Shown: positions 1-64,000 of the stretch, piece by piece | Numbering within the stretch: position 1 is the stretch's first letter | How the letters are laid out: each line of letters starts with the position of its first letter | From: a virus | Lineage: Duplodnaviria > Caudoviricetes | Virus record (IMG/VR): IMGVR_UViG_3300035208_006985 | DNA: 64,000 nt | Reading direction: 5' to 3' (one strand) | Program-made: the position numbers and the translations under genes | The notes under the pieces: generated by a model | The model's input: only the letters and a program-made list of their open reading frames with translations | Database searches by the model: none | Told to the model about the DNA's origin: nothing

Positions 1-927
1 ACCCATAGGTTGAGGCACCTGAGGGACCGCTGGGGCAGGAACCTGCGCCTTTGGTCCCGTTTGTTCACTATGAGCTTCCTCTTTTGGTGCTTCTTGTTTA
101 GGGGCTTCTGCAGGCTTTTCATTCCCACCCCCTACATTGTTATTATAAAAATCTAAACCCTTAGAAGGATCAGTAAATTCAATTTCAACCTTAGCAGTTC
201 CTCCGCCACCAGTTTCATTCATAGTAATATTTTTGGATTTTATTCCCTGTGCAATAGGAATATCTTTTGGATTAGGAATCTTTTCACCAGCTGCAGTCTT
301 ACCCAATGAGGACACAGTAACTCTTCCACCCCCAGTAACATTAAAAGTCTGACCTACTATATCCCTTACATAATCAGTTGTACCATCAGAAAACTCAACT
401 CTAAAGTTATCTGCCTCAGCATTCTCTAACATACTTGTGATATCAAAAGGATCTGTTATGGTAGGAGAATTAGGATCTTCATCAACATGAACACGAACAA
501 TAGTTTTAGGCTCTGCCTTACTATGTTCATTTATATAATTAGAAAATTCTGGAACCTCTGGAGAATTAGGATCTACATCAAATGCAGTCTTTACCAAAAC
601 TTCATTAGCAACTTTCAAAGCAATGTCATCATCACTATCCTGATAAGATACTAACCATTTTTCTTGTTTATGTGTTTCCGGATTTTCAAACTCTTTAACA
701 GCCCAGACTCCCCCTATCTTTTGCATTGTAGAAGCCTCACGATAAAGCCCCCTCCCTATAGACTCAAATCTTTTTGAGGTTATAGCAGCCTCAAGCTTAA
801 TGTGTTGAGGATCCTCTTGAACTTCTGGCTTTGCTACTTCTTTTGCCTTAACAATTTTATGCACACTTGCAAGAATTTTCTTCATTGATTCTGACATACT
901 GTAAATACTTCTATCTGGTGTAGGCAT
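1..927 (-). CDS. Hypothetical protein, runs off the window start (possibly virion/head-associated)
   Basis: ATG at 927 with AAGGA SD. Frame open to position 1 (MPTPDRSIYSMSESMKKILAS...), with a Pro/Gln/Glu-rich tract. Absent from the ORF track because it is truncated. Confidence 0.75.
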   Translation of the reverse strand, partial: MPTPDRSIYSMSESMKKILASVHKIVKAKEVAKPEVQEDPQHIKLEAAITSKRFESIGRGLYREASTMQKIGGVWAVKEFENPETHKQEKWLVSYQDSDDDIALKVANEVLVKTAFDVDPNSPEVPEFSNYINEHSKAEPKTIVRVHVDEDPNSPTITDPFDITSMLENAEADNFRVEFSDGTTDYVRDIVGQTFNVTGGGRVTVSSLGKTAAGEKIPNPKDIPIAQGIKSKNITMNETGGGGTAKVEIEFTDPSKGLDFYNNNVGGGNEKPAEAPKQEAPKEEAHSEQTGPKAQVPAPAVPQVPQPMG

Positions 928-1008
928 TGTTTTAATCCTTATAATTATATTATTGATTCTGACATACTATAAATACTTCTATCTGGTGTAGGCATTGTTT
1001 TAATCCTT
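884..1008. repeat. 57-bp direct repeat (884-940, 952-1008), one mismatch
   Basis: attgattctgacatact(g/a)taaatacttctatctggtgtaggcattgttttaatcctt occurs twice with an 11-bp spacer. It covers the RBS and first 14 codons of the 1..927 gene. Confidence 0.95.
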
Positions 1009-1010
1009 TA

Positions 1011-1101
1011 TTGACACCCCCATGCCATTAAGCATAGGATTCTTATACTACGCATTGGCTAAAGCACCATACGTTGTCGTATAAAGGCTCTGCCCGAGCC
1101 C
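1011..1101 (-). ncRNA. TnpB omegaRNA scaffold / IS200-IS605 right end (tnpB1); 5' boundary approximate
   Basis: Minus strand GGGCTC-GGGCA-GAGCCT hairpin, TTATAC...GTATAA stem, CCTATGC...GCATGGG hairpin, ending GTGTCAA as in IS605-type right ends. Confidence 0.7.
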
Positions 1102-2169
1102 AAGTATATTAATTGCTGCATTATGATCCCTATCTAAAACTAAACCACAATAGGGACAACAGTGAATACGTTCTGCTAAAGTTTTTTGAACTTTTTCACC
1201 ACAAGCAGAACATCTTTGTGAAGTTACATTAGGATTTACTTTCACTACTTCCCTACCAGCCTCTTCCGCTTTGTAAGAAAGCATTTGAAAGAATTGACCC
1301 CAAGAACTGTCCTGAATAGACCTTGAAAGATGTCTATTTTTAATCATATTATTTATTTGTAAATTTTCTATATAAATTTTCTTATTGTTTTCTATGTAAT
1401 GATTAGCAACTTTATGAAGATAATCTTTACGTTGGTTATTAATCTTTTCATAAGTCTTAGCAACCTGAAGCCTTGCTTCTTTTCTTCTATTAGAACCTTT
1501 TACTCTTCGGGAAAGCTTTCGTTGTTTAACCCTAAGTTCTTTAAGAAACTTTTTCAAAAACATGGGATTATTAACTTTATTCCCTTCAGAATCTACAAGG
1601 AAAGATTTTATCCCTACATCCAAACCAATTTCTTTTGTGGTTTCTGAAAACTGTTTTTTTGGGACTTCATCACAGGAAAAAGAAACAAACCATTTTCCTG
1701 TGGAATTTCTATAAATTGTAACAGTTTTAATCTTGCCTTCAATCGGTCTGGAAAGAAACAATTTTAATCTTCCAATCTTAGCAAGATGTAAATATCTTCC
1801 CTCAAGTTTCCAACCACTTTGTTTTAACGTGAAAGAATTATACCTGTCTTTAGATTTGAATCTTGGGAATCCTGGGGTTCCTCCGTGTTTAACCCTTTTA
1901 AAAAATGCTTGATAGGCTTTATCAAGTCTTTCTATAACATCCTGCAAACATTGAGAACCAACTTGTGCAAATTCAGGAAAAGCTTCTTTAAGTTCCGACA
2001 GTTGATTCATCTGATCATAGCAAGATATGGATTTCTTACTTTGTTTATAAATAGAAATTTTTTGTTCAAGTGCAAGATTGTAGAGTATACGACACTGCTC
2101 AAGCGAAGCCGAACAACATACCTCTACATTTTTGGAAAGTTTAGCACTATATTGAAAGGTGCGTCTCAT
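1048..2169 (-). CDS. tnpB: TnpB RNA-guided endonuclease (tnpB1), no tnpA nearby
   Basis: RuvC motifs GLDVG, IENL, DRDHNAAINI; CSAC/CPYC Zn finger; GFPRFK. Probable start is the ATG at 2169 (track: 2196). Confidence 0.93.
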   Translation of the reverse strand: MRRTFQYSAKLSKNVEVCCSASLEQCRILYNLALEQKISIYKQSKKSISCYDQMNQLSELKEAFPEFAQVGSQCLQDVIERLDKAYQAFFKRVKHGGTPGFPRFKSKDRYNSFTLKQSGWKLEGRYLHLAKIGRLKLFLSRPIEGKIKTVTIYRNSTGKWFVSFSCDEVPKKQFSETTKEIGLDVGIKSFLVDSEGNKVNNPMFLKKFLKELRVKQRKLSRRVKGSNRRKEARLQVAKTYEKINNQRKDYLHKVANHYIENNKKIYIENLQINNMIKNRHLSRSIQDSSWGQFFQMLSYKAEEAGREVVKVNPNVTSQRCSACGEKVQKTLAERIHCCPYCGLVLDRDHNAAINILGLGQSLYTTTYGALANA

Positions 2170-2231
2170 TTTATTGTATTTAAAATCTATCAGCAACGTA
2201 TTGTATCATTTTTCAATTCATCGTGCAATCG

Positions 2232-2304
2232 TGAGGGGAGTTGGAATCGAACCAACCTGTTGAACCTTATGAGAGTCCCGGGCAACCACTGCCATCATCC
2301 CCCT
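2232..2304 (-). tRNA. tRNA-Met(CAT) (Ile2 or initiator identity not resolved)
   Basis: AGGGGGA/TCCCCTC acceptor with 1-72 mismatch, GGACT-CTCATAA-GGTTC anticodon arm, GTTGG-TTCGATT-CCAAC T arm; no encoded CCA. Confidence 0.82.
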
Positions 2305-2308
2305 ATTA

Positions 2309-2455
2309 CTAACTTCCCACAAACTCATTGTCTGGGTCTGCAAAATTAAAGCTAAAATCTAAATCCTTCATTTCTTTTTTAAACTTCCTAAAAAATAAAA
2401 AGCTACCCATAACTATAACTGTGCCTATACCCCACCACCATTTAGAGTTTTTCAT
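2309..2455 (-). CDS. Small 48-aa membrane protein
   Basis: AAGGA SD, MKNSKWWWGIGTVIVMGSFLFFRKFKK..., one hydrophobic segment; below the ORF-track cutoff. Confidence 0.55.
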   Translation of the reverse strand: MKNSKWWWGIGTVIVMGSFLFFRKFKKEMKDLDFSFNFADPDNEFVGS

Positions 2456-2623
2456 TGGGTAAATCCTTTTCACTTAGTTTATAGCAATCGGGACAAAGAT
2501 CATTAATAAGAATTTTAATAGGCTTAAGCTTTTTGCAGGCTAAGCAAAGCTTCTGCTCATCTTGCTGAGGATTAATTTCCAGGCTCATAGTCTTAACTAG
2601 CATATAGCATTCTCCTAACAAGC

Positions 2624-2653
2624 AATATATGCTAATCCAAGAAATAAAATCAA
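2624..2653 (-). promoter_or_regulatory. Sigma70-like promoter TTGATT-N18-TATATT
   Basis: Matches the TTG...TATATT motif that recurs in this window. Confidence 0.55.
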
Positions 2654-3097
2654 GTTTATAGGAGTATGAAATTAAGATATGTAAAGGAAGAATTTATTAA
2701 AAAAGCCATTTCAAGAATTAGTGAACTGCTAAGTAATACACATTTTGAAAATTTTACAAAAAGGTTGAATAAAAAATATGCTGGAAGATTGCTTACTTTT
2801 CCCGGCATACATACACAAGTCGTAAAACCTCCCTGGGTTTATACATCCTATGTAGTTATTATAATCTATTACACTAATTCAACATATATACTCTCAAGAG
2901 ACATATTGAGACTCCTTTGAATTTGTTCCCCATTGTTAGTATATCCGCTACCATTTGCAGATAGCTTCACAATCAATACAGTATAGTTATGACCCCTTTT
3001 ACAAAATTTTGCTTAGCCAAACCTATTAGATGGGTTTTGCCTCATCAAATTCTTTGTGTAATTGTCAACCCCTAATATCCAATCTCTTACTCATATT

Positions 3098-3490
3098 TTA
3101 TGTCCTATTTAATATAGAATGGTATAAATAATAAAATAATTGACCCCCTAACCAGAAGCTAAATAATAGGGATAAACCCCTTATTATTACTTCGATAAAT
3201 GTTTGGGGGACTACCATCATATTAACAAATATGCATCCATAAAAAGCAAACTCCTTGATCCACTCACACCAGTGCCAAGCATCCCCAAAATAGGATGAGA
3301 ACTTAACCTGTTTATAGTAATATGTGGGATCACAATGTACCCAAGAGGCCCATTCTATTAGATCCCTGCCCTTTAACCAATCAAGTAATTTATTATCCTC
3401 GGAATGATTCTTAATTGTATCTGTTATGGCTTTAGCAACATTGTATAAAAGTGAGGAGTAAATTGTAAATATAATTGCTGTTATCTGCAT
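3098..3490 (-). CDS. Hypothetical membrane protein
   Basis: Several hydrophobic segments. Confidence 0.6.
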   Translation of the reverse strand: MQITAIIFTIYSSLLYNVAKAITDTIKNHSEDNKLLDWLKGRDLIEWASWVHCDPTYYYKQVKFSSYFGDAWHWCEWIKEFAFYGCIFVNMMVVPQTFIEVIIRGLSLLFSFWLGGQLFYYLYHSILNRT

Positions 3491-3506
3491 AAAAAAAATT
3501 CTTAAT

Positions 3507-4073
3507 TTACGGATATTGAACTAATAGAATTATATCATATAAAGATATCGGAGCATAATTAGTTACTTCCACTGATACATTTATACTCTTATTTATTCTA
3601 TCAATTATAGGTTTGCTATTATGCACATGACCATGAATAAGCCAATCATACTCCTCCATAGGTTTAATACTTGTAGCTGTAACGGGGTCATGGATTAACC
3701 GGAACCTGTGACCTCCAGCCTCTATGTAATCCTCTATCAATACTTTTTGCACATTCTTTGGGGGAACTGTAGTAGGACGTATCTTATGATCGTGAGACCC
3801 CTTGATATAGGTTACAATAGTTCCTGGTAATTGTTCACACCACCATTTTGGAGTATACTCTCTTCTTTCTTGCCTTCCAAATGCCATATCCCCAAGAAAA
3901 TAAACAAGACTATCCTCTTTAACTATCCTATTATAGTTATTAAGAAGAACCTCATTCATTTCATCTACTGTAGCAAAAGGACGATTGCAATAATCAAGAA
4001 TCCTCTTATGACCAAAGTGAAAGTCTGATATAATAAATACGTTTTTAGCTTCTTCTAAAGTATAGATATCCAT
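3507..4073 (-). CDS. Calcineurin-like metallophosphoesterase
   Basis: SDFHFGH, LGD, GSHD, IHGHVH motifs. Confidence 0.9.
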   Translation of the reverse strand: MDIYTLEEAKNVFIISDFHFGHKRILDYCNRPFATVDEMNEVLLNNYNRIVKEDSLVYFLGDMAFGRQERREYTPKWWCEQLPGTIVTYIKGSHDHKIRPTTVPPKNVQKVLIEDYIEAGGHRFRLIHDPVTATSIKPMEEYDWLIHGHVHNSKPIIDRINKSINVSVEVTNYAPISLYDIILLVQYP

Positions 4074-4201
4074 AATATTATTTTCAATTTATATTTGTTT
4101 TATTTAAATTACTTAATAATATTTGATTTTGCAAATTTTTATCTTTGGGTAGACATAATGTTATAAATATATTTCCTATATCACTAAACATTTTAAATCC
4201 C

Positions 4202-4633
4202 CTAATTGGTTTTCTGATCAGAGGTATTCTGTTTTGCCTTTTTAAGTGCCTCCTCAGCCAACATCCAGCCCTCATCTTGAGGAAGCATTTCAAAGCTTGT
4301 ATGTAGCTCCCCAACACCCCGATACTTCCAAGATTCTATATTAGCATAGGCTTTAAGAACCTTTTCATATATTTCAATCTTTCTGTCCATTAATTTCATT
4401 ATAGTAATTACATTATTATCCTCCTCTAACCCATCACAACCCCCACAACCCTCAGAATCTATAGGATCACCATCTGCATCACAATACGAAGGTGGATAGC
4501 CTAATTTTCTTATGTTCCTATGTCTCCAAAACCTATCCCAACAAGCTTCTATCGTGTATGTTACAACCCAGATCATAACCACTAACATTAAACTACTCCA
4601 CGCACTGCTGCTTGCAAAATCCCAGACACTCAT
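4202..4633 (-). CDS. Hypothetical protein with N-terminal TM segment
   Basis: GGAG SD, hydrophobic N-terminus. Confidence 0.6.
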   Translation of the reverse strand: MSVWDFASSSAWSSLMLVVMIWVVTYTIEACWDRFWRHRNIRKLGYPPSYCDADGDPIDSEGCGGCDGLEEDNNVITIMKLMDRKIEIYEKVLKAYANIESWKYRGVGELHTSFEMLPQDEGWMLAEEALKKAKQNTSDQKTN

Positions 4634-4657
4634 TTTAAATCTCCTTATTTTGTAATT

Positions 4658-4849
4658 TTATGGTATTCTAGTATAGTCATTTGCATCTACAAGCTCTATT
4701 ACAAATAGATACAGTTTTCTTAACCAACACAGGGGATTAAAAATATTATGATAAATTTTAAAAGCATTTCTGGTCCAAAATAATCCATAGCATCTTCGGC
4801 ACTGATTATGATATTTTGATCTAAGCATTCTATCAAGGCCCTTTTTCAA
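4658..4849 (-). CDS. Small Cys/His protein, paralog of 9947..10132
   Basis: YHNQCxRCxGLFW...YH...NPxC...VDxND shared with the 9947 ORF. Confidence 0.65.
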   Translation of the reverse strand: MKKGLDRMLRSKYHNQCRRCYGLFWTRNAFKIYHNIFNPLCWLRKLYLFVIELVDANDYTRIP

Positions 4850-4897
4850 CTTCTTTGTGAGTTATTTTTGGCAATGTAAAATCTGCTAATGTATGGC

Positions 4898-5335
4898 TCA
4901 TTGCATTGAATCTCCTTTGTCAATACCTGACATTTTATCTCTTACTCTTTTTGCTATCCAAGGAAACTCCTCAGCAAAAATCTCATTAAAAGTTTTCAAA
5001 TACAAAATTACAGAATCCTGATAAGCAATAGCAGAATCCTGCTTTGTTTTTTGTATCTGCAAGGCCACTATATCACACTTTAATTCTACAGTTCTATTCT
5101 CCAACAATCTTAACTCTGATCTATTAACCAATGTATCAGAAAGGGTTGCGAATCGTGTTATTACAGTTTTATGTCTGGGGTTTTCAGGTTCAAAAATTAC
5201 AAGCATACAAACCACAACCAATATTACATAAATAAAAACCCTACCCACATTACCCGACCGTTTATCCCAAGAACATATCCCATCCCACCATCTGTTCAGT
5301 TTATATAAATTCAGTTTAAGTGAGTTCATGATCAT
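4898..5335 (-). CDS. Hypothetical single-TM coiled-coil protein
   Basis: TM segment followed by a heptad-like region. Confidence 0.55.
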   Translation of the reverse strand: MIMNSLKLNLYKLNRWWDGICSWDKRSGNVGRVFIYVILVVVCMLVIFEPENPRHKTVITRFATLSDTLVNRSELRLLENRTVELKCDIVALQIQKTKQDSAIAYQDSVILYLKTFNEIFAEEFPWIAKRVRDKMSGIDKGDSMQ

Positions 5336-5343
5336 AAAATACT

Positions 5344-5922
5344 CTAATTGTTTAAAATAAAATTTGCTTTATATACATTGTTTAAGGTTATGCCACACCA
5401 CCCATCGACTTTAATATAATTATTTTGCTGCCAAAGCAACATATCAGAATCATCATCCAATATTACATAATTTTTATACTCACTAGAATAGCACCCTATT
5501 AATTTTTCATTGTCTTTTATCCACTGTCTTATCTCATTACCCCTTACAGAACCCTTTCCTAAACTAGGTGTAATTCCTATAATACTGCCCCGTATTACTC
5601 CGGCTTTATAAAGTGTACTTTTAATGGAGTATTTCATACTCATCCTCCAAGCAGAGCTAATTACTAGTTTACATTTAGATTTTCTAATTAAATTATTAAG
5701 CAGCATTATATTGCGCTTATCCAGCTCATTATAAGGATGTTTCTTACCTACAGACCCACCAAGTTGTTTAAATTCATTTGGAATTCTAATGTTTCTCTTC
5801 TTAGATTTAGAAGCTATTAAGTCCAAATAATACATCACCCCATTATTAAGACAGCCATCAATATCTATGAAAGCCACCTTAAGAATGCCATTGCTTCTAT
5901 ATTTTTTATATTTTTCTAACAT
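5344..5922 (-). CDS. HAD phosphatase, Swiss-Army-Knife RNA-repair-like family
   Basis: FIDIDGCLN, VISSAWR, RGNEI, YVILDDDSDM motifs. Confidence 0.85.
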   Translation of the reverse strand: MLEKYKKYRSNGILKVAFIDIDGCLNNGVMYYLDLIASKSKKRNIRIPNEFKQLGGSVGKKHPYNELDKRNIMLLNNLIRKSKCKLVISSAWRMSMKYSIKSTLYKAGVIRGSIIGITPSLGKGSVRGNEIRQWIKDNEKLIGCYSSEYKNYVILDDDSDMLLWQQNNYIKVDGWCGITLNNVYKANFILNN

Positions 5923-5929
5923 GTATTAT

Positions 5930-6181
5930 TTACTTTACCATACCCACAATTTTAAATCCTTGATGCTCTTTACGCCATTCTAATCCTATTTCTGATGAAT
6001 AAAGAAACCCATCACTTCCTATTAACATACCTGCCGCAGATTTCTTTTCAAACCTACCATGCCATTTACCTATTTTAGGATCACACTCTGAACAAAGTAC
6101 AGGACCTTCGCCCCTACTCCAATATTTACTAAGTGCAGTATTTTCCATACAACCACATTTTTCACATGAAAATATTCCCAT
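5930..6181 (-). CDS. Small Zn-finger protein
   Basis: CEKC...CSEC. Confidence 0.6.
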   Translation of the reverse strand: MGIFSCEKCGCMENTALSKYWSRGEGPVLCSECDPKIGKWHGRFEKKSAAGMLIGSDGFLYSSEIGLEWRKEHQGFKIVGMVK

Positions 6182-6302
6182 TTTTATTTCCTTTAATTAT
6201 CAAAGAATCCACATAACCACGCTATTAATAAAATAAAAAGTCCAAGTCCTCCTGTACAAGCTATAAACATTATTAAAAGGACTATGTTCCAACCATCTGA
6301 TT

Positions 6303-6521
6303 TCATTTTGCATTTCTCCAGGTAAGTTTTGGGTCTCTTTCTACCACAGCCAGATCACAACCAATATTTTTGCAAGTCTTGCTACAGAAAAAGGCTAATT
6401 GGTATTGACCACTAAATCCATCCCCATTAACACTTGGTATAGCATCCCTTGTAGGAACTTCTATACCACATGAATCACAACGCACAATAGGCATCCAGAT
6501 TACAGCTTGTGAAATCAACAT
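6303..6521 (-). CDS. Small Zn-binding (TRASH-like) protein
   Basis: CDSC...FFCSKTC; AGGAG SD. Confidence 0.55.
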   Translation of the reverse strand: MLISQAVIWMPIVRCDSCGIEVPTRDAIPSVNGDGFSGQYQLAFFCSKTCKNIGCDLAVVERDPKLTWRNAK

Positions 6522-6585
6522 TTTATTTCTCCTTGTTATTTATGATAGTTTTTATATTAGTATTAAAAATATACTGTCTCTTTGC

Positions 6586-6615
6586 TTGTTTTTCTATAAA
6601 ATTTTAGTATATATT
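6586..6615 (+). promoter_or_regulatory. tnpB2 promoter TTGTTT-N18-TATATT
   Basis: Conserved with 12032..12061 upstream of tnpB3. Confidence 0.7.
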
Positions 6616-6641
6616 GTTTAATCGTTACCAGGAACAGTAAA

Positions 6642-7790
6642 TTGATTAAAACTTATAAATTCAGAGCTTATACTAATAAAGCTACAGAAATTCAAACTAA
6701 TGTAGTCCTTGAGCTTTGTAGACAGATGTATAATTTGGCTCTTGAACAAAGAATAATGGTTTATAAGCAAAATAAAAAGTCTGTTTCTTTTTATGATCAA
6801 AATAAACAGCTTACCGAGTTTAAAAAAGAATTTACACAATTTAAACAAGTGCCTTCTCAAGCTTTGGAAAATGTTATTGATAGACTTGATAAAGCTTATC
6901 AAAACTTTTTTAGAAGAGTTAGAATAGGCGAAACCCCTGGATTTCCAAGATTTAAAGGTTATGAAAGATATGACTCTTTTACATTGAGACAAGGTTGTGG
7001 ATACAAACTTGAAAATTCTAACCTTATCCTTAGTAAAATTGGAACCTTTAAACTTAAACTTCATCGTCAAATCCCTTTAGAAGCTAAAATTAAAACTGTT
7101 ACTATTACCAGAAAAAACAATAAATGGTTTGTTTGTTTTTGCTGTGATAACATTATACCAAAAATTCTTCCTAAAGTCAATAGGTCTATAGGCATAGATG
7201 TAGGTTGTGAAAGCTTCCTTACAGATTCCAATGGGCTTAAGGTAGAAAACCCTAGATTTCTTAATAAATCTACTGAAAGAATTACTAAACTTCAACAAAA
7301 ACTTGAAAAACAACTTAAAGGATCTAATAGGAGAAAGAAAACTAAACTTCTCTTGGCTAAAAAGCACGAAAAAGTATTTAACCAAAGATTGGATTTCCAA
7401 CATAAAGTTGCAAAGCACTATGTTGATAGCTATGATACTATTTGCCATGAAAAGATGAATTCCTTTAAAAGTTTTACTAAACTCAATCGAAGTATGAGAG
7501 ATGTTAGCTGGTTTAGGTTCTTTGATATTTTGCAAGCCAAAGCGGAAGAAGCTGGGCGTACAATAGTTAAAGTGCCTGCCAAAAACACTTCTCAACAATG
7601 TAGTAAGTGCGGAGAGATGGTTAAAAAAGATTTGTCTGTTAGAATTCACTCTTGCCCTCATTGTAAACTTACTTTAGATAGAGATTTAAATGCTGCTTTA
7701 AATATTTTAAGGCTTGGGATGAGCCTACAAGACCCTACCTTTCCTGGTAATGACTGTCTTGTGAAATTTGATGATTTAATCATTAATTAA
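6642..7790 (+). CDS. tnpB: TnpB RNA-guided endonuclease (tnpB2), TTG start
   Basis: MIKTYKFR N-terminus, GIDVG, CHEKM, DRDLNAALNI, CSKC/CPHC; close paralog of tnpB3. Confidence 0.93.
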   Translation: MIKTYKFRAYTNKATEIQTNVVLELCRQMYNLALEQRIMVYKQNKKSVSFYDQNKQLTEFKKEFTQFKQVPSQALENVIDRLDKAYQNFFRRVRIGETPGFPRFKGYERYDSFTLRQGCGYKLENSNLILSKIGTFKLKLHRQIPLEAKIKTVTITRKNNKWFVCFCCDNIIPKILPKVNRSIGIDVGCESFLTDSNGLKVENPRFLNKSTERITKLQQKLEKQLKGSNRRKKTKLLLAKKHEKVFNQRLDFQHKVAKHYVDSYDTICHEKMNSFKSFTKLNRSMRDVSWFRFFDILQAKAEEAGRTIVKVPAKNTSQQCSKCGEMVKKDLSVRIHSCPHCKLTLDRDLNAALNILRLGMSLQDPTFPGNDCLVKFDDLIIN

Positions 7791-7795
7791 TCCAC
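7709..7795 (+). ncRNA. tnpB2 omegaRNA scaffold (3' part); putative guide from 7796
   Basis: AGGCTTG/TGAGCCT hairpin, CAAGAC/GTCTTG stem, TTGATGAT/ATCATTAA hairpin; similarity to tnpB3 ends at TCCAC. Confidence 0.7.
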
Positions 7796-7892
7796 TTTAT
7801 GGTTTCCTCAAGCTCCCCAGATCCAAACAGCTCCTGGGTTATATGTTGAGAGGGAATTAAAAGGTTGGGGTTAGGGTATTTAAGAATTTTGG

Positions 7893-8138
7893 TCATAGAG
7901 TTGTATCGTAGAACTCTTTAATGGTTGAGAAGAACTCTTTAATGGTTGAGATATCTCTGAAACTAGACTCATTTATAACATAGTTTCTAAACTGTGATTC
8001 TGGCAATGCTTCTAGCATTTCACACAATACATCATCTGAAGCTATCATAATATACTGCAACAAAACTTGTTGTGCAACTTCTTTTGTAATATTACATGTA
8101 CTTTTTATACTCATTTTTATTTCCTTTTCTTTAGGCAA
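7893..8138 (-). CDS. Hypothetical protein
   Basis: ORF downstream of the promoter at 8159-8187; likely start MSIKS. Confidence 0.55.
   Translation of the reverse strand: MPKEKEIKMSIKSTCNITKEVAQQVLLQYIMIASDDVLCEMLEALPESQFRNYVINESSFRDISTIKEFFSTIKEFYDTTL
7910..7951. repeat. 21-bp perfect tandem duplication (in frame)
   Basis: agaactctttaatggttgaga x2, encoding STIKEFF-STIKEFY. Confidence 0.95.
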
Positions 8139-8158
8139 TTACAAATAATTCTATAATC

Positions 8159-8187
8159 AATATATAAAATTTGGACACTAAAGTCAA
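8159..8187 (-). promoter_or_regulatory. Promoter TTGACT-N17-TATATT
   Basis: Spacer TTAGT...AAATTTTA is shared with the promoter at 37649-37677. Confidence 0.65.
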
Positions 8188-8685
8188 TCAAACTCGCCAA
8201 GAAATTTCACCCACAACTTGCAAAAGTGTTTTGGTTAATTTCTTAGATACATACACAGGACAACCCATACAATAGCATACTACTATATCATTTAACATAA
8301 AGTATTGCTCCAGGGATTTTATTCTTTCTATATCAGCACCTGCCACCTTTAAAGCCTCCTGCAGCAAACCCCATTGTATTAGCATTGCTATGGGGCTTTT
8401 TTCTTCTTTTACTAAATATTGAAACTGGGCTAACATTGCCCCGGCTACTTTTTTATTCTGTTGGGTTAAATATAAGGCTATAGCATCCTGCTCAACCTGT
8501 GTAATCTCCTTAATAATGGGTATTTCAGAGGGAACAAATTCACATAGTTTACATAGGGGACAGATGGAGGAATTTATAGACCAAATATCACTATCTTCGT
8601 TATATGTATCTTGCTTGTAAGGGCAATGCTCTGGAGCCACTATGTAAGGTCCATAACCTATTTGTTTTAAAATTACTTTAATCAT
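8188..8685 (-). CDS. Hypothetical protein
   Basis: 165-aa ORF with AAGGA SD. Confidence 0.6.
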   Translation of the reverse strand: MIKVILKQIGYGPYIVAPEHCPYKQDTYNEDSDIWSINSSICPLCKLCEFVPSEIPIIKEITQVEQDAIALYLTQQNKKVAGAMLAQFQYLVKEEKSPIAMLIQWGLLQEALKVAGADIERIKSLEQYFMLNDIVVCYCMGCPVYVSKKLTKTLLQVVGEISWRV

Positions 8686-8846
8686 ATTTAAATCCTTAAA
8701 TTAACTTTATCAATCGGTATTAACCAAACCCATATTTATGTTATCATATAGCATGACCCAATGCCCGGCATAATCATGAACTACAATTTCTCTATTTATA
8801 GTACCCCCATTTAAATTTGGATCTCTACCATAACCTCTAAAAAATT

Positions 8847-9287
8847 TTATATAATACTTCTACCACGCAATTGCCCAGGTTCATTCCAAGTTGCTGTAAA
8901 CGCATCTCTATAAATTGATCTGGTTAACTCCTGTGATACATTAAAAATCTCTTTTGAAATTTTATCCCTATTATAAATTCTCATTCTTGCAGCCCCCTTC
9001 ACAATATCTAAAATGTGATCCACTAATTCTGAGGGTTCTGGTCCAAAAGTTAGCTTCAACTCATCACAAACTTGCATAACGGCATCATCGAAACTACTTA
9101 CACTCGTTAGATTTAAATCTTTCTTTTTTGGATAGGTTACAAGAACTTCTTGTGGCACAAAAGCTTTTATTTCTAATTCATAACCACACCTTTCATAACA
9201 TTGATTTATTCTAATATCAGTAACCCCCTCAATAACAGTGCCATCCTCAGTCTTAACTTTACCCTCCTCCACAACTAAATAGGACAT
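8847..9287 (-). CDS. Hypothetical protein
   Basis: ORF in a tightly packed minus-strand array. Confidence 0.6.
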   Translation of the reverse strand: MSYLVVEEGKVKTEDGTVIEGVTDIRINQCYERCGYELEIKAFVPQEVLVTYPKKKDLNLTSVSSFDDAVMQVCDELKLTFGPEPSELVDHILDIVKGAARMRIYNRDKISKEIFNVSQELTRSIYRDAFTATWNEPGQLRGRSII

Positions 9288-9288
9288 A

Positions 9289-9654
9289 TCAATTCTCCTC
9301 TTCTAAGTAAGGTTTAATAATTGAGGCTTCTTCATTATTAAAAACATGCTCACCTAACAAATGCTTATAGATTCTTCCTCCGAGCCCAAAAATACCGTTT
9401 CTCTGCATCTTGATTCCACTAGGAAATTTCTTGGACTTTTTAATAACATCCTTCCAAATAACTTCTGCTAATTTATCAGCCCTTTTAAGTTTCTTATCAC
9501 ATTCTGCACACAAAGAGGTATTAGTATTTGGCAGCTCATTAAACTCTTTCCGAGTAAAAGTCTTTCTTAATTGACAGCCGGAACAATTAAGTATATAATT
9601 ACCCTCAGGAACTGTGTCTATATCATTATTTATAAACATACCTTGATTAAACAT
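9289..9654 (-). CDS. Hypothetical Zn-finger protein
   Basis: CSGC...CAEC. Confidence 0.6.
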   Translation of the reverse strand: MFNQGMFINNDIDTVPEGNYILNCSGCQLRKTFTRKEFNELPNTNTSLCAECDKKLKRADKLAEVIWKDVIKKSKKFPSGIKMQRNGIFGLGGRIYKHLLGEHVFNNEEASIIKPYLEEEN

Positions 9655-9940
9655 TATTCTTTTCCTCTAGAAATTCTAAAACATCTGGATCATTTGTTGC
9701 ATCATACAATTTAATTTCTTTGGGTAAAAATTCTTTAGCAATATCACAATCCTTTCTATCAGGACAAGTATAACCACAATATAGCTCCCTAACTAAAAAC
9801 CCAAAAGTTTCTACAAAATCAATAGCCCCATGCTCTTCATCAGGTATATGTTTAAGCCACTTATGTACCGGAAGATTCCTTTGAATCACATAGGCTTGAA
9901 CCCTTAAAAGTTCTGATAATCTATTGCATTTAGAAGTCAT
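9647..9940 (-). CDS. Hypothetical Cys-cluster protein
   Basis: YCGYTCPDRKDC. Confidence 0.6.
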   Translation of the reverse strand: MTSKCNRLSELLRVQAYVIQRNLPVHKWLKHIPDEEHGAIDFVETFGFLVRELYCGYTCPDRKDCDIAKEFLPKEIKLYDATNDPDVLEFLEEKNNV

Positions 9941-9946
9941 AATAAC

Positions 9947-10132
9947 TCACACAGGTCTGTACCAATCATTGCCATCTACAATTTCCAGAATAAAATTGTA
10001 TGCTTTTTTAAACAAACAAATAGGATTGCACCATAAATGATAAGCTTTAAAGGGTTTCCTGCTCCAAAATAAACCCTCACATCTTTGGCATTGATTGTGA
10101 TAGTATTGTTTTATGTATTTATTTTTGATCAT
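9947..10132 (-). CDS. Small Cys/His protein, paralog of 4658..4849
   Basis: Shared YHNQCxRC...NPxC motif. Confidence 0.65.
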   Translation of the reverse strand: MIKNKYIKQYYHNQCQRCEGLFWSRKPFKAYHLWCNPICLFKKAYNFILEIVDGNDWYRPV

Positions 10133-10326
10133 TATTTTTCCCTCAATATTGTTCTGTATCTTTTTTTAAACAAACCTACTATGTGGGGGTTCTCTTGAAC
10201 AATCCAACCCCCTCTTTTACCATAATAAGATCTCATATACGTAAGTAAATGCTGAAAGTCCTTACATTCAAGTATACGAATGGCTTTACCATTTTTTATT
10301 TTTCTTTTTATCTTAATTTCAATCAT
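10132..10326 (-). CDS. Hypothetical basic protein
   Basis: AGGA SD; overlaps the next start. Confidence 0.55.
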   Translation of the reverse strand: MIEIKIKRKIKNGKAIRILECKDFQHLLTYMRSYYGKRGGWIVQENPHIVGLFKKRYRTILREK

Positions 10327-10353
10327 TTTAATTTCCTAATTTAATTATTTACA

Positions 10354-10427
10354 CGGACTATACAAGATTCTAACTTGTGACCCTGAAATTAGAAATTTCA
10401 TGCTCTATCCATCTGAACTAATAGTCC
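10354..10427 (-). tRNA. tRNA-Arg(TCT)
   Basis: GGACTAT/ATAGTCC acceptor, TGAAA-TTTCTAA-TTTCA anticodon arm, ACAAG-TTAGAAT-CTTGT T arm with a variant loop. Confidence 0.88.
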
Positions 10428-10437
10428 AAAACTTTAG

Positions 10438-10521
10438 CACACCGGGAAGGAGTCGAACCTTCAGTGGGATCACACCCGGAAGTTTTGGAGACTTCTGCAT
10501 TACCAGCAATGCTTCCGATGT
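10438..10521 (-). tRNA. tRNA-Trp(CCA) with long variable arm
   Basis: ACATCGG/CCGGTGT acceptor, G73, GAAGT-CTCCAAA-ACTTC anticodon arm, 16-nt variable region, GAAGG-TTCGACT-CCTTC T arm. Confidence 0.85.
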
Positions 10522-10553
10522 ATATTTGTATAAATTGTGAAACTATAGGGTCG

Positions 10554-11099
10554 TCACAAATCCCTATAAGCCCTTCCATTTTTAATATCTACTATTGTCG
10601 AATAGGAAACCTCAAAATCGTTACTCAATTCTTTTAAAGTTTTATATCTTACATTATTGAGAGCCACCTTAATAGCCTTAACTTTTTCTTGATTCAATTT
10701 TCTTCCAAATAACTTTTCAAAAGGCAACTTTGGTTTTACCTGAGGATCATATTTTGAACTATACCCATTAACATATCTGCCATTGCCCTTACCTTTTGCT
10801 TGCCTTCCTTTTCTTACTTTATCTTGAACATTATCATTTTGTGAACCACTAAACAAATGTTTTGGATTTACACAAGCTGGGGTATCACAACTATGACATA
10901 CGAGCTGTTCTTTTGTTAATACAACATTATTAGACAGTTCATAAGAAAGACGATGTGCTCTAATATGCCAATGCTTACCAGGATCCCTAAACTGAAAAAT
11001 CCCATATCCATCCTTACCAACTGTAGGACATAAAATACAATTTTCTGTATCAAAAACAAGGCTGTTAATCCTCTGAATTGCTTTTTCTCGTGCTGTCAT
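10554..11099 (-). CDS. Free-standing HNH homing endonuclease
   Basis: RAHRLSY...VCHSCDTPACVNPKHL...DN and a C-terminal HTH. ATG at 11099 with AAGGG SD; the track start at 11210 overlaps the tmRNA. Confidence 0.9.
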   Translation of the reverse strand: MTAREKAIQRINSLVFDTENCILCPTVGKDGYGIFQFRDPGKHWHIRAHRLSYELSNNVVLTKEQLVCHSCDTPACVNPKHLFSGSQNDNVQDKVRKGRQAKGKGNGRYVNGYSSKYDPQVKPKLPFEKLFGRKLNQEKVKAIKVALNNVRYKTLKELSNDFEVSYSTIVDIKNGRAYRDL

Positions 11100-11166
11100 A
11101 TAAACCCTTTCGTTAGAATTAGCATTACCCAAGCAACACCACGTGGAGGTTTCTAACAAGTTGCTT

Positions 11167-11562
11167 TGGACGTGCCGATTTTCGAAAATCGGGTCCGAGC
11201 AACAAGTCATAAAAAAGACTACAAGTTTAGTTTAATTTAATCTCTTTATCTATTATGCTAAATTAAACAACCACATAATAGATGCAATCTCTCTTTTTAC
11301 TACACCCAGCTGATTATTTTCTGAGTTCCGCATCCTCCACCATCTGACTTTCTTCTCTTACGGGAGTATTGCTACCCATCAGAACCGTAAACTTATAAGG
11401 TCTTAAACCATTACAAGTTCTTTATCAGCAAAGACTAAAGAACCGTCTTCACTGATAAAGGATGTCGATTTATGGTCGGCATTTTTAGTTTTCTAACTTT
11501 AAAGAGTCAGCAACTTACCTGCCTCTTCTACTATTGTTACCCGTCGAATCCAATTCACGCCC
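11167..11562 (-). ncRNA. ssrA: tmRNA
   Basis: 5' GGGCGTGAATTGGATTCGAC, 3' GGACCCGATTTTCGAAAATCGGCACGTCCA; GGGCGTG/CACGTCC acceptor with G3.U70; candidate tag frame 11480..11403. Confidence 0.88.
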
Positions 11563-11583
11563 GGTTATCAAAGAACAAAAATA

Positions 11584-11747
11584 GGTTTACAGGCAGTCCA
11601 ATTACTCGTAGTACAATTAAAGTACTATCGACCCACAACAAGGAAATAGGTATGGACATGGGGGCAGACCCGAACAATGCTTAGCTTAGCATATATCATT
11701 GTCCGTGTTCCTCGTTACCATGGCTCTAAGCTGCCTACCCGTAAACC
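11584..11747 (-). ncRNA. Unassigned multi-stem structured RNA (~164 nt)
   Basis: Closing stems GGTTTAC/GTAAACC and AGGCAG/CTGCCT; inner AACGAGGAA/TTCCTTGTT, CGGACAATG/CATTGTTCG, TAGTAC/GTACTA. Strand inferred from the cluster. Confidence 0.6.
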
Positions 11748-11767
11748 AAATTTCAAAAAAACAAATA

Positions 11768-11834
11768 GACAGGATGTGCTTACCTTATCATAATCCAAAA
11801 GAATTATAATAACTCGGAGCTTCACCATCCTGTC
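11768..11834 (-). ncRNA. 67-nt long hairpin (small RNA or terminator/processing stem)
   Basis: GACAGGATG/CATCCTGTC, GCT/AGC, TTATTATAAT/ATTATGATAA; T-rich 3' flank. Confidence 0.5.
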
Positions 11835-12006
11835 ATTTTATTACACCTGCAACTATTAACCATCCAACTATTAACATAAAAAACACAAGTATAAATATAA
11901 TTGCATCAAATACATTATTTTTAGGACGTCTTTTATATAAATCGACAAGTGTCCTAGACCATAAAAGCGTAGATGCCACAATAAATATTCTAATTAAAGT
12001 TTCCAT
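11833..12006 (-). CDS. Small 57-aa two-TM membrane protein
   Basis: METLIRIFIVASTLLW...AIIFILVFFMLIVGWLIVAGVIK; not in the track. Confidence 0.5.
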   Translation of the reverse strand: METLIRIFIVASTLLWSRTLVDLYKRRPKNNVFDAIIFILVFFMLIVGWLIVAGVIK

Positions 12007-12031
12007 TTTATACTTGATCCCCTTCTAATAC

Positions 12032-12061
12032 TTGTTTTTATCTAAAATTTTACTATATATT
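12032..12061 (+). promoter_or_regulatory. tnpB3 promoter TTGTTT-N18-TATATT
   Basis: Conserved with 6586..6615. Confidence 0.7.
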
Positions 12062-12089
12062 ATATGTAAGAACTATTGAGAACAATACT

Positions 12090-13235
12090 TTGATTAAAAC
12101 TTATAAATTTAGGGCTTATCCTAACAAAGCTACAGAAGCTCAGACTAGTATAATCCTTGAACTCTGCAGGCAAATGTATAATTTGGCTCTTGAGCAAAGA
12201 ATAATGGTTTATAAACAAAGTAAAAAATCTTTGACTTGTTATGATCAAATTAATCAACTTCCAGAATTTAAAAAAGAATTTCCTCAATTTAAACAGGTTC
12301 CTTCCCAAGCTTTTGAAAATGTAATTGATAGACTTGATAAAGCTTATCAAGGCTTCTTTAGAAGAATAAAAACAGGTGAAACTGCAGGTTTCCCAAGATT
12401 CAAAGGTTATCAAAGATATGATTCTTTTACACTGAGACAATGTGGATATAAACTTGAAAAATCTAATTTGATTATTAAGAAAATTGGAACTTTTAAACTT
12501 AAACTTCATAGGTCCATTCCTTCAGAAGCTAAAATTAAAACTGTTACTATTATCAGAAAAAACAATAAATGGTTTATTTGTTTTTGCTGTGATTGTATTA
12601 TACCAAAAGTTCTTACTAAAGTCAATAGGTCTATAGGCATAGATGTGGGTTGCGAAAGCTTTTTGACAGATTCTAATGGACTTAAAGTAGAAAACCCAAG
12701 ATTTCTTAATAAATCTACTGAAAGAATTACTCAGCTTAGCCAAAAATTGTCTAAACAAAAGATGGGATCTAACAGAAGAAAGAAAACAAGACTTCTTCTG
12801 GCAAAGAAGCATGAAAAAGTATCTAATCAACGCTTGGACTTTCAACATAAAGTTGCAAAGCATTATGTTAAACACTATGATTTGATTTGCCATGAAAAAA
12901 TGCAAGCTTTTAAAAGTTTTAGAGGTCTTAATCGAAGTATGAGAGATATGGCTTGGTTTCAGTTCTTTGATATACTTTCTTACAAAGCGGAAGAAGCTGG
13001 TAGGAAAATAGTTAAGGTTCCTGCCAAAAACACCTCTCAGCAATGCTCGGGATGTGGTGAAATAGTGCTCAAAGATTTGTCTGTTAGAATCCACTCTTGC
13101 CCTCATTGTAAACTTACTTTAGATAGAGATTTAAATGCAGCACTTAATATTTTAAGGCTTGGAACGAGCCTACAAGACCCTACCTATCTCAATAGTTCTA
13201 GTCTTGTGAAATTTAATATTTTAGTTGTTGAATAG
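12090..13235 (+). CDS. tnpB: TnpB RNA-guided endonuclease (tnpB3), TTG start
   Basis: GIDVG, CHEKM, DRDLNAALNI, CSGC/CPHC; close paralog of tnpB2. Confidence 0.93.
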   Translation: MIKTYKFRAYPNKATEAQTSIILELCRQMYNLALEQRIMVYKQSKKSLTCYDQINQLPEFKKEFPQFKQVPSQAFENVIDRLDKAYQGFFRRIKTGETAGFPRFKGYQRYDSFTLRQCGYKLEKSNLIIKKIGTFKLKLHRSIPSEAKIKTVTIIRKNNKWFICFCCDCIIPKVLTKVNRSIGIDVGCESFLTDSNGLKVENPRFLNKSTERITQLSQKLSKQKMGSNRRKKTRLLLAKKHEKVSNQRLDFQHKVAKHYVKHYDLICHEKMQAFKSFRGLNRSMRDMAWFQFFDILSYKAEEAGRKIVKVPAKNTSQQCSGCGEIVLKDLSVRIHSCPHCKLTLDRDLNAALNILRLGTSLQDPTYLNSSSLVKFNILVVE

Positions 13236-13240
13236 TCCAC
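13154..13240 (+). ncRNA. tnpB3 omegaRNA scaffold (3' part); putative guide from 13241
   Basis: Same three stems as tnpB2, with a diverged but still pairing terminal hairpin ATTTAATA/TGTTGAAT; ends TCCAC. Confidence 0.7.
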
Positions 13241-13276
13241 CAAATAAGTCAAGCTTAAAATAGGTTCATAACATTA

Positions 13277-13483
13277 TTATATATCTTTATTATGTTCTAA
13301 TATACAATACTTTCTTATAAATGTTAAAGCTTTACCGTCAGAATATTTTAAGAGTTGCCTAAACTTTGCTGATTGAAAGGGGGTGGCATGACCCTCATAA
13401 CGCTTGCCATTAATAGTTATTTTTATTACATCTGGGCTTCTTTGAAAAGATACAAACCTTACATCTAAATCAAGGTCTGCCAT
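13277..13483 (-). CDS. Small protein, possibly KTSC-like
   Basis: Size and the pattern RYE...FRQLL..SDGKALTFIRKY. Confidence 0.35.
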   Translation of the reverse strand: MADLDLDVRFVSFQRSPDVIKITINGKRYEGHATPFQSAKFRQLLKYSDGKALTFIRKYCILEHNKDI

Positions 13484-13661
13484 TTGTTTTCTCCCATACC
13501 CATTTAGCGGGATGATATTTTTTAGGTTTAGTTAAAACATAAATTAATTTCAAACACCAAACGCACTCTTTATAAAATACTTTGTTTCTTCCTTTAGCAT
13601 CGCAACACTGCACTATTTCACGAAAAGGGTGAATGCCTATATGACATAAAAAATTCTTCAT
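13470..13661 (-). CDS. Small Cys/His protein
   Basis: LCHIGIH...CVWC. Confidence 0.55.
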   Translation of the reverse strand: MKNFLCHIGIHPFREIVQCCDAKGRNKVFYKECVWCLKLIYVLTKPKKYHPAKWVWEKTNGRP

Positions 13662-13666
13662 TTACC

Positions 13667-14221
13667 TTATATTTCCATTGGTTTTAACACACCATACCAA
13701 CCAATAACCTTACCTGTTGGAAGATCTGCATCTGTATCCCACCAATGCTCTAAAAAGGTTGTCTTTCTCATTCTATTTATAGGCACAAACTTACTTTTTA
13801 AATCTCCCTCTACATAATTTGATGAATCTGCTAACCATATATAAAATAAGTCCAATCCAACAACCACTGTATAATGACCGTCTTGACCAGTGTTTGACCC
13901 TGATTGATAGTCTACCAAAACTGGTATATTCTTTTTCAATAACTTTTTTATTGCATTAAAACTTCCGTGTTGACGGGTTCTTAATGTAAAATTGTGAATC
14001 TTTGCAATAGCTCTGATCTGCTCAAATGATGTGCCCTCTTCTTCAACGTCACCATCATGTATAAGCTCCTTTTCAGAAACTTTATAACCATAAAAGTTCA
14101 TAATAGATCTTATAGAAGCAGGCCCACAGCTCCAATCTTGCTGCTGTCTATAACACTTGAAGTTTTTTATGTAATGGCCCTCGAAAGGTTTGAGGTCTTT
14201 TGCTGTTATTACTGGATTCAT
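13667..14221 (-). CDS. C39-like cysteine peptidase
   Basis: QQQDWSCGPAS, GHYTVVVG, LADS catalytic motifs. Confidence 0.85.
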   Translation of the reverse strand: MNPVITAKDLKPFEGHYIKNFKCYRQQQDWSCGPASIRSIMNFYGYKVSEKELIHDGDVEEEGTSFEQIRAIAKIHNFTLRTRQHGSFNAIKKLLKKNIPVLVDYQSGSNTGQDGHYTVVVGLDLFYIWLADSSNYVEGDLKSKFVPINRMRKTTFLEHWWDTDADLPTGKVIGWYGVLKPMEI

Positions 14222-14472
14222 CTAATCTCCTAGCAAATGATAGCACATTTATACACAAATTTTTATCATCAGAACATTTAAGATTTTTATAAACCCCCAT
14301 CTTAAATATCTCAAGGTCATCATTCATTAAAGGTAGGGATGTATCATAATCCTCTGTGTAAACTGTATCAGACAATCCCGTTATTTTAAAAGCTATAGAA
14401 TAAGTACACATGATAAACTCCTTTGCGATGGTTCTATTCTTGTAAAATTTAATAATTTATTCATTGAATAGT

Positions 14473-15165
14473 TCATGCACTTGTCAAATCTTTAACTTTG
14501 CTATAACCCCCTTCCTTATATACAAGGTATTGCTTTTCTGCGTAACTTGCAAGTCGTTGACTATGAGTAATTAATACAATCTGCCTATTAAATCTTTCAG
14601 AAAGAGATGCTAAAAGCTTTCCTAGTTTCTCTGTATACAAATCCCCCACAGCACTACTGGGTTCATCAAGAAATATGGGGCCTTGAATCTTAAGAAACTC
14701 GGCCATTACAAGCCTTAATACTAATGCAATAACCTGATTAACTGCTCCCCCATACATAAAGTTAATGTCTTTATGCTCTTTTACTAAGTCCTGTATCTGC
14801 CTTTCATATTTACCCGGCTCTTCAAGATACTTATGAAATCGATCCTCATCCTCTTTGCTTCTTAGAATAAAAAAGTCCACCTCTACCTGATTACGCCTAT
14901 TTATAAATTCTATACAAAATCTTAAATCCTGCTCAAATACATAGTGTAGTGCCTCTGTTACGATAGGTGAGAGATACTCAGTGATCCCACGCTCTGTTCC
15001 TAACACCAATGTACTAAGCAGGGTATGAACCTCTTGCAGCAATTTCTGCTTCTCTTCAAATTTTAACTGCCTCTGATTAAGTCTTATTATATCAGACTTC
15101 AACATATCAGCAACGCCCTTCTGCTGCATCAACTCAGAATGAATATTTTTAATTCGTTCATGCAT
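14473..15165 (-). CDS. Rad50/SbcC-like ATPase, C-terminal half
   Basis: Coiled coil, signature-like MYGG, Walker B IFLDEP, H-loop LITHS. Confidence 0.85.
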   Translation of the reverse strand: MHERIKNIHSELMQQKGVADMLKSDIIRLNQRQLKFEEKQKLLQEVHTLLSTLVLGTERGITEYLSPIVTEALHYVFEQDLRFCIEFINRRNQVEVDFFILRSKEDEDRFHKYLEEPGKYERQIQDLVKEHKDINFMYGGAVNQVIALVLRLVMAEFLKIQGPIFLDEPSSAVGDLYTEKLGKLLASLSERFNRQIVLITHSQRLASYAEKQYLVYKEGGYSKVKDLTSA

Positions 15166-15772
15166 TAGATATCAAGCCTCTATCTACCAAAGCAATTACT
15201 TTTTTCTTAAGATCATCAAAAGATCCATTATTAAAAATTACATAGTCTACTAACTTATGATTTATGGGAACTTCACTTGCATGTTGCATTTCACCCGTTC
15301 CTGAACGAACTAATCTTATAACCAGTCCCCCTCTTACTTTTATAGCTTGGGCTTCATTATCAAATCTTACATCAGTAATAACACATATCTTGTTATGTAA
15401 CATTGTATGATTTACCCCATTAAACAATTGCTCTACCCAAAAATCTTTACCAAATATGTCTCTATGAGCCTCTGTTCCATAACGCTGAAGAAGGGCTCTC
15501 ATGGTAAAGGGTTCTACCATTATATCATCATCTGGAAAACAATAGTCAACAGGACCGCCCCAATCTTCATCTAAAATAAGTCTAAATTTAACGCTATCAA
15601 AAATTTTCAAACCCTCTAACTGCTCCCTATTAATATTAAGTAAAGCACAGGCAGAATCTTTTAATTTATCTGCAAATCCAAATCTCTGACAATCCTCACC
15701 AAAATGTTCTTTAAGAATTTGATAAACTGTATCTTTACCTGAACGAGCCGCCCCTGTTATACCAATCCACAT
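15158..15772 (-). CDS. Deoxynucleoside monophosphate kinase
   Basis: GAARSGKDT, FADKLK, RALLQRYGTE, ITDVRFDNE, HASE. Confidence 0.9.
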   Translation of the reverse strand: MWIGITGAARSGKDTVYQILKEHFGEDCQRFGFADKLKDSACALLNINREQLEGLKIFDSVKFRLILDEDWGGPVDYCFPDDDIMVEPFTMRALLQRYGTEAHRDIFGKDFWVEQLFNGVNHTMLHNKICVITDVRFDNEAQAIKVRGGLVIRLVRSGTGEMQHASEVPINHKLVDYVIFNNGSFDDLKKKVIALVDRGLISNA

Positions 15773-15773
15773 A

Positions 15774-16010
15774 TCAAATCTCCTTCGACTTTTCATTCAA
15801 TAAAACAACTATACCATTATAAACTCTAAGTATACTTCTTTGATATTCATCATATAAAGTTATAAACTCGTCCAATGATGCTTTAATATCTTGTTTTGTT
15901 ACCAAACCATCCCTTAACATGTCATCAAAAGGAATCTGAACAAAACATTTTAACATTTCTAATTTTTTACAAGCTGCACCCCAACTGGAAAATAATTCCT
16001 CTTCCTTCAT
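15774..16010 (-). CDS. Hypothetical protein
   Basis: Packed ORF with SD. Confidence 0.55.
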   Translation of the reverse strand: MKEEELFSSWGAACKKLEMLKCFVQIPFDDMLRDGLVTKQDIKASLDEFITLYDEYQRSILRVYNGIVVLLNEKSKEI

Positions 16011-16011
16011 C

Positions 16012-16284
16012 TTAAACTCCTTTTAATTCTTTTAATTTTGCTTCCATTGTAATTACTTCCTGCTCTACACTTTGTTTTAACTCATCCCGCTTTTGCTGCA
16101 GCTCCACAAGAGTTAGCTCCAAGTTTTCTGTAGACACTCCAGCCTGCTGCAGCTCTTCAATCTTCTGATCATAGGTATGCTTTAATACATCTCGTCGAGC
16201 TATAGCCCCATTCTTCTCTTTATCTAATTTTTCAATTCTGGCTTTTAAATCCAGTAAATCATTTGTTGCATTTAGTGTCGCCAT
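16012..16284 (-). CDS. Coiled-coil protein (possibly a third Rad50 segment)
   Basis: Heptad pattern throughout; lies between the two Rad50 halves. Confidence 0.5.
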   Translation of the reverse strand: MATLNATNDLLDLKARIEKLDKEKNGAIARRDVLKHTYDQKIEELQQAGVSTENLELTLVELQQKRDELKQSVEQEVITMEAKLKELKGV

Positions 16285-16294
16285 ATTTTTATCC

Positions 16295-16564
16295 TTACTT
16301 AAGTTTCCATTTTATAATTAATTCTTTAGCCAACTTCTTTAAACATGGTGATCCATTCTTTTCTGCAAGTTCACATATCCCACTAAAATCTGCCTTCAAA
16401 TCCCCGAGCTTCATCCCAAGTAATTTTAATGTGTCATTTTCCAAGTCTCCCATAAGCTTTTTATATTCCGCATCAAGCTTAGGCATCAAACTCTCTTTAA
16501 TAATGCCCACACCCACATCAGTCTGAGCACTACACGTATCTGGATTAATTACTTTTACTGCCAT
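16295..16564 (-). CDS. Hypothetical protein
   Basis: AGGAG SD. Confidence 0.55.
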   Translation of the reverse strand: MAVKVINPDTCSAQTDVGVGIIKESLMPKLDAEYKKLMGDLENDTLKLLGMKLGDLKADFSGICELAEKNGSPCLKKLAKELIIKWKLK

Positions 16565-16604
16565 TTTATCTCCTTAAACTACCTACCTAAGTATAATTAA
16601 TTTA

Positions 16605-16814
16605 CTACAAAGAGTCAAGGTCGCTTTGAAGTTTTTCTTTTACAATACTACCACATATAGGGCAAGTGTCTACAGGAGTCTCCCAGCCCTCTTCACCCTC
16701 TACCCTGTATTCATCACTTTCAAAAAGAACATTACAACCCTCTTTTTTACAAGTAAATAATATTGTGGGTGGCTTATTAAAATCAATTCCATTTTTGCTG
16801 AGCAAGTTTTTCAT
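16605..16814 (-). CDS. Small Zn-ribbon protein
   Basis: CKKEGC...CPIC. Confidence 0.55.
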   Translation of the reverse strand: MKNLLSKNGIDFNKPPTILFTCKKEGCNVLFESDEYRVEGEEGWETPVDTCPICGSIVKEKLQSDLDSL

Positions 16815-17017
16815 AATATATCCCCTGGATCTGTAATAACTACTTTTTCTATACCACTCTGAGGTATTAAGATAGTAACTAAAAATTTCTTATCTTCTGA
16901 AACCTTAACAATGTTTAGCCACCCCTCTAAAGGATTGGCATCGTAACAATAAATAGTCTCTCCTCCAGTATCCCCCACTCTATATATTTCTACAGTCATA
17001 TCATTAGTTTTTTCCAT
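16811..17017 (-). CDS. Hypothetical protein
   Basis: Overlapping start and stop with its neighbours. Confidence 0.55.
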   Translation of the reverse strand: MEKTNDMTVEIYRVGDTGGETIYCYDANPLEGWLNIVKVSEDKKFLVTILIPQSGIEKVVITDPGDIL

Positions 17018-18003
17018 TATGTTTTAGCCCCCTCAATAAGTTTAAATGCTGTTTCAATTACTTCACTCCCATAACCTAACTTTTCTGCTATTAAAGGAAT
17101 TTGCTGCTTAAGATCTACAGCCTCTATATTTGTTTTCTGAACCATCTGAAGAAATCTTGCTACATCCTGAACCTGGGGATTAATTTTCTTATCTACCTTA
17201 TCATTAAAGGGATGCCCCAAGGCTCCAGGAATATCAATCAACTCTATTTTTTGTATAAGATCATGTGAATCATCATCTTTAATAATAGTTACTATAACTA
17301 CCTGAGGAGTTCTTTGCTCACCCGTATTTTCTAATCTCCCTACTGAACCGGGATTACAAAATGTTACCCCATTAGCAACTTTTTTTACCCCCCAACCCTG
17401 ATGAATATGTCCAGAAAGCACTAAATTTGCATGTGTATTTAATGTTGGAGCTAAAATATGAGGAAAAGGTACTGGCTTCATTACCACTGAACCATGTATA
17501 ACTTGAATAACTAATTCAGGAAATCTATCCGGCAGCTCTAATTCTTTAGGGTTCTGTTCTAACCAATAAGTATGATTATTAAATACCAAGTCTACATGAG
17601 GATACATCTTATCACGCTTCTTTACATCTAACCTTACCTCATTAGATTCTCCCTCAAGACCCATAACCCTCAAAACACCCGCACAATGAAGTATACCTAA
17701 CGCAGTTCGATCAAAACTCTTTAGTTGATAACCAAAATAATCATGACTACCGATAGCACTATAAATTTCTTTATTCCAGCTTTTCAATACATCGATCATC
17801 TCATAAAGAACACTATTTGGAGGTTCAGGACTATCAAATAAATCCCCTCCACAGATGACATAATCCACGTTACTTTGTTTCCATATCTCACCAATAGCAT
17901 ACATCTTCTTAAATATAGACTCCCTAAAACTATCTGTTCTACCCTCCGGGGAAGTTGCTCTAGCATGAACATCAGTAAAAAACCCTAATTTCATTTCAGT
18001 CAT
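17017..18003 (-). CDS. Mre11/SbcD-like nuclease
   Basis: TDVH, GGDLFD, GSHD, SGHIH, NPGS motifs. Confidence 0.9.
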   Translation of the reverse strand: MTEMKLGFFTDVHARATSPEGRTDSFRESIFKKMYAIGEIWKQSNVDYVICGGDLFDSPEPPNSVLYEMIDVLKSWNKEIYSAIGSHDYFGYQLKSFDRTALGILHCAGVLRVMGLEGESNEVRLDVKKRDKMYPHVDLVFNNHTYWLEQNPKELELPDRFPELVIQVIHGSVVMKPVPFPHILAPTLNTHANLVLSGHIHQGWGVKKVANGVTFCNPGSVGRLENTGEQRTPQVVIVTIIKDDDSHDLIQKIELIDIPGALGHPFNDKVDKKINPQVQDVARFLQMVQKTNIEAVDLKQQIPLIAEKLGYGSEVIETAFKLIEGAKT

Positions 18004-18190
18004 TAGTCTGCTATCTCCTCTTTTACAGCGATTCTAAGATCATCTAAGATAGTTAGAAGTCCATCCCTTTGAAGTTTTTCTAATTTCTTTCTATTTCTTG
18101 TATAAATAGGCCAAATAAGTTGATATAACTTATTTGCATCATCCCTACTCATTATAATTATATCTTCACCTTTTAATATCATATTAGCTC

Positions 18191-19396
18191 CTAATGCTCA
18201 TGGTCAAAAGGTCTATCACACATAGGACAGACACCCAGCTCTTGTTTTAACTGTTCAAATTGTTGCTCTTCTTTTGCTAATTGTTCTTCAATAGACTTGA
18301 CAATACCAACAGTTGTATTATATGTTGATAAACTTAATTCAATCCCTAACTTTAATTTCTTTAATGATTCTAACTTATTACTTGCATCTTCCAATACCTT
18401 AATATTGGGTAAAATAATTTCATTTACATGATCTAATCTTTCTAAATTATCTCTAGTCTCTATAGCTGCTTCTAATAATAAAATACTCTTTTTATAAGCC
18501 TCTATGTCATTTAATTTAGGAATTGAAAATATAGCAATTTGCTCAGATATTTGTAACTGCTTGTTAATATCTATACAATACTCAAGGGTCTTTACAATAT
18601 TACCAAGTTGGTTAATTTCTTGATAGATAGAATACACATCAACATCTAATGCTTTAGTAATACTATTTATTTTTACTACCTCTGAAACAATATTAGCAAG
18701 ATCCTTATGAATTACAGATAAGTGTTCTATCTCCCTATCAACATCATCCTGTTTCTCTTGTAAAGAGTCAATCAAACATAAAGTTTCTATAAGTTCCGGA
18801 ACAGTCTCATACTGGCTTAACTTTTCCTCATTTTGCTTTGTATCTTTAATATTTTGTTCAATATCTCTTGATAAGGACTTTATTTCTGCAGAAGCCATTT
18901 GCACAGCTCTTTCAGCGTAGTCTACACCACTAACCCTACCTAAAACCTTTCCCCGAACAGAGGCTAAACCATCCCCAGATATCAAAAATAAGGGGTCTAA
19001 TTGTTGCTGAAAATTTATATCAAACTCAACATCCCCAAATTGCTGCAAAGGAGATGCCTCCATCTTTTCCAGCACTTCAATAGGTATGCCAGTCTTACCA
19101 AACTTTGTAAATTGCAACCCATCTACCTTATATACATTATTTTCTGCAGATTTATCATTTCTAACTATTCTCTCAATAACACCAGAATCTGTGGTAAGCT
19201 CTATACTAGAAAACTTTTGCTTCTCTCTAATGAATAAAACTCCTTCAGGGTAATCTCGCAAAACCTTCCTACATGCTCTGAATATAGCACTCTTACCATT
19301 ATTGTTCAATCCCACAATAGCAGTAACATGCTTTGCAAAGGATATTGTGGTATCCATATGAGATTGAAAATTTTGTAATCGAATACTTTTAAACAT
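18191..19396 (-). CDS. Rad50/SbcC-like ATPase, N-terminal half
   Basis: IRLQNFQSH, Walker A GLNNNGKS, Q-loop, coiled coil ending in the Zn hook CPMC. Confidence 0.88.
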   Translation of the reverse strand: MFKSIRLQNFQSHMDTTISFAKHVTAIVGLNNNGKSAIFRACRKVLRDYPEGVLFIREKQKFSSIELTTDSGVIERIVRNDKSAENNVYKVDGLQFTKFGKTGIPIEVLEKMEASPLQQFGDVEFDINFQQQLDPLFLISGDGLASVRGKVLGRVSGVDYAERAVQMASAEIKSLSRDIEQNIKDTKQNEEKLSQYETVPELIETLCLIDSLQEKQDDVDREIEHLSVIHKDLANIVSEVVKINSITKALDVDVYSIYQEINQLGNIVKTLEYCIDINKQLQISEQIAIFSIPKLNDIEAYKKSILLLEAAIETRDNLERLDHVNEIILPNIKVLEDASNKLESLKKLKLGIELSLSTYNTTVGIVKSIEEQLAKEEQQFEQLKQELGVCPMCDRPFDHEH

Positions 19397-19766
19397 GATT
19401 TGTATCAATAAACGTTTTTATTTTATTCATTGCAGCCTCAAATATATTCTTACTAATAGGCTTCAACGCATTCATACTATATATATTTTTTTGAACTTCA
19501 AAACTTAGCCAAGCATCTTTGCCCCTGCCTATTATTCCAATTATCTCTACCCAGCAATCTAATTGTTTTTCATCAACCCCAAAAACATGAAATAATTGAT
19601 TTGTTTCTACATGTTTATAATATTTTCCTACATAAGATTTAAGTTCTTTGAGTTTCTCTTCACGACCTATTCTTTCAATCTCTTTATTTATAATATTAAT
19701 CTCATTTTTATATTCACTTTTTGTTCTTTGTAATTCTTTAATGCGTTTTACATCCACAGTCTTCAT
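19389..19766 (-). CDS. Hypothetical protein
   Basis: AGGAG SD. Confidence 0.6.
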   Translation of the reverse strand: MKTVDVKRIKELQRTKSEYKNEINIINKEIERIGREEKLKELKSYVGKYYKHVETNQLFHVFGVDEKQLDCWVEIIGIIGRGKDAWLSFEVQKNIYSMNALKPISKNIFEAAMNKIKTFIDTNHV

Positions 19767-19787
19767 ATAAATTACTCCTTAATTTAT

Positions 19788-20426
19788 TTAAACTTTCTCA
19801 TACATTAAAACACCCCGAATGCGATTATTTGTTGATCTATAAATAGATATAGTTCCGTAAAAATTCCAATCTTTCTTAGCATATATTGGAGGAGATTGAT
19901 CCATCCAAAGTAATGATCCCCCAGGCTTCAAAATCTTATGACATTCTTGTAAAACTTTCTGCTTATTTACAAGACATTTACCATAATGTTCAGCATCCTC
20001 AACAGAATAAGGAGGGTCTGCAAATATTAAATCATAGCTTCCCGGTATTATTATATTCGATACTTTTTCAGCCTCACACACTGCATCAGGCATGTTAATA
20101 TGGTCACCATCCACCCTAAAAGCAAGCTGATGCTTTAGCAAATCTTTATGTACCTGTTCCTCAGTAAGTGAACCACTAAAAAGATGCAAAATGTTAACTG
20201 CATCAGGAAACATACAAGAAACTCTCTTAAGGTAGCCCCTAGGGTATGCACCAAAAAACGGCTCATCATTAACATTACGCTTACTCTCGCTTTTGTAATT
20301 GTTCCCAATAAACCACGTAGCAGATATCCACCTATCAGAAATCATAAACCTACTATCTGGCCACTTGCTACCAAAGTAATCATTATACAACATAGCTCTA
20401 TGTTGCGGGGTCCAATAATTGATCAT
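19788..20426 (-). CDS. Putative amino-(N6A/N4C) methyltransferase
   Basis: LHLFSGS (SAM-binding), ADPPY (catalytic), LKPGG. Confidence 0.75.
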   Translation of the reverse strand: MINYWTPQHRAMLYNDYFGSKWPDSRFMISDRWISATWFIGNNYKSESKRNVNDEPFFGAYPRGYLKRVSCMFPDAVNILHLFSGSLTEEQVHKDLLKHQLAFRVDGDHINMPDAVCEAEKVSNIIIPGSYDLIFADPPYSVEDAEHYGKCLVNKQKVLQECHKILKPGGSLLWMDQSPPIYAKKDWNFYGTISIYRSTNNRIRGVLMYEKV

Positions 20427-21016
20427 CTTTCAAGTTCCTTTTTAATTTGCTCTACATAATCTATTACAGAGGCTACACGAATAATATCCCAAGATGTATG
20501 TTTATTAAAAGGATAATCTACACAATACACCTTACATTTGGGATTATCTATAGCAACGTCATTACAATTTTCAACCTTATCGTCTATGTAATAGTCCAGT
20601 CTTAACAACTTAGCTGCAGTTCCCTTTTTATTTGTTTCTATAACTTGAGGGTCTTGAATTCTTCTAGATCTTAACCAATTTATAGTTTGATAGATGGATG
20701 ATATTCCACCAGTATTTGGGCGATTTGTAATAAAATAAAAATCATGTTTATAACTATTTTTATTTACAAACTCTATTACAGGGTTTAGGTTTCCAATAGT
20801 TTCTAAAGATGACCAAAAATAAGGGTTATTTTTTATAACCCCCCAAGCTTGATTAATTTGTTGATTTGTTACGGGTAAGAATTTAGTATAATCCCAATCA
20901 AAAACTTTTGTATTATCCGATAAAACAGGACAATTGGGATTTATTTCATTTAAAATTGTCGTAAAAGCTATAGTAAAATTAGAAAGAACTCCATCAATAT
21001 CAAAACCAATTCGCAT
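20423..21016 (-). CDS. HAD 5'(3')-deoxyribonucleotidase-like
   Basis: GFDIDGVL, FITNR, YYIDDK, YPFN. Confidence 0.82.
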   Translation of the reverse strand: MRIGFDIDGVLSNFTIAFTTILNEINPNCPVLSDNTKVFDWDYTKFLPVTNQQINQAWGVIKNNPYFWSSLETIGNLNPVIEFVNKNSYKHDFYFITNRPNTGGISSIYQTINWLRSRRIQDPQVIETNKKGTAAKLLRLDYYIDDKVENCNDVAIDNPKCKVYCVDYPFNKHTSWDIIRVASVIDYVEQIKKELER

Positions 21017-21026
21017 AAAACTCCCT

Positions 21027-22103
21027 TTAATTATTGACTCCCAAAAGAATATTGCCCAATGCTGTTCCGGCCACTACCTCAATAGATCTTTTTGTAGACT
21101 CATGCACACTTGCTGCATAATTTGTAACTTTGTTTAATACATCATAGGCCATAAAATTAGTCATACTGGGTTCATTTATTGCTAATCCAAACATCTTATT
21201 ACGCTTATTTTCTTCTCTCCAAATATCTACTCTTTGAAGTATAAGCTTTCTTTCCTCTTCGTTTGTGCCAATAAGAGTATCTGTAGTGCTGCTCCCTACA
21301 TATTTCTGAAGTTTCCTAAATAAACTTGCGACTTCAAATTCGAATAAACGCCTCTCCTCAATTCCATCAGAGTTAATCGTAATGGCTTTTAAAAGCTCCT
21401 CATCATAATGCTCAACATTTTTAGAGAACTCCAATAATCTGGGCTCTGGTTCCAATCTGTAATCTGCTCGAATCTTTCCAAAGAAGGGCATTACAAAGCT
21501 ATTGGTACAATAGGTTCTATACAGAATTGATTCTAACTTAAGTTGTGTTTCTTTTAGAATAGATCCATAAACATGTGATCCAGCCATTAAAAAATCATTT
21601 TCAGATATGCTTTTAGGATCTTTAAATTTGGTCTTTTGAAATCCCAAACAAATAGTCAGCATTACCTCACCAATGTCAATATATTGAATAGCCTCCCTAT
21701 CAGAAAAGCAAGATAGTATATCCAAATAAGAAGCCTCTTCATACTCCTTCTTAACAAATCCTGCTACAGACCCGTCCGGACGCTCTAACATAACAATAGC
21801 ATCTGAACTATTTTCACCTAAAAGCCTGTGTATGTTAGTTAATAGTAAATCCAAAGGAATTTTTAATGCAAAAGATCCAGAAATACCTAATATTTTATAA
21901 AGCTTTTCAAATGCATACCTTGACATTATCTTTCCCTCAGGATACACATCAGAAATTAGATTTCCATCTGAATTGATTGATAACTTTTCAAATGTAGTCT
22001 TAACTGGCTTAACTGTCAAATCCTTAGCAACATTAATAGCATCATTAATGACACGAGTTCTTACTGGTTGAATATATTCTGCAAATTTCATTTCACTATA
22101 CAT
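21027..22103 (-). CDS. DUF932-like phage protein
   Basis: YRTYCTN motif and C-terminal YDVLNKVT resemble DUF932. Confidence 0.5.
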   Translation of the reverse strand: MYSEMKFAEYIQPVRTRVINDAINVAKDLTVKPVKTTFEKLSINSDGNLISDVYPEGKIMSRYAFEKLYKILGISGSFALKIPLDLLLTNIHRLLGENSSDAIVMLERPDGSVAGFVKKEYEEASYLDILSCFSDREAIQYIDIGEVMLTICLGFQKTKFKDPKSISENDFLMAGSHVYGSILKETQLKLESILYRTYCTNSFVMPFFGKIRADYRLEPEPRLLEFSKNVEHYDEELLKAITINSDGIEERRLFEFEVASLFRKLQKYVGSSTTDTLIGTNEEERKLILQRVDIWREENKRNKMFGLAINEPSMTNFMAYDVLNKVTNYAASVHESTKRSIEVVAGTALGNILLGVNN

Positions 22104-22113
22104 AAATTAACTC

Positions 22114-22459
22114 CTATTTATTTCTTATTTTTTCATCCAATTCTTTACACTCATTCAAAACAACATTTATGTCATTTACTCTAATATTATAATCTTCCAA
22201 AAATTCTTTAGGAACAAATTGCTGTAAATATAATATGCAATCTCTTTGCTTAGTGAACTACCCCTGCCTAAAGGCAAAGGCTTCTTGGGTCAAACGAATG
22301 AGATTACTTCCTCTATTCTCACCAAGCGTTAATTTCCTACGTTCCATAGGTATTTTGGTCCTGTTATCTAAAAGCACTATCTGTAACCCCCACCTAAAGG
22401 AAGGAGATTTATTTAGTTAAATCGGTTAAAGTTAGACATAGAAGAATCCCTAAAAACAT
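22114..22459 (-). pseudogene. 60-aa gene interrupted by the mini-element
   Basis: Deleting 22253-22415 gives a 183-nt open frame MFLGILLCLTLTDLTKQRDC...KIRNK*. Confidence 0.7.
22253..22415 (-). mobile_element. Non-autonomous IS200/IS605-type mini-element encoding an omegaRNA
   Basis: Left hairpin ATCTCCTTCCTTTAGGTGGGGGT; right end GAAGCCTTTGCCTTTAGGCAGGGGTAGTTCAC; internal omegaRNA-like CCTATGGAACGTAGGAAATTAACGCTTGG; inserted 3' of TTAAC. Confidence 0.8.
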
Positions 22460-22464
22460 GGGGC

Positions 22465-22950
22465 TTAAACATTGTTAAATATCTCTTTCACAATATCATT
22501 ATCTGTTACAACTTTAACTTTCTTTCGCAGGTTTCCAGCCAGCAAAATGCCTCCAAAAGAAACAGTCAAAAAAGGATCACCAGGATGAATGCGGGTGGGA
22601 TAGCGGGGGTGGTTATTAAATACAATGACATAAAGCTCATTCTCTTTAGAAAATCCATAATTCAATAAGTCCCAACCAAACCGCTCAGATCTTTCTGCAA
22701 CCAAATTTATTTTAAGCCCCTCCCTAAATAAAGGCATCTCTACTTTTATTCCAGTATTGATTAATCTCCACTGCCTTGAGGGAATAGTAACATCATTTAA
22801 GGAAAGCAATAGCCAGCTACCTAAACTCTTTCGAATCACAATAGGATAAGCCAATTGCACGTTATTTATAAGGCCCCACCAAAATATTCTTGTAAAAGAT
22901 AAAATATATAATATGACAATATTGAATATTAACAAATTTATATATAACAT
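22465..22950 (-). CDS. Degenerate dUTPase-fold protein with N-terminal TM segment
   Basis: DVTIP..LINTGI, ERS, ELYVIVFN, IHPGD; the catalytic G-I-D-x-D-Y motif is missing. Confidence 0.55.
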   Translation of the reverse strand: MLYINLLIFNIVILYILSFTRIFWWGLINNVQLAYPIVIRKSLGSWLLLSLNDVTIPSRQWRLINTGIKVEMPLFREGLKINLVAERSERFGWDLLNYGFSKENELYVIVFNNHPRYPTRIHPGDPFLTVSFGGILLAGNLRKKVKVVTDNDIVKEIFNNV

Positions 22951-22962
22951 ATTTCACTCCTA

Positions 22963-23226
22963 TTATTGTTTTGCCGATTTTACAGCCTTAACTAATTGGT
23001 CTGCCCTAACATCACAAACAATCTTAAATTTATCATCATCCATTTTGCAGGTTTCTATATCTCGTTTTACAGAATCCATTGCAAGAACTAATAAAGCATC
23101 CGAAGCCTCAGCAACTGCCTCAGCATTGCCCGATTTAATATCAAATTCTTCCTCAATTGAGGTTTGAAATTCATAGGATTGATAAGCACCAGACAATACT
23201 ATTCTAAACGATTTCCGTATTAACAT
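22963..23226 (-). CDS. Hypothetical protein
   Basis: Packed ORF. Confidence 0.55.
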   Translation of the reverse strand: MLIRKSFRIVLSGAYQSYEFQTSIEEEFDIKSGNAEAVAEASDALLVLAMDSVKRDIETCKMDDDKFKIVCDVRADQLVKAVKSAKQ

Positions 23227-23590
23227 TTTTCAGCCCTTCAATATTATTATAATAATTTAACCACTTTTCTACTAATCTATCATGTTGTGCTGTTCTATTA
23301 TACAAAAACCATAACAAAAAAGCAAGTGGATTTCTATGTGCAGAGAATTTAAAATTAAATTTATGATGCTTGGGACACAAAGATACCCCATTATCCACAT
23401 CCCACCTAAATTCTGGTATTTCCCTTGGGATAATGTGATGAGCATTTAATAATTTAGTTTCTTTACAAATAACACAAGCTCTTCCATCACGATCCTTAAC
23501 AGAGTTCCCCCACTCCTTATACCTCTTATTAGAATCTCTTTTAGCTAACTTCTTAAGATAGGCTTTTGTTATTTTCTTTTCTTTTGCCAT
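23204..23590 (-). CDS. HNH endonuclease
   Basis: RDGRACVIC...AHHI...NGVSLCPKHH. Confidence 0.85.
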   Translation of the reverse strand: MAKEKKITKAYLKKLAKRDSNKRYKEWGNSVKDRDGRACVICKETKLLNAHHIIPREIPEFRWDVDNGVSLCPKHHKFNFKFSAHRNPLAFLLWFLYNRTAQHDRLVEKWLNYYNNIEGLKNVNTEIV

Positions 23591-23617
23591 GAAACTCCTA
23601 ACAAATTAATAACAATA

Positions 23618-23684
23618 TCTCTCACCCGACCAGTCTCCGAATGCTGAATTAACGTTCAGCCCCACTGCCAGTCTAGGTGAGAGA
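23618..23684. other. GC-rich long intergenic hairpin
   Basis: TCTCTCACC/GGTGAGAGA, GAC/GTC, CAGT/ACTG, GCTGAA/TTCAGC. Confidence 0.6.
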
Positions 23685-23699
23685 CAATATCGTGTATGT

Positions 23700-24299
23700 T
23701 TAAGCTGGAAAATCCAATTTCTTTCCTGTAGAGGCTATTGCTGCTGGCTTACTAACTGACTTATTAGGAACCAGCTTCTGTAAAGGTTTTACTTGCTCAT
23801 GCACCACCACAGGTTCTGACTCTGGCTGCGTCTCTGGCTGTAACTCTGGCTGTGCATTTGCCAAAGGTTTAGAGGGTCGTGATAATTTCTGTGAAACCTG
23901 TGCAATCTGTTTCTGATAATCTTCGGCAGATTTAAACCACACAAATTTATTAAATAATTTATCGCTTTTTTTAAACTTCTCTACCTTAACCTCTGCAACA
24001 AATTCACATCCCAAAAGAACATCAGTATCAAACTCTACACCCTTCTTAGGATCAACTCCGCTTATATCCAAACCACAAGCAGTTAGGAAACTAGCAAACA
24101 AATCATTCCAGCTACCCGCAGTATTAATATAAGAAGTACTTAAACCATCTTGCTCACTCTCATCATTCACCTGCACTTTAAAACTGTAAAAATCATCCCA
24201 ACCCTGTGTGCTTTTGCACAAAGCACAATCAGTAACTACAAACCGATATATGTCTGCAGGCAGGGGTTTAAATTCTGTTTTCTTAAATACTGCTATCAT
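23700..24299 (-). CDS. Putative ssDNA-binding protein (DUF669-like)
   Basis: FKPLPADIY N-terminus, flexible tail ending LDFPA; in the recA cluster. Confidence 0.5.
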   Translation of the reverse strand: MIAVFKKTEFKPLPADIYRFVVTDCALCKSTQGWDDFYSFKVQVNDESEQDGLSTSYINTAGSWNDLFASFLTACGLDISGVDPKKGVEFDTDVLLGCEFVAEVKVEKFKKSDKLFNKFVWFKSAEDYQKQIAQVSQKLSRPSKPLANAQPELQPETQPESEPVVVHEQVKPLQKLVPNKSVSKPAAIASTGKKLDFPA

Positions 24300-24438
24300 G
24301 ATGCTTCTCCTTTTATTTTGTTATATGTTATTTAATTGAACGATACGTTTCTTTAAATCCCTCTGGATCATATACTCCAAACAATGCAACGAATACCCAA
24401 CATAAAATATTTAAAAATTTCTTAAGCTTTTTCATAAC

Positions 24439-25041
24439 TTACTCCTGTTTAAAATTCTTAGAGGGTTTAACCGGATAACGCAAACCAATGAGAGACTCCA
24501 CGTTGCGCTGCTGCCTAGATAAATTAACATTCACATTCATTAGAGACTCCTGCTTTTCCTTAGTAATGTCGATCAAAGCCTCTAAATCTATTAATATACC
24601 ATCCACAATACTCATTAATTTTACTACCTCAGGCATTGTTTGTTGAACTGCTGCAGCCTGTAGCTCTTTATTCTTCAAAGCCTTAACTTTATCATCTCCA
24701 GAAAGCATCTCTACTTCTTTTTGCTTATACATTCTTTTTAATCTGCTACTATATCTTTGCCATTTTGCCCTTTCTCTTAAAATTGATATATGAATATTAC
24801 TAGCCCTGCTTAAATGTGCCTGAACTACGGAATAAAGCTGATTCATCCCCGCTACATCTTCTTCCGGGTAAGCATCTAACTTTACCTGCATAGCTTCAAG
24901 CTCATCCATTTGAGCATTAAAATTAAAAGATTGTTCAGATATTTCTATAATAAGCTTAGCTATGTCCTCCTGAAACAAAACTACTGCCTCAGGTTCAATT
25001 TCAATCCCTGTACCTACACCCTCAATAAGTTTAATTATCAT
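24439..25041 (-). CDS. Coiled-coil protein, possibly UvsY-like recombination mediator
   Basis: All-helical; near recA and the putative ssb. Confidence 0.4.
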   Translation of the reverse strand: MIIKLIEGVGTGIEIEPEAVVLFQEDIAKLIIEISEQSFNFNAQMDELEAMQVKLDAYPEEDVAGMNQLYSVVQAHLSRASNIHISILRERAKWQRYSSRLKRMYKQKEVEMLSGDDKVKALKNKELQAAAVQQTMPEVVKLMSIVDGILIDLEALIDITKEKQESLMNVNVNLSRQQRNVESLIGLRYPVKPSKNFKQE

Positions 25042-25050
25042 ACCTAATCC

Positions 25051-25293
25051 CTATCGTTTTGATTGCTTCTCTTGAAAAAGAACAGTTACAGGGCATTCTT
25101 TTAATCGTTCCCTTATTTTTGAAATACAAACAGATTCAGGATAAACCTTTGGAACCATTTCCTTTGAAATAACCACTTTGTACCCAATTAAATCCAACCA
25201 AACAGAAATGGCCTTGGATATTGTAGTTTTGCCTTTACCTGCTTTTCCAGAAACTGTAATTGTAATATCATACTCTTGTTTTAATTTAGCCAT
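25051..25293 (-). CDS. Small P-loop-containing protein
   Basis: VSGKAGKGKTT. Confidence 0.5.
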   Translation of the reverse strand: MAKLKQEYDITITVSGKAGKGKTTISKAISVWLDLIGYKVVISKEMVPKVYPESVCISKIRERLKECPVTVLFQEKQSKR

Positions 25294-25473
25294 TGTTAGA
25301 TTCACCTTCTCTCTTCACTTTTGCTTTTTTAAGCTCTTCATCTGTGCAATCCCGTTCAAAGGCTTTTTTATTTCTAAGGCTTTTAGGAGCCAAAATTTCT
25401 CCTCCAACTCTGCGTCTTACCCCATTAGGGTTTCCTGAACTTTTACCTTTTCCTGATGGCATAACAGATCTCC

Positions 25474-26502
25474 TTAATTAAATAGAAGTTTTGATACTTC
25501 TTGATGTATTTCTTTTTTTACTTCTGGTTTATTATACAAAAATTCTACAACAGAATCAATACCCTGACCAATTTTTTCATCTTTATAGCTATACCAACTA
25601 CCCGATTTCTGTATAACATTTTTTTCAACTGCAATATTAACAAGATCCGCGACAAAATCAATACCCTTACCAAATATAATATCCACAACAACTTCTCGGA
25701 AAGGTGGGCCAACCTTATTCTTTACTACTTTAATTTTAACTTTATTACCAACTACCAAGGAATCCTTATCCTTTATTGATTCTATCCGCCTAATATCCAA
25801 CCTAACAGATGAATAGAATTTTAATGCATTGCCTCCTGGAGTTATTTCATTACTACCCCAAGTAACCATCAATTTTTGTCTTAGTTGATTAATAAATATC
25901 AATATAGTTTTTGTTTTTCCTACAACAGATACTAATTTTCTTAATGCCTGCCCCATAAGACGAGCCTGAACACCCATAGTAGCTGCTCCCATTTCCCCCT
26001 CAATTTCAGATTTGGGGGTCAAAGCTGCCACAGAATCAACCACAATAATGTCAATAGCACCACTGCTTACCAACTCTTCTACAATGGATAATGCATCTTC
26101 TCCAGAATCTGGCTGTGACAAATAAAGATTAGATACATCCACCCCAATACTATTGGCATAATTTAAATCCATAGCCTGTTCTGCATCCACGTAGGCACAA
26201 GTACCCCCCAATTTCTGAGCCTGAGCTACTATTTGCATAGCAAGGGAGCTCTTTCCCCCTGACTCTGGGCCATATATCTCCACAATCCTGCCTCTAGGCA
26301 AACCCCCTACAACTAAAGCATAATCCAATGACAAGCATCCAGTAGTTATGACAGGAACTTTATCTATTGGTTTATCCCCCAAACGCATTACAGATCCCTT
26401 ACCAATATTTTTTTCAATATTTGCTAAAGCATTCTGAAGAGCAATTTTCTTCTCTAAACTTGCCTCTTGTTTTTCTAATTTTATTAACTTTTCTTTTGCC
26501 AT
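25474..26502 (-). CDS. recA: RecA recombinase
   Basis: GLPRGRIVEIYGPESGGKS, VDSVAAL, QARLMGQALRK, GGNALKFYSSVRL. Confidence 0.97.
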   Translation of the reverse strand: MAKEKLIKLEKQEASLEKKIALQNALANIEKNIGKGSVMRLGDKPIDKVPVITTGCLSLDYALVVGGLPRGRIVEIYGPESGGKSSLAMQIVAQAQKLGGTCAYVDAEQAMDLNYANSIGVDVSNLYLSQPDSGEDALSIVEELVSSGAIDIIVVDSVAALTPKSEIEGEMGAATMGVQARLMGQALRKLVSVVGKTKTILIFINQLRQKLMVTWGSNEITPGGNALKFYSSVRLDIRRIESIKDKDSLVVGNKVKIKVVKNKVGPPFREVVVDIIFGKGIDFVADLVNIAVEKNVIQKSGSWYSYKDEKIGQGIDSVVEFLYNKPEVKKEIHQEVSKLLFN

Positions 26503-26519
26503 AAGACTCCTTTAATTTT

Positions 26520-26813
26520 TTACTCAAACCCTATTAGAGAACTTGCGTCTACATTCTTAAATCCGTTATTTACTCTCTCTCTTAATCCTACATATTTAGA
26601 TGTGCATATTAAACCCGTCCAGCAATTTATTTTTTCCCTATAAATTAAAGCCACCCTACATTCCGTAGTATATTCACCACAATTAGGACATATATCATTT
26701 TTACTACCCTCCTTATTAGCATGGGGCGAATATTTTTCACAGGCAGCACAATACCTTTGAAACGAGAACCCACATTGGACTATTTGTTCTTTATAAGACC
26801 AAGGCCACTCCAT
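26520..26813 (-). CDS. Small Zn-ribbon protein
   Basis: CAAC...CPNC. Confidence 0.55.
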   Translation of the reverse strand: MEWPWSYKEQIVQCGFSFQRYCAACEKYSPHANKEGSKNDICPNCGEYTTECRVALIYREKINCWTGLICTSKYVGLRERVNNGFKNVDASSLIGFE

Positions 26814-26822
26814 AAAAACCTC

Positions 26823-27632
26823 CTATTTAACTAATTCAACATAGTTAAAACTTTTATTAATGTCAACAAGTATTTCATCAACACTTTTATTTTTTAAAAC
26901 CTCATCTGGATCCTTCCACTGCTGCGCCGACATAACCCCGACTTCAAATCCCAATTCCTTTGCTATAGGATAAGATTTTTCTTTGGCTCTTTGCCCCGCA
27001 GCATCCTGATCAAACCACAACACAACTCTATTACAAACACGCCTTAAAATAGTTAATTGCTGCAAAGTCAAGGCAGTTCCACAAGGGGCTATAACGTTCT
27101 TTATTCCTGCCTGCCACAAAGAAATTACATCCACATTACCCTCTACTACAATACAGCAATCCTGAGATACAATAGTCTCCATAGCCTGAGCAAAACCAAA
27201 TAAAGATAATGATTTTTTAAAAATATAACTATTACGAGTATTAATGTACTTAGGAGTTTCTGGATCAGCTCCTGGCAGAGCCCTTCCACTAAATGATACT
27301 ATATTTCCCGCTATATTATAAATAGGAAATACAACACGATCATTCAGTATACTGCATAAATTATGTTTATGTATAAATAGGACACCAAGCTGTATTAAAT
27401 CTTCTTTTGTCTTTGTTTCTAAAGATCTAACAAAAGTATCAACATCAAATGGGATGTACCCCACACCAAATTCAGCAATACTCTCCTGCTGCAAATCCCT
27501 TTGAGCCACATATTGAAGGGCTTTTTCTGAATCATATAAAGCATCTTTAGATAATTTTGAAAACTTATCCATAGCCGTATAGAACTCTTTGGCTCTATTA
27601 AGAATTGGAATTATTAAACTGCTTTTGCTCAT
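26823..27632 (-). CDS. dnaG: DnaG primase catalytic core (no Zn-binding domain)
   Basis: RVVFPI, SFSGRAL, PKYIN, VVEGNVDV, FDQDAAG, KDPDE. Confidence 0.9.
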   Translation of the reverse strand: MSKSSLIIPILNRAKEFYTAMDKFSKLSKDALYDSEKALQYVAQRDLQQESIAEFGVGYIPFDVDTFVRSLETKTKEDLIQLGVLFIHKHNLCSILNDRVVFPIYNIAGNIVSFSGRALPGADPETPKYINTRNSYIFKKSLSLFGFAQAMETIVSQDCCIVVEGNVDVISLWQAGIKNVIAPCGTALTLQQLTILRRVCNRVVLWFDQDAAGQRAKEKSYPIAKELGFEVGVMSAQQWKDPDEVLKNKSVDEILVDINKSFNYVELVK

Positions 27633-28026
27633 ACAAGGCTTTTATTACATTTTCTCCCACTGAATCTTTTCTTTTCGCATCTCTTTCTATACACTCCTGT
27701 AAGGGGGTATCTATCCAAAACACTTCTATCTCAATATCAGACCTAACGGATTTAATAAATATGGTCCACCAATCAACAGTTATATCCTTTATATTAGTAT
27801 CATCAATTACTACAGAATAATCCTGAACTAATAACTCCTCAACAATACGCATTTGCAAAAGTTTTATTATATCTTCATTCTCAATAGAGTATTCCCCAAA
27901 ATCCAGCATCTTTCTTAAATCATCCCTATTGATCCTTTTTGTTCTGGGATTATTTAGCACCAGCTCACGAGCTTTGGTCGTTTTACCACTGGCAGGAATC
28001 CCACGCAATATAATTACTTTTCGCAT
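27598..28026 (-). CDS. Polynucleotide kinase (AAA_33; T4 PseT kinase domain-like)
   Basis: GIPASGKTT, RINRDDLR, IDDTN, ECIERD. Confidence 0.88.
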   Translation of the reverse strand: MRKVIILRGIPASGKTTKARELVLNNPRTKRINRDDLRKMLDFGEYSIENEDIIKLLQMRIVEELLVQDYSVVIDDTNIKDITVDWWTIFIKSVRSDIEIEVFWIDTPLQECIERDAKRKDSVGENVIKALYEQKQFNNSNS

Positions 28027-28030
28027 ATTA

Positions 28031-28948
28031 TTACCTGTACTTAAAAAATTGCTCAGGACGAATTTTTTTCATTTCATAATTATCAAATATAACATCTACT
28101 GTATCTGGATTAACATCTTTAAAACCCACTAATCTTGTAACCGGAATATTAACACAACTAACTAATGAAATCACCCTCTTATTAATAATAAGCTTTTCTT
28201 GGTTATCTTGCAACACTTGTTTTATTTTTTCTGTGGCTATAATGCTATAAATATCATTAAACCAATCTTTAATTGGTCCATTATCCTGTAAAAGCTTTGT
28301 AGCGGTCTTTTCACCAATAGATGGAACTCCTTCTATACCATCAGAAGTGTCCCCCACTAAAGTTAAATAATCAGCTAATAGTTCTGGACCTACACCAAAG
28401 TCCTCCACAACTTTATCAATAGTATGCACAGTGTCTTTACCTTTACCCGGAGCCACTACTTTAACATCCTTTGTAATAAGCTGCCTCAAATCCTTGTCCC
28501 CCGTAATTATAAAAGCCTTTCGATTAGGATGCAAAAGTGCTGTTGTCTGAATAAAATGTGCAATAACGTCATCAGACTCATACCCCACAGAAGTATATTG
28601 AGGAAACTGCATAGAATATAAAGCCTTCTTAATATCCTCTTCTTGTCTCCTTAACTCAATAGGGGTTTCTTTCCTATCCTGCTTATATGTTGGCAGAATT
28701 TCTAAGCGCTTAAGCTCTTTACGATGACTGCCCCAACAAACTATATTATTCTCTGCCCCATATTGATCTAAGTATCTAGATAAATAAGAGAAGAACCCAT
28801 AAAATGCTCCACTCATCATTCCTGTTGAAGTTTTTAATACATTGCCTGGCCTAGAAAATGCAAAGTAAGACCTATAAACTAAGTTCTCAGCATCGATCAG
28901 CAATAGATCTGTTTTTTGTTCAGGCTTTGGTTGAAATTTTACTATCAT
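28031..28948 (-). CDS. 5'-3' exonuclease / flap endonuclease (PolI N-terminal-like)
   Basis: LLIDAENLVYRSYF, YKQDR, YESDDVI, TGDKDL, GDTSDGIEGVPSIGEKTA. Confidence 0.92.
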   Translation of the reverse strand: MIVKFQPKPEQKTDLLLIDAENLVYRSYFAFSRPGNVLKTSTGMMSGAFYGFFSYLSRYLDQYGAENNIVCWGSHRKELKRLEILPTYKQDRKETPIELRRQEEDIKKALYSMQFPQYTSVGYESDDVIAHFIQTTALLHPNRKAFIITGDKDLRQLITKDVKVVAPGKGKDTVHTIDKVVEDFGVGPELLADYLTLVGDTSDGIEGVPSIGEKTATKLLQDNGPIKDWFNDIYSIIATEKIKQVLQDNQEKLIINKRVISLVSCVNIPVTRLVGFKDVNPDTVDVIFDNYEMKKIRPEQFFKYR

Positions 28949-29163
28949 TTTTCAGTCCACCTAATCAAAATAGCTATAAAATGATTTAACCATTTATACA
29001 ATTTTTTAATAATATCTCTCTGAACATACCCATTACCAAAGCATCTAAGACAGGTATCTCCACAATCATCATACTTAGCTGATTCTTCCGACCATATATC
29101 ACCAGTCCCTCCACACTCTGGGCAATCTTTTCTAAATGTCAACCATAGCCAGAATTTTTTCAT
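28945..29163 (-). CDS. Small CxxCxGxG Zn-finger protein
   Basis: CPECGGTG...CLRCFGNG. Confidence 0.6.
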   Translation of the reverse strand: MKKFWLWLTFRKDCPECGGTGDIWSEESAKYDDCGDTCLRCFGNGYVQRDIIKKLYKWLNHFIAILIRWTEK

Positions 29164-29167
29164 CTTT

Positions 29168-30331
29168 TTAACCCTTTATACAGGCCAATGGTTCAAGTTT
29201 TACTATAACTTCTACTAAATCTTCTTGTTCTTTCATAACTACGTCAATATCTTTATAACTTCCTGGAGCCTCATCTAAATCATCTCTCCCACGGATAGCA
29301 TGTAAAATGCCCCTATCTTCCATCTGTTTCTTTTCTTCCTCTAAATTTAATGTGCGCTGTGCTTCTTTACGTCCCATCTTCCGACCGGCTCCGTGTGAAC
29401 AAGATTGAAAACTTTCTACATTACCTCTACCCTTTACAATATAGCTAGAAGTACCTTGAGAACCAGGAATAATACCCATTTCCCCCTCTCGAGCAGAAGT
29501 AGCCCCTTTACGATGAACTATAACATTCTTTCCAAAATGATTCTCTCTTCGTGCATAATTGTGAGCTATATTAATCATTGGAAAAAAGGCAGCATTAGTT
29601 TCTGTTCCAATAATCTGACATATCCTGTCCATCATAAGCTTACGATTAGCTAAAGCAAATTCAACACAATAATTCATCTCAGACCAATACATAGATCCAA
29701 GTGCTTCACAAGTTGGTAAAAAAGCCAAATCCCAATTTTTAGGAACACTACTAAAGTATTCAGCATTCATATCTATAGCTATTTTATTATAATGTTGGGC
29801 TACTTGAAGGCCTATATTACGACTGCCAGAATGAAGCATAATCCATATATTTCCATCACTCCCCTTTTGAATTTCAATAAAATGATTACCACCCCCAAGT
29901 GTCCCTATTTGAGTTAAAGCTTTTTCAAATTCCCTATCAATGATTGGTAAATCATTCTTATCAGAACGTGTTGGCATGTTACTAATACTCTGCTTCTGTT
30001 GCTGATGAGAAAATCCTACAGGAATTCTTTTTCTTATCTCTCCCATTATTTTCCTTAATACTTCTTTATCAATTTCGGTCAAACTTGTTTTTATACTACA
30101 CATTCCACACCCTATATCCAAACCTATAGCATTTGGAATTATAATATCCTCTGTAGCTAAAACTCCACCAATAGGCATGCCGTAGCCCATATGTGTGTCA
30201 GGCATAAGACAAATTTGTTTAAATGCAAAAGGAAGTCTAGCAAGATTCCTAGCCTGATCTACGGCAGATTCTTCTGGATTATCACACCAACTTTTTATTA
30301 CAAGGGCTTTTTCTTCATTAATGAATTTCAT
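29168..30331 (-). CDS. rtcB: RtcB RNA ligase
   Basis: MPDTH, DIGCG, GGGNHFIE, HSGSR, HRKGAT, SHGAGR, DEAPGSYK. Confidence 0.95.
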   Translation of the reverse strand: MKFINEEKALVIKSWCDNPEESAVDQARNLARLPFAFKQICLMPDTHMGYGMPIGGVLATEDIIIPNAIGLDIGCGMCSIKTSLTEIDKEVLRKIMGEIRKRIPVGFSHQQQKQSISNMPTRSDKNDLPIIDREFEKALTQIGTLGGGNHFIEIQKGSDGNIWIMLHSGSRNIGLQVAQHYNKIAIDMNAEYFSSVPKNWDLAFLPTCEALGSMYWSEMNYCVEFALANRKLMMDRICQIIGTETNAAFFPMINIAHNYARRENHFGKNVIVHRKGATSAREGEMGIIPGSQGTSSYIVKGRGNVESFQSCSHGAGRKMGRKEAQRTLNLEEEKKQMEDRGILHAIRGRDDLDEAPGSYKDIDVVMKEQEDLVEVIVKLEPLACIKG

Positions 30332-30343
30332 ATTCTTTTTATC

Positions 30344-30541
30344 CTAATTATTATAATCCCCATCTATTGCTATCTTGATATCCTGTAAAGTCCCAAACAA
30401 AGTTTTTCTTTTACATATTCGCCACTCACCATCATCAACTTTATACCATATCCCCATAGAATTTAAACTAAGCCCACCTTTGCTTTCTGGTGGGCTCCCA
30501 GCATCATGACCCACTAACCTAATTATAGTTTCAGTAGACAT
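30344..30541 (-). CDS. Hypothetical protein
   Basis: AAGGG SD; shares WYKVDDG(E/D)W with the 36677 ORF. Confidence 0.55.
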   Translation of the reverse strand: MSTETIIRLVGHDAGSPPESKGGLSLNSMGIWYKVDDGEWRICKRKTLFGTLQDIKIAIDGDYNN

Positions 30542-30567
30542 ATTTTATAACCCTTAAATTATAATTA

Positions 30568-30641
30568 TGGGGTCAGCAGTTGATCTGCAAGGCTGCCCGC
30601 TTCACATCGTAGCCACCTCAGGCTATCGCGCCATGACCCCA
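30568..30641. ncRNA. GC-rich multi-stem RNA element between groEL and the rtcB unit
   Basis: TGGGGTCA/TGACCCCA closing stem, GCAG/CTGC and TAGCC/GGCTA hairpins. Confidence 0.5.
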
Positions 30642-30651
30642 CCTTTATTAT

Positions 30652-32289
30652 TTATCCCTGTTGAGATGCCATTAACTTTTCAAACTCTGCCTTCTCTTCA
30701 GGTGACTCCGCAACAACACCCTCTGTAGTTAGGAATAGCCCCGCCACGCTTGCTGCATTTTCCAAAGCACATCTTACTACTTTTGTAGGATCAATAACAC
30801 CTGAAAGCATAAGATCCTCAAATTTATCTGTCAATGCATTGTAACCAAAATTCACATTACCCTGCGAATCTCTCAAAATTGTGCTTCGAACTACCTCTCC
30901 ATTAATACCAGCATTTTGTACAATAGTATCTATGGGAGATAACAGGGCTTTTAAAATAATATCAACTCCTAATCGTTGTTCACTATTATTTCCAATATCT
31001 GTTCTGCTAAATAATTCACCAGATACTCGTAAATATGCTACTCCTCCCCCAGGAACAATGCCCTCCTCAACTGCTGCCCGGGTAGCATGCAAAGCATCCT
31101 CAATACGAGCCTTCTTTTCATTGATCTCAGCCTCAGAAGCAGCCCCAACTCTTAAAATAGCTACTCCTCCGGCCAATTTAGCCAAACGTTCCTCAAGTTT
31201 CTGCTTATCGAACTCAGAAGGCCCCTTATCAATCAGATTTCGTATCTGCTGGATTCTTTCCTTTAAAGCCTCTTGACTACCCGCACCCCCAACTAAAGTT
31301 GTGCTATCCTTAGTTATAATGGCTTTTTCAACTGTACCAAGATCCTGCAGAGTAGCGTTCTTCAGTTTTGTTCCATAGTCATCATTAAAAACCACTCCTC
31401 CAGTTAAAGTAGCAATATCCTGAAGAATGTCCTTACGGCGATCACCAAAACCCGGAGCCTTAATAGCACAAATAGGCAGATTCATTTTCATACGATTTAC
31501 TATAAGGGTTTTAAGAGCATCCCCAGCAACATCCTCAGCTATAATAAGTATAGACTGGTTTACTTGTAAAACTGCGTTTAGTATTCCTACTAAATCTGCA
31601 GGATTGACCAAGTTCCCATCATAAAATAGAACCCTGCATTTTTCCAATACAGTATCAAACGTGGTTAGTCGATTTATAAAATAATGTGATAAATAACCCC
31701 GATCAAGAACCATACCCTCTACAAAATCTACATAAGTTTCAAAATTATCAGAAGTCTCTACAGTAATAACGCCATCATTGCCTACCTTTTCCATAGCATC
31801 AGCTATAAGATTACCAATAGCAGGATCATTATTAGCTGAAATGGTTCCCACCTGAATAATCTCTTCTTTGGTAGAAACCTTTTTTGACAATTTTTTTAAT
31901 TCTTTTACAACTTCGGTAACAGTAAGATCTATCCCTCGTTTAATCTCTACTGGATTGGATCCAGCAGTTAATCTCTTTATACCCTCATGAATAATAGCCT
32001 GAGCCAAAACCGTTGCTGAAGTGGTCCCGTCGCCTGCAGTTTCTGCTGTCTTAGATGCCACTTGCTTAATCAACTGAGCCCCCATGTTCTCTACAACGTC
32101 CTTCATAAAAACTTCTTTTGCTACAGTAACACCATCCTTTGTAATCAAGGGTCCCCCATACTTCTTATCCAAAATAACATTTCTACCCTTTGGACCTAGT
32201 GTTACTTTTACCATCTTAGCCAGTGCATCTACACCCTTTTTTAATCGTTCTCGGGCTTCTGTATCATATAACAAAATTCTTGATTCCAT
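30652..32289 (-). CDS. groEL: GroEL chaperonin
   Basis: VTLGPKGRNV, AGDGTTSA, KAPGFGDRR, EEGIVPGGG, IDPTKV. Confidence 0.97.
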   Translation of the reverse strand: MESRILLYDTEARERLKKGVDALAKMVKVTLGPKGRNVILDKKYGGPLITKDGVTVAKEVFMKDVVENMGAQLIKQVASKTAETAGDGTTSATVLAQAIIHEGIKRLTAGSNPVEIKRGIDLTVTEVVKELKKLSKKVSTKEEIIQVGTISANNDPAIGNLIADAMEKVGNDGVITVETSDNFETYVDFVEGMVLDRGYLSHYFINRLTTFDTVLEKCRVLFYDGNLVNPADLVGILNAVLQVNQSILIIAEDVAGDALKTLIVNRMKMNLPICAIKAPGFGDRRKDILQDIATLTGGVVFNDDYGTKLKNATLQDLGTVEKAIITKDSTTLVGGAGSQEALKERIQQIRNLIDKGPSEFDKQKLEERLAKLAGGVAILRVGAASEAEINEKKARIEDALHATRAAVEEGIVPGGGVAYLRVSGELFSRTDIGNNSEQRLGVDIILKALLSPIDTIVQNAGINGEVVRSTILRDSQGNVNFGYNALTDKFEDLMLSGVIDPTKVVRCALENAASVAGLFLTTEGVVAESPEEKAEFEKLMASQQG

Positions 32290-32309
32290 GTGCTTTATCC
32301 TTATATAAA

Positions 32310-32495
32310 TTATTCAATTATGTTATGTTTTTTATTATACTTTTCTTTTACTTCTTTGTACAAATCTTCAATCTCTACACATCTTGTTATAGATAAATCT
32401 GTATTAGCATCTCTAACAAGATAAGAGCATTTACCATCAAGCAAGTCTAACAATGCACTTTCAAGTTCTTCTATATATTGGTCGCGATCAACCAT
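32310..32495 (-). CDS. Hypothetical protein
   Basis: Packed ORF. Confidence 0.5.
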   Translation of the reverse strand: MVDRDQYIEELESALLDLLDGKCSYLVRDANTDLSITRCVEIEDLYKEVKEKYNKKHNIIE

Positions 32496-32497
32496 GT

Positions 32498-33091
32498 TTA
32501 ATCCCTTTCAAAATAAAGTAATGTTGGATTGTTTGTATGAATATTATACAAATTTTTAAACTCATCTCCAAACTGTTTTCTATCAAAAGGTCTGGTTATC
32601 AAATGCATACCAATAGCTGTAGGTATTTCAGTTATAATTTTATCCCCCTCTGGCCTACATTTATAAATAAAATCTTTTATATCAACAACAGGTCTTATTA
32701 GAGGATAATCAATATCTATTACCCACCTATGATCTAATCCTGCTGTAGTTACTCCACAAGCATGATCAAACACCCTAGCACTCTTCTTAAAGTCTACGTT
32801 TGAAATGTAATCTGCTAATATTTTTAAAGATTCCAATGTGCATTTTCTAAAGGATCTGGCATTAATATTTAACATTGCTCGAGCCCGAAACATCCTGCAT
32901 AAATTCTTAATCTCATCCCAATGATCGGACAGGTCATTTAAAGACTTAATATAATACACTTTTATAACATGTGTATCTTTTAATAGCTCCGGATGATCTT
33001 TCTTTCTCTGAAGAATCTGCAAATGATAGAAAATATCTTCAGAAGGAAAATCTAGCAAAGTACTTAGTTTTTCGTAATTATTGATAATCAT
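32498..33091 (-). CDS. Phage protein with AEP primase-like DxD...H pattern
   Basis: WVIDID and TAIGMHLI; coupled to the polA stop. Confidence 0.4.
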   Translation of the reverse strand: MIINNYEKLSTLLDFPSEDIFYHLQILQRKKDHPELLKDTHVIKVYYIKSLNDLSDHWDEIKNLCRMFRARAMLNINARSFRKCTLESLKILADYISNVDFKKSARVFDHACGVTTAGLDHRWVIDIDYPLIRPVVDIKDFIYKCRPEGDKIITEIPTAIGMHLITRPFDRKQFGDEFKNLYNIHTNNPTLLYFERD

Positions 33092-36012
33092 AATTTATCA
33101 GCCATCTCAACTAACTCAAATTTCTCGAATATACCTATTAACTGTTCATCCAAATCTTTCTTATTATCAATCTCCACCATATCCCCCCAACGCTTACCAA
33201 TCTTAGCCTCAGCCTCAATCTTTACATGAAGTTCGGGTAAAGGTAAATCGAATTCCTGAAATGCAATTTGTATAACATATTTTAAATGCTCTTTTGGAGT
33301 ATTAAATACTAAGGAATCATATACTGTTAAATTTAATTTTACTGGAATTTTCTGTTGCCATAACTTTGATAATATACGAACTCCTGCCATCAAAGTCAAA
33401 TCTGATGCAGAGCCTTGTACTGGGGAATTTTTACTTTGCCTTTCAAGTCCAATATCGTTTCTAAGCTTAAGCTCTGGAATGTGCCTTCTACGCCCATGAA
33501 TACAACTTACATAACCATCCCGCCTACAATCTAAATGTAGTTTGTTAAGAAACCCAAAACCCTTTCTATAACGCTTTCTAATACTTTCTAAAACTCTCTC
33601 AGCCTCCCTCAAAGGTATGTTTAATGACTTTGCTATAGCCGGAGCTGTTCTACCATAAATAGGACCAAAAACTACTTCGGTTTTAGCATCCTGACGCTGC
33701 TCCTTAGTAACATCTTTAGTTAGATCAGCAAACATTTCAGGTGTTATATCATCCTTTGAAGGTAAAATACGATTGTAATAAACTACTCCAGCCATAACCT
33801 TGTGTATATCAAGACCAAATTCTATATCTCTGATCATGCGCTCGTCTTGACTCATTGAAGCCCATACCCTAAACTCCATAGCCTTACCATCTAACTCTAA
33901 TAAATAACACCCTTCTTCAGCTATAAAAGTATTTTTTATATCCGTTGCAGTAGCTTTACGGGGTATATTATTTAGGTTAGGGACCCTTGAAGATGGTCTT
34001 CCTGTTTTTGTTCCAGTTAAAAAATACTGAGTATGAATTCTGTCATTAAAATCTATATGATTTAATAACCCATCCACAAATGTAGACTTTAATTGCATTA
34101 ACTTCCGAGTTGTAGATATAATATTACAGGCATCATTACGTTCTGACAACTGCTCTAACACTGCAGAATTAGTGCTGGGAGTTGTTGTGGGTTTTTTATC
34201 CTTACCCTTCGTAAAATCAATGACAGGCAACCCTAAATAAACAAAAAGAAAGTTCCTAAGCTGCACAGGAGACTTTGGATTAAATACCAAAAATTTCTTC
34301 TTAGCAGAAATACTCTCAAAATAACCTTCAAACCTGGGATAACGCTTTCTTAATTTTTCATTCTCACCATATTTAATTAAATATTCCGATCTCTTTTGAG
34401 CATTTTGAGAATTTATAAAACCTATAACCGAGGGATCGGAATTTAATGAATTTCTCAAGTCAACTATTTTCTCTCCATAGCTCTTCTGTAAATTTTCTAG
34501 ATGCTGCTTATCAACCCTTACACCCCAAACCTCTGTCATAATTAACATTATCTGAGCAGGCATCATTATATCAAATAAAGTAAATTCTAAACCATCCTGC
34601 TGAATTAGGGGTAGCATAGCCTTATAAGCCCTAAATGTCACATCGGCATCACAGCTAGAATATGGGTAAATAAGATTATTAGGTATGTCAGAATAGGATA
34701 TTTGTATCTTTTCTTTTACTAATAACCTAGCTAATAAATCTTGAGAATCATTTATACTTACCTCATCCTCCTCAAGCTCCTCCTCTATACTATTTAATTC
34801 ATCTAATGAATTTTGCTCTTGTGATTCTAAAACATAGGCCTTGTTAGCATCATCCGTAGTTTCATCAATAGAATAAAATTCATCCTTAAGTTTTTGTAAC
34901 TTGTCCTCACCCTCAGATTTTTTATCTTTCAAATCTTTAATTTTATCCTTTAATTCTTTCTTTTTATCATCCTTTTCTTTTTTCTTTGCTATTTTTAATG
35001 TATTAACATATTGTTCTAATTCAGTCTCATACCCCCCAACATCTGTATACTCCCAGGCCAAGGCTCCTAAGTTATGGGCTGTATTTTCATCTAACAAATA
35101 CGACATTAACAAAGTATCGGCATAGAAACCCCTAACTTTGATGTCATACTGCATTAACATCTTAATATCAAAGGATCCATTTTGCATTATCTTCTTTTGC
35201 TCATTCTCCATAACAGACTTAATCTGAGCCCATACATATTCATTATTCTGCACACAAAAATCATTTCTAAGATCCAACAAAACTGCAGTTCTCTCCTCCC
35301 AACTAAACGTCATAATAAAAACAGTATCTTTAAGAAAGTCCGTACCTGTAGTTTCACAGTCAAAAGCCCATTCAGGTTGCTCATTAAGATTCTTAATAAG
35401 CCAATCAAATTGAAGCCTGCTTTCAATTGTATAATAACTCCTGGGCTGGGTTTGCTGAATCACATTGCCCGACTTCAGCAAATTCACAGCATTTCTCATA
35501 TCACTAAAAAATTGAGGCTTCTTAGTAGCATCATATTGAATAGCTGAAGGACTCCAAGTAGCAAACAAAGCACAATTATACTTCTGACTTTCGAACCTTC
35601 TACCTCGCATCTTTGTAATAGTTCCCAAATTGGGTAAAAATGTTGATACAGGTGTATTACCTAATAATACTATTATCTCTGGCTTCAGTAATTCTATTTC
35701 TTTTTCTAAATACTGAAAGCAGCTTTTAATATCGTCTTTAGATGGTTTCTTACCATTTGCAGGCTTACAGCAACACATATTAGTCATAGCTACACGATCT
35801 CTAGCCAATCCAGACTGTTCTAAAGCCTCTCCGAGCATTTGTCCTGCAAGCCCTGAAATAGGACCACTCTGCAGATCATTGGATGACGGAGCCTCGCCTA
35901 TTATAAGCATTTTGGCACTATCTGGCAAAACAGAATGAACCACTCTAACTCCGTTCTTACATAAAGAACAACTTTGACAATTATTTATATGTTGGGAGTT
36001 AATCATTGCCAT
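33088..36012 (-). CDS. Family A DNA polymerase with N-terminal UDG-family-4-like domain and 3'-5' exonuclease
   Basis: CQSC...IGEAP (UDG); FDCET, NGSFD, YSSCDAD (exonuclease); TGRPSS..PNLNNIP, LDGKAMEFR, AK..VFGPIYG, VQGSASD, VYDS (polymerase). Start may be 36006. Confidence 0.92.
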   Translation of the reverse strand: MAMINSQHINNCQSCSLCKNGVRVVHSVLPDSAKMLIIGEAPSSNDLQSGPISGLAGQMLGEALEQSGLARDRVAMTNMCCCKPANGKKPSKDDIKSCFQYLEKEIELLKPEIIVLLGNTPVSTFLPNLGTITKMRGRRFESQKYNCALFATWSPSAIQYDATKKPQFFSDMRNAVNLLKSGNVIQQTQPRSYYTIESRLQFDWLIKNLNEQPEWAFDCETTGTDFLKDTVFIMTFSWEERTAVLLDLRNDFCVQNNEYVWAQIKSVMENEQKKIMQNGSFDIKMLMQYDIKVRGFYADTLLMSYLLDENTAHNLGALAWEYTDVGGYETELEQYVNTLKIAKKKEKDDKKKELKDKIKDLKDKKSEGEDKLQKLKDEFYSIDETTDDANKAYVLESQEQNSLDELNSIEEELEEDEVSINDSQDLLARLLVKEKIQISYSDIPNNLIYPYSSCDADVTFRAYKAMLPLIQQDGLEFTLFDIMMPAQIMLIMTEVWGVRVDKQHLENLQKSYGEKIVDLRNSLNSDPSVIGFINSQNAQKRSEYLIKYGENEKLRKRYPRFEGYFESISAKKKFLVFNPKSPVQLRNFLFVYLGLPVIDFTKGKDKKPTTTPSTNSAVLEQLSERNDACNIISTTRKLMQLKSTFVDGLLNHIDFNDRIHTQYFLTGTKTGRPSSRVPNLNNIPRKATATDIKNTFIAEEGCYLLELDGKAMEFRVWASMSQDERMIRDIEFGLDIHKVMAGVVYYNRILPSKDDITPEMFADLTKDVTKEQRQDAKTEVVFGPIYGRTAPAIAKSLNIPLREAERVLESIRKRYRKGFGFLNKLHLDCRRDGYVSCIHGRRRHIPELKLRNDIGLERQSKNSPVQGSASDLTLMAGVRILSKLWQQKIPVKLNLTVYDSLVFNTPKEHLKYVIQIAFQEFDLPLPELHVKIEAEAKIGKRWGDMVEIDNKKDLDEQLIGIFEKFELVEMADKL

Positions 36013-36272
36013 TCAGGTTTATCTCCGTTTACAAAATCAAGTTGATGCCCTATTAAATTATACAAACCCCAAACATCCTTAAACATTAAATAACCTTGTA
36101 AGTACCCAGCAGCTAAAGCTCCAAATATTTGTGACATAGCATAGCAAAGTAATAATCTCCACATCAATAGTTCATGCCCCACTTGAGCAATTATCAATGA
36201 TACAAACACTAATGATAAAACAAAACAAATTATAAATCTATCTCTATACCACTTTGCAATATTCATATTCAC
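36003..36272 (-). CDS. Small membrane protein
   Basis: Two hydrophobic segments. Confidence 0.55.
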   Translation of the reverse strand: MNMNIAKWYRDRFIICFVLSLVFVSLIIAQVGHELLMWRLLLCYAMSQIFGALAAGYLQGYLMFKDVWGLYNLIGHQLDFVNGDKPEWQ

Positions 36273-36278
36273 CTCACT

Positions 36279-36482
36279 TTAGATCATCTCATTCCAAGCA
36301 CAAAATATTCTCATCCAATCCTCTACAAATTTATCGTCTACCTCACCACAGTGTTTCATATTTTCTTTAAAGGGTTTTATACTATTTTCAATCTCCTCTA
36401 AAAATTCAAGCAAGCTAATCTTACGAGGAAAACAGATTTCCGTCATATCTTCACAAGATCTGGTATCCTTGTCCATATTCAC
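36279..36482 (-). CDS. Hypothetical protein
   Basis: GAGG SD. Confidence 0.5.
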   Translation of the reverse strand: MNMDKDTRSCEDMTEICFPRKISLLEFLEEIENSIKPFKENMKHCGEVDDKFVEDWMRIFCAWNEMI

Positions 36483-36483
36483 C

Positions 36484-36675
36484 TCACCTCAAGTCGGATT
36501 CAAAAGCCCCCGTATCATTAAATTTGTCCGCAGTTACCTCATAAACTCTTGAGTTCCAAACTATGTATTTATAGCCCAACTTTCTTGCAGGTTTAAGTAG
36601 TTCGCCTATACTGCCGATAAAAGTTGTACAATTTAATGTATTTTTCCATAAAAAATCTGATATTGTGTCCGGCAT
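36484..36675 (-). CDS. Hypothetical protein
   Basis: AGGAG SD. Confidence 0.55.
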   Translation of the reverse strand: MPDTISDFLWKNTLNCTTFIGSIGELLKPARKLGYKYIVWNSRVYEVTADKFNDTGAFESDLR

Positions 36676-36676
36676 T

Positions 36677-37639
36677 TTAAATCTCCTTTGATATGTTTTT
36701 AGTGTTAATTAGTTCAGTCCAATCACCATCATCTACTTTATACCAAGCCCCAAACCCTTTAGGTAATGTTTTTAAATTAGAGCTTGAGGTTCTATATGCA
36801 TGATCATAAAAATATTGTCGGGTAATTCCTAACTTCTGTAGTATTTTTGTGAGATTTCTTTTGGGTATTACAACTATATCTATAATCTTATTTGAATTTA
36901 TATTAAAATGTTTTACAAACTCATCTCGCTTAACCTTAGATTTGTTATCCGAAGATTCAGCCAAAAATCTAAATTTCCAGACACCATTACTTTTTAACGA
37001 AAGATCTTCATTGATTACACCCACATCACTAAGATCTTTGTAAAGCTTTTTCCATAATACCTTGCCACTTACATTCTCTTGCCTTGCAATACTACTAAGC
37101 TTTACACCACCCAAAACAATCTGCTTAACTATATGCAAAAGATGTGTTGGTATGCTACTCCAAAAATCTATTTCTTTGGTGCAATCTTCAAAAAGATGCA
37201 ATTTGCTTATTAATTCTGAGGATCCGGATATATTATCTATATCATCACAATAAAATATTGTTCTTTTTGATGGGGGATTAAAATTGAAGGTTTTTAAATC
37301 ATAAAAATAATTTTTAATCAGATATGTAAAATTTATTGCAAAATTACTACTGGGTCCATACATAGTAAAGTATTTATAGCAATACTCTTTTATATCTGAA
37401 ACCATATCCTCTTCAGGAATTCTATTGCTGATCTTATAATTAGTCTTTCTAAAGCTTCTTATAGATACTAATATATAGGGCTGAACTAAGCCCCACAAAA
37501 ATATAAATTCAGCACCCATCACGACAAATTTTATTGTAATACCTCCCTCTAAAGTCTCGGGAACACTCAAGGGTTTACAGCAATTACAGGCTGCTAAATT
37601 AATAGAATCAATAAGTTGTTTTTTATCAGCCTCATTCAT
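36677..37639 (-). CDS. Hypothetical protein with two HTH-like segments
   Basis: LSSIARQENVSGKVLWK and LTKILQKLGITRQYFY; own promoter. Confidence 0.55.
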   Translation of the reverse strand: MNEADKKQLIDSINLAACNCCKPLSVPETLEGGITIKFVVMGAEFIFLWGLVQPYILVSIRSFRKTNYKISNRIPEEDMVSDIKEYCYKYFTMYGPSSNFAINFTYLIKNYFYDLKTFNFNPPSKRTIFYCDDIDNISGSSELISKLHLFEDCTKEIDFWSSIPTHLLHIVKQIVLGGVKLSSIARQENVSGKVLWKKLYKDLSDVGVINEDLSLKSNGVWKFRFLAESSDNKSKVKRDEFVKHFNINSNKIIDIVVIPKRNLTKILQKLGITRQYFYDHAYRTSSSNLKTLPKGFGAWYKVDDGDWTELINTKNISKEI

Positions 37640-37648
37640 AACAATTCC

Positions 37649-37677
37649 AATATATAAAATTTAATTACTAAAATCAA
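37649..37677 (-). promoter_or_regulatory. Promoter TTGATT-N17-TATATT
   Basis: Spacer similar to the promoter at 8159-8187. Confidence 0.65.
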
Positions 37678-37713
37678 GGTGGGTGGCAAGCCTCCTGACC
37701 TACCACCCTTACA

Positions 37714-37959
37714 TTATTTACCTACAGGTCTCTTGTCCAGTTTTTTTTCCGCAATCATCTTCTCAATGTCTTCAATGTGCAGACAATCAACAAGGCAAGC
37801 ACTTGTTACTGGTTGTTGAATTGGGGCAATCACACCATTACAATAATCGTTTCCTGCCGTTGCACTGTGCAACACTCCAAACGCCATCACCTTTCCTGCA
37901 AAATCAAGCTGAATAACCTTGTCTCCATTAAACACAATTCTACCATTCCTATAATGCAT
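37714..37959 (-). CDS. Hypothetical protein (MHYRNGR...)
   Basis: AGGAG SD before MHYRNGR. Confidence 0.6.
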   Translation of the reverse strand: MHYRNGRIVFNGDKVIQLDFAGKVMAFGVLHSATAGNDYCNGVIAPIQQPVTSACLVDCLHIEDIEKMIAEKKLDKRPVGK

Positions 37960-38073
37960 AATGTTTCTCCTTTGGGCGGCTTGCACCCCAATACGCACTT
38001 AAGCTGACGAAATTAGCCTAAATGCATTTTGCTTTTGATTAGTTAGTAATACTGCGTTTTCTTCTTCCACAGC

Positions 38074-38595
38074 TTACATAAAAATAGATGTAAACTCAGA
38101 ATAAAGATTTAATAAGGTTTCATACTTTTCATCTACAATTTGTTTGTCTATAATAAAGGCCCAACTACAAATTGCTATCCAATCAGCATAAACATCTATA
38201 CTACCCCTATGCTCTAATAAGACACTTAGTATCCTTCTCTCAAAAGCCTCACATAACTTCTTATATTCTAACAAAGTATATTTTGTCTTTAAATCTAAAC
38301 TAACATTACACTTTTCTAGAAACTCATCATAGTTTTTATTAATCTGATCCTGAAAATTATTCTCTACAAGAATATAAGCATCATGAGTATTAATGCCTTC
38401 CTTTCTAGCTACAAATTGAACAGCATTACCCCCAAAATTGCAAGAAAAGCAATTCCACAAACCCTCTTCATTAAAGGATGCCGATCCAAAGTTCTGGTCA
38501 TCATGGAAAGGACATAAAAATAAAGTCTCCCCCGCAACCTGGATATCCTGCATTTCTATACCATAATGGTCCATAATCTCTAATAAGGAATGCAT
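38074..38595 (-). CDS. Stand-alone CHC2 primase Zn-binding domain protein
   Basis: CPFHDD...WNCFSC..GGNAVQFV. Confidence 0.85.
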   Translation of the reverse strand: MHSLLEIMDHYGIEMQDIQVAGETLFLCPFHDDQNFGSASFNEEGLWNCFSCNFGGNAVQFVARKEGINTHDAYILVENNFQDQINKNYDEFLEKCNVSLDLKTKYTLLEYKKLCEAFERRILSVLLEHRGSIDVYADWIAICSWAFIIDKQIVDEKYETLLNLYSEFTSIFM

Positions 38596-38597
38596 TA

Positions 38598-39950
38598 TTA
38601 CCCGCCCCCAGTTATTTGTTTTGGCTCTTGACTATCTCTTGGAATTGTCTTCATATTTCTATCCCCAACATACTTCCATTCATTATTTATATATAATGAG
38701 AATGTTTTGTTCTTAGGACCATACCTATTCTTTTTAATTGATACATTCAAATTATTACTTCCAGCATCAAACTCACTATCATCCTGCCAAAGATGACAAA
38801 CCAAATGACACACATTTTGAAAATAATGGGATTCTCCAATATGTTCAGTACCCATCTTCTCCTTATCTTTTAATTTTTTACCCTCTCTATTTTCCTGCAT
38901 ACTTCCAATAATAGGTACCCCGTAAGATCGGGCAATACGTCTTAATTCTACGCCTAAATTTTTAAATTTCTCACTGGTATTTCCCCAGGGTGTTAAAGGC
39001 TCCATCTCATTAATATAATCGATTATAGCTACGTCCGGAAACTTACCATACTGAGCTCTATGAAGTTCAAATTCACCTATTATATCAGCAGAGGTGGATT
39101 TATCAGGTATATCTATAATTCTTAAAGGATACTGCTTTTCTGCTATATCAATTAAAGATGACCTATACTCTAAACCCTCTTGACCTAAGTTACCTTTAAT
39201 CATATTATCAAAACTTAATCTGGCATGCCTAGCATCAAGCATATGCTCATAATCATCTATGGCAACCTCAAGAGTAAATACTGTAGTATCTTTTTTCTCT
39301 AAAAAAGCAAAATTATATGCCATATTCAGTTTTGTCATGGTTTTATATGATCCCGATCCAGCATATAATAGCACTATATGTCCGGGACGTAATCCCCCAT
39401 TAGTATATTTGTCAAGCCCCTCCATATTGTAAGGTATTCCAGGTATTTTTCCAGGATCTCTTTCCATCTCACGATAATACTCCCAGCGTTCTCTAGCCGA
39501 CTCATAAATCCACCTACGCTCACGATGTCCTGCCTCTAAAGGACTTACTAAACCTGATAAAGATGTAATATTCTGTCTGACAATCTCACCTATATTAGAA
39601 CTCTTAATACCCGCCCTAACATTTTCTGCAACCTCTACTAATTTTCTTCTTGTATACATTGTAAATAAATCTTGTAACCTTACACGCAACTCCGATAAAT
39701 CTGGCTCCACATGCTCAATCTCTTTAATAAATAATTTAACATCAGGATCTTCAGACTTATCTACAACAATATTGACTGTAGGATAAACAGAGTAGGGGGG
39801 CTTTAAAAAATTAGAAAATTCTTGGTAGGCTTTTATAGTGATCTCATGATCAAGCCAAGAAATGGGTATATTTCTCCAAAAATTGGGACCCTTTAAACAT
39901 GCCGCTAAAACATAACACTCTGTTGCATAATCTCGAAACTCTTGATTCAT
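38598..39950 (-). CDS. DnaB-like replicative helicase
   Basis: LDKYTNGGLRPG, AGSGSYKT, FTLE, IIDYI, SMQENR, KNRYGP. Confidence 0.88.
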   Translation of the reverse strand: MNQEFRDYATECYVLAACLKGPNFWRNIPISWLDHEITIKAYQEFSNFLKPPYSVYPTVNIVVDKSEDPDVKLFIKEIEHVEPDLSELRVRLQDLFTMYTRRKLVEVAENVRAGIKSSNIGEIVRQNITSLSGLVSPLEAGHRERRWIYESARERWEYYREMERDPGKIPGIPYNMEGLDKYTNGGLRPGHIVLLYAGSGSYKTMTKLNMAYNFAFLEKKDTTVFTLEVAIDDYEHMLDARHARLSFDNMIKGNLGQEGLEYRSSLIDIAEKQYPLRIIDIPDKSTSADIIGEFELHRAQYGKFPDVAIIDYINEMEPLTPWGNTSEKFKNLGVELRRIARSYGVPIIGSMQENREGKKLKDKEKMGTEHIGESHYFQNVCHLVCHLWQDDSEFDAGSNNLNVSIKKNRYGPKNKTFSLYINNEWKYVGDRNMKTIPRDSQEPKQITGGG

Positions 39951-39968
39951 AAATCTTTCTATTGTTTA

Positions 39969-40397
39969 TTACTTTATGGATTTATTACTATGAAATATTA
40001 CAATCATGCTATCATGTTTACCTTTATTCTTTGTAGTGTATTCACCCTTAGTATTATATCCTTTAAATGCTACTCTACCCTTTAAAAATCTTATTTCTGC
40101 ATTTGGTAGAATCAACTCATGAAATTGCTTTGTTCCTGTTGCTGCGGGAATTAATAATACGCAAGTTTTTCCTTTCTTCCATTGCTCATAAGCTTTCTGA
40201 ATAAACTTCGGCTTATCTTTCCTATTATAGGGTGGATTCACAAAATTGGATTTTCCCCACTCGAGAGAGAGACCATCAAAATCAGCATTTAAAGGACAGG
40301 GATCAAAATCAAAATGAAATTCATTATCTAATTGCTTGTATAACCAATCCGGTGTCTCCCAATTATCGTTATTTACTAACCCATCCCTATTTTTCAT
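39969..40397 (-). CDS. Phage N6-adenine DNA methyltransferase
   Basis: WETP, FDFDPC, DGL...W, FVNPPY, IRFLKGRV. Confidence 0.88.
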   Translation of the reverse strand: MKNRDGLVNNDNWETPDWLYKQLDNEFHFDFDPCPLNADFDGLSLEWGKSNFVNPPYNRKDKPKFIQKAYEQWKKGKTCVLLIPAATGTKQFHELILPNAEIRFLKGRVAFKGYNTKGEYTTKNKGKHDSMIVIFHSNKSIK

Positions 40398-41160
40398 AGT
40401 TCTTGCCTGATAATAACATTTTCTGCGCTTTTGTGGCCGATCTATAACTTTCGCCCACCATAGTAACAGGAACTAACTCATTAAATCTATCCACCACATT
40501 TTTAGCCTGGGACTCTTCTAAATGCTTTTTATCCACATTAGAAACAATTATAAGTGATATGTTCCTATTATACAGGTTATTAAAAAATTCATTAACCCAA
40601 GTTCCTGTAATAGAGTGCATATCTGCAGCTTTATTATCTTTCTCGATCTCATCCACCATTAAAAGTTCTACTTTCTCCTCCATCCAAGTAATTATGTCCT
40701 CACTATCCTTAGTATCTATACTTCCCCTTAGTAAGTTTGAAATACTAGACATTCTTGTAGAATAGCATATAATATCTTGTTTTATAGCCTCCTTCATAAT
40801 CCAATACGCTGAGGCAGACTTGGCAGTACCTCCCACACCCTGAATGTAAAGTCCCAAACCTTGCTGCACCATGTTTTTTATATCTTTACCATATCTATTA
40901 AGTATTTTAATAGACTTATCATTTTCATCCTTAAATTTCTTTACTAAATCTTTTTCAAGATCAAACTCCCAATAACGCTTAGGTATTCCAGCATTGAGCA
41001 TTTTTATAGTCCACTTAAACTTTTCCATACACTTACAATCTAGTATGTTACTATCCTGTAAGATGCCTCCGGAACCGTCACACCCACAGTCATGACCTAT
41101 AGTACTGGACCTAACCTCATTTACCTGATCTGTCGTAAGCCAAATTCTTTGTCGATCCAT
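40387..41160 (-). CDS. DnaC/IstB-like AAA+ helicase loader
   Basis: CGCDGSG...C.C, AGIPKRY, GLYIQGVGGTAKS, LLMVDEI, IVSN, VGESYR. Confidence 0.82.
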   Translation of the reverse strand: MDRQRIWLTTDQVNEVRSSTIGHDCGCDGSGGILQDSNILDCKCMEKFKWTIKMLNAGIPKRYWEFDLEKDLVKKFKDENDKSIKILNRYGKDIKNMVQQGLGLYIQGVGGTAKSASAYWIMKEAIKQDIICYSTRMSSISNLLRGSIDTKDSEDIITWMEEKVELLMVDEIEKDNKAADMHSITGTWVNEFFNNLYNRNISLIIVSNVDKKHLEESQAKNVVDRFNELVPVTMVGESYRSATKAQKMLLSGKNYEK

Positions 41161-41660
41161 TAATCTGAATCCTCATCTTTTACGTCCTTAATATCGACTA
41201 TGGGAACTTCATACCATTTACCCCAAAATATCTTTACACCAAAAGGTACTTCTTCTCTTTGTCTAACCTGTAACTTAGTTGTACCCTTATTAGTATCTGC
41301 TATAATACGAAATTCATATGTCACTATTCACCTCATTTTGTCCATTATAATATCTATTTCCGGAGCACCACATCTTTCACACCAAATTACCTTTCTAGTA
41401 ACCATTTCAATTTTCTTTTTACCCCCAACCCAATATCTAAACTCTGCATCATATGTTTTGGGTTTATGACCAAATAGTTTACATAATAAATATTTCAATT
41501 TCATATCTTTAATCCGTATTTTTTACGCAACTTCCTACTACGAGCTATATATTCTCCATCTCGACCTTTAGGATATCTTCCATCCTCAAGCTTCTTTTGA
41601 ATTTTATCTAATAACCTGTTCCTTTTTCTACGCTGATGTGAATTCATTTTTTATAAACCC

Positions 41661-41996
41661 CTAAATAAAATCTTCAATAAAAACATAAAAATATAAATCT
41701 TTTTCTTTATCATACAAACATTTACACTTTGCAGAAGGCATATCTGAGGGGTAATATTTATCTGTTCTTTTAAGCAATCGAAATGTCTCCGAAGGCACCC
41801 TTAAATAATTTGATTTATCAGTAATAACCTTTCGCTCACCCTGATAAGTAGCTTGTTGAAAGCATCTCCTAACTACCTCTTTAGCCATTTTATAATCCAA
41901 CACCAATAAACCATTCGGATACTCATTAACTGCAAAAGTTTTAGCATTTTCTTGCCAATGAACATTAAAAACCTTTTCCCAATCGTTTAAACCCAT
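41661..41996 (-). CDS. Hypothetical protein
   Basis: Packed ORF. Confidence 0.55.
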   Translation of the reverse strand: MGLNDWEKVFNVHWQENAKTFAVNEYPNGLLVLDYKMAKEVVRRCFQQATYQGERKVITDKSNYLRVPSETFRLLKRTDKYYPSDMPSAKCKCLYDKEKDLYFYVFIEDFI

Positions 41997-42433
41997 AAAT
42001 ACCCCCTAATTTCAATAATTTTAAGTAAAATTTCTTGGTCTCTCTTTTCCACAAACTCTTCTGAGGGCAAAAGTTTATTCCAGTATTTCTTAGACTTAGT
42101 TTCTGCCCACTTATGTAAATTATGTTCATACTTCTTTTTAGCCACAGCTCGATCCTTAGTAATCCATTTATAAGACTCCTTTATGGCTTCTGCAGCCTTA
42201 ATAATACCCTCATCAGTAGTCCAATCAGTATATTTAAATGGCTCTTCCTTTTCAACAAAATCTACCAATAGTTTAAATACTGCCAACCTAATAAGTTCAT
42301 CCTTATCACACCAAGTAGGGGATATGTCTAAAAATATTATATTACTTGGATATCTCCAGGCTTTCAACCAGTCCCACCAATTTTGCAACTTGTAAATAAA
42401 TGAAATGCCTCTTGTTTCTGGAAAGATACTCAT
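41987..42433 (-). CDS. Hypothetical protein
   Basis: Packed ORF with AGGAG SD. Confidence 0.6.
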   Translation of the reverse strand: MSIFPETRGISFIYKLQNWWDWLKAWRYPSNIIFLDISPTWCDKDELIRLAVFKLLVDFVEKEEPFKYTDWTTDEGIIKAAEAIKESYKWITKDRAVAKKKYEHNLHKWAETKSKKYWNKLLPSEEFVEKRDQEILLKIIEIRGYLWV

Positions 42434-42435
42434 AT

Positions 42436-42783
42436 TTACTCCTTTGGAATTAAAGCTTGATTAGCAATTTTCTCATTTAAAGCATTGTTTACAATTATAT
42501 AATGTGGCATACTTTTAATATGTTCTTTTAAGGCCTCAAACATAATTTTAGTATGCTCAGGTTTATTATCATCAAGTTGCACCCAAGGTCTGCCATCAGA
42601 ATATATACCCAAACAAATGAAATGCTCACTTTTACGAAGCCAGTCTATAAGATCATTCGTTTGAATTTCTTCATTAAACATCCCCCTATAAACATTATAT
42701 TGGTCTCTAATTTCTTTAGATCTAAAAATATCTATACAAATTTTAAGTTTTTGTATTAAGCTTTTCATATCAAAAACCCTCAT
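42436..42783 (-). CDS. Hypothetical protein
   Basis: Packed ORF. Confidence 0.55.
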   Translation of the reverse strand: MRVFDMKSLIQKLKICIDIFRSKEIRDQYNVYRGMFNEEIQTNDLIDWLRKSEHFICLGIYSDGRPWVQLDDNKPEHTKIMFEALKEHIKSMPHYIIVNNALNEKIANQALIPKE

Positions 42784-43160
42784 AAGCTTTTAAAAAAGTC
42801 ATTACTATTATATAGTTCATCCCGCTGGGCTACAAAATATTCGTTAGACAGCTCCGGAGATTTTTGATACATATTATAAACTCTCTCACTTACAATACTA
42901 CCAAATACAGGAACAAATTTATTTTTAAGAAAAGCCTTAGAAAACAATGTATCTATAAAGCACTTATACTCTTGATTTGATACCCTAAGCTTTAATCTAA
43001 ACCCCTTTATTCGTGATAAATAAGCTCTCCAAGCCAGTGGAGGTATAAGTAGCCCCCCATTCCCAGCCCCCTTAAGACTATCAGAAAAGTATAAAAGAAA
43101 GTCTTTATTGCTCCACTGATCTAAAGGCTTCTGTTCTTTTTCTATCAGCTTTACTAACAT
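42780..43160 (-). CDS. Hypothetical protein
   Basis: Packed ORF upstream of the loader and helicase. Confidence 0.6.
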   Translation of the reverse strand: MLVKLIEKEQKPLDQWSNKDFLLYFSDSLKGAGNGGLLIPPLAWRAYLSRIKGFRLKLRVSNQEYKCFIDTLFSKAFLKNKFVPVFGSIVSERVYNMYQKSPELSNEYFVAQRDELYNSNDFFKSL

Positions 43161-43357
43161 TTTGGTCTTTCAATATTGGTCATACTAATTTTCTTACATT
43201 GTGACAGTTTAATATCCTGATGCTTATCGGCCCCGGTTATCTCCCTGCCGTCCTCTGTTGTAACCAGCAAAGATAAAATTTCATCTCCTTGAAAACCGTT
43301 TACATGGCCATATAATACTGTATCATCTTTTAAAGTAATCTTAGTTCGCATTAACAT
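43154..43357 (-). CDS. Small protein, possibly Sm-like fold
   Basis: ITLKDDTVLYGHVNGF...IKLSQCKKI pattern. Confidence 0.4.
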   Translation of the reverse strand: MLMRTKITLKDDTVLYGHVNGFQGDEILSLLVTTEDGREITGADKHQDIKLSQCKKISMTNIERPKC

Positions 43358-43539
43358 ACTACATACCTCTTAATAAGTTTATTATATCTATTGCAAATTT
43401 CATTACGAAGCTGATCAATACTTTCACCCGTTATTCTTTGTTGGTACATATCACAATAAGGATCATAATGTTGAGCTTTAACAGCAAGTTCGAACTCTTT
43501 AATAAGTTCTAGAAATTTCAATTCAGACATTAATTTCAT
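43351..43539 (-). CDS. Hypothetical protein
   Basis: ATGA overlap with the helicase stop. Confidence 0.5.
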   Translation of the reverse strand: MKLMSELKFLELIKEFELAVKAQHYDPYCDMYQQRITGESIDQLRNEICNRYNKLIKRYVVC

Positions 43540-45062
43540 TCTTCTAACTCCCTCGCTAATTCTTCTATTGTATTTTTACTTACATCACGTTTAATTAATT
43601 CAAATTCAGGTTCCGACTCATATATCTGCAATCTTCTTTTTGAGTGCTTTGAAAGATACCTAACATCATGATAAAAGTCAATAATACCACAGGATATTTT
43701 TCCCTCTGCAGCAGTAATTGATCGCATACGCTGTAAAGTGGATATATTACTAAGACCCCCGGCAGCATTTATTGTAAAATCCAAAGAAACCAGATCAATC
43801 CCCTCCTCGAACAATGTAGAAACACAACACATAACCTCTTTATCCCTTATCTTTTGAATAACATCTATACGTCTATCTGTTTTATCTTTTCCTGTCAACA
43901 TTACAGAATCTTTAATAGCCTTATGTAAAACATTAGCATGATATATTGTATCTGTTTGAATTATTACAGACTTTCCTTTATTATTTAAAGATTTGACTAT
44001 AAGATCAATTAAACCTATAAAAAATTTATTCTCTACCACAGCCTGCTTATATACAGTAGGATAGGCGGCATCAATATCAAATTTAGGCAATTTATAGAAA
44101 TAAATGGTAGGTCTTAACAAGAATCCCTCTCTTATCAACTCTGAATAGGAAACAGAATGAATAACATCCCCAACACTTTCCTCTACCAGCATATCCTCAT
44201 CCTTTTCAGCAAATGGTGTAGCTGTAAGACCTATTTTCAATTCTGCAGCAGTACACTTTGCTAAAATAAATTTGGCTGTATTTGAACCCCCATGATGGCA
44301 CTCGTCTAGAAACACTAATTTAGCCTTTTTCAACAAAATCTGAATTTGGATCTTTTGCTTCTTCTCAATTGGAAGTTCCTTATCTAAATCCTTTTCTTTT
44401 AATTCCTCGCTATATGCTGCAAAAGCACTTTGAACTGTAATAATAGTTACATCTTGAATATCTACCTTACCATCCCCCACTATACCCACAGAAACATCTG
44501 GCAAAAATTGCTTAACACGATCCATAGTTTGATATGCTAGATCGAGACTTCTACATAAAAAAACTACAGGAAATTTACGTTCAGAATCTACCATAGCAAT
44601 AAATAGCATGGTCTTACCGGACCTCATCGGAGCTCTGAGTATGCCAAAACGCTTTATTAAACAATTTTGAACAGCTAATAGCTGATAAGGTCTTAATTGA
44701 TAGGTATTAGATCTTTGAACAAATTGTGTAGGCTCCGATTTCCCAATAACATTAATTGTACAACCATGCCTCTGTAAAATATCAATAACACGATTAAGAA
44801 GGCCTATACGAAATGATTTAGACTTGGGATGGTATAGATGATACTGCCCATCCCACTGATGATTTTGAAACTTAGGTGAAAAGAAATAATTTTCTGCAAA
44901 AAAGGAGAGTTCTGAATATATTATTGCTTCCAATTCTGGGGGTAGCTCTGTAAGAAAACTACACCAAACAGAATAGAATTGAATATCTACTGCTAAATTA
45001 AACTGTTGATTTTTATTCTCAAGAATTTCTTCTTCAGATTGCTCAAAGTTTATAACTGGCAT
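43536..45062 (-). CDS. SF2 helicase, UvsW-like
   Basis: LRPYQ, PMRSGKT, DECHH, GLTATP, EGID, QRMR. Confidence 0.88.
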   Translation of the reverse strand: MPVINFEQSEEEILENKNQQFNLAVDIQFYSVWCSFLTELPPELEAIIYSELSFFAENYFFSPKFQNHQWDGQYHLYHPKSKSFRIGLLNRVIDILQRHGCTINVIGKSEPTQFVQRSNTYQLRPYQLLAVQNCLIKRFGILRAPMRSGKTMLFIAMVDSERKFPVVFLCRSLDLAYQTMDRVKQFLPDVSVGIVGDGKVDIQDVTIITVQSAFAAYSEELKEKDLDKELPIEKKQKIQIQILLKKAKLVFLDECHHGGSNTAKFILAKCTAAELKIGLTATPFAEKDEDMLVEESVGDVIHSVSYSELIREGFLLRPTIYFYKLPKFDIDAAYPTVYKQAVVENKFFIGLIDLIVKSLNNKGKSVIIQTDTIYHANVLHKAIKDSVMLTGKDKTDRRIDVIQKIRDKEVMCCVSTLFEEGIDLVSLDFTINAAGGLSNISTLQRMRSITAAEGKISCGIIDFYHDVRYLSKHSKRRLQIYESEPEFELIKRDVSKNTIEELARELEE

Positions 45063-45136
45063 AAAAATAACTTATTCCTTAATAAAAAAAGTGAAATCAG
45101 ACTGATAAATTAGCTACACAGTTCTAACCCCACTTT

Positions 45137-45165
45137 AATATAAACAAATTATATTTACTTGTCAA
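45137..45165 (-). promoter_or_regulatory. Promoter TTGACA-N17-TATATT
   Basis: Consensus -35 with the recurring -10. Confidence 0.7.
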
Positions 45166-45499
45166 CATTTAAAACAAAAACTTTTATACCTTTTTTATTT
45201 GCTAAATCTATGGTATGTGCAGTTCCTTTGCTACCATTTGTTACTGCTATTAACGCCTCTGCATAATCCACCATCTCTGCATTCCTAATATACCCTGCAG
45301 ATTTACCCCGCTCCTCCCACTGTGCAAAAAACTGTTTTAATGGTACATGATTTTCTTTTGCCCAAATTTCACCCGCTCGATCCACTCCCCGAGCAGCACC
45401 AGAAATTACTTCTGTAATTTCAAATCCGCTTTGTTGAATGGCATCGCAAACTAACATATAATCCACAATGTCTCTGGATCCCGCAATAATTGTTTTCAT
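45155..45499 (-). CDS. YspA/SLOG-family protein
   Basis: IIAGSR, ISGAARGVD, GKSAGYIRNAEM, SKGT. Confidence 0.85.
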   Translation of the reverse strand: MKTIIAGSRDIVDYMLVCDAIQQSGFEITEVISGAARGVDRAGEIWAKENHVPLKQFFAQWEERGKSAGYIRNAEMVDYAEALIAVTNGSKGTAHTIDLANKKGIKVFVLNVDK

Positions 45500-45774
45500 T
45501 TTTTTAACTTGGGTAAGGTAAACACGTGCGTAATTTTATGAATAGGTTCACCGTAAACATTATAAACCCAACCAGATTTCTGAAGACCAGATTTTTTATT
45601 TAATATTTTATCCACTACAAAGTTACAGGACCAACTTGCTGGAGGTAGAGCATCCAAACCCTCCGCAATATTCCCATGAATAGAGTGGCTAACAACTATA
45701 GCAGTCTCTCCGCCCTTTAAAGCCACAATATTATTTACCTTTAGATCCTGACCCTCATATTTCTTCCAGCCCAT
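45496..45774 (-). CDS. Hypothetical protein
   Basis: Packed ORF. Confidence 0.55.
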   Translation of the reverse strand: MGWKKYEGQDLKVNNIVALKGGETAIVVSHSIHGNIAEGLDALPPASWSCNFVVDKILNKKSGLQKSGWVYNVYGEPIHKITHVFTLPKLKK

Positions 45775-45783
45775 AACCAGCCC

Positions 45784-46116
45784 CTATATTTTAGGTGGAA
45801 AAAGAATCCAACCCACATTTTTTAATTCAAATAAGATTTGAGATACATTTATATCTGTAGGCTCAACATCTACAGAACCTTCAGCAGACATTGGTGAAGT
45901 GTTTCGAGCTACAGAATTTGCTAAACCATCCAAAGCCGTAGCAGATGGAGATTCCGGAACAGGTATAATAGTAAAACCAAGGGAATCTATAGCCCCTAAA
46001 ACCTCATTAAGAAAGGACTCACTTAATGGGTTTCGATCCATTGTTACTAATGCGTTATCCAATCTGAGGGATAATTCTTTTTGTAAATCTTGAATATTTA
46101 TCATAAAAACCTCCAT
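45784..46116 (-). CDS. Hypothetical protein
   Basis: Packed ORF. Confidence 0.55.
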   Translation of the reverse strand: MEVFMINIQDLQKELSLRLDNALVTMDRNPLSESFLNEVLGAIDSLGFTIIPVPESPSATALDGLANSVARNTSPMSAEGSVDVEPTDINVSQILFELKNVGWILFPPKI

Positions 46117-46760
46117 TAAAAAGTTGTTTGAATGTTCACTACTCTATTGTTTAATGCATCCCTACCACTTAACTCTACATAACCCTTAATCTTCTTTTGT
46201 TTAAAGTATTTTTTAACCCTGCTAAAAACATCCTGTAAACTTACTACATCAGTTTCTTTATCTTGCCAAAAAGCTGCCTGAGGAAACATATCAAATTTAG
46301 TTAATTTTTGTACCCAATCTAACATATCTTCGAATGATTCTAATGTAGTGATTTTTAACATCAAACGCAAGTTAGACTGAGTTCCAGATAACTCCGATAT
46401 CCGAATAGGCATATCTACACCTATATAAGATTTAGGCCCCAAAGACCTATCATATATGTAACTGCAAAGCATGGGAAAATAGCTTTTAGTATGCTTTGTA
46501 GTTATTCTTTCCATCATAAGGTCAAATTGAAAGTAGAATTTCCTTACAGAATATTGCAATTTCAGTGTATCAAGAAGTTTCTCAATACAATCTATAGAAC
46601 AAACAGATCCTCCATAAGGATAAATTTTATCACTAATTTCTATAGCATCTACTGAACCAGCAACCTCCACAGATATTGAGACTATAACATCTGTATGCCC
46701 CTTACCCCTTTTTGAATAGGTCATGGGTATTTTAATGTTATCAATTCGTGCTATATTCAT
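46116..46760 (-). CDS. Degenerate GTP cyclohydrolase FolE2-like (T-fold) protein
   Basis: Motif order resembles FolE2 (IDNIKIP, FQFDLMMER, VDMP..IS..G.QS, FEDML, LQDVF); catalytic CPCS and ESIH are absent. Confidence 0.4.
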   Translation of the reverse strand: MNIARIDNIKIPMTYSKRGKGHTDVIVSISVEVAGSVDAIEISDKIYPYGGSVCSIDCIEKLLDTLKLQYSVRKFYFQFDLMMERITTKHTKSYFPMLCSYIYDRSLGPKSYIGVDMPIRISELSGTQSNLRLMLKITTLESFEDMLDWVQKLTKFDMFPQAAFWQDKETDVVSLQDVFSRVKKYFKQKKIKGYVELSGRDALNNRVVNIQTTF

Positions 46761-46774
46761 AGTCATCCTTAATA

Positions 46775-48838
46775 TTAATCTATATTCTTTAATACACGCT
46801 TCGGAAACTCCCACTCACCCCGCTCTTTATTCCAGGAACTCACGGGTGTAAAAAATCCAACTACTCTTGTGTAATACTCAACAATTTTTTTACTGCAAAC
46901 AGGACAAATTTCTAATTTACCAAAACTATTATGCCCGGCCTCACACTCACTATAAACTGCATTAAGTGCAAAATGTTCACAACCAGACTTAATAGCATAT
47001 ATAATTAATTTTTCTGCCTGTTTTCCTGTAACCTTTTCTGAAAGAGTAAAATGAACTATGCCTCCACCAGTATAAAGCTGATTATATTTACCATCTATAT
47101 CCATTCTCTCATAAATAGTAACATCCTTCCATAAGGGTATAAATTGATTCGAATACAGAGTTTGAGTAACCTCTTTAGCTCCAAAAATAAGCTTATCTGC
47201 TTTGGCTAACCTTACAGCAAAAGACTCCCCGGGTATTTGTTCAATATTACCTGCTAAATCATACTCCTTGCATAGTTCTTCTACCCTTTTATTTACATAA
47301 ATTAAAATATCTGCCATTAAATCTTTATCTTGAATTTCACCCTTAAATTTCTTTTTTAAAACCTCTATGGCTTCAACAAGACCCAACACACCAAATGTTG
47401 AAAACATTTTACATAATGGAAGCCACCCATTTGTAATAAACGGCTGCAAACCTTTTTTTTCTAATTGACTAAGTAAAGTTTTATGGGCCTTAAGAATTTT
47501 AACAGACTCTATTAAACGCTTGTCCAATAATTTATAATACTCATCCAAAGATTTTGATTGCAGAGCTATTCTATTGTAATTAATAGTTACTACTCTATGA
47601 GAACCTAAAGATATCGCGGTTCCACCAAATGAATTTGACTGCGCTCCGAATTGCATAAGATCAACATTATTGATTAATCGACAACAGCTAGCAACCTTCA
47701 TACCCTCGCTTGAAAAAATATTATACCTATAAATTTCATATTTTACTATATCCTTCAAAAACTGTTTATCAATTATTTCCCACCCCTCTTTTTCGTTCTT
47801 TTGTTTAGAAACTGACAGGGTACAAATCGGAAAGCGGTACTGTCTTCCATCATTAAGGGGATCCCCCTTATCATAAAAATCTAAAAAAAGCATTTGCAAA
47901 AACATTATATATTCTACAACAGAATCTCTATATGTTTCCTTAGTTAAATCATTTTCTTTAAAAGCATCCCTAAGAGACTTATCAAAAGGAAAATACCATG
48001 CCATATTATCATCACTTATAAATGCCTTTAACTTTGTTCTATCAAATATGGATAAATTGGAAAACGGAGATTCTATAGAACTTCTACTTAAGTGGTTGAC
48101 TGAATGCGTAAATTGTTGAAATTCATTTTCAATTTTTTTCTGCAGCACTTTATCTTCTTTAAGCGTCTTATAGTCAACCCCCTGTTTATATATAAGTATA
48201 TGTGTTATGTCTAAAAAGAATGTCCCTATAGCTATGGCCCCAGCTACATGATTAGATAGTTGATGTATGGTTTCACACAATGCTGATATATAAGAAGAAA
48301 GTCTTTTAACAGGTTTAGAGGGTAACACACCAAAACTTCTGCCCTCTAAAACAATCTTAGAAGCATCTATTGCAAAACAATAGGGGGTCAATATTTTTGC
48401 AGAATCATGTAAACCCAAACTATAATCATATATACTACCCATTAATTTCTTAGCTTCTTGCTTACCGTAAAGCTCCTTACATACTCTATATAAATAATCA
48501 AAACCCACAAGCTTATCTACGGCTATTTTAGCCTCTTGCATTATCCCAGAAACTGTCTTTTCATTTTTATTAGAATTATCATCTATACTCACATCGTTTA
48601 GCTTTGCATTAATTATGCTCTCTATATTTTTAACAAAATCAAAATTGTCTAAATGAATACCCTGCAATTTTAAAAAAGAATCTACTACATTGGCATCATC
48701 CAATTCAAATTTATTCTTTAAACTGCGGATCAAAGTTCTTTTTATATTTTTAATAGTTCTTGCTGTATCCGCCTCTTCAAACATATTTGATGAAAATGTA
48801 AATTCATCTTCTTCATATGGTTTATTGCTATCAGACAT
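46775..48838 (-). CDS. nrdD: Anaerobic (class III) ribonucleotide reductase
   Basis: PYCFA, SPFSN, SCCRL, EQIPGES, GGGIVH, CPVC, glycyl-radical loop TRVVGF. Confidence 0.93.
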   Translation of the reverse strand: MSDSNKPYEEDEFTFSSNMFEEADTARTIKNIKRTLIRSLKNKFELDDANVVDSFLKLQGIHLDNFDFVKNIESIINAKLNDVSIDDNSNKNEKTVSGIMQEAKIAVDKLVGFDYLYRVCKELYGKQEAKKLMGSIYDYSLGLHDSAKILTPYCFAIDASKIVLEGRSFGVLPSKPVKRLSSYISALCETIHQLSNHVAGAIAIGTFFLDITHILIYKQGVDYKTLKEDKVLQKKIENEFQQFTHSVNHLSRSSIESPFSNLSIFDRTKLKAFISDDNMAWYFPFDKSLRDAFKENDLTKETYRDSVVEYIMFLQMLFLDFYDKGDPLNDGRQYRFPICTLSVSKQKNEKEGWEIIDKQFLKDIVKYEIYRYNIFSSEGMKVASCCRLINNVDLMQFGAQSNSFGGTAISLGSHRVVTINYNRIALQSKSLDEYYKLLDKRLIESVKILKAHKTLLSQLEKKGLQPFITNGWLPLCKMFSTFGVLGLVEAIEVLKKKFKGEIQDKDLMADILIYVNKRVEELCKEYDLAGNIEQIPGESFAVRLAKADKLIFGAKEVTQTLYSNQFIPLWKDVTIYERMDIDGKYNQLYTGGGIVHFTLSEKVTGKQAEKLIIYAIKSGCEHFALNAVYSECEAGHNSFGKLEICPVCSKKIVEYYTRVVGFFTPVSSWNKERGEWEFPKRVLKNID

Positions 48839-48842
48839 AATA

Positions 48843-49370
48843 CTACCTTTCAAAATATAAAACACCTTTGTCACTAATTTGTTTATAATTAGCATCATAA
48901 AAATTCTGATTTGTGGATGCTAATTTTATATATGTATCTTTCTTTTCAGAAACTTGTTTTAGATCAATGTCATACTTGCCGCACTTTACAAACTTAAACC
49001 CTCCCTCTACAAAATTTATTACATAATTAATATTGTACCCAGTATATATGCATATATTATATTGTTCCTTTATTTCCTTAATAAGGGCATTCATAAAATC
49101 CAAATTATCTTTGTATAACGGATCACCACCAAGAAATGATATATTATTTGTTCTTAACCTTGTTGAATAATCTTTTAATTGTAAGATAAAATCATCTACA
49201 GTCAATTTTATAGAATCCTTTGTAGGCTCTATTAATTGAAGGTTAGAACAGCCTAAACAATAATGGCCACACCCGACCAAATAAACACTAATGCATTCAT
49301 CTATCGTGGGGTAATCTAAAAAACTGTGAGAAAAAATTGGATTAGAAAAATATGCTTCTGCTTTAATAAT
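48843..49370 (-). CDS. nrdG: NrdG activating radical-SAM enzyme (probable ATT start)
   Basis: GCGHYCLGC, LGGDPL, IYTGY, GKY, STNQ. Conserved SFLDYP lies upstream of the track start. Confidence 0.85.
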   Translation of the reverse strand: MIKAEAYFSNPIFSHSFLDYPTIDECISVYLVGCGHYCLGCSNLQLIEPTKDSIKLTVDDFILQLKDYSTRLRTNNISFLGGDPLYKDNLDFMNALIKEIKEQYNICIYTGYNINYVINFVEGGFKFVKCGKYDIDLKQVSEKKDTYIKLASTNQNFYDANYKQISDKGVLYFER

Positions 49371-49387
49371 TGTAACCTCAAAATATA

Positions 49388-49840
49388 TTAAAATGTTACC
49401 CCAATAAACTTTTCGGATATCAAAATTTTATCCATCAGCTCTTTAATAAGCTCTGGATCTAATTGGCCATTTCCAGCACCTATTAAAGGAACATAAACCT
49501 TTTCTGGTAAACTTTCACTTATATCTTGTAGCCATTTAAGAGATTTTGTAACTGTATTAATATTTGCATTACCCTGCCAACTAAGATGGGGGCTCTTTAC
49601 ATTAAGGGGTTTTGAAGGCACCAAAATAAGTCTATAATCTGGGTAATAAACTCTAGAAGTTAGTAACTGACAATCTCTACCATAAATTTTAGGCAATTCT
49701 GTGTATACCTCACGGGCTTCTTTTGCTAAACCCGCACCCATAACGTTACTACCATCATGTTTCCAGCCCTCGTTTGTAGGTATTACTATGGTAGAACCTA
49801 ACTTATGCCAGACCCACAAATTACCTTGTTTAAAGTTCAT
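49388..49840 (-). CDS. Macro-domain (ADP-ribose processing) protein
   Basis: GNLW, IVIPTN, VMGAGLAK, PSK, VPLIGAGNGQL. Confidence 0.8.
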   Translation of the reverse strand: MNFKQGNLWVWHKLGSTIVIPTNEGWKHDGSNVMGAGLAKEAREVYTELPKIYGRDCQLLTSRVYYPDYRLILVPSKPLNVKSPHLSWQGNANINTVTKSLKWLQDISESLPEKVYVPLIGAGNGQLDPELIKELMDKILISEKFIGVTF

Positions 49841-49842
49841 AA

Positions 49843-50172
49843 TTAGACCCCTAAATCTTTTTCTGCTTCTATTACAACCTGTTCGATATGATTTACCCAT
49901 TCTGCAGCACTACACACTCGACAGGAATCTGATGCATCACATTTTACAGGCTCCTCAGACTCACACTTTCTTTTGGCAAGTTCCTCAATAACTTTTAAAC
50001 GGCGCAACAAGTTACTTAAACTTAATTGCCCGCCCAATTTCTCAGTTTGTTTTATTAAATCCTCTATCCCGTCCTCAAATACGTTTATTATATCTTTATA
50101 GTTCGCTATAATATTTTCATCGTATAGCTCCCTTCTTGCATAATCAAATAATGTTTTTAATTTAATGTTCAT
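49843..50172 (-). CDS. Hypothetical protein
   Basis: GGAGG SD before MNIKLK. Confidence 0.55.
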   Translation of the reverse strand: MNIKLKTLFDYARRELYDENIIANYKDIINVFEDGIEDLIKQTEKLGGQLSLSNLLRRLKVIEELAKRKCESEEPVKCDASDSCRVCSAAEWVNHIEQVVIEAEKDLGV

Positions 50173-50253
50173 ATCAATACCCCCTCCAAACACCAATTAA
50201 TACCCCAATGTTCTACTGCATTATAATAGGTATTTTTTTAAACAAAAACAAAT

Positions 50254-50892
50254 TTAAAATACATCTTTATTTATTTTTATTTTATCTAAAATCTTTTCTT
50301 TTTGCAGCCGTATACACTCTGCTGTTGTATGCATCATAGTAGCTACATCTCTAAGAGTTTTAGGTTCATAAGGTGGGGTTAAACCAAATAGAAGTGATAT
50401 TGTAAAGCGTTCTTTTTCTGTAAGATCTTTTAAATATAAATTAACAATTTCTTCTGCAGTATGCTCATTTATAAAAGCATCTTGATCCTCATCTGTTGTA
50501 GTAAAATAGCCCCCCTCAAAGCCCCGATAATTTATATGATTTTTTATATCCGCAACCTCTCTTAAATATTGGTTAATACTGGCCCTAATATGAAAAAAAC
50601 AATAACTAAAGACTCTTACATTGTATTTATCTACATTATACTTTTTAACACCCTCCATAAGACCCTCATTAGCCTCCTGTATCACATCCATAACATCAAC
50701 ATGATTGGGTATAGTAAAATTTCTTAAATAGTATATGACAAAGCGTAAATGAGAATTTACTACCCTTTCAAAGGCTTTTGCTGAACCTGAAGCAACTTGA
50801 AACATCAGCTCTCGCTCTTCCTCACGCTTTAAAGGGGTGTATCGTGGATGAGATAGGGATTTTGTATACTGTTCAAATACTAGGTTATTCAT
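50254..50892 (-). CDS. Phage sigma-70-family factor
   Basis: Region 2 NSHLRFV...DVIQEANEGLMEGVKKY; region 4 KTLRDVA...ECIRL. Confidence 0.9.
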   Translation of the reverse strand: MNNLVFEQYTKSLSHPRYTPLKREEERELMFQVASGSAKAFERVVNSHLRFVIYYLRNFTIPNHVDVMDVIQEANEGLMEGVKKYNVDKYNVRVFSYCFFHIRASINQYLREVADIKNHINYRGFEGGYFTTTDEDQDAFINEHTAEEIVNLYLKDLTEKERFTISLLFGLTPPYEPKTLRDVATMMHTTAECIRLQKEKILDKIKINKDVF

Positions 50893-50918
50893 ATTAGACT
50901 TTTAAAAGTTTGTTTCAA

Positions 50919-51440
50919 TTATTTACGTTTTAAACACTGTGCAGTAGCATCTCTCATTGATAATATAGGCTTACTAATGGGCCAATAAACTTTTAATGTG
51001 GGGTCATCCCAGGGAATTGTAAATTGCTTACTTCTATCATAAAAAGTAGTCTGTTTATAATAATAAACAACATTATCTGTTAAAGCTAGCATAGCATTAC
51101 CAAATCCAGGAGGAATTAATAATTGATACCTGTTTCTTTCACTAATATGAAATGCCTGCCACTCTAAATATGTAGGAGAGTCCATATTTAAATCAACAAT
51201 TACTTCATAAACCTCACCCGAAACTACTTGAATAAGCTTCCATGTTTCATTATCGCCATGAAATCCCCTTAACACATCTTTTCTAGATGTAGAAAAACTA
51301 TCCTGAACAAAAGGAACATTTACATCTAAAGATTTATAAATATTATTATTAAATGTTTCTACATAATCACCTCTAAAATCTCTAAATATGGGGATTTCTA
51401 ATAGTTTTGCTTTTTCAAATTTAGTATCATGAATAATCAT
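50919..51440 (-). CDS. dTDP-4-dehydrorhamnose 3,5-epimerase (RmlC family)
   Basis: FRDFRG, FVQD, VLRGFHG, LIPPGFG, WDDP. Confidence 0.88.
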   Translation of the reverse strand: MIIHDTKFEKAKLLEIPIFRDFRGDYVETFNNNIYKSLDVNVPFVQDSFSTSRKDVLRGFHGDNETWKLIQVVSGEVYEVIVDLNMDSPTYLEWQAFHISERNRYQLLIPPGFGNAMLALTDNVVYYYKQTTFYDRSKQFTIPWDDPTLKVYWPISKPILSMRDATAQCLKRK

Positions 51441-52297
51441 AACGTTCCTTTCGCATAATTATATGCTTCTGTTATACCCTCTTCTAACGATGTAATTGCT
51501 TTAAATCCTATATCTCCTTGATCGGGGTCCTCAAACACCACTCTTGTTTGGCCCCCTCTTTTTTCTTTAGGTATATACACGATTTCTTTTCCTGAAAGTC
51601 TACTTAGTATTTCCGCTGCTTGCTTTATACTGTGTAATTTTCCAGAACCTAAGTTAATAGGTTTATTGGGCATTTGATCCATAGCTAATATCATTCCTCT
51701 AGCAACATCTTTAGCATTGATAAATTCCCTGGTTTCTGAACCATCCCCCCACACCTCTATAGTATCACATGTTAGTGCTTTCCTAATAAGACTAGTAATT
51801 ACCATGGCATCAATATTTTTAAAATTTCCATACCTTCCGTAAACATTTGAAGGGCGTATTACGCAACAATTATTACCAAATTCTGGGTATTGTATTTTAT
51901 AGGCCTCAATTTGAAACTCCCCCATTTGTTTTGCTGCAGCAGGATATTTATCTGTATCTGGATTCAATACTGCAACAGAAGAGGTGTATAAAAATTTCTT
52001 AACCCCTTGTAGTCGCGCGGCTTCCAAAATGTTGGTTCCACATTGAATCATGGGAACAAAAAAATCAATAGGTCTTTCACTAGTCATCTTAGGAGACCCC
52101 GTAATCCCCATAAGTGAAAAAACCTCATCTATACCCTCCATTACATCCAAACAAGTATTATAATAACGTAAATCAATGCCCAAACTCAAATCAGCATATC
52201 TAATAATTGCTTTAGGTTCCTTTATCTTTAGTTGTTCAACCAGTTCTCTCCCAATCATTCCTGTAGAACCAGTAACTAAAATATTCTTTTGTTCCAT
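51437..52297 (-). CDS. NAD-dependent epimerase/reductase (GDP-fucose synthase-like)
   Basis: VTGSTGMIG, YPAAAK, RPSNVYG, WGDGSETREF. Confidence 0.85.
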   Translation of the reverse strand: MEQKNILVTGSTGMIGRELVEQLKIKEPKAIIRYADLSLGIDLRYYNTCLDVMEGIDEVFSLMGITGSPKMTSERPIDFFVPMIQCGTNILEAARLQGVKKFLYTSSVAVLNPDTDKYPAAAKQMGEFQIEAYKIQYPEFGNNCCVIRPSNVYGRYGNFKNIDAMVITSLIRKALTCDTIEVWGDGSETREFINAKDVARGMILAMDQMPNKPINLGSGKLHSIKQAAEILSRLSGKEIVYIPKEKRGGQTRVVFEDPDQGDIGFKAITSLEEGITEAYNYAKGTL

Positions 52298-52299
52298 AT

Positions 52300-52842
52300 T
52301 TATCCTTTGTGGTATAAATCACCATATTCTATAAGAATAGTTGACTTACCATCCTCTCTATTTAATGCAAGTTTATATTCATCAAAAATTTGATTCTTAT
52401 CTAGCAATTGCACTACATTTATCTCCCCCCTACACAATAGTTTTAAAGCCTCCGTATGATCCTGACAATGCTGAGGCCCCGGATTTAAAGGTTCTTTAGC
52501 CCCTACACTAGTGCGTATAATAACCCGAGGATTATAACCCCCTTTAGATACTTTTTTAATATTCGCCAAATGATTTGTAATCTGATTAGCAGCTACAATT
52601 AAAAAATCCATTCTAGGATAAATACTGACAGGTATCCAACCCCCCAAAGCCAGACCTATGCTCATGCCCATCTGAAAATCTTCAAACACCGGTAACTCTA
52701 ATCTAGACTCCATGGGTACATTTTTCATACTTTTGTATAATGCATGGCCATCAAATTCTACTGACTGCCCTATAAATTTAACTTTTGGATTTTCACCTAA
52801 GTATGTCATAACTCTTATAAGTTCATCAAAATAATCCGCCAT
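52300..52842 (-). CDS. Short 2-oxoacid dehydrogenase E1 beta-like subunit
   Basis: IGQSV, ELPVFEDFQMGMSIGLAL, GPQH; lacks the C-terminal domain. Confidence 0.8.
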   Translation of the reverse strand: MADYFDELIRVMTYLGENPKVKFIGQSVEFDGHALYKSMKNVPMESRLELPVFEDFQMGMSIGLALGGWIPVSIYPRMDFLIVAANQITNHLANIKKVSKGGYNPRVIIRTSVGAKEPLNPGPQHCQDHTEALKLLCRGEINVVQLLDKNQIFDEYKLALNREDGKSTILIEYGDLYHKG

Positions 52843-52851
52843 AAACCCCTC

Positions 52852-53499
52852 TCAAAAATGAACAAATTTTCCAATTCCAACATGTGGATAGACTTCTCGT
52901 TTATAATTAAAATAAGTTACATAATCTTTTAAATTTCCATTCTTAAAATAATCACATGCTACTTTACCACCCCAAGTTTCATCCGTAGGGGAATTGGTGG
53001 ATAAATTATTATCCTCAATTATAAAATGAATGGGAAGTTTTTTATTTACTGAATACTTTACTGCCTCATAAAAAACACCACTTTCTGCTGCCATGTCTCC
53101 CACAAAACAAAAAACTCTCCCGTCTGAATTATTATATTTTAAACCTAAAGCAGTTCCTACAGCTATAGGTAAAATACCCCCCACAATCGCAGATGTATAA
53201 ATGTGATGTTTTGGGGATTGAAAGGATATGCTGTTCCCCAATAAAATTTCTTCCAATAATACTTCTTTGGGTACTCCATGCAAAATAGAATGGTAATGAT
53301 TACGCCATGTAGAAAATACCCAATCCTCAGAATTTATATATTGAAAAAAATCAATAAGATACTCCTCATTATTAAAAGACAAGTGTACCGGGGCTTTTAT
53401 CTGACCTCCCTCCCATCTTTTAGCAATATCAGACTCAAAATCTATAAGCTCTTGTTTTGTAATATTTATCTCTCGCTGCTTTGTAAGTCCCATACACAT
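52852..53499 (-). CDS. Short E1 alpha-like ThDP-binding subunit
   Basis: PVHLS, TWRNHYH, SAIVGG, GDMAAESG...EDNN. Confidence 0.82.
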   Translation of the reverse strand: MCMGLTKQREINITKQELIDFESDIAKRWEGGQIKAPVHLSFNNEEYLIDFFQYINSEDWVFSTWRNHYHSILHGVPKEVLLEEILLGNSISFQSPKHHIYTSAIVGGILPIAVGTALGLKYNNSDGRVFCFVGDMAAESGVFYEAVKYSVNKKLPIHFIIEDNNLSTNSPTDETWGGKVACDYFKNGNLKDYVTYFNYKREVYPHVGIGKFVHF

Positions 53500-53505
53500 G
53501 CTCTC

Positions 53506-54288
53506 CTAAACCCACTTATTTGGTACATTATTTCCCTGAGAAACTTGATAAATAGACTCATCCATTACAAAAGATTCAAAAGGCATTGATCTTGTTTCCC
53601 GTAAATTATCATTATCAGACCACAATGATTTTAGTAAATTTGTGTCTTGATGCCCCCAATGACCCCAAGTTGTATTGTAAGTTTTTGCAGCCCAACCTAC
53701 ATCTTCATCTGAATGACCCTCCTTACACCAAAAATAAGATCCACCAGCATAGAAAGCTCTTATAAATAAGTCAAAATTAGCATCACAATATATAAAACTT
53801 TTATCAAAACCACCCAATTCCATAAAAAACTTTCTACTAATAAGGGAAAGTCCCCCAGGTATTAGCATAGTTCGTTTATTAGTATCTACGTATCTAGGAA
53901 TTTTGCAGGTGTGCGTTTGATCTGCCCCCCGTAAAAACATTCTCAAAGCAATTATAGCTTTATAATCATTCTTTTGAGTGTATATAGAATATGCCTCGTC
54001 TAAAGCCCCTGGACTAAATATAAGATCATCCGCCACAAGACTGATTACATCTCCCTTAGTATGCATTGCCCCAATCTGCCAGCACTGAATTAATTTAATA
54101 TTAGCAGTTTTTATATAAATTAAATTATGGGGCAAATCAAATGTAGGGGCTATGGGTCCACAAAAAATTATCTCAAATGGCAGTGTAGTGGCTTGTGAAA
54201 CACTTTCATAAAGATGCATCCATAGGTGCGGACGAATGCTAGGTCCAAACAAACTCAAAACTGGCTTTATTATAATATCACTATCCAT
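53506..54288 (-). CDS. Glycosyltransferase, GT-A/GT2-like
   Basis: FEIIFCG, VADDLIF (DxD), LGGFDKSF, D..LFIR. Confidence 0.7.
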   Translation of the reverse strand: MDSDIIIKPVLSLFGPSIRPHLWMHLYESVSQATTLPFEIIFCGPIAPTFDLPHNLIYIKTANIKLIQCWQIGAMHTKGDVISLVADDLIFSPGALDEAYSIYTQKNDYKAIIALRMFLRGADQTHTCKIPRYVDTNKRTMLIPGGLSLISRKFFMELGGFDKSFIYCDANFDLFIRAFYAGGSYFWCKEGHSDEDVGWAAKTYNTTWGHWGHQDTNLLKSLWSDNDNLRETRSMPFESFVMDESIYQVSQGNNVPNKWV

Positions 54289-54291
54289 ATA

Positions 54292-55050
54292 CTAATTACC
54301 CTCATAAATAAAATAAGAAGTTCTCGAAGTAATAGGAAATCTCATTAGCTTAATCTTATTAAGTCCAATTTCTTCCATTAATGCAACAGTCTCCCCTGGG
54401 GAATCTGGATCATTTAATTCATCAAATCCGACTACACTACCCCTAACTAATCTGCTTTTAATCATTCTTAAACAATCTCTAGTTGGTTTATAAATATCAA
54501 AATCAAAATATGCTAAAGCAATAATAGTCTCAGGATGATCCTCTAAATACTTATTAAATGTAATGGATGCATCCCCCTTAATTACTTCAAACTTAGGTAT
54601 GTGCGATAGGGGGTTATCTGCCTCTTGGGCTTTTAAAATTTCTCTAAGATAGTCATCATATTCTGAAGGAAGTAATAAGTTCCCCTCCCTCATAAGATCA
54701 GAGCCACCATCCTTTAAATCTATAGAAGAAAACCCAGTAAAGGTATCAAATCCAATAATCTTGCGATGCCTATTAAAAGGTTCATAAATACCACGCAAAG
54801 CAGAAAATAAAGAAAGATTTTGCCCCCAATGGCAACCAAACTCTATTGCAACCCCCTGCAAATTTACTATATTACTATACAAATGGTTCATAAATAATAT
54901 TCTTGACAGTGTTTTTGAATTTAAATATAAACCCAAATTTGATAGTATTTGATCATCCGGCAAAGGACTATTTTTAAAAAGTTTTACTAAATTATTTCTT
55001 GCTGCTTTTTCATTCTCACTTGTATATGTTTTTATATCAAATTCACCCAT
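54292..55050 (-). CDS. TylF/MycF-family sugar O-methyltransferase
   Basis: IEFGCHWG, GFDTFTGF, DFDIYKPT, FDE, PGE. Confidence 0.85.
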   Translation of the reverse strand: MGEFDIKTYTSENEKAARNNLVKLFKNSPLPDDQILSNLGLYLNSKTLSRILFMNHLYSNIVNLQGVAIEFGCHWGQNLSLFSALRGIYEPFNRHRKIIGFDTFTGFSSIDLKDGGSDLMREGNLLLPSEYDDYLREILKAQEADNPLSHIPKFEVIKGDASITFNKYLEDHPETIIALAYFDFDIYKPTRDCLRMIKSRLVRGSVVGFDELNDPDSPGETVALMEEIGLNKIKLMRFPITSRTSYFIYEGN

Positions 55051-55959
55051 CTAAACCTCCGATAATACATTAATAAATTTTTCTCTAAGAGAATTTATAT
55101 CTAAACCATATTTTTCATGTAACCACTTCCTATCAGCGTAACCAAAAAATTGTTTATCCTCCAAAGCAATTTTAATTATAGGTTTAAATACACCTATCTC
55201 TGACATATACTCCAAAATAGTAGTAGATAGAGCACCATATTTAACATTTTCTTCTACAACAACTATTTTATTAGACAAATTTATAATATCAGATAAAATA
55301 CCTTTAGAATAGGGTTTTATTTTATACATGTCAACTAAACCTATTTTTAAACCCTCTAAAGCTTCCACACAAGAATGAACCATTGTTCCGGTAGAAATAA
55401 CATTAACTTTTGATAAATTTTTTATAACATTAAATCCATCAAGATGTAATGTAAAATCATAGTCAGGATAAATTCCTTTATCCAACCTAATAAATGCAGG
55501 AGCTTTTAAATTATATGATAGCTTAACACATTCCTTGGTTGTAAAAGCATCACTTGTATTTAATATAGTCATTTCTGGTAAAGTTCTCATAATAGCTATG
55601 TCATTTATAGCATGGTGCGTTGGCCCATCAAAACTAAAACTAAACCCCGCACCCAGCCCAATTAACGTTATTGGCAAATTCATACTGCATATATTAACCT
55701 TTATCTGCTCATAACATCTCATAGTCATAAATGAGGTAATTGAATAAATATAAGGTTTAAATCCACCAATAGCAAGACCTGTGGCTACAAGAATTGCATT
55801 TTGTTCTGCAACCCCCATATTAAAAAATCTATCAGGAAAATCCCTTTTAAATTTTTTTAGAGCAAAGGCATCCGCATCAGCAGTAAGAAACACAATTTTA
55901 TCATCCTGTCGTGCATACTCATAAAGACTATCAAATAATATATCTCTAAGATCAACCAT
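55051..55959 (-). CDS. Transketolase C-terminal subunit
   Basis: PDRFFNMGVAEQN, RCYEQI, DGPTHH, VEEN. Confidence 0.88.
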   Translation of the reverse strand: MVDLRDILFDSLYEYARQDDKIVFLTADADAFALKKFKRDFPDRFFNMGVAEQNAILVATGLAIGGFKPYIYSITSFMTMRCYEQIKVNICSMNLPITLIGLGAGFSFSFDGPTHHAINDIAIMRTLPEMTILNTSDAFTTKECVKLSYNLKAPAFIRLDKGIYPDYDFTLHLDGFNVIKNLSKVNVISTGTMVHSCVEALEGLKIGLVDMYKIKPYSKGILSDIINLSNKIVVVEENVKYGALSTTILEYMSEIGVFKPIIKIALEDKQFFGYADRKWLHEKYGLDINSLREKFINVLSEV

Positions 55960-56719
55960 TTAATTCTTTACTCGCTTGAATATATTGTTCTTTATTAAGT
56001 ATACCACTATGACTATCCACATTATTTTCTAAAAAAGATATTCCCTTACCCTTAATTGTATTAAATATAATAATAACAGATTCATTGTCAATACTATCGA
56101 AAGCTGTTAATATGGAATAAAAATCATGCCCATCCATCTCTATTACCCGCAAACCAAATGCCTCGAATTTGTCTACCAATCTATCATTCTCAATAAAATC
56201 TGTTACAGATAATCTATTCCTATCCACAATAATAGTTAAGCCCGCAATTTTATTCTTAGCTATAAAATCTATAGATTCCCATATAGATCCCTCCTCACAC
56301 TCACCGTCCCCCACAACCACAAAAATTTTCTTTTGACTATTACCCCCCAACTTTAAAGCAAGAGCATACCCAGCACCTATACCAATAACATGTCCAAGAG
56401 ATCCCGTGTTATATTCCGATTCTAAAAAATTTTTATCAAATTGAGTGCCCAATAAGGACCCGTTAGTACCAAAAGTATCTAATAAATCTTTACTTAGTAA
56501 TCCCAAGTCTTCCCAAATTGCATAAGAAGCCAAACAGGCGTGTCCCTTACCAATTAAAAGTAAATCTTTTTCTTTGTTTCCATATTTTAATACCCCACCA
56601 TAGTAAATGGCTACAAGAATATCGACCAAAGAAAGGGTTCCTCCTAAATGACCTTTTCCTGTCTTATAAGCTATATCAAGTATTCTTTTGCGTATTTTCT
56701 TAGCTTTTTCTATTAACAT
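55952..56719 (-). CDS. Transketolase N-terminal subunit
   Basis: GHLGGTLS, KGHA, TGSLGH, GDGECEEG..WE, DGHD, TIKGKG. Confidence 0.88.
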   Translation of the reverse strand: MLIEKAKKIRKRILDIAYKTGKGHLGGTLSLVDILVAIYYGGVLKYGNKEKDLLLIGKGHACLASYAIWEDLGLLSKDLLDTFGTNGSLLGTQFDKNFLESEYNTGSLGHVIGIGAGYALALKLGGNSQKKIFVVVGDGECEEGSIWESIDFIAKNKIAGLTIIVDRNRLSVTDFIENDRLVDKFEAFGLRVIEMDGHDFYSILTAFDSIDNESVIIIFNTIKGKGISFLENNVDSHSGILNKEQYIQASKELNG

Positions 56720-58359
56720 ATGGGTAGTATCAATTTTTGCTCACTATCACAAATAATTTCAATAATAGCAGGTCCATACACATCTTTAAACTTGGCTGCA
56801 ATAGTATCAAAATTTTTATAATCATCAATTAAATAATATGGTATATCATAGGCATCGGCAACTTTTTTAATATTAAGCATAGTATTTTCATCCTCAACAT
56901 GCCTCCCATGGTCCCTCATGGAAATATAGCCCCCATTATTAATAATAAATAACTTCACATTAAGTTTATAATAAGAAAGCGTTTTTAACTCTTGAATATT
57001 AGTCTCTAAGGAGCCATCACCCGTCATTGTAAGAATACAAACTTTTGGATCTGCTATTGCAGCACCAATAGATAAGGGTATAGATAGACCCATAGAAGCA
57101 TAAGCCCCTGAAGTTATTTCTTTAACTCCATTTTCAAATGAAAAAGTTTGCCCCGCAACATAATAACTGCTACCAGCATCATCAACAAGAATGTCCCCCT
57201 TTTTGGACATCTCATCAATCTTTTTTGCTACAAAATAAATATCAATAGGATTTTGTTCTTTAACAAACAACTTGGTAGATAATTTTTCTTTATACTTTAA
57301 ACAGTGTTCAAACCAATTTTTACGCTCTGCAGAATATCTTATAGGAAATGCATACAAAATATTTAAGAGACCCCTTAAAAAGTCTTGTGCATCTTTTATA
57401 ACTACTCCGGACAACCTATGTTGAACTTTAGTAATCTCAGCTAATTCAATATCCACCATGTAAATCTTTGCATTTGGATTAAAAAAAGATAGATCATACC
57501 CAGCAAATGCCACAGATAGACTTGTTCCTATAGCAATTACTACATCGGCTTCACCCATAATTAACTTATTAAATTTTGTTCCTTTTATACCCCCCAAACC
57601 CATATTATTAACATTTGAATAAGGTAAACAGTCAAGCCCAAGTCTTGATAAAATTATCGGGCATTCTAAACAAGATGCTAACCTTTTAAGTTCAGAAACA
57701 GCATCTGAGTTTTTAATTCCTTGGCCAGCTAATATTAATGGTCTCTTTGCATTGTTTAAGTCCTCAGATATCTTATCAGTAAATTTTTTATTAGTGCTAA
57801 ACCCAAAAAGATTATCTTCCTCCACATATGCAGATTGTATGTCCAAAGGAATATCCAACCAAACTGGTCCCATTCTTCCGGATGTTGCTACAGATATAGC
57901 TTTCTCCAACTCATAAAGAATGCTTTCTGGTATAGTAATCATAACTGCGTATTTAGTAATGGACTTAACAACGTCAATAATATTTAACTCCTGTATACCA
58001 AAAGACCTCAAATTAGGTATATTAGCATTTTTTGTTGTTTGATTAATAGGAGATTGACCCGAAATTACAAGAACAGGGGAGGAATCTACATAGCATTCCG
58101 TTACACCAGTAACAGCATTTGCACCCCCAGGACCAGTAGTTACATAAACAACCCCAAACCCGCCTTTTGTACGTGCATATGCCTCTGCCATCATAGGTCC
58201 TGTGGCTTCATTTTTTATACAAACTCCTCGAATACCCTCATGCTTTGATATGGCTTCATCTAAATGAATAGCACCCCCACCACTAAGCATAAATACATCT
58301 GTTATTCCCCTCTTATACAACCAATCTGCTATAAAATCAGATACTTTTACTTTGGCCAT
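56713..58359 (-). CDS. ThDP-dependent acetolactate-synthase-like enzyme (YerE-like)
   Basis: LSGGGAIHL, VTTGPGGAN, GPVWLDIPLD, GDGS...NNGGY. Confidence 0.88.
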   Translation of the reverse strand: MAKVKVSDFIADWLYKRGITDVFMLSGGGAIHLDEAISKHEGIRGVCIKNEATGPMMAEAYARTKGGFGVVYVTTGPGGANAVTGVTECYVDSSPVLVISGQSPINQTTKNANIPNLRSFGIQELNIIDVVKSITKYAVMITIPESILYELEKAISVATSGRMGPVWLDIPLDIQSAYVEEDNLFGFSTNKKFTDKISEDLNNAKRPLILAGQGIKNSDAVSELKRLASCLECPIILSRLGLDCLPYSNVNNMGLGGIKGTKFNKLIMGEADVVIAIGTSLSVAFAGYDLSFFNPNAKIYMVDIELAEITKVQHRLSGVVIKDAQDFLRGLLNILYAFPIRYSAERKNWFEHCLKYKEKLSTKLFVKEQNPIDIYFVAKKIDEMSKKGDILVDDAGSSYYVAGQTFSFENGVKEITSGAYASMGLSIPLSIGAAIADPKVCILTMTGDGSLETNIQELKTLSYYKLNVKLFIINNGGYISMRDHGRHVEDENTMLNIKKVADAYDIPYYLIDDYKNFDTIAAKFKDVYGPAIIEIICDSEQKLILPIC

Positions 58360-59282
58360 AAATCACTTTCTTTTAATAAATCTAATTCCTCTTTCTTTAT
58401 GGGATAACAAAATTCTTCTGTTGGAAAAATACCCTCTCTTACTTCCTTAACATATTGCTCTATAGCATGAGTTATTAAAAATAATAACCCATCGTTTTTT
58501 GTCTCTCTTCCATATATAATAATATTTGTAGCATGATTATTTATATGTTGAAAATACAGTTTAGAAGCATCCGGAATATAACATTTCGAAAAATAAGGTC
58601 TAAACGTAGGATACAATCCTAATAAATCATGCATAATAAGTAATTGACCATCTACCTTACTACCAGCACCCACTCCATACACAGGAACCTTACATTTCTT
58701 AGTTATTGCCCACCCAGGCTCTGTTGGAATTGCTTCTAACAAAATTGAAAATACACCTGCTTTTTCAAGACAACTTGCATCATCTATTGTTTCAACAAAA
58801 GATTCTAAATCTTTACATTGAACTTTATAACCCCCAAAAGATTGCGTGCTTTGTGGTGTAAGTCCCAAATGTCCCATAACCAATATACCAGAATTAACAA
58901 TAGCCTCAATTCTAGAAGAAACCCTGCACCCTCCTTCAAGTTTTATAGCATCACAACCAGCCTCTTTTATAAATCTCAATGCATTTCTTACAGCATCCTC
59001 ATCAGAAATTTCATATGATCCTTGAGGCATATCCCCTATAATAAATGTATTAGGAGCCCCTCTACGAACTGCCTTAGCCATCATAATCATTTCATCCATT
59101 ACTATTGGATTTGTATTAGAATATCCATATTGAACCATACCTCCAGAATCTCCTACAAGAATCATATCCACTCCAGCTTTCTCCGCACAATAAGCCATTG
59201 GATAATCATAGGCAGTAACCCAAGCAACAGGTATACCTTCCTTTTTCATAGCATTCATTTTAAAAATATTTAATTTAGACAT
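58347..59282 (-). CDS. panB: 3-methyl-2-oxobutanoate hydroxymethyltransferase
   Basis: TAYDY, LVGDS, GDMP.GSY, KLEGG, GHLGLTPQ, GAG...DGQ.L..HDLLG. Confidence 0.92.
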   Translation of the reverse strand: MSKLNIFKMNAMKKEGIPVAWVTAYDYPMAYCAEKAGVDMILVGDSGGMVQYGYSNTNPIVMDEMIMMAKAVRRGAPNTFIIGDMPQGSYEISDEDAVRNALRFIKEAGCDAIKLEGGCRVSSRIEAIVNSGILVMGHLGLTPQSTQSFGGYKVQCKDLESFVETIDDASCLEKAGVFSILLEAIPTEPGWAITKKCKVPVYGVGAGSKVDGQLLIMHDLLGLYPTFRPYFSKCYIPDASKLYFQHINNHATNIIIYGRETKNDGLLFLITHAIEQYVKEVREGIFPTEEFCYPIKKEELDLLKESDLWPK

Positions 59283-59300
59283 AAAAATACTCCTAAAAAT

Positions 59301-60398
59301 TTAATTAACTATTAGACTGTCTATGGGTTTTGAATCTCCAAAAGCAATTACCCACCCCCAATATCTACCATTACCATTAATCAATTCCCAACTATTATAT
59401 TCATTACTCCAACTAACTTGGATGGGTTTCAAAAGTTCTTTAGTTACAAGCAATTCTCTAGCAAGGTCTAAAGGATTGGGTATTAAATTATTTTTGTTTT
59501 CAAATGCCTCTTTAAGATTGGTATACCCTACACGCTTTTCATAACCCCCAGCATATTTACATACTATATCCTTGGGTAAAATTTTTTCAATTTTATATGT
59601 AAAATCACAATCTATCTCATTGCAATCTTGTTCTGATAAGTCAAAACTTGCGGAATTAATATTTTCAATAGTATGTTTTATACCTGAAGATTTAGGTATA
59701 GCTATTGTAGTAGAATGCCTCAAAATCCATCTAAGAACTACCTGATACACACTCTTATCGTGTTTCTTCACTAAATTTGTAAGGGATCTGGCATTTACAT
59801 TAAAAGAACCTTGACAAAGGGGTGTATAAGCAACAAAAGGAATATTTAAAGTATCACAAAAAGGAATGATAGTTTTCTCTACCCCCCTTTCAAGAATATT
59901 ATATTCCATTTGAATAGCTTTTAAATTAATTCCAATTAATTCATAAACCTCTAAAATCTTGGAAAAACTAAAATTGCTTAAACCTATACCCTTGATTATT
60001 CCCCTACTCATTAAACCTGACATAGCATTTAATGTTTCAGATAATGAAATAGAATTATTGGGCCAATGAATATAATAAATATCTAAATAATCTGTATTTA
60101 AACGCCTAAGACTTTGTTCACATGAATTTATTACAGAATGATATTTTAAATGTTCGGGCGAAACTTTAGAACAAATACAAAGTTTATCCCTATCGTAACC
60201 CTTGTTGATGGCTTCTCCAACAATCTTTTCCGAAATACCTTTTATGTATGACTCGGCAGTATCAATAAGATTTGCACCAGCATCCAATCCCGCTCGTATA
60301 ATATTTACTTGTTCATTATAGGTGTCTGGATGAATGCCGGAAGTACCCAACCCAATAGCAGTTATACTTTTGTCATTATATAATTTTCGTTGTAGCAT
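59301..60398 (-). CDS. Aldo/keto reductase with C-terminal ParB-like extension
   Basis: IDTAESY, SK, IHWP, IGLSNF, IPKSS; tail LLKPIQV...LINGNGRY. Confidence 0.82.
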   Translation of the reverse strand: MLQRKLYNDKSITAIGLGTSGIHPDTYNEQVNIIRAGLDAGANLIDTAESYIKGISEKIVGEAINKGYDRDKLCICSKVSPEHLKYHSVINSCEQSLRRLNTDYLDIYYIHWPNNSISLSETLNAMSGLMSRGIIKGIGLSNFSFSKILEVYELIGINLKAIQMEYNILERGVEKTIIPFCDTLNIPFVAYTPLCQGSFNVNARSLTNLVKKHDKSVYQVVLRWILRHSTTIAIPKSSGIKHTIENINSASFDLSEQDCNEIDCDFTYKIEKILPKDIVCKYAGGYEKRVGYTNLKEAFENKNNLIPNPLDLARELLVTKELLKPIQVSWSNEYNSWELINGNGRYWGWVIAFGDSKPIDSLIVN

Positions 60399-60401
60399 AG
60401 T

Positions 60402-60824
60402 TTATATACTAATAAAATAATCCAAACCATCTGTATTTATGTTAGATCTGAGAGCAATTTTATCGGTTTCCTCTGTAATTTCCAACAATAAGTTTCTTAT
60501 TTGATTACGAATACCATTAAGTTGGTGTGCTTTTTTTAAATAATTGCTATAAGACTCTTGGCTTATTGTATCTTTTTGCATCTCATCTTTGCAATCCCAA
60601 ATAAAGGCATTAATTTGGGCTATTACAAATACTTGTCTAAGTAATCTTGCTGTTAATTTAATATCTTTTTCTTTAATAATCAAATCGATATCATGCTCTA
60701 AAGCCTCAATCTCCTTAGAATTTTTTTGTCTATCTTTTAACAAAAACAACTCTCTTAATTGAACAACAGTAAATTTTTCTATCAGCTCAGAAAATGTAGG
60801 TAATATTTCTCTTTTATCCAACAT
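60402..60824 (-). CDS. Hypothetical helical protein in the sugar cluster
   Basis: Packed ORF. Confidence 0.6.
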   Translation of the reverse strand: MLDKREILPTFSELIEKFTVVQLRELFLLKDRQKNSKEIEALEHDIDLIIKEKDIKLTARLLRQVFVIAQINAFIWDCKDEMQKDTISQESYSNYLKKAHQLNGIRNQIRNLLLEITEETDKIALRSNINTDGLDYFISI

Positions 60825-61803
60825 TAAAGGGTTTCCTCACATTCAATAAATTCTTATTATGCCTATACCAATCAAAAGTTTTAACGATGCCCTCTTCTAA
60901 ACTTGTTTTACAATGAAATCCTATAAGAGTCTCCATCCTGCTTACATCAAGATATCTAACAGGATCTCCTGAGTAAGCCATATCATCATTTTCAAACTCT
61001 ATATCCTTTCCACTTAGTCTACCAACCATTTGTGCCAATTCCTTTATAGCAATTGGATTTCCACTGCCAATATTAATAGGATAGCACGGAGGGGCTTTTA
61101 TCATAGCCAGTAAAAGAGCTTCTGCTATATCATCCATGTATACAAAATCTCTTATTGCTCTGCCATCTCCAATGATTTTTACTGGGGTTATATTGGATTC
61201 AATTTTAGCAATCAAAGCTGGTATAACTTGAGCAGTCTGTATATTAAAATCATCAAATGGTCCATAACAATTACAGGGTCTTACAATTCTTACACCATCC
61301 CAAAATTTATCCTTAAAATACATCTCACCCTGGATTTCCCCCAACCTCTTAGCTATACCAGCATATACATCATTTTGTCTGGGTAACCCCTCCCACATAT
61401 CATCTTCTTTTTTAGCAATGCTCATCTGAGGATAGCTACAAATGCTTCCTACAAACATAAACCTATCTACCTTATTCTTATAAGCCTCGTGCATAAGATG
61501 TGTCTGAAAAAGAATATAATTAATAAAATCCTCCGGATTCTTATTAATTTTACTTACAGATCCTTTTATACACATTAGATTAAATACGTAATCCACTCCC
61601 TTTGTTGCTTGTTTACATGCCTCTGAAGTGGTCAAATTAAGTTGCATAAAAGATACTTCTGCTGGAAGAACACACTTTGAATATTCCAGACTATCTAAAG
61701 AAACTACTCTTACATTAGCACCCTGACTTACTAAATTTTTTACAAGTGGGATTCCTATAGCCCCAGTCCCACCTGCCACAAGCACATTTTTATCTTTATA
61801 CAT
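60814..61803 (-). CDS. NAD-dependent epimerase/dehydratase
   Basis: VAGGTGAIG, GSICSY, RPCNCYGP, VIPAL, RDFVY. Confidence 0.87.
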   Translation of the reverse strand: MYKDKNVLVAGGTGAIGIPLVKNLVSQGANVRVVSLDSLEYSKCVLPAEVSFMQLNLTTSEACKQATKGVDYVFNLMCIKGSVSKINKNPEDFINYILFQTHLMHEAYKNKVDRFMFVGSICSYPQMSIAKKEDDMWEGLPRQNDVYAGIAKRLGEIQGEMYFKDKFWDGVRIVRPCNCYGPFDDFNIQTAQVIPALIAKIESNITPVKIIGDGRAIRDFVYMDDIAEALLLAMIKAPPCYPINIGSGNPIAIKELAQMVGRLSGKDIEFENDDMAYSGDPVRYLDVSRMETLIGFHCKTSLEEGIVKTFDWYRHNKNLLNVRKPFNVG

Positions 61804-61815
61804 AATTAGTTCTTC

Positions 61816-62781
61816 TTATTTATAATTTTCTTTATACCAATTCAAGGTTCTCTTTATACCCTCTTGAAAAGAAATTTTAGGAGCCCAACCGAATACTTTT
61901 AAAGCATAGCTATTGCTTAAAGCTAATTTTGTTGGAATAGTAGGTTTAGAATTGTCATAAATAATACTTAACTTTTTACCAGATAATTCAATAATAGTTT
62001 CTACCATCTCCTTTACTGTAATAGCTTTTCCATATGATACATTTACTAATTCAAAAGGTTTTAATTGTAAATTTATAGCCTTAAGAATAAAATCTACTAC
62101 ATTATCTACATAAATTAAATCTCTAGCTGTGTCCTCTCCACTACCCCAAACAGTAATAGAGTCTCCATCTTTAGCATCCATAACCTTTCGTATTGTTGCG
62201 CCAAAAACATGCGAATGTTCTAAATCATATTTGTCATGATGTCCAAAAGTATTCGAATGCCTTATTGCAATATGTTTAGTTCTTCCCAAAGAAGAATAAA
62301 ACTCACACATTTTTTCAATATATACCTTAGTCCAACCAACTCCAAAATAACTTTTATGTAATGTATCATGTTCGTTAAAATCTTCTTCGGTTCTAGGATT
62401 TTCTCCAGGTTGATACATTACACCACAACTTAAAAATATAAAATGCTTTACAGATGTTTCATAACAAGCCCTAAGAATTAAAGAATTCATTAAAGCATTA
62501 TCTGTTACATGTATATAAGGTCTTTCCGTAATATCCTTAGATCCAGAAGTAACTGCAGCAGCCTGAATAACTATATCATATTGCTCTGCAAAAACGTGAT
62601 CAACTCCCTTCTTTGTAGTCAAATCCACAGAGTAAAGTTTTGTTAAGCCCCTCAAAGGACAGCTTTTGCTAAAGGTTTCAACACCATAAATATCATAGTC
62701 TTCTGGGTAAGATAAAAATCTTTCTGCAATATTTCTGCCCATAAAACCAGTTATACCACATACTAATACTTTCTTTTTCAT
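61816..62781 (-). CDS. NAD-dependent epimerase/dehydratase
   Basis: VCGITGFMG, QAAA, HSHVF, VWGSG...RDLIY. Confidence 0.87.
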   Translation of the reverse strand: MKKKVLVCGITGFMGRNIAERFLSYPEDYDIYGVETFSKSCPLRGLTKLYSVDLTTKKGVDHVFAEQYDIVIQAAAVTSGSKDITERPYIHVTDNALMNSLILRACYETSVKHFIFLSCGVMYQPGENPRTEEDFNEHDTLHKSYFGVGWTKVYIEKMCEFYSSLGRTKHIAIRHSNTFGHHDKYDLEHSHVFGATIRKVMDAKDGDSITVWGSGEDTARDLIYVDNVVDFILKAINLQLKPFELVNVSYGKAITVKEMVETIIELSGKKLSIIYDNSKPTIPTKLALSNSYALKVFGWAPKISFQEGIKRTLNWYKENYK

Positions 62782-63794
62782 ATATTTTCCCGCCAATAAT
62801 GTAATAGATCAAATGCAATATCATCTAAAGTTTTTATGGGTCGCCATCCAGTATCTTCTCCGAACTTAGACCAATCTGGTATTTGAAGTGTTATATCTGT
62901 GGGTCTAATAAGATCGGGGTCTACTATTATATCAAAATATTCTCTAGGTATTATACTTTTGGATAAAAGATTCTCGAGAGCATCTCCTACAGTATACGTA
63001 TGATCCCCCCCAATATTATATACCTCTCCCACCTTACCTTTTGTGGCAGCTAACCAGTATGCTTTCACCGCATCATCTATATGGGCGTATGTTCTAACAG
63101 AATTAAGATTACCTACTTTTATGGGAAATACAAGTTCTTTTGTAGTAAAATCATAAAATGTATCTGTTACCTTTTTTTCATGAATTGCAATTTGACGAGC
63201 AAAACTTGATAATGCAAATTGCTTCCCTCTTCTAGCCCCCTCATGACTAAACATACGAGTAACAATAATTTTCAAGCCAAAAGCTTTCTGATAATACTGA
63301 GAAAAAAGATCTTGTGTTACTTTGGATATGCTATAAGGATTTGCAGCTCTAATTGGGTTATTTTCTTTTATAGGAACTTCTTCGGGTAAGGGCATGCCAT
63401 ATACTTCGGAAGAACTAACAGAAATAATTATTGGGTCACATTCATTTCTAATTTTTGCTTGATATAATTCTTCTAATAAATTTACAGTGCCTATCCCATT
63501 ATTAGAAAGGGTATAAACTGGAGTAAAAAAACTAGACCCAGGAAAACTTTGAGCTGCAAAATGAAAAACATAATCAGGCTTAGCTTCTTGAATAAGTCTA
63601 TTTAAACTCCCCCTATCAAAAAGATCTGCCTCTATAAATCTAACCCTAGGATTGCCATAAAGATGTTTTATATTTTCATCACGACTCCTCCAACGTCGGC
63701 CTGCAAAAATCATAGCCTCTGGGATATTCTTTAAAATATAATCTGCCATATGGCTTCCTACAAACCCTGTAATACCTGTAATAAGTATATTCAT
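62778..63794 (-). CDS. GDP-mannose 4,6-dehydratase-like
   Basis: ITGITGFVGSH, FHFAAQS, SSSEVYG, NPYSISK, FSHEG, GNLNSVR. Confidence 0.88.
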   Translation of the reverse strand: MNILITGITGFVGSHMADYILKNIPEAMIFAGRRWRSRDENIKHLYGNPRVRFIEADLFDRGSLNRLIQEAKPDYVFHFAAQSFPGSSFFTPVYTLSNNGIGTVNLLEELYQAKIRNECDPIIISVSSSEVYGMPLPEEVPIKENNPIRAANPYSISKVTQDLFSQYYQKAFGLKIIVTRMFSHEGARRGKQFALSSFARQIAIHEKKVTDTFYDFTTKELVFPIKVGNLNSVRTYAHIDDAVKAYWLAATKGKVGEVYNIGGDHTYTVGDALENLLSKSIIPREYFDIIVDPDLIRPTDITLQIPDWSKFGEDTGWRPIKTLDDIAFDLLHYWRENI

Positions 63795-63795
63795 A

Positions 63796-63999
63796 TTAAT
63801 CCTTTATATCTTTTCCATATAATTTAATATAATTAACAAGTTTATTTATATCATTTTCTCTTTCCTGACCCATCTCTGTAGACCAAAAATTAGGAGATGT
63901 AGTGCCTTTGTGAGAATTAGTATCCATTTCTGTTTGATCACCTATAGCCACATAATGCCTTACACTAATATCATTTACAACACCATATATTCCACTTCT
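63796..63999 (-). CDS. C-terminal fragment of a gene entering from beyond the window
   Basis: Open frame RSGIYGVVNDISVRHY...GKDIKD* ending just before the dehydratase start. Confidence 0.6.
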   Translation of the reverse strand, partial: RSGIYGVVNDISVRHYVAIGDQTEMDTNSHKGTTSPNFWSTEMGQERENDINKLVNYIKLYGKDIKD

Positions 64000-64000
64000 A

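Follow-up and report, generated by a model that had tools for sequence, protein, structure and literature searches.

An omegaRNA loop complementary to the leader of its own tnpB mRNA in a phage-borne transposon clade, and its probable role in masking the ribosome-binding site

Two paralogous tnpB genes in a 64,000-nucleotide stretch of phage DNA (the window) each carry, within the omegaRNA region at their 3' end, a short segment that is the reverse complement of the same gene's 5' leader, which raises the question of whether the guide-RNA scaffold controls the gene in which it lies. The elements are tnpB-only (IS1341-type) members of the IS200/IS605 family borne by a large phage, and the contig carries no Y1 transposase gene. 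The tnpB2 ORF product contains the Pfam domains HTH_OrfB_IS605, OrfB_IS605 and Cas12f1-like_TNB; aligned with ISDra2 TnpB over residues 3-359, it shows both the RuvC D/E/D triad and the zinc-finger cysteines. tnpB3 is 83% identical to tnpB2, and tnpB1, with a likely ATG start at 2169, is 54% identical. An exact pattern search of the genome returned only four left ends. Similarity among the four copies begins at position 6586 in tnpB2 (alignment A2) and has its right boundary at ...CAC; the TAM-like left flanks of the elements are TTTGC, AATAC, AATAC and ATTAC. The copies are mosaic: tnpB3 is identical to the copy L004 over ~520 nt right up to the loop, and yet a matched leader/loop pair is kept in each.

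The features of the three named genes are collected in Table 1. The initial annotation had described identical flanks around a copy-specific 15-mer in tnpB2 and tnpB3, and the sequence check bore this out: CAAGACCCTACCT and GTCTTGTGAAATTT are the same in both genes, and the 15-mers between them differ, with coordinates and letters as originally given. The leader/loop helix was likewise re-checked and consists of 13 bp with one G.U in tnpB2 and of 13 Watson-Crick bp in tnpB3, the leader segments lying at -20..-8 and -21..-9, respectively, from the TTG start. Shuffled leaders equalled the observed helix score in at most one of 300 trials for either gene (tnpB2, p about 0.003; tnpB3, 0/300). At the homologous position tnpB1 has the self-paired hairpin that had been described, ATACG-ACAA-CGTAT, without an anti-leader loop.

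Table 1. Coordinates in the window of the tnpB elements and of their leader and omegaRNA features.
Feature	Coordinates	Strand	Basis or remark
tnpB2 left end: TTGTTT (6586-6591), 18 nt, TATATT (6610-6615), short leader	6586..6641	+	promoter-like, presumed
tnpB2 leader segment TCGTTACCAGGAA, with SD-like AGGA; partner, loop 7741-7753	6622..6634	+	
tnpB2 ORF, 382 aa, TTG start	6642..7790	+	Pfam, ISDra2 alignment
tnpB2 omegaRNA hairpin A AGGCTTGGGATGAGCCT, assigned to stem 1	7710..7726	+	alignment fold and single folds
tnpB2 omegaRNA stem-loop B, assigned to stem 3	7727..7762	+	folds; ISDra2 stem 3a/3b position
tnpB2 anti-leader 15-mer TTCCTGGTAATGACT; anti-SD UUCCU at 5' end	7741..7755	+	
tnpB2 omegaRNA terminal hairpin (stem 4) and right end ...AATCCAC	7768..7795	+	end of inter-copy similarity
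tnpB3 left end and leader	12032..12089	+	
tnpB3 leader segment AGAACTATTGAGA; partner, 13188-13200	12069..12081	+	
tnpB3 ORF, 381 aa, TTG start	12090..13235	+	
tnpB3 omegaRNA scaffold: hairpin A, stem-loop B, terminal hairpin, right end ...AGTCCAC (13240)	13155..13240	+	
tnpB3 hairpin A	13155-13171	+	
tnpB3 stem-loop B, holding the anti-leader 15-mer	13172-13207	+	
tnpB3 anti-leader 15-mer ATCTCAATAGTTCTA	13186-13200	+	
tnpB1; closed hairpin 1082..1069 at the stem-3 position; right end ...GTGTCAA	1048..2169	-	

The last ~86 nt of each element encode a compact omegaRNA scaffold of three stems (1, 3 and 4). The guide comes next and would start at 7796 in tnpB2; homologous right ends in relatives read GTAGTTCAC. 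Hairpin A is conserved in both the alignment fold and single folds. In tnpB2 its loop, GGAU, and AUCC at -6..-3 constitute a candidate pseudoknot, a tentative call because the complementarity co-varies in many members and not in all. The CAAGAC/GTCTTG stem that had been proposed to close the anti-leader loop was confirmed by the folds, as the 7-bp stem ACAAGAC/GTCTTGT in tnpB2; it encloses 22 nt made up of a linker, CCTACCT (7734-7740), and the variable 15-mer. In the isolated 3' module this 15-mer is predicted to be unpaired with a mean probability of 0.66. The closing stem co-varies across the clade (AAGTGAC/GTCACTT, AAGGGAT/ATCCCTT, TCAGGAC/GTCCTGA, TTCGGAA/TTCCGAG). Stem 4 of tnpB2 has a U-rich UUUA-type loop at about -20..-17, the tetraloop position of ISDra2. 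The clade scaffold, although shorter than that of ISDra2, resembles it in several respects: stem 3a is 7 bp long and lies about 40-75 nt before the guide, the UUUA loop of stem 4 falls at -20..-17, positions -5..-3 take part in a pseudoknot (in the clade, the candidate described above), and the scaffold overlaps the part of the ORF that encodes the non-conserved C-terminal tail (Nakagawa et al., 2023; PMC10097598). The two differ in distal stem 3. The ISDra2 version, stem 3b, is a paired extension to which no role has been assigned; it is disordered in the complex and can be deleted with activity unimpaired (PMC10097598). In this clade its place is taken by an open loop with complementarity to the leader of the same element. 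Given its place at a disordered and dispensable position, the loop should be exposed. Its 3' half (11-16 nt) is complementary to the Shine-Dalgarno (SD) region of the same element and the 8-10 nt upstream, with an anti-SD (e.g., CUCC, UCUC or UUCCU) at the 5' end of that half.

Covariation between loop and leader was examined in homologous tnpB loci, and the feature was found to extend well beyond the two paralogs. The phage-like contig holds two more copies with the same complementarity, which is also present in relatives of 59-84% protein identity on other phage and metagenome contigs; overall, 15 of the 19 elements examined (59-100% identity) have a leader/loop helix of 11-16 bp, formed by 14 different sequence pairs. 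Among 16 related elements the mean helix score was 28.6 for cognate pairs versus 14.3 +/- 3.6 for non-cognate pairs, and no permutation of the leader assignments in 20,000 matched the observed score sum. Leader and loop segments diverge far faster than the identical flanks and yet remain matched. Compensatory single changes distinguish L172 from L174 (leader A>G with loop T>C), and L090 differs from L178 in the same manner; tnpB3 and L004 are set apart by duplication of a TTG trinucleotide in the leader and of its complement, CAA, in the loop. (A templated DNA mechanism is a possible source of such duplications, as an alternative to selection.) Exceptions within the clade are L183 and L250, with small closed hairpins, L182, with a helix of 9 bp only, and L175, with 8 bp only and a chimera-like combination of an L089-type loop with a different leader. 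A gene-less, omegaRNA-only mini-element of 163 bp in the same window (22253-22415, minus strand), in which stem 3b is closed and the left and right hairpins are ordinary, matches no tnpB leader. The helix lies at -21..-5 in most elements, at -10..0 in L184 and at -15..-1 in L251, and the SD is overlapped in every helix-bearing element, in agreement with the original claim that the target covers the likely ribosome-binding site. Because the helix shifts with the SD from element to element, it tracks the ribosome site and not a fixed distance from the element end.

The pairing is also thermodynamically plausible. Co-folding placed the intermolecular helix in the MFE structure of 13/13 elements, and the net gain was 9-18 kcal/mol. 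In folds of the full transcripts of ~1.2 kb, on which both partners are presumably present, the 1.1-kb long-range helix was part of the MFE structure in seven of eight elements, with pair probabilities of 0.93-1.00; for tnpB2, 12 of the 13 pairs were in the MFE structure and the mean pair probability was 0.94. tnpB3 is the weak case, with a full-transcript pair probability of only 0.28. When a non-cognate leader was swapped in, SD-to-omegaRNA pairing fell from 0.70-0.90 to 0.01-0.21 in three of four swaps. The full helix is predicted to open stem 3a in the co-folds, and pairing and the correctly folded scaffold may therefore compete.

We consider it probable that the omegaRNA loop masks the ribosome-binding site by RNA-RNA pairing, in cis and/or in trans. 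Of the two functions initially suggested for the loop, pairing with the mRNA 5' end to block translation is the better supported, by the coverage of the SD, the 14 co-varying pairs and the transcript folds; the block itself we infer. Base pairing between a tnpB mRNA and the omegaRNA has a precedent in AmaTnpB (Nety et al., 2023; PMC10278001), considered further below. By hiding the ribosome-binding site, the paired loop would reduce translation of TnpB. In cis, pairing could occur once the 3' end of the 1.2-kb transcript had been made; it would also rid the scaffold-overlapping ORF tail of ribosomes and thereby leave the scaffold free to fold. In trans, a processed omegaRNA, either free or in the TnpB complex, could pair likewise and provide negative feedback; either route, or both, may contribute. 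The joint variation of leader and loop among the copies suggests that translation is self-limited for each copy, and since the pairing takes in variable bases beside the SD, control should be largely copy-specific. The stronger proposal of orthogonal feedback for every copy is borne out only in part: tnpB2 is distinct from the other three copies, but the tnpB3 leader can still pair with the L003 loop (14 bp possible, G.U included), and the anti-SD core is common to the copies.

The same helix could instead serve to control the nuclease. During transcription of the transposon the mRNA leader would then act as an anti-omegaRNA: by binding to the stem-3 loop and opening stem 3a, it would prevent TnpB assembly or cleavage, and the SD would be covered incidentally or as a second effect. 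The predicted opening of stem 3a agrees with this, as do the contacts of ISDra2 stems 2 and 3a with the RuvC domain (PMC10097598) and the reported in vitro inhibition of DNA cleavage by a stretch of AmaTnpB mRNA that is complementary to the omegaRNA, for which scaffold disruption was proposed as negative feedback (Nety et al., 2023; PMC10278001). That system resembles ours in the cross-talk by base pairing between tnpB mRNA and omegaRNA scaffold, but its inhibitory segment is inside the coding sequence (nt 825-875) and not at the leader or SD, its effect was measured on DNA cleavage in vitro, and the sections consulted give no covariation analysis (PMC10278001). Moreover, in our clade the SD is always within the helix, the two shift together in L184 and L251, and in most members the anti-leader adjoins the 3' arm after a linker of 7-14 nt, which would allow stacking on an intact stem 3a. 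We therefore regard nuclease control as unlikely, though as the foremost of the alternatives. Somewhat less likely is a DNA-level role, in which sub-terminal inverted repeats would pair the left and right ends as a panhandle during single-strand transposition or repair, complementarity being upheld by templated correction and not by selection on RNA. IS200/IS605-family transposition does run through single-stranded DNA, the end distances in tnpB2 are similar (36 nt left, about 42 nt right), and the trinucleotide duplications of tnpB3 and L004 are what templated copying would be expected to leave. Wobble polarity is equivocal as to strand, G.U pairs extending the helix on the sense strand at three loci and on the antisense strand at three. 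Against a panhandle, the gene-less mini-element in the same phage must also transpose and yet lacks such complementarity, the position follows the SD and start codon and not the ends, one partner is always in the loop of a co-varying RNA stem, the contig lacks a Y1 gene, and we know of no end-to-end pairing of this kind in the family.

That the complementarity has no function and is a by-product of end formation or of recombination between copies would fit its absence from some clade members and from more distant TnpBs. It is difficult to reconcile with 14 different pairs that stay complementary across 59-100% protein identity on unrelated contigs and in unrelated environments, and with segments that outpace their flanks in divergence and still match despite mosaic recombination; we judge it improbable. 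Least credible, and highly improbable, is the other function initially suggested, in which the loop is a second, internal guide that recruits the TnpB complex to its own promoter or leader as double-stranded DNA, with TAYTG as TAM, and represses transcription. Precedents exist in Cas9, which represses itself when guided by the long form of tracrRNA, and in the TnpB-derived TldR repressors; in the four close copies the target is just downstream of the presumed -10 box. The shared TTGTTT-N18-TATATT element is indeed conserved in all four, but it is only a weak match to the promoter consensus, and since a promoter scan did not call it, it is treated here as a presumed promoter; in relatives the promoter is further upstream while the target remains at the SD. 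The CA(G/A)TA motif said to adjoin the target is found in tnpB2, tnpB3 and L004 but is absent in L003, L089, L090 and other, more distant members, and it is unlike the TAM-like left flanks. The complementary segment is the loop of an internal hairpin, whereas TnpB reads a 3'-terminal guide after the pseudoknot. The RuvC triad is intact, so that a full DNA match would risk self-cleavage. With a motif that is not clade-wide and a loop that is internal, this reading finds no support.

Masking of the ribosome-binding site by a guide-RNA scaffold would add a new form to antisense or 5'-3' control of translation; no published description of pairing between an omegaRNA loop and its own leader was found in the literature, and self-limited translation of this kind has not been described for these RNA-guided nucleases. 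A close parallel is IS10/Tn10, where the loop of the RNA-OUT hairpin pairs with RNA-IN over its 5' end, including the ribosome-binding site, limits transposase translation and acts in trans between copies (multicopy inhibition). In both cases a transposon would use the loop of an RNA that it encodes to cover the ribosome-binding site near the start of its own mRNA. RNA-OUT, however, is read from the other strand at the same site, and its complementarity is therefore free, whereas the tnpB partners share one strand, lie 1.1 kb apart and have to co-evolve, and the regulator lies within a guide-RNA scaffold. In Staphylococcus aureus, an anti-SD in the 3' UTR of the icaR mRNA reportedly pairs over a long distance with the SD in its own 5' UTR and blocks translation, a similar arrangement near the 3' end of the same mRNA; unlike the tnpB loop, it is part of a cellular 3' UTR without a second job, copy-specific diversification or a ribonucleoprotein context. 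Post-transcriptional occlusion of an SD is also said to operate within the same transposon superfamily, on IS200 tnpA, through a 5'-UTR stem-loop and the antisense RNA art200; there the target is tnpA, and the control is exerted by a local hairpin and a cis-antisense RNA and not by a guide RNA.

The omegaRNA loops of tnpB2 and tnpB3 lie between shared flanks, CAAGACCCTACCT and GTCTTGTGAAATTT, that surround different 15-mers; about 10 of the 15 loop positions differ between the two genes, and the 13-14 nt flanks are identical. The initial annotation had described each 15-mer as the reverse complement of the leader of its own gene, the short stretch 5' of the start codon that includes the SD, and a sequence check bore this out. 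At tnpB2 the loop matches positions -20 to -8 from the TTG start over 13 bp, one of them G.U, and at tnpB3 it matches positions -21 to -9 over 13 Watson-Crick bp. The annotation had further held that loop and leader co-vary, a claim that survived comparison with homologues: a helix of 11-16 bp was present in 15 of 19 elements (59-100% identity), with 14 distinct leader/loop pairs. Complementarity was kept with unrelated sequences in relatives from other sources, and in 15 elements the helix spans the SD, the start codon or both, at -21 to -5, -10 to 0 or -15 to -1. Compensatory changes, both single and multiple, support the pairing.

Positions of the elements and of local features in the window
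Feature	Position	Strand	Evidence or remark
tnpB2 ORF	6642-7790	+	Pfam; ISDra2 TnpB alignment
tnpB2 leader segment	6622-6634
tnpB2 loop 15-mer	7741-7755
tnpB3 ORF	12090-13235	+	Pfam; ISDra2 TnpB alignment
tnpB3 leader segment	12069-12081
tnpB3 loop 15-mer	13186-13200
tmRNA gene and two tRNA genes	10354-11554	minus	Rfam 52 bits (tmRNA); between tnpB2 and tnpB3
Gene-less omegaRNA-only mini-element	22253-22415	minus	163 bp; ends in GTAGTTCAC
57-nt direct repeat	884-940 and 952-1008	minus	98% identical, spacing 68
Promoter-like site inside tnpB2	7180..7152	minus	toward tnpB 5' end
Promoter-like site inside tnpB3	12625..12597	minus	toward tnpB 5' end
Tandem duplication of a 21-mer	7910-7951		two copies of AGAACTCTTTAATGGTTGAGA

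Leader/loop pairs of tnpB elements outside the window (the seven rows from L172 to L184 are metagenome contigs reached via protein homologues)
Element	Leader	Loop	Helix
L003	AGAATTATCGAGAGTA	TATTCTCGATAGTTCT	16 bp, two G.U
L004	ACTATTGTTGAGA	TCTCAACAATAGT	13 bp
150-kb phage contig with terminal repeats, one copy	ACACTATTTGGAGAAA	TTTCTCCAAATAGTGT	16 bp
150-kb phage contig with terminal repeats, other copy	GAAACAATAGGAG	CTCCTATTGTTTC	13 bp
L172	GAACAAATTGGAG	CTCCAATTTGTTC
L174	as L172, A>G	as L172, T>C
L176	AGTTAGTGAGA	TCTCACTAACT
L178			14 bp
L180	AACTACCTGGAG	CTCCAGGTAGTT
L181			14 bp
L184	AGGATACGGAA	TTCCGTATCCT	extends to start codon
L251 (viral-contig scan)			15 bp at -15..-1

Helices were scored ungapped and with shuffles in place of RNAduplex energies, which were dropped because large internal loops and between-locus GC differences drowned the signal. 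MAFFT/RNAalifold alignment of the 3' 250 nt misaligned the variable loop, which made column-based pair counting unusable for the long-range helix; the helix was therefore assessed locus by locus. Among 16 elements the cognate helix score was 28.6, against 14.3 ± 3.6 for non-cognate combinations, and none of 20,000 permutations reached the observed cognate sum. For members with a helix of at least 11 bp, no more than 2% of single-locus shuffles scored as high as the observed helix. The idea that every mismatch is a sense-strand G.U was dropped, as a larger set splits three against three. Several elements depart from the pattern. L182 has 9 bp, and L183 and L250 carry small closed hairpins. L175 (JGI 3300043540, Ga0453685_008386) has exactly the stem-3 loop of the phage copy L089 and a leader from another lineage, and an 8-bp anti-SD match is all that remains; this element has the appearance of a natural recombinant in which leader and loop are mismatched.

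TnpBs at 36-58% identity gave a cognate score of 16.3 versus a non-cognate score of 14.9, and the observed sum was equalled in 266 of 20,000 permutations; this is at most a weak signal, and none of these elements has a clear leader/omegaRNA helix. Like tnpB1, they carry a closed hairpin at the homologous position. In five elements at 47-57% identity (L092, L094, L041, L096 and L101), the SD region repeatedly matches the 5' arm and UUUA loop of the terminal stem-4 hairpin over 7-9 bp, for example TAAAGGC/GCCTTTA and TAAAGAGCG/CGCTCTTTA. This match may be real or may reflect a likeness of the two element ends.

The tnpB2 and tnpB3 proteins are TnpBs by Pfam (OrfB_IS605/RuvC and zinc-finger TNB domains), and ISDra2 TnpB (8bf8/8h1j) aligns with them over residues 3-359 (E 5e-49). 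GIDVG, HEKM and DRD match its catalytic positions, so that the RuvC D-E-D triad is intact, and the zinc-finger cysteines (CxxC...CxxC) are present. By these protein features and by the scaffold, the elements belong to the TnpB/omegaRNA (OMEGA) systems of the IS200/IS605 family, as tnpB-only (IS1341-type) elements. No Y1 transposase (PF01797) was found on C67, the metagenome-bin contig of which the window is part, and the bin has four matches elsewhere, on contigs other than C67; Y1 TnpA is not a requirement for tnpB-only elements. The left flanks of the elements are TTTGC, AATAC, AATAC and ATTAC, from which W-T-R-C is suggested as a TAM-like motif on the strength of four insertions only. C67 carries genes with phage-family matches (DNA polymerase, NrdD, GroEL, helicases, RtcB and an SbcC-like exonuclease), and no close tnpB homologues were found in the 40 same-genus or same-order genomes searched; it is therefore probable that C67 represents a large phage genome (at least 164 kb) that binning placed in a bacterial MAG.

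C67 contains four close tnpB copies, namely tnpB2, tnpB3, L003 and L004 (80-83% identity to tnpB2), and the more distant tnpB1 (54%). The close copies have a mosaic make-up: over some 520 nt ending at the loop, tnpB3 and L004 show no difference, and beyond that point they diverge; tnpB3 and L003 are nearly identical over part of the 5' region. Despite this mosaicism, each of the four close copies has a matched leader/loop pair. An exact-pattern search of the genome recovered four left and four right ends, all on the C67 plus strand and all belonging to the four full elements, with no orphan ends besides; the genome thus has no naturally occurring omegaRNA of this type that would act in trans only.

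Folding of the last 100 nt gave the same layout in every member: hairpin A, a 7-bp stem B, and a terminal hairpin with a UUUA-type loop at -20 to -17, ending in ...CAC, where similarity between copies stops. Stem B itself co-varies (ACAAGAC/GTCTTGT, AAGTGAC/GTCACTT, AAGGGAT/ATCCCTT, TCAGGAC/GTCCTGA and TTCGGAA/TTCCGAG), and Rfam returned no omegaRNA family match. This predicted layout matches that of the ISDra2 omegaRNA, in which stem 4 carries its UUUA loop at -20 to -17 and stem 3a is a 7-bp duplex (PMC10097598). The stem B loop is 20-27 nt long and mostly unpaired in the folds, and in nearly all members a linker of 7-14 nt leads into the anti-leader, which stops 0-2 nt short of the stem B 3' arm; in L251 the anti-leader lies on the 5' side. 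With stem B assigned by position to ISDra2 stem 3, the anti-leader loop would sit at the position of stem 3b, a part that was not resolved in the ISDra2 structure and whose deletion raised editing activity (PMC10097598), and it would be expected to project outward from the complex. Pairing of the stem-1 loop with positions -5 to -3 to form a pseudoknot is tentatively plausible in many members, in which the complementarity co-varies; it fails in several (L172, L174 and L178).

When a 44-nt leader was co-folded with the omegaRNA, the intermolecular helix was part of the minimum free energy (MFE) structure for every one of the 13 elements; the net gain was 9-18 kcal/mol, at the predicted price of opening stem B. 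In folds of the whole transcript (~1.19 kb), the long-range helix was in the MFE structure for seven of eight elements at a pair probability of 0.93-1.00; for tnpB3 the probability was only 0.28. In three of four leader swaps, pairing between the SD window and the omegaRNA dropped from 0.70-0.90 with the cognate leader to 0.01-0.21 with a non-cognate one; in the remaining swap it stayed at 0.67 through a shared anti-SD core.

On the basis of the covariation and the predicted folds, we favor the reading that the stem-3 loop pairs with leader RNA and so hides the ribosome-binding site, which we consider somewhat probable. The ORF reads through the whole scaffold module, its C-terminal tail (residues ~360-382) being unconserved here as in ISDra2, and since translation runs through the scaffold, the translated and omegaRNA-precursor states conflict. 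Pairing in cis would flip the transcript from translated mRNA to omegaRNA precursor; in trans, fresh mRNA would be subject to feedback from the stable omegaRNA or from the complex that contains it. More speculatively, and with rather less confidence, the omegaRNA may have a dual function, serving as DNA guide in the TnpB complex while the exposed stem-3 loop acts as a copy-specific trans antisense repressor of its own mRNA. If so, each of several TnpB copies sharing a phage genome would have its own insulated feedback circuit, and selection for orthogonality would diversify the loop/leader pairs, much as in plasmid antisense incompatibility determinants.

The same complementarity could instead work in reverse, with the leader disabling the omegaRNA. 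Nety et al. proposed a similar effect for an internal AmaTnpB mRNA segment (PMC10278001); for the present elements we regard it as unlikely. A single-stranded-DNA panhandle between the element ends would be compatible with a wobble polarity test for the pairing strand, which was equivocal (three loci against three), and the complementary TTG/CAA duplications suit templated copying, yet we assign this explanation a still lower probability. The initial annotation had also offered the loop as a second internal DNA guide, with TAYTG as TAM, that would direct TnpB to its own promoter. This option, a self-repression at DNA level of the Cas9 long-tracrRNA or TldR type, fails and is very improbable: the segment is an internal loop and not a 3'-terminal guide, the motif flanking the target is unconserved, the complementarity is 11-16 nt, and the intact RuvC triad means that the nuclease is not dead.

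Full-text searches of the literature found no description of omegaRNA-to-SD complementarity. Outside transposon guide RNAs, the nearest controls are IS10 RNA-OUT and the 5'-3' UTR pairing of icaR. Regulators of this type share with the present elements coverage of the SD or start codon and compensated pairing, features known here from sequence and predicted folds. What appears to be new is the location of an SD-masking type of control, conserved and compensated, in a guide-RNA scaffold. The known layers of TnpB expression control are Arc repressors, which repress IS605 promoters (bioRxiv 10.64898/2026.09.24.754181), mRNA processing and an mRNA segment complementary to the omegaRNA that inhibits cleavage by AmaTnpB (PMC10278001); archaeal sense-overlapping tnpB RNAs have levels opposite to those of the gene (PMC4615843). 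Masking of a gene's own ribosome site by its guide-RNA scaffold would, if true, be a further, RNA-only layer, and could explain how one transcript's 3' end is either translated or folded into a guide. It would also mark the stem-3b position as a natural site for a programmable RNA-binding loop, for which the covariation supplies at least 14 natural specificities, and native leaders may depress expression of TnpB loci moved into heterologous systems.

The gene-less mini-element has CCTTTAGG-type hairpins at both ends and a TnpB-type omegaRNA scaffold whose closed stem 3b bears the purine-rich loop AUAGAGGAAGUAA. Complementarity of the element to the tnpB leaders is at background level only. This single case fits a loop role tied to the protein-coding gene and not to transposition. 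The 57-nt direct repeat adjoins the right end of tnpB1 (~1011) and duplicates the neighbour gene's ribosome site together with its first codons; by its position, the proximal copy would provide the guide region of tnpB1. The antisense promoter-like sites inside tnpB2 and tnpB3 consist of TTGACT, 17 nt and TG-n-TATAAT, with an extended -10 box and 11 of 12 consensus matches, and could drive RNA across the leader or be merely conserved coding sequence. The 21-mer duplication, which is perfect and in tandem, lies downstream of tnpB2, some 115 nt from its right end.
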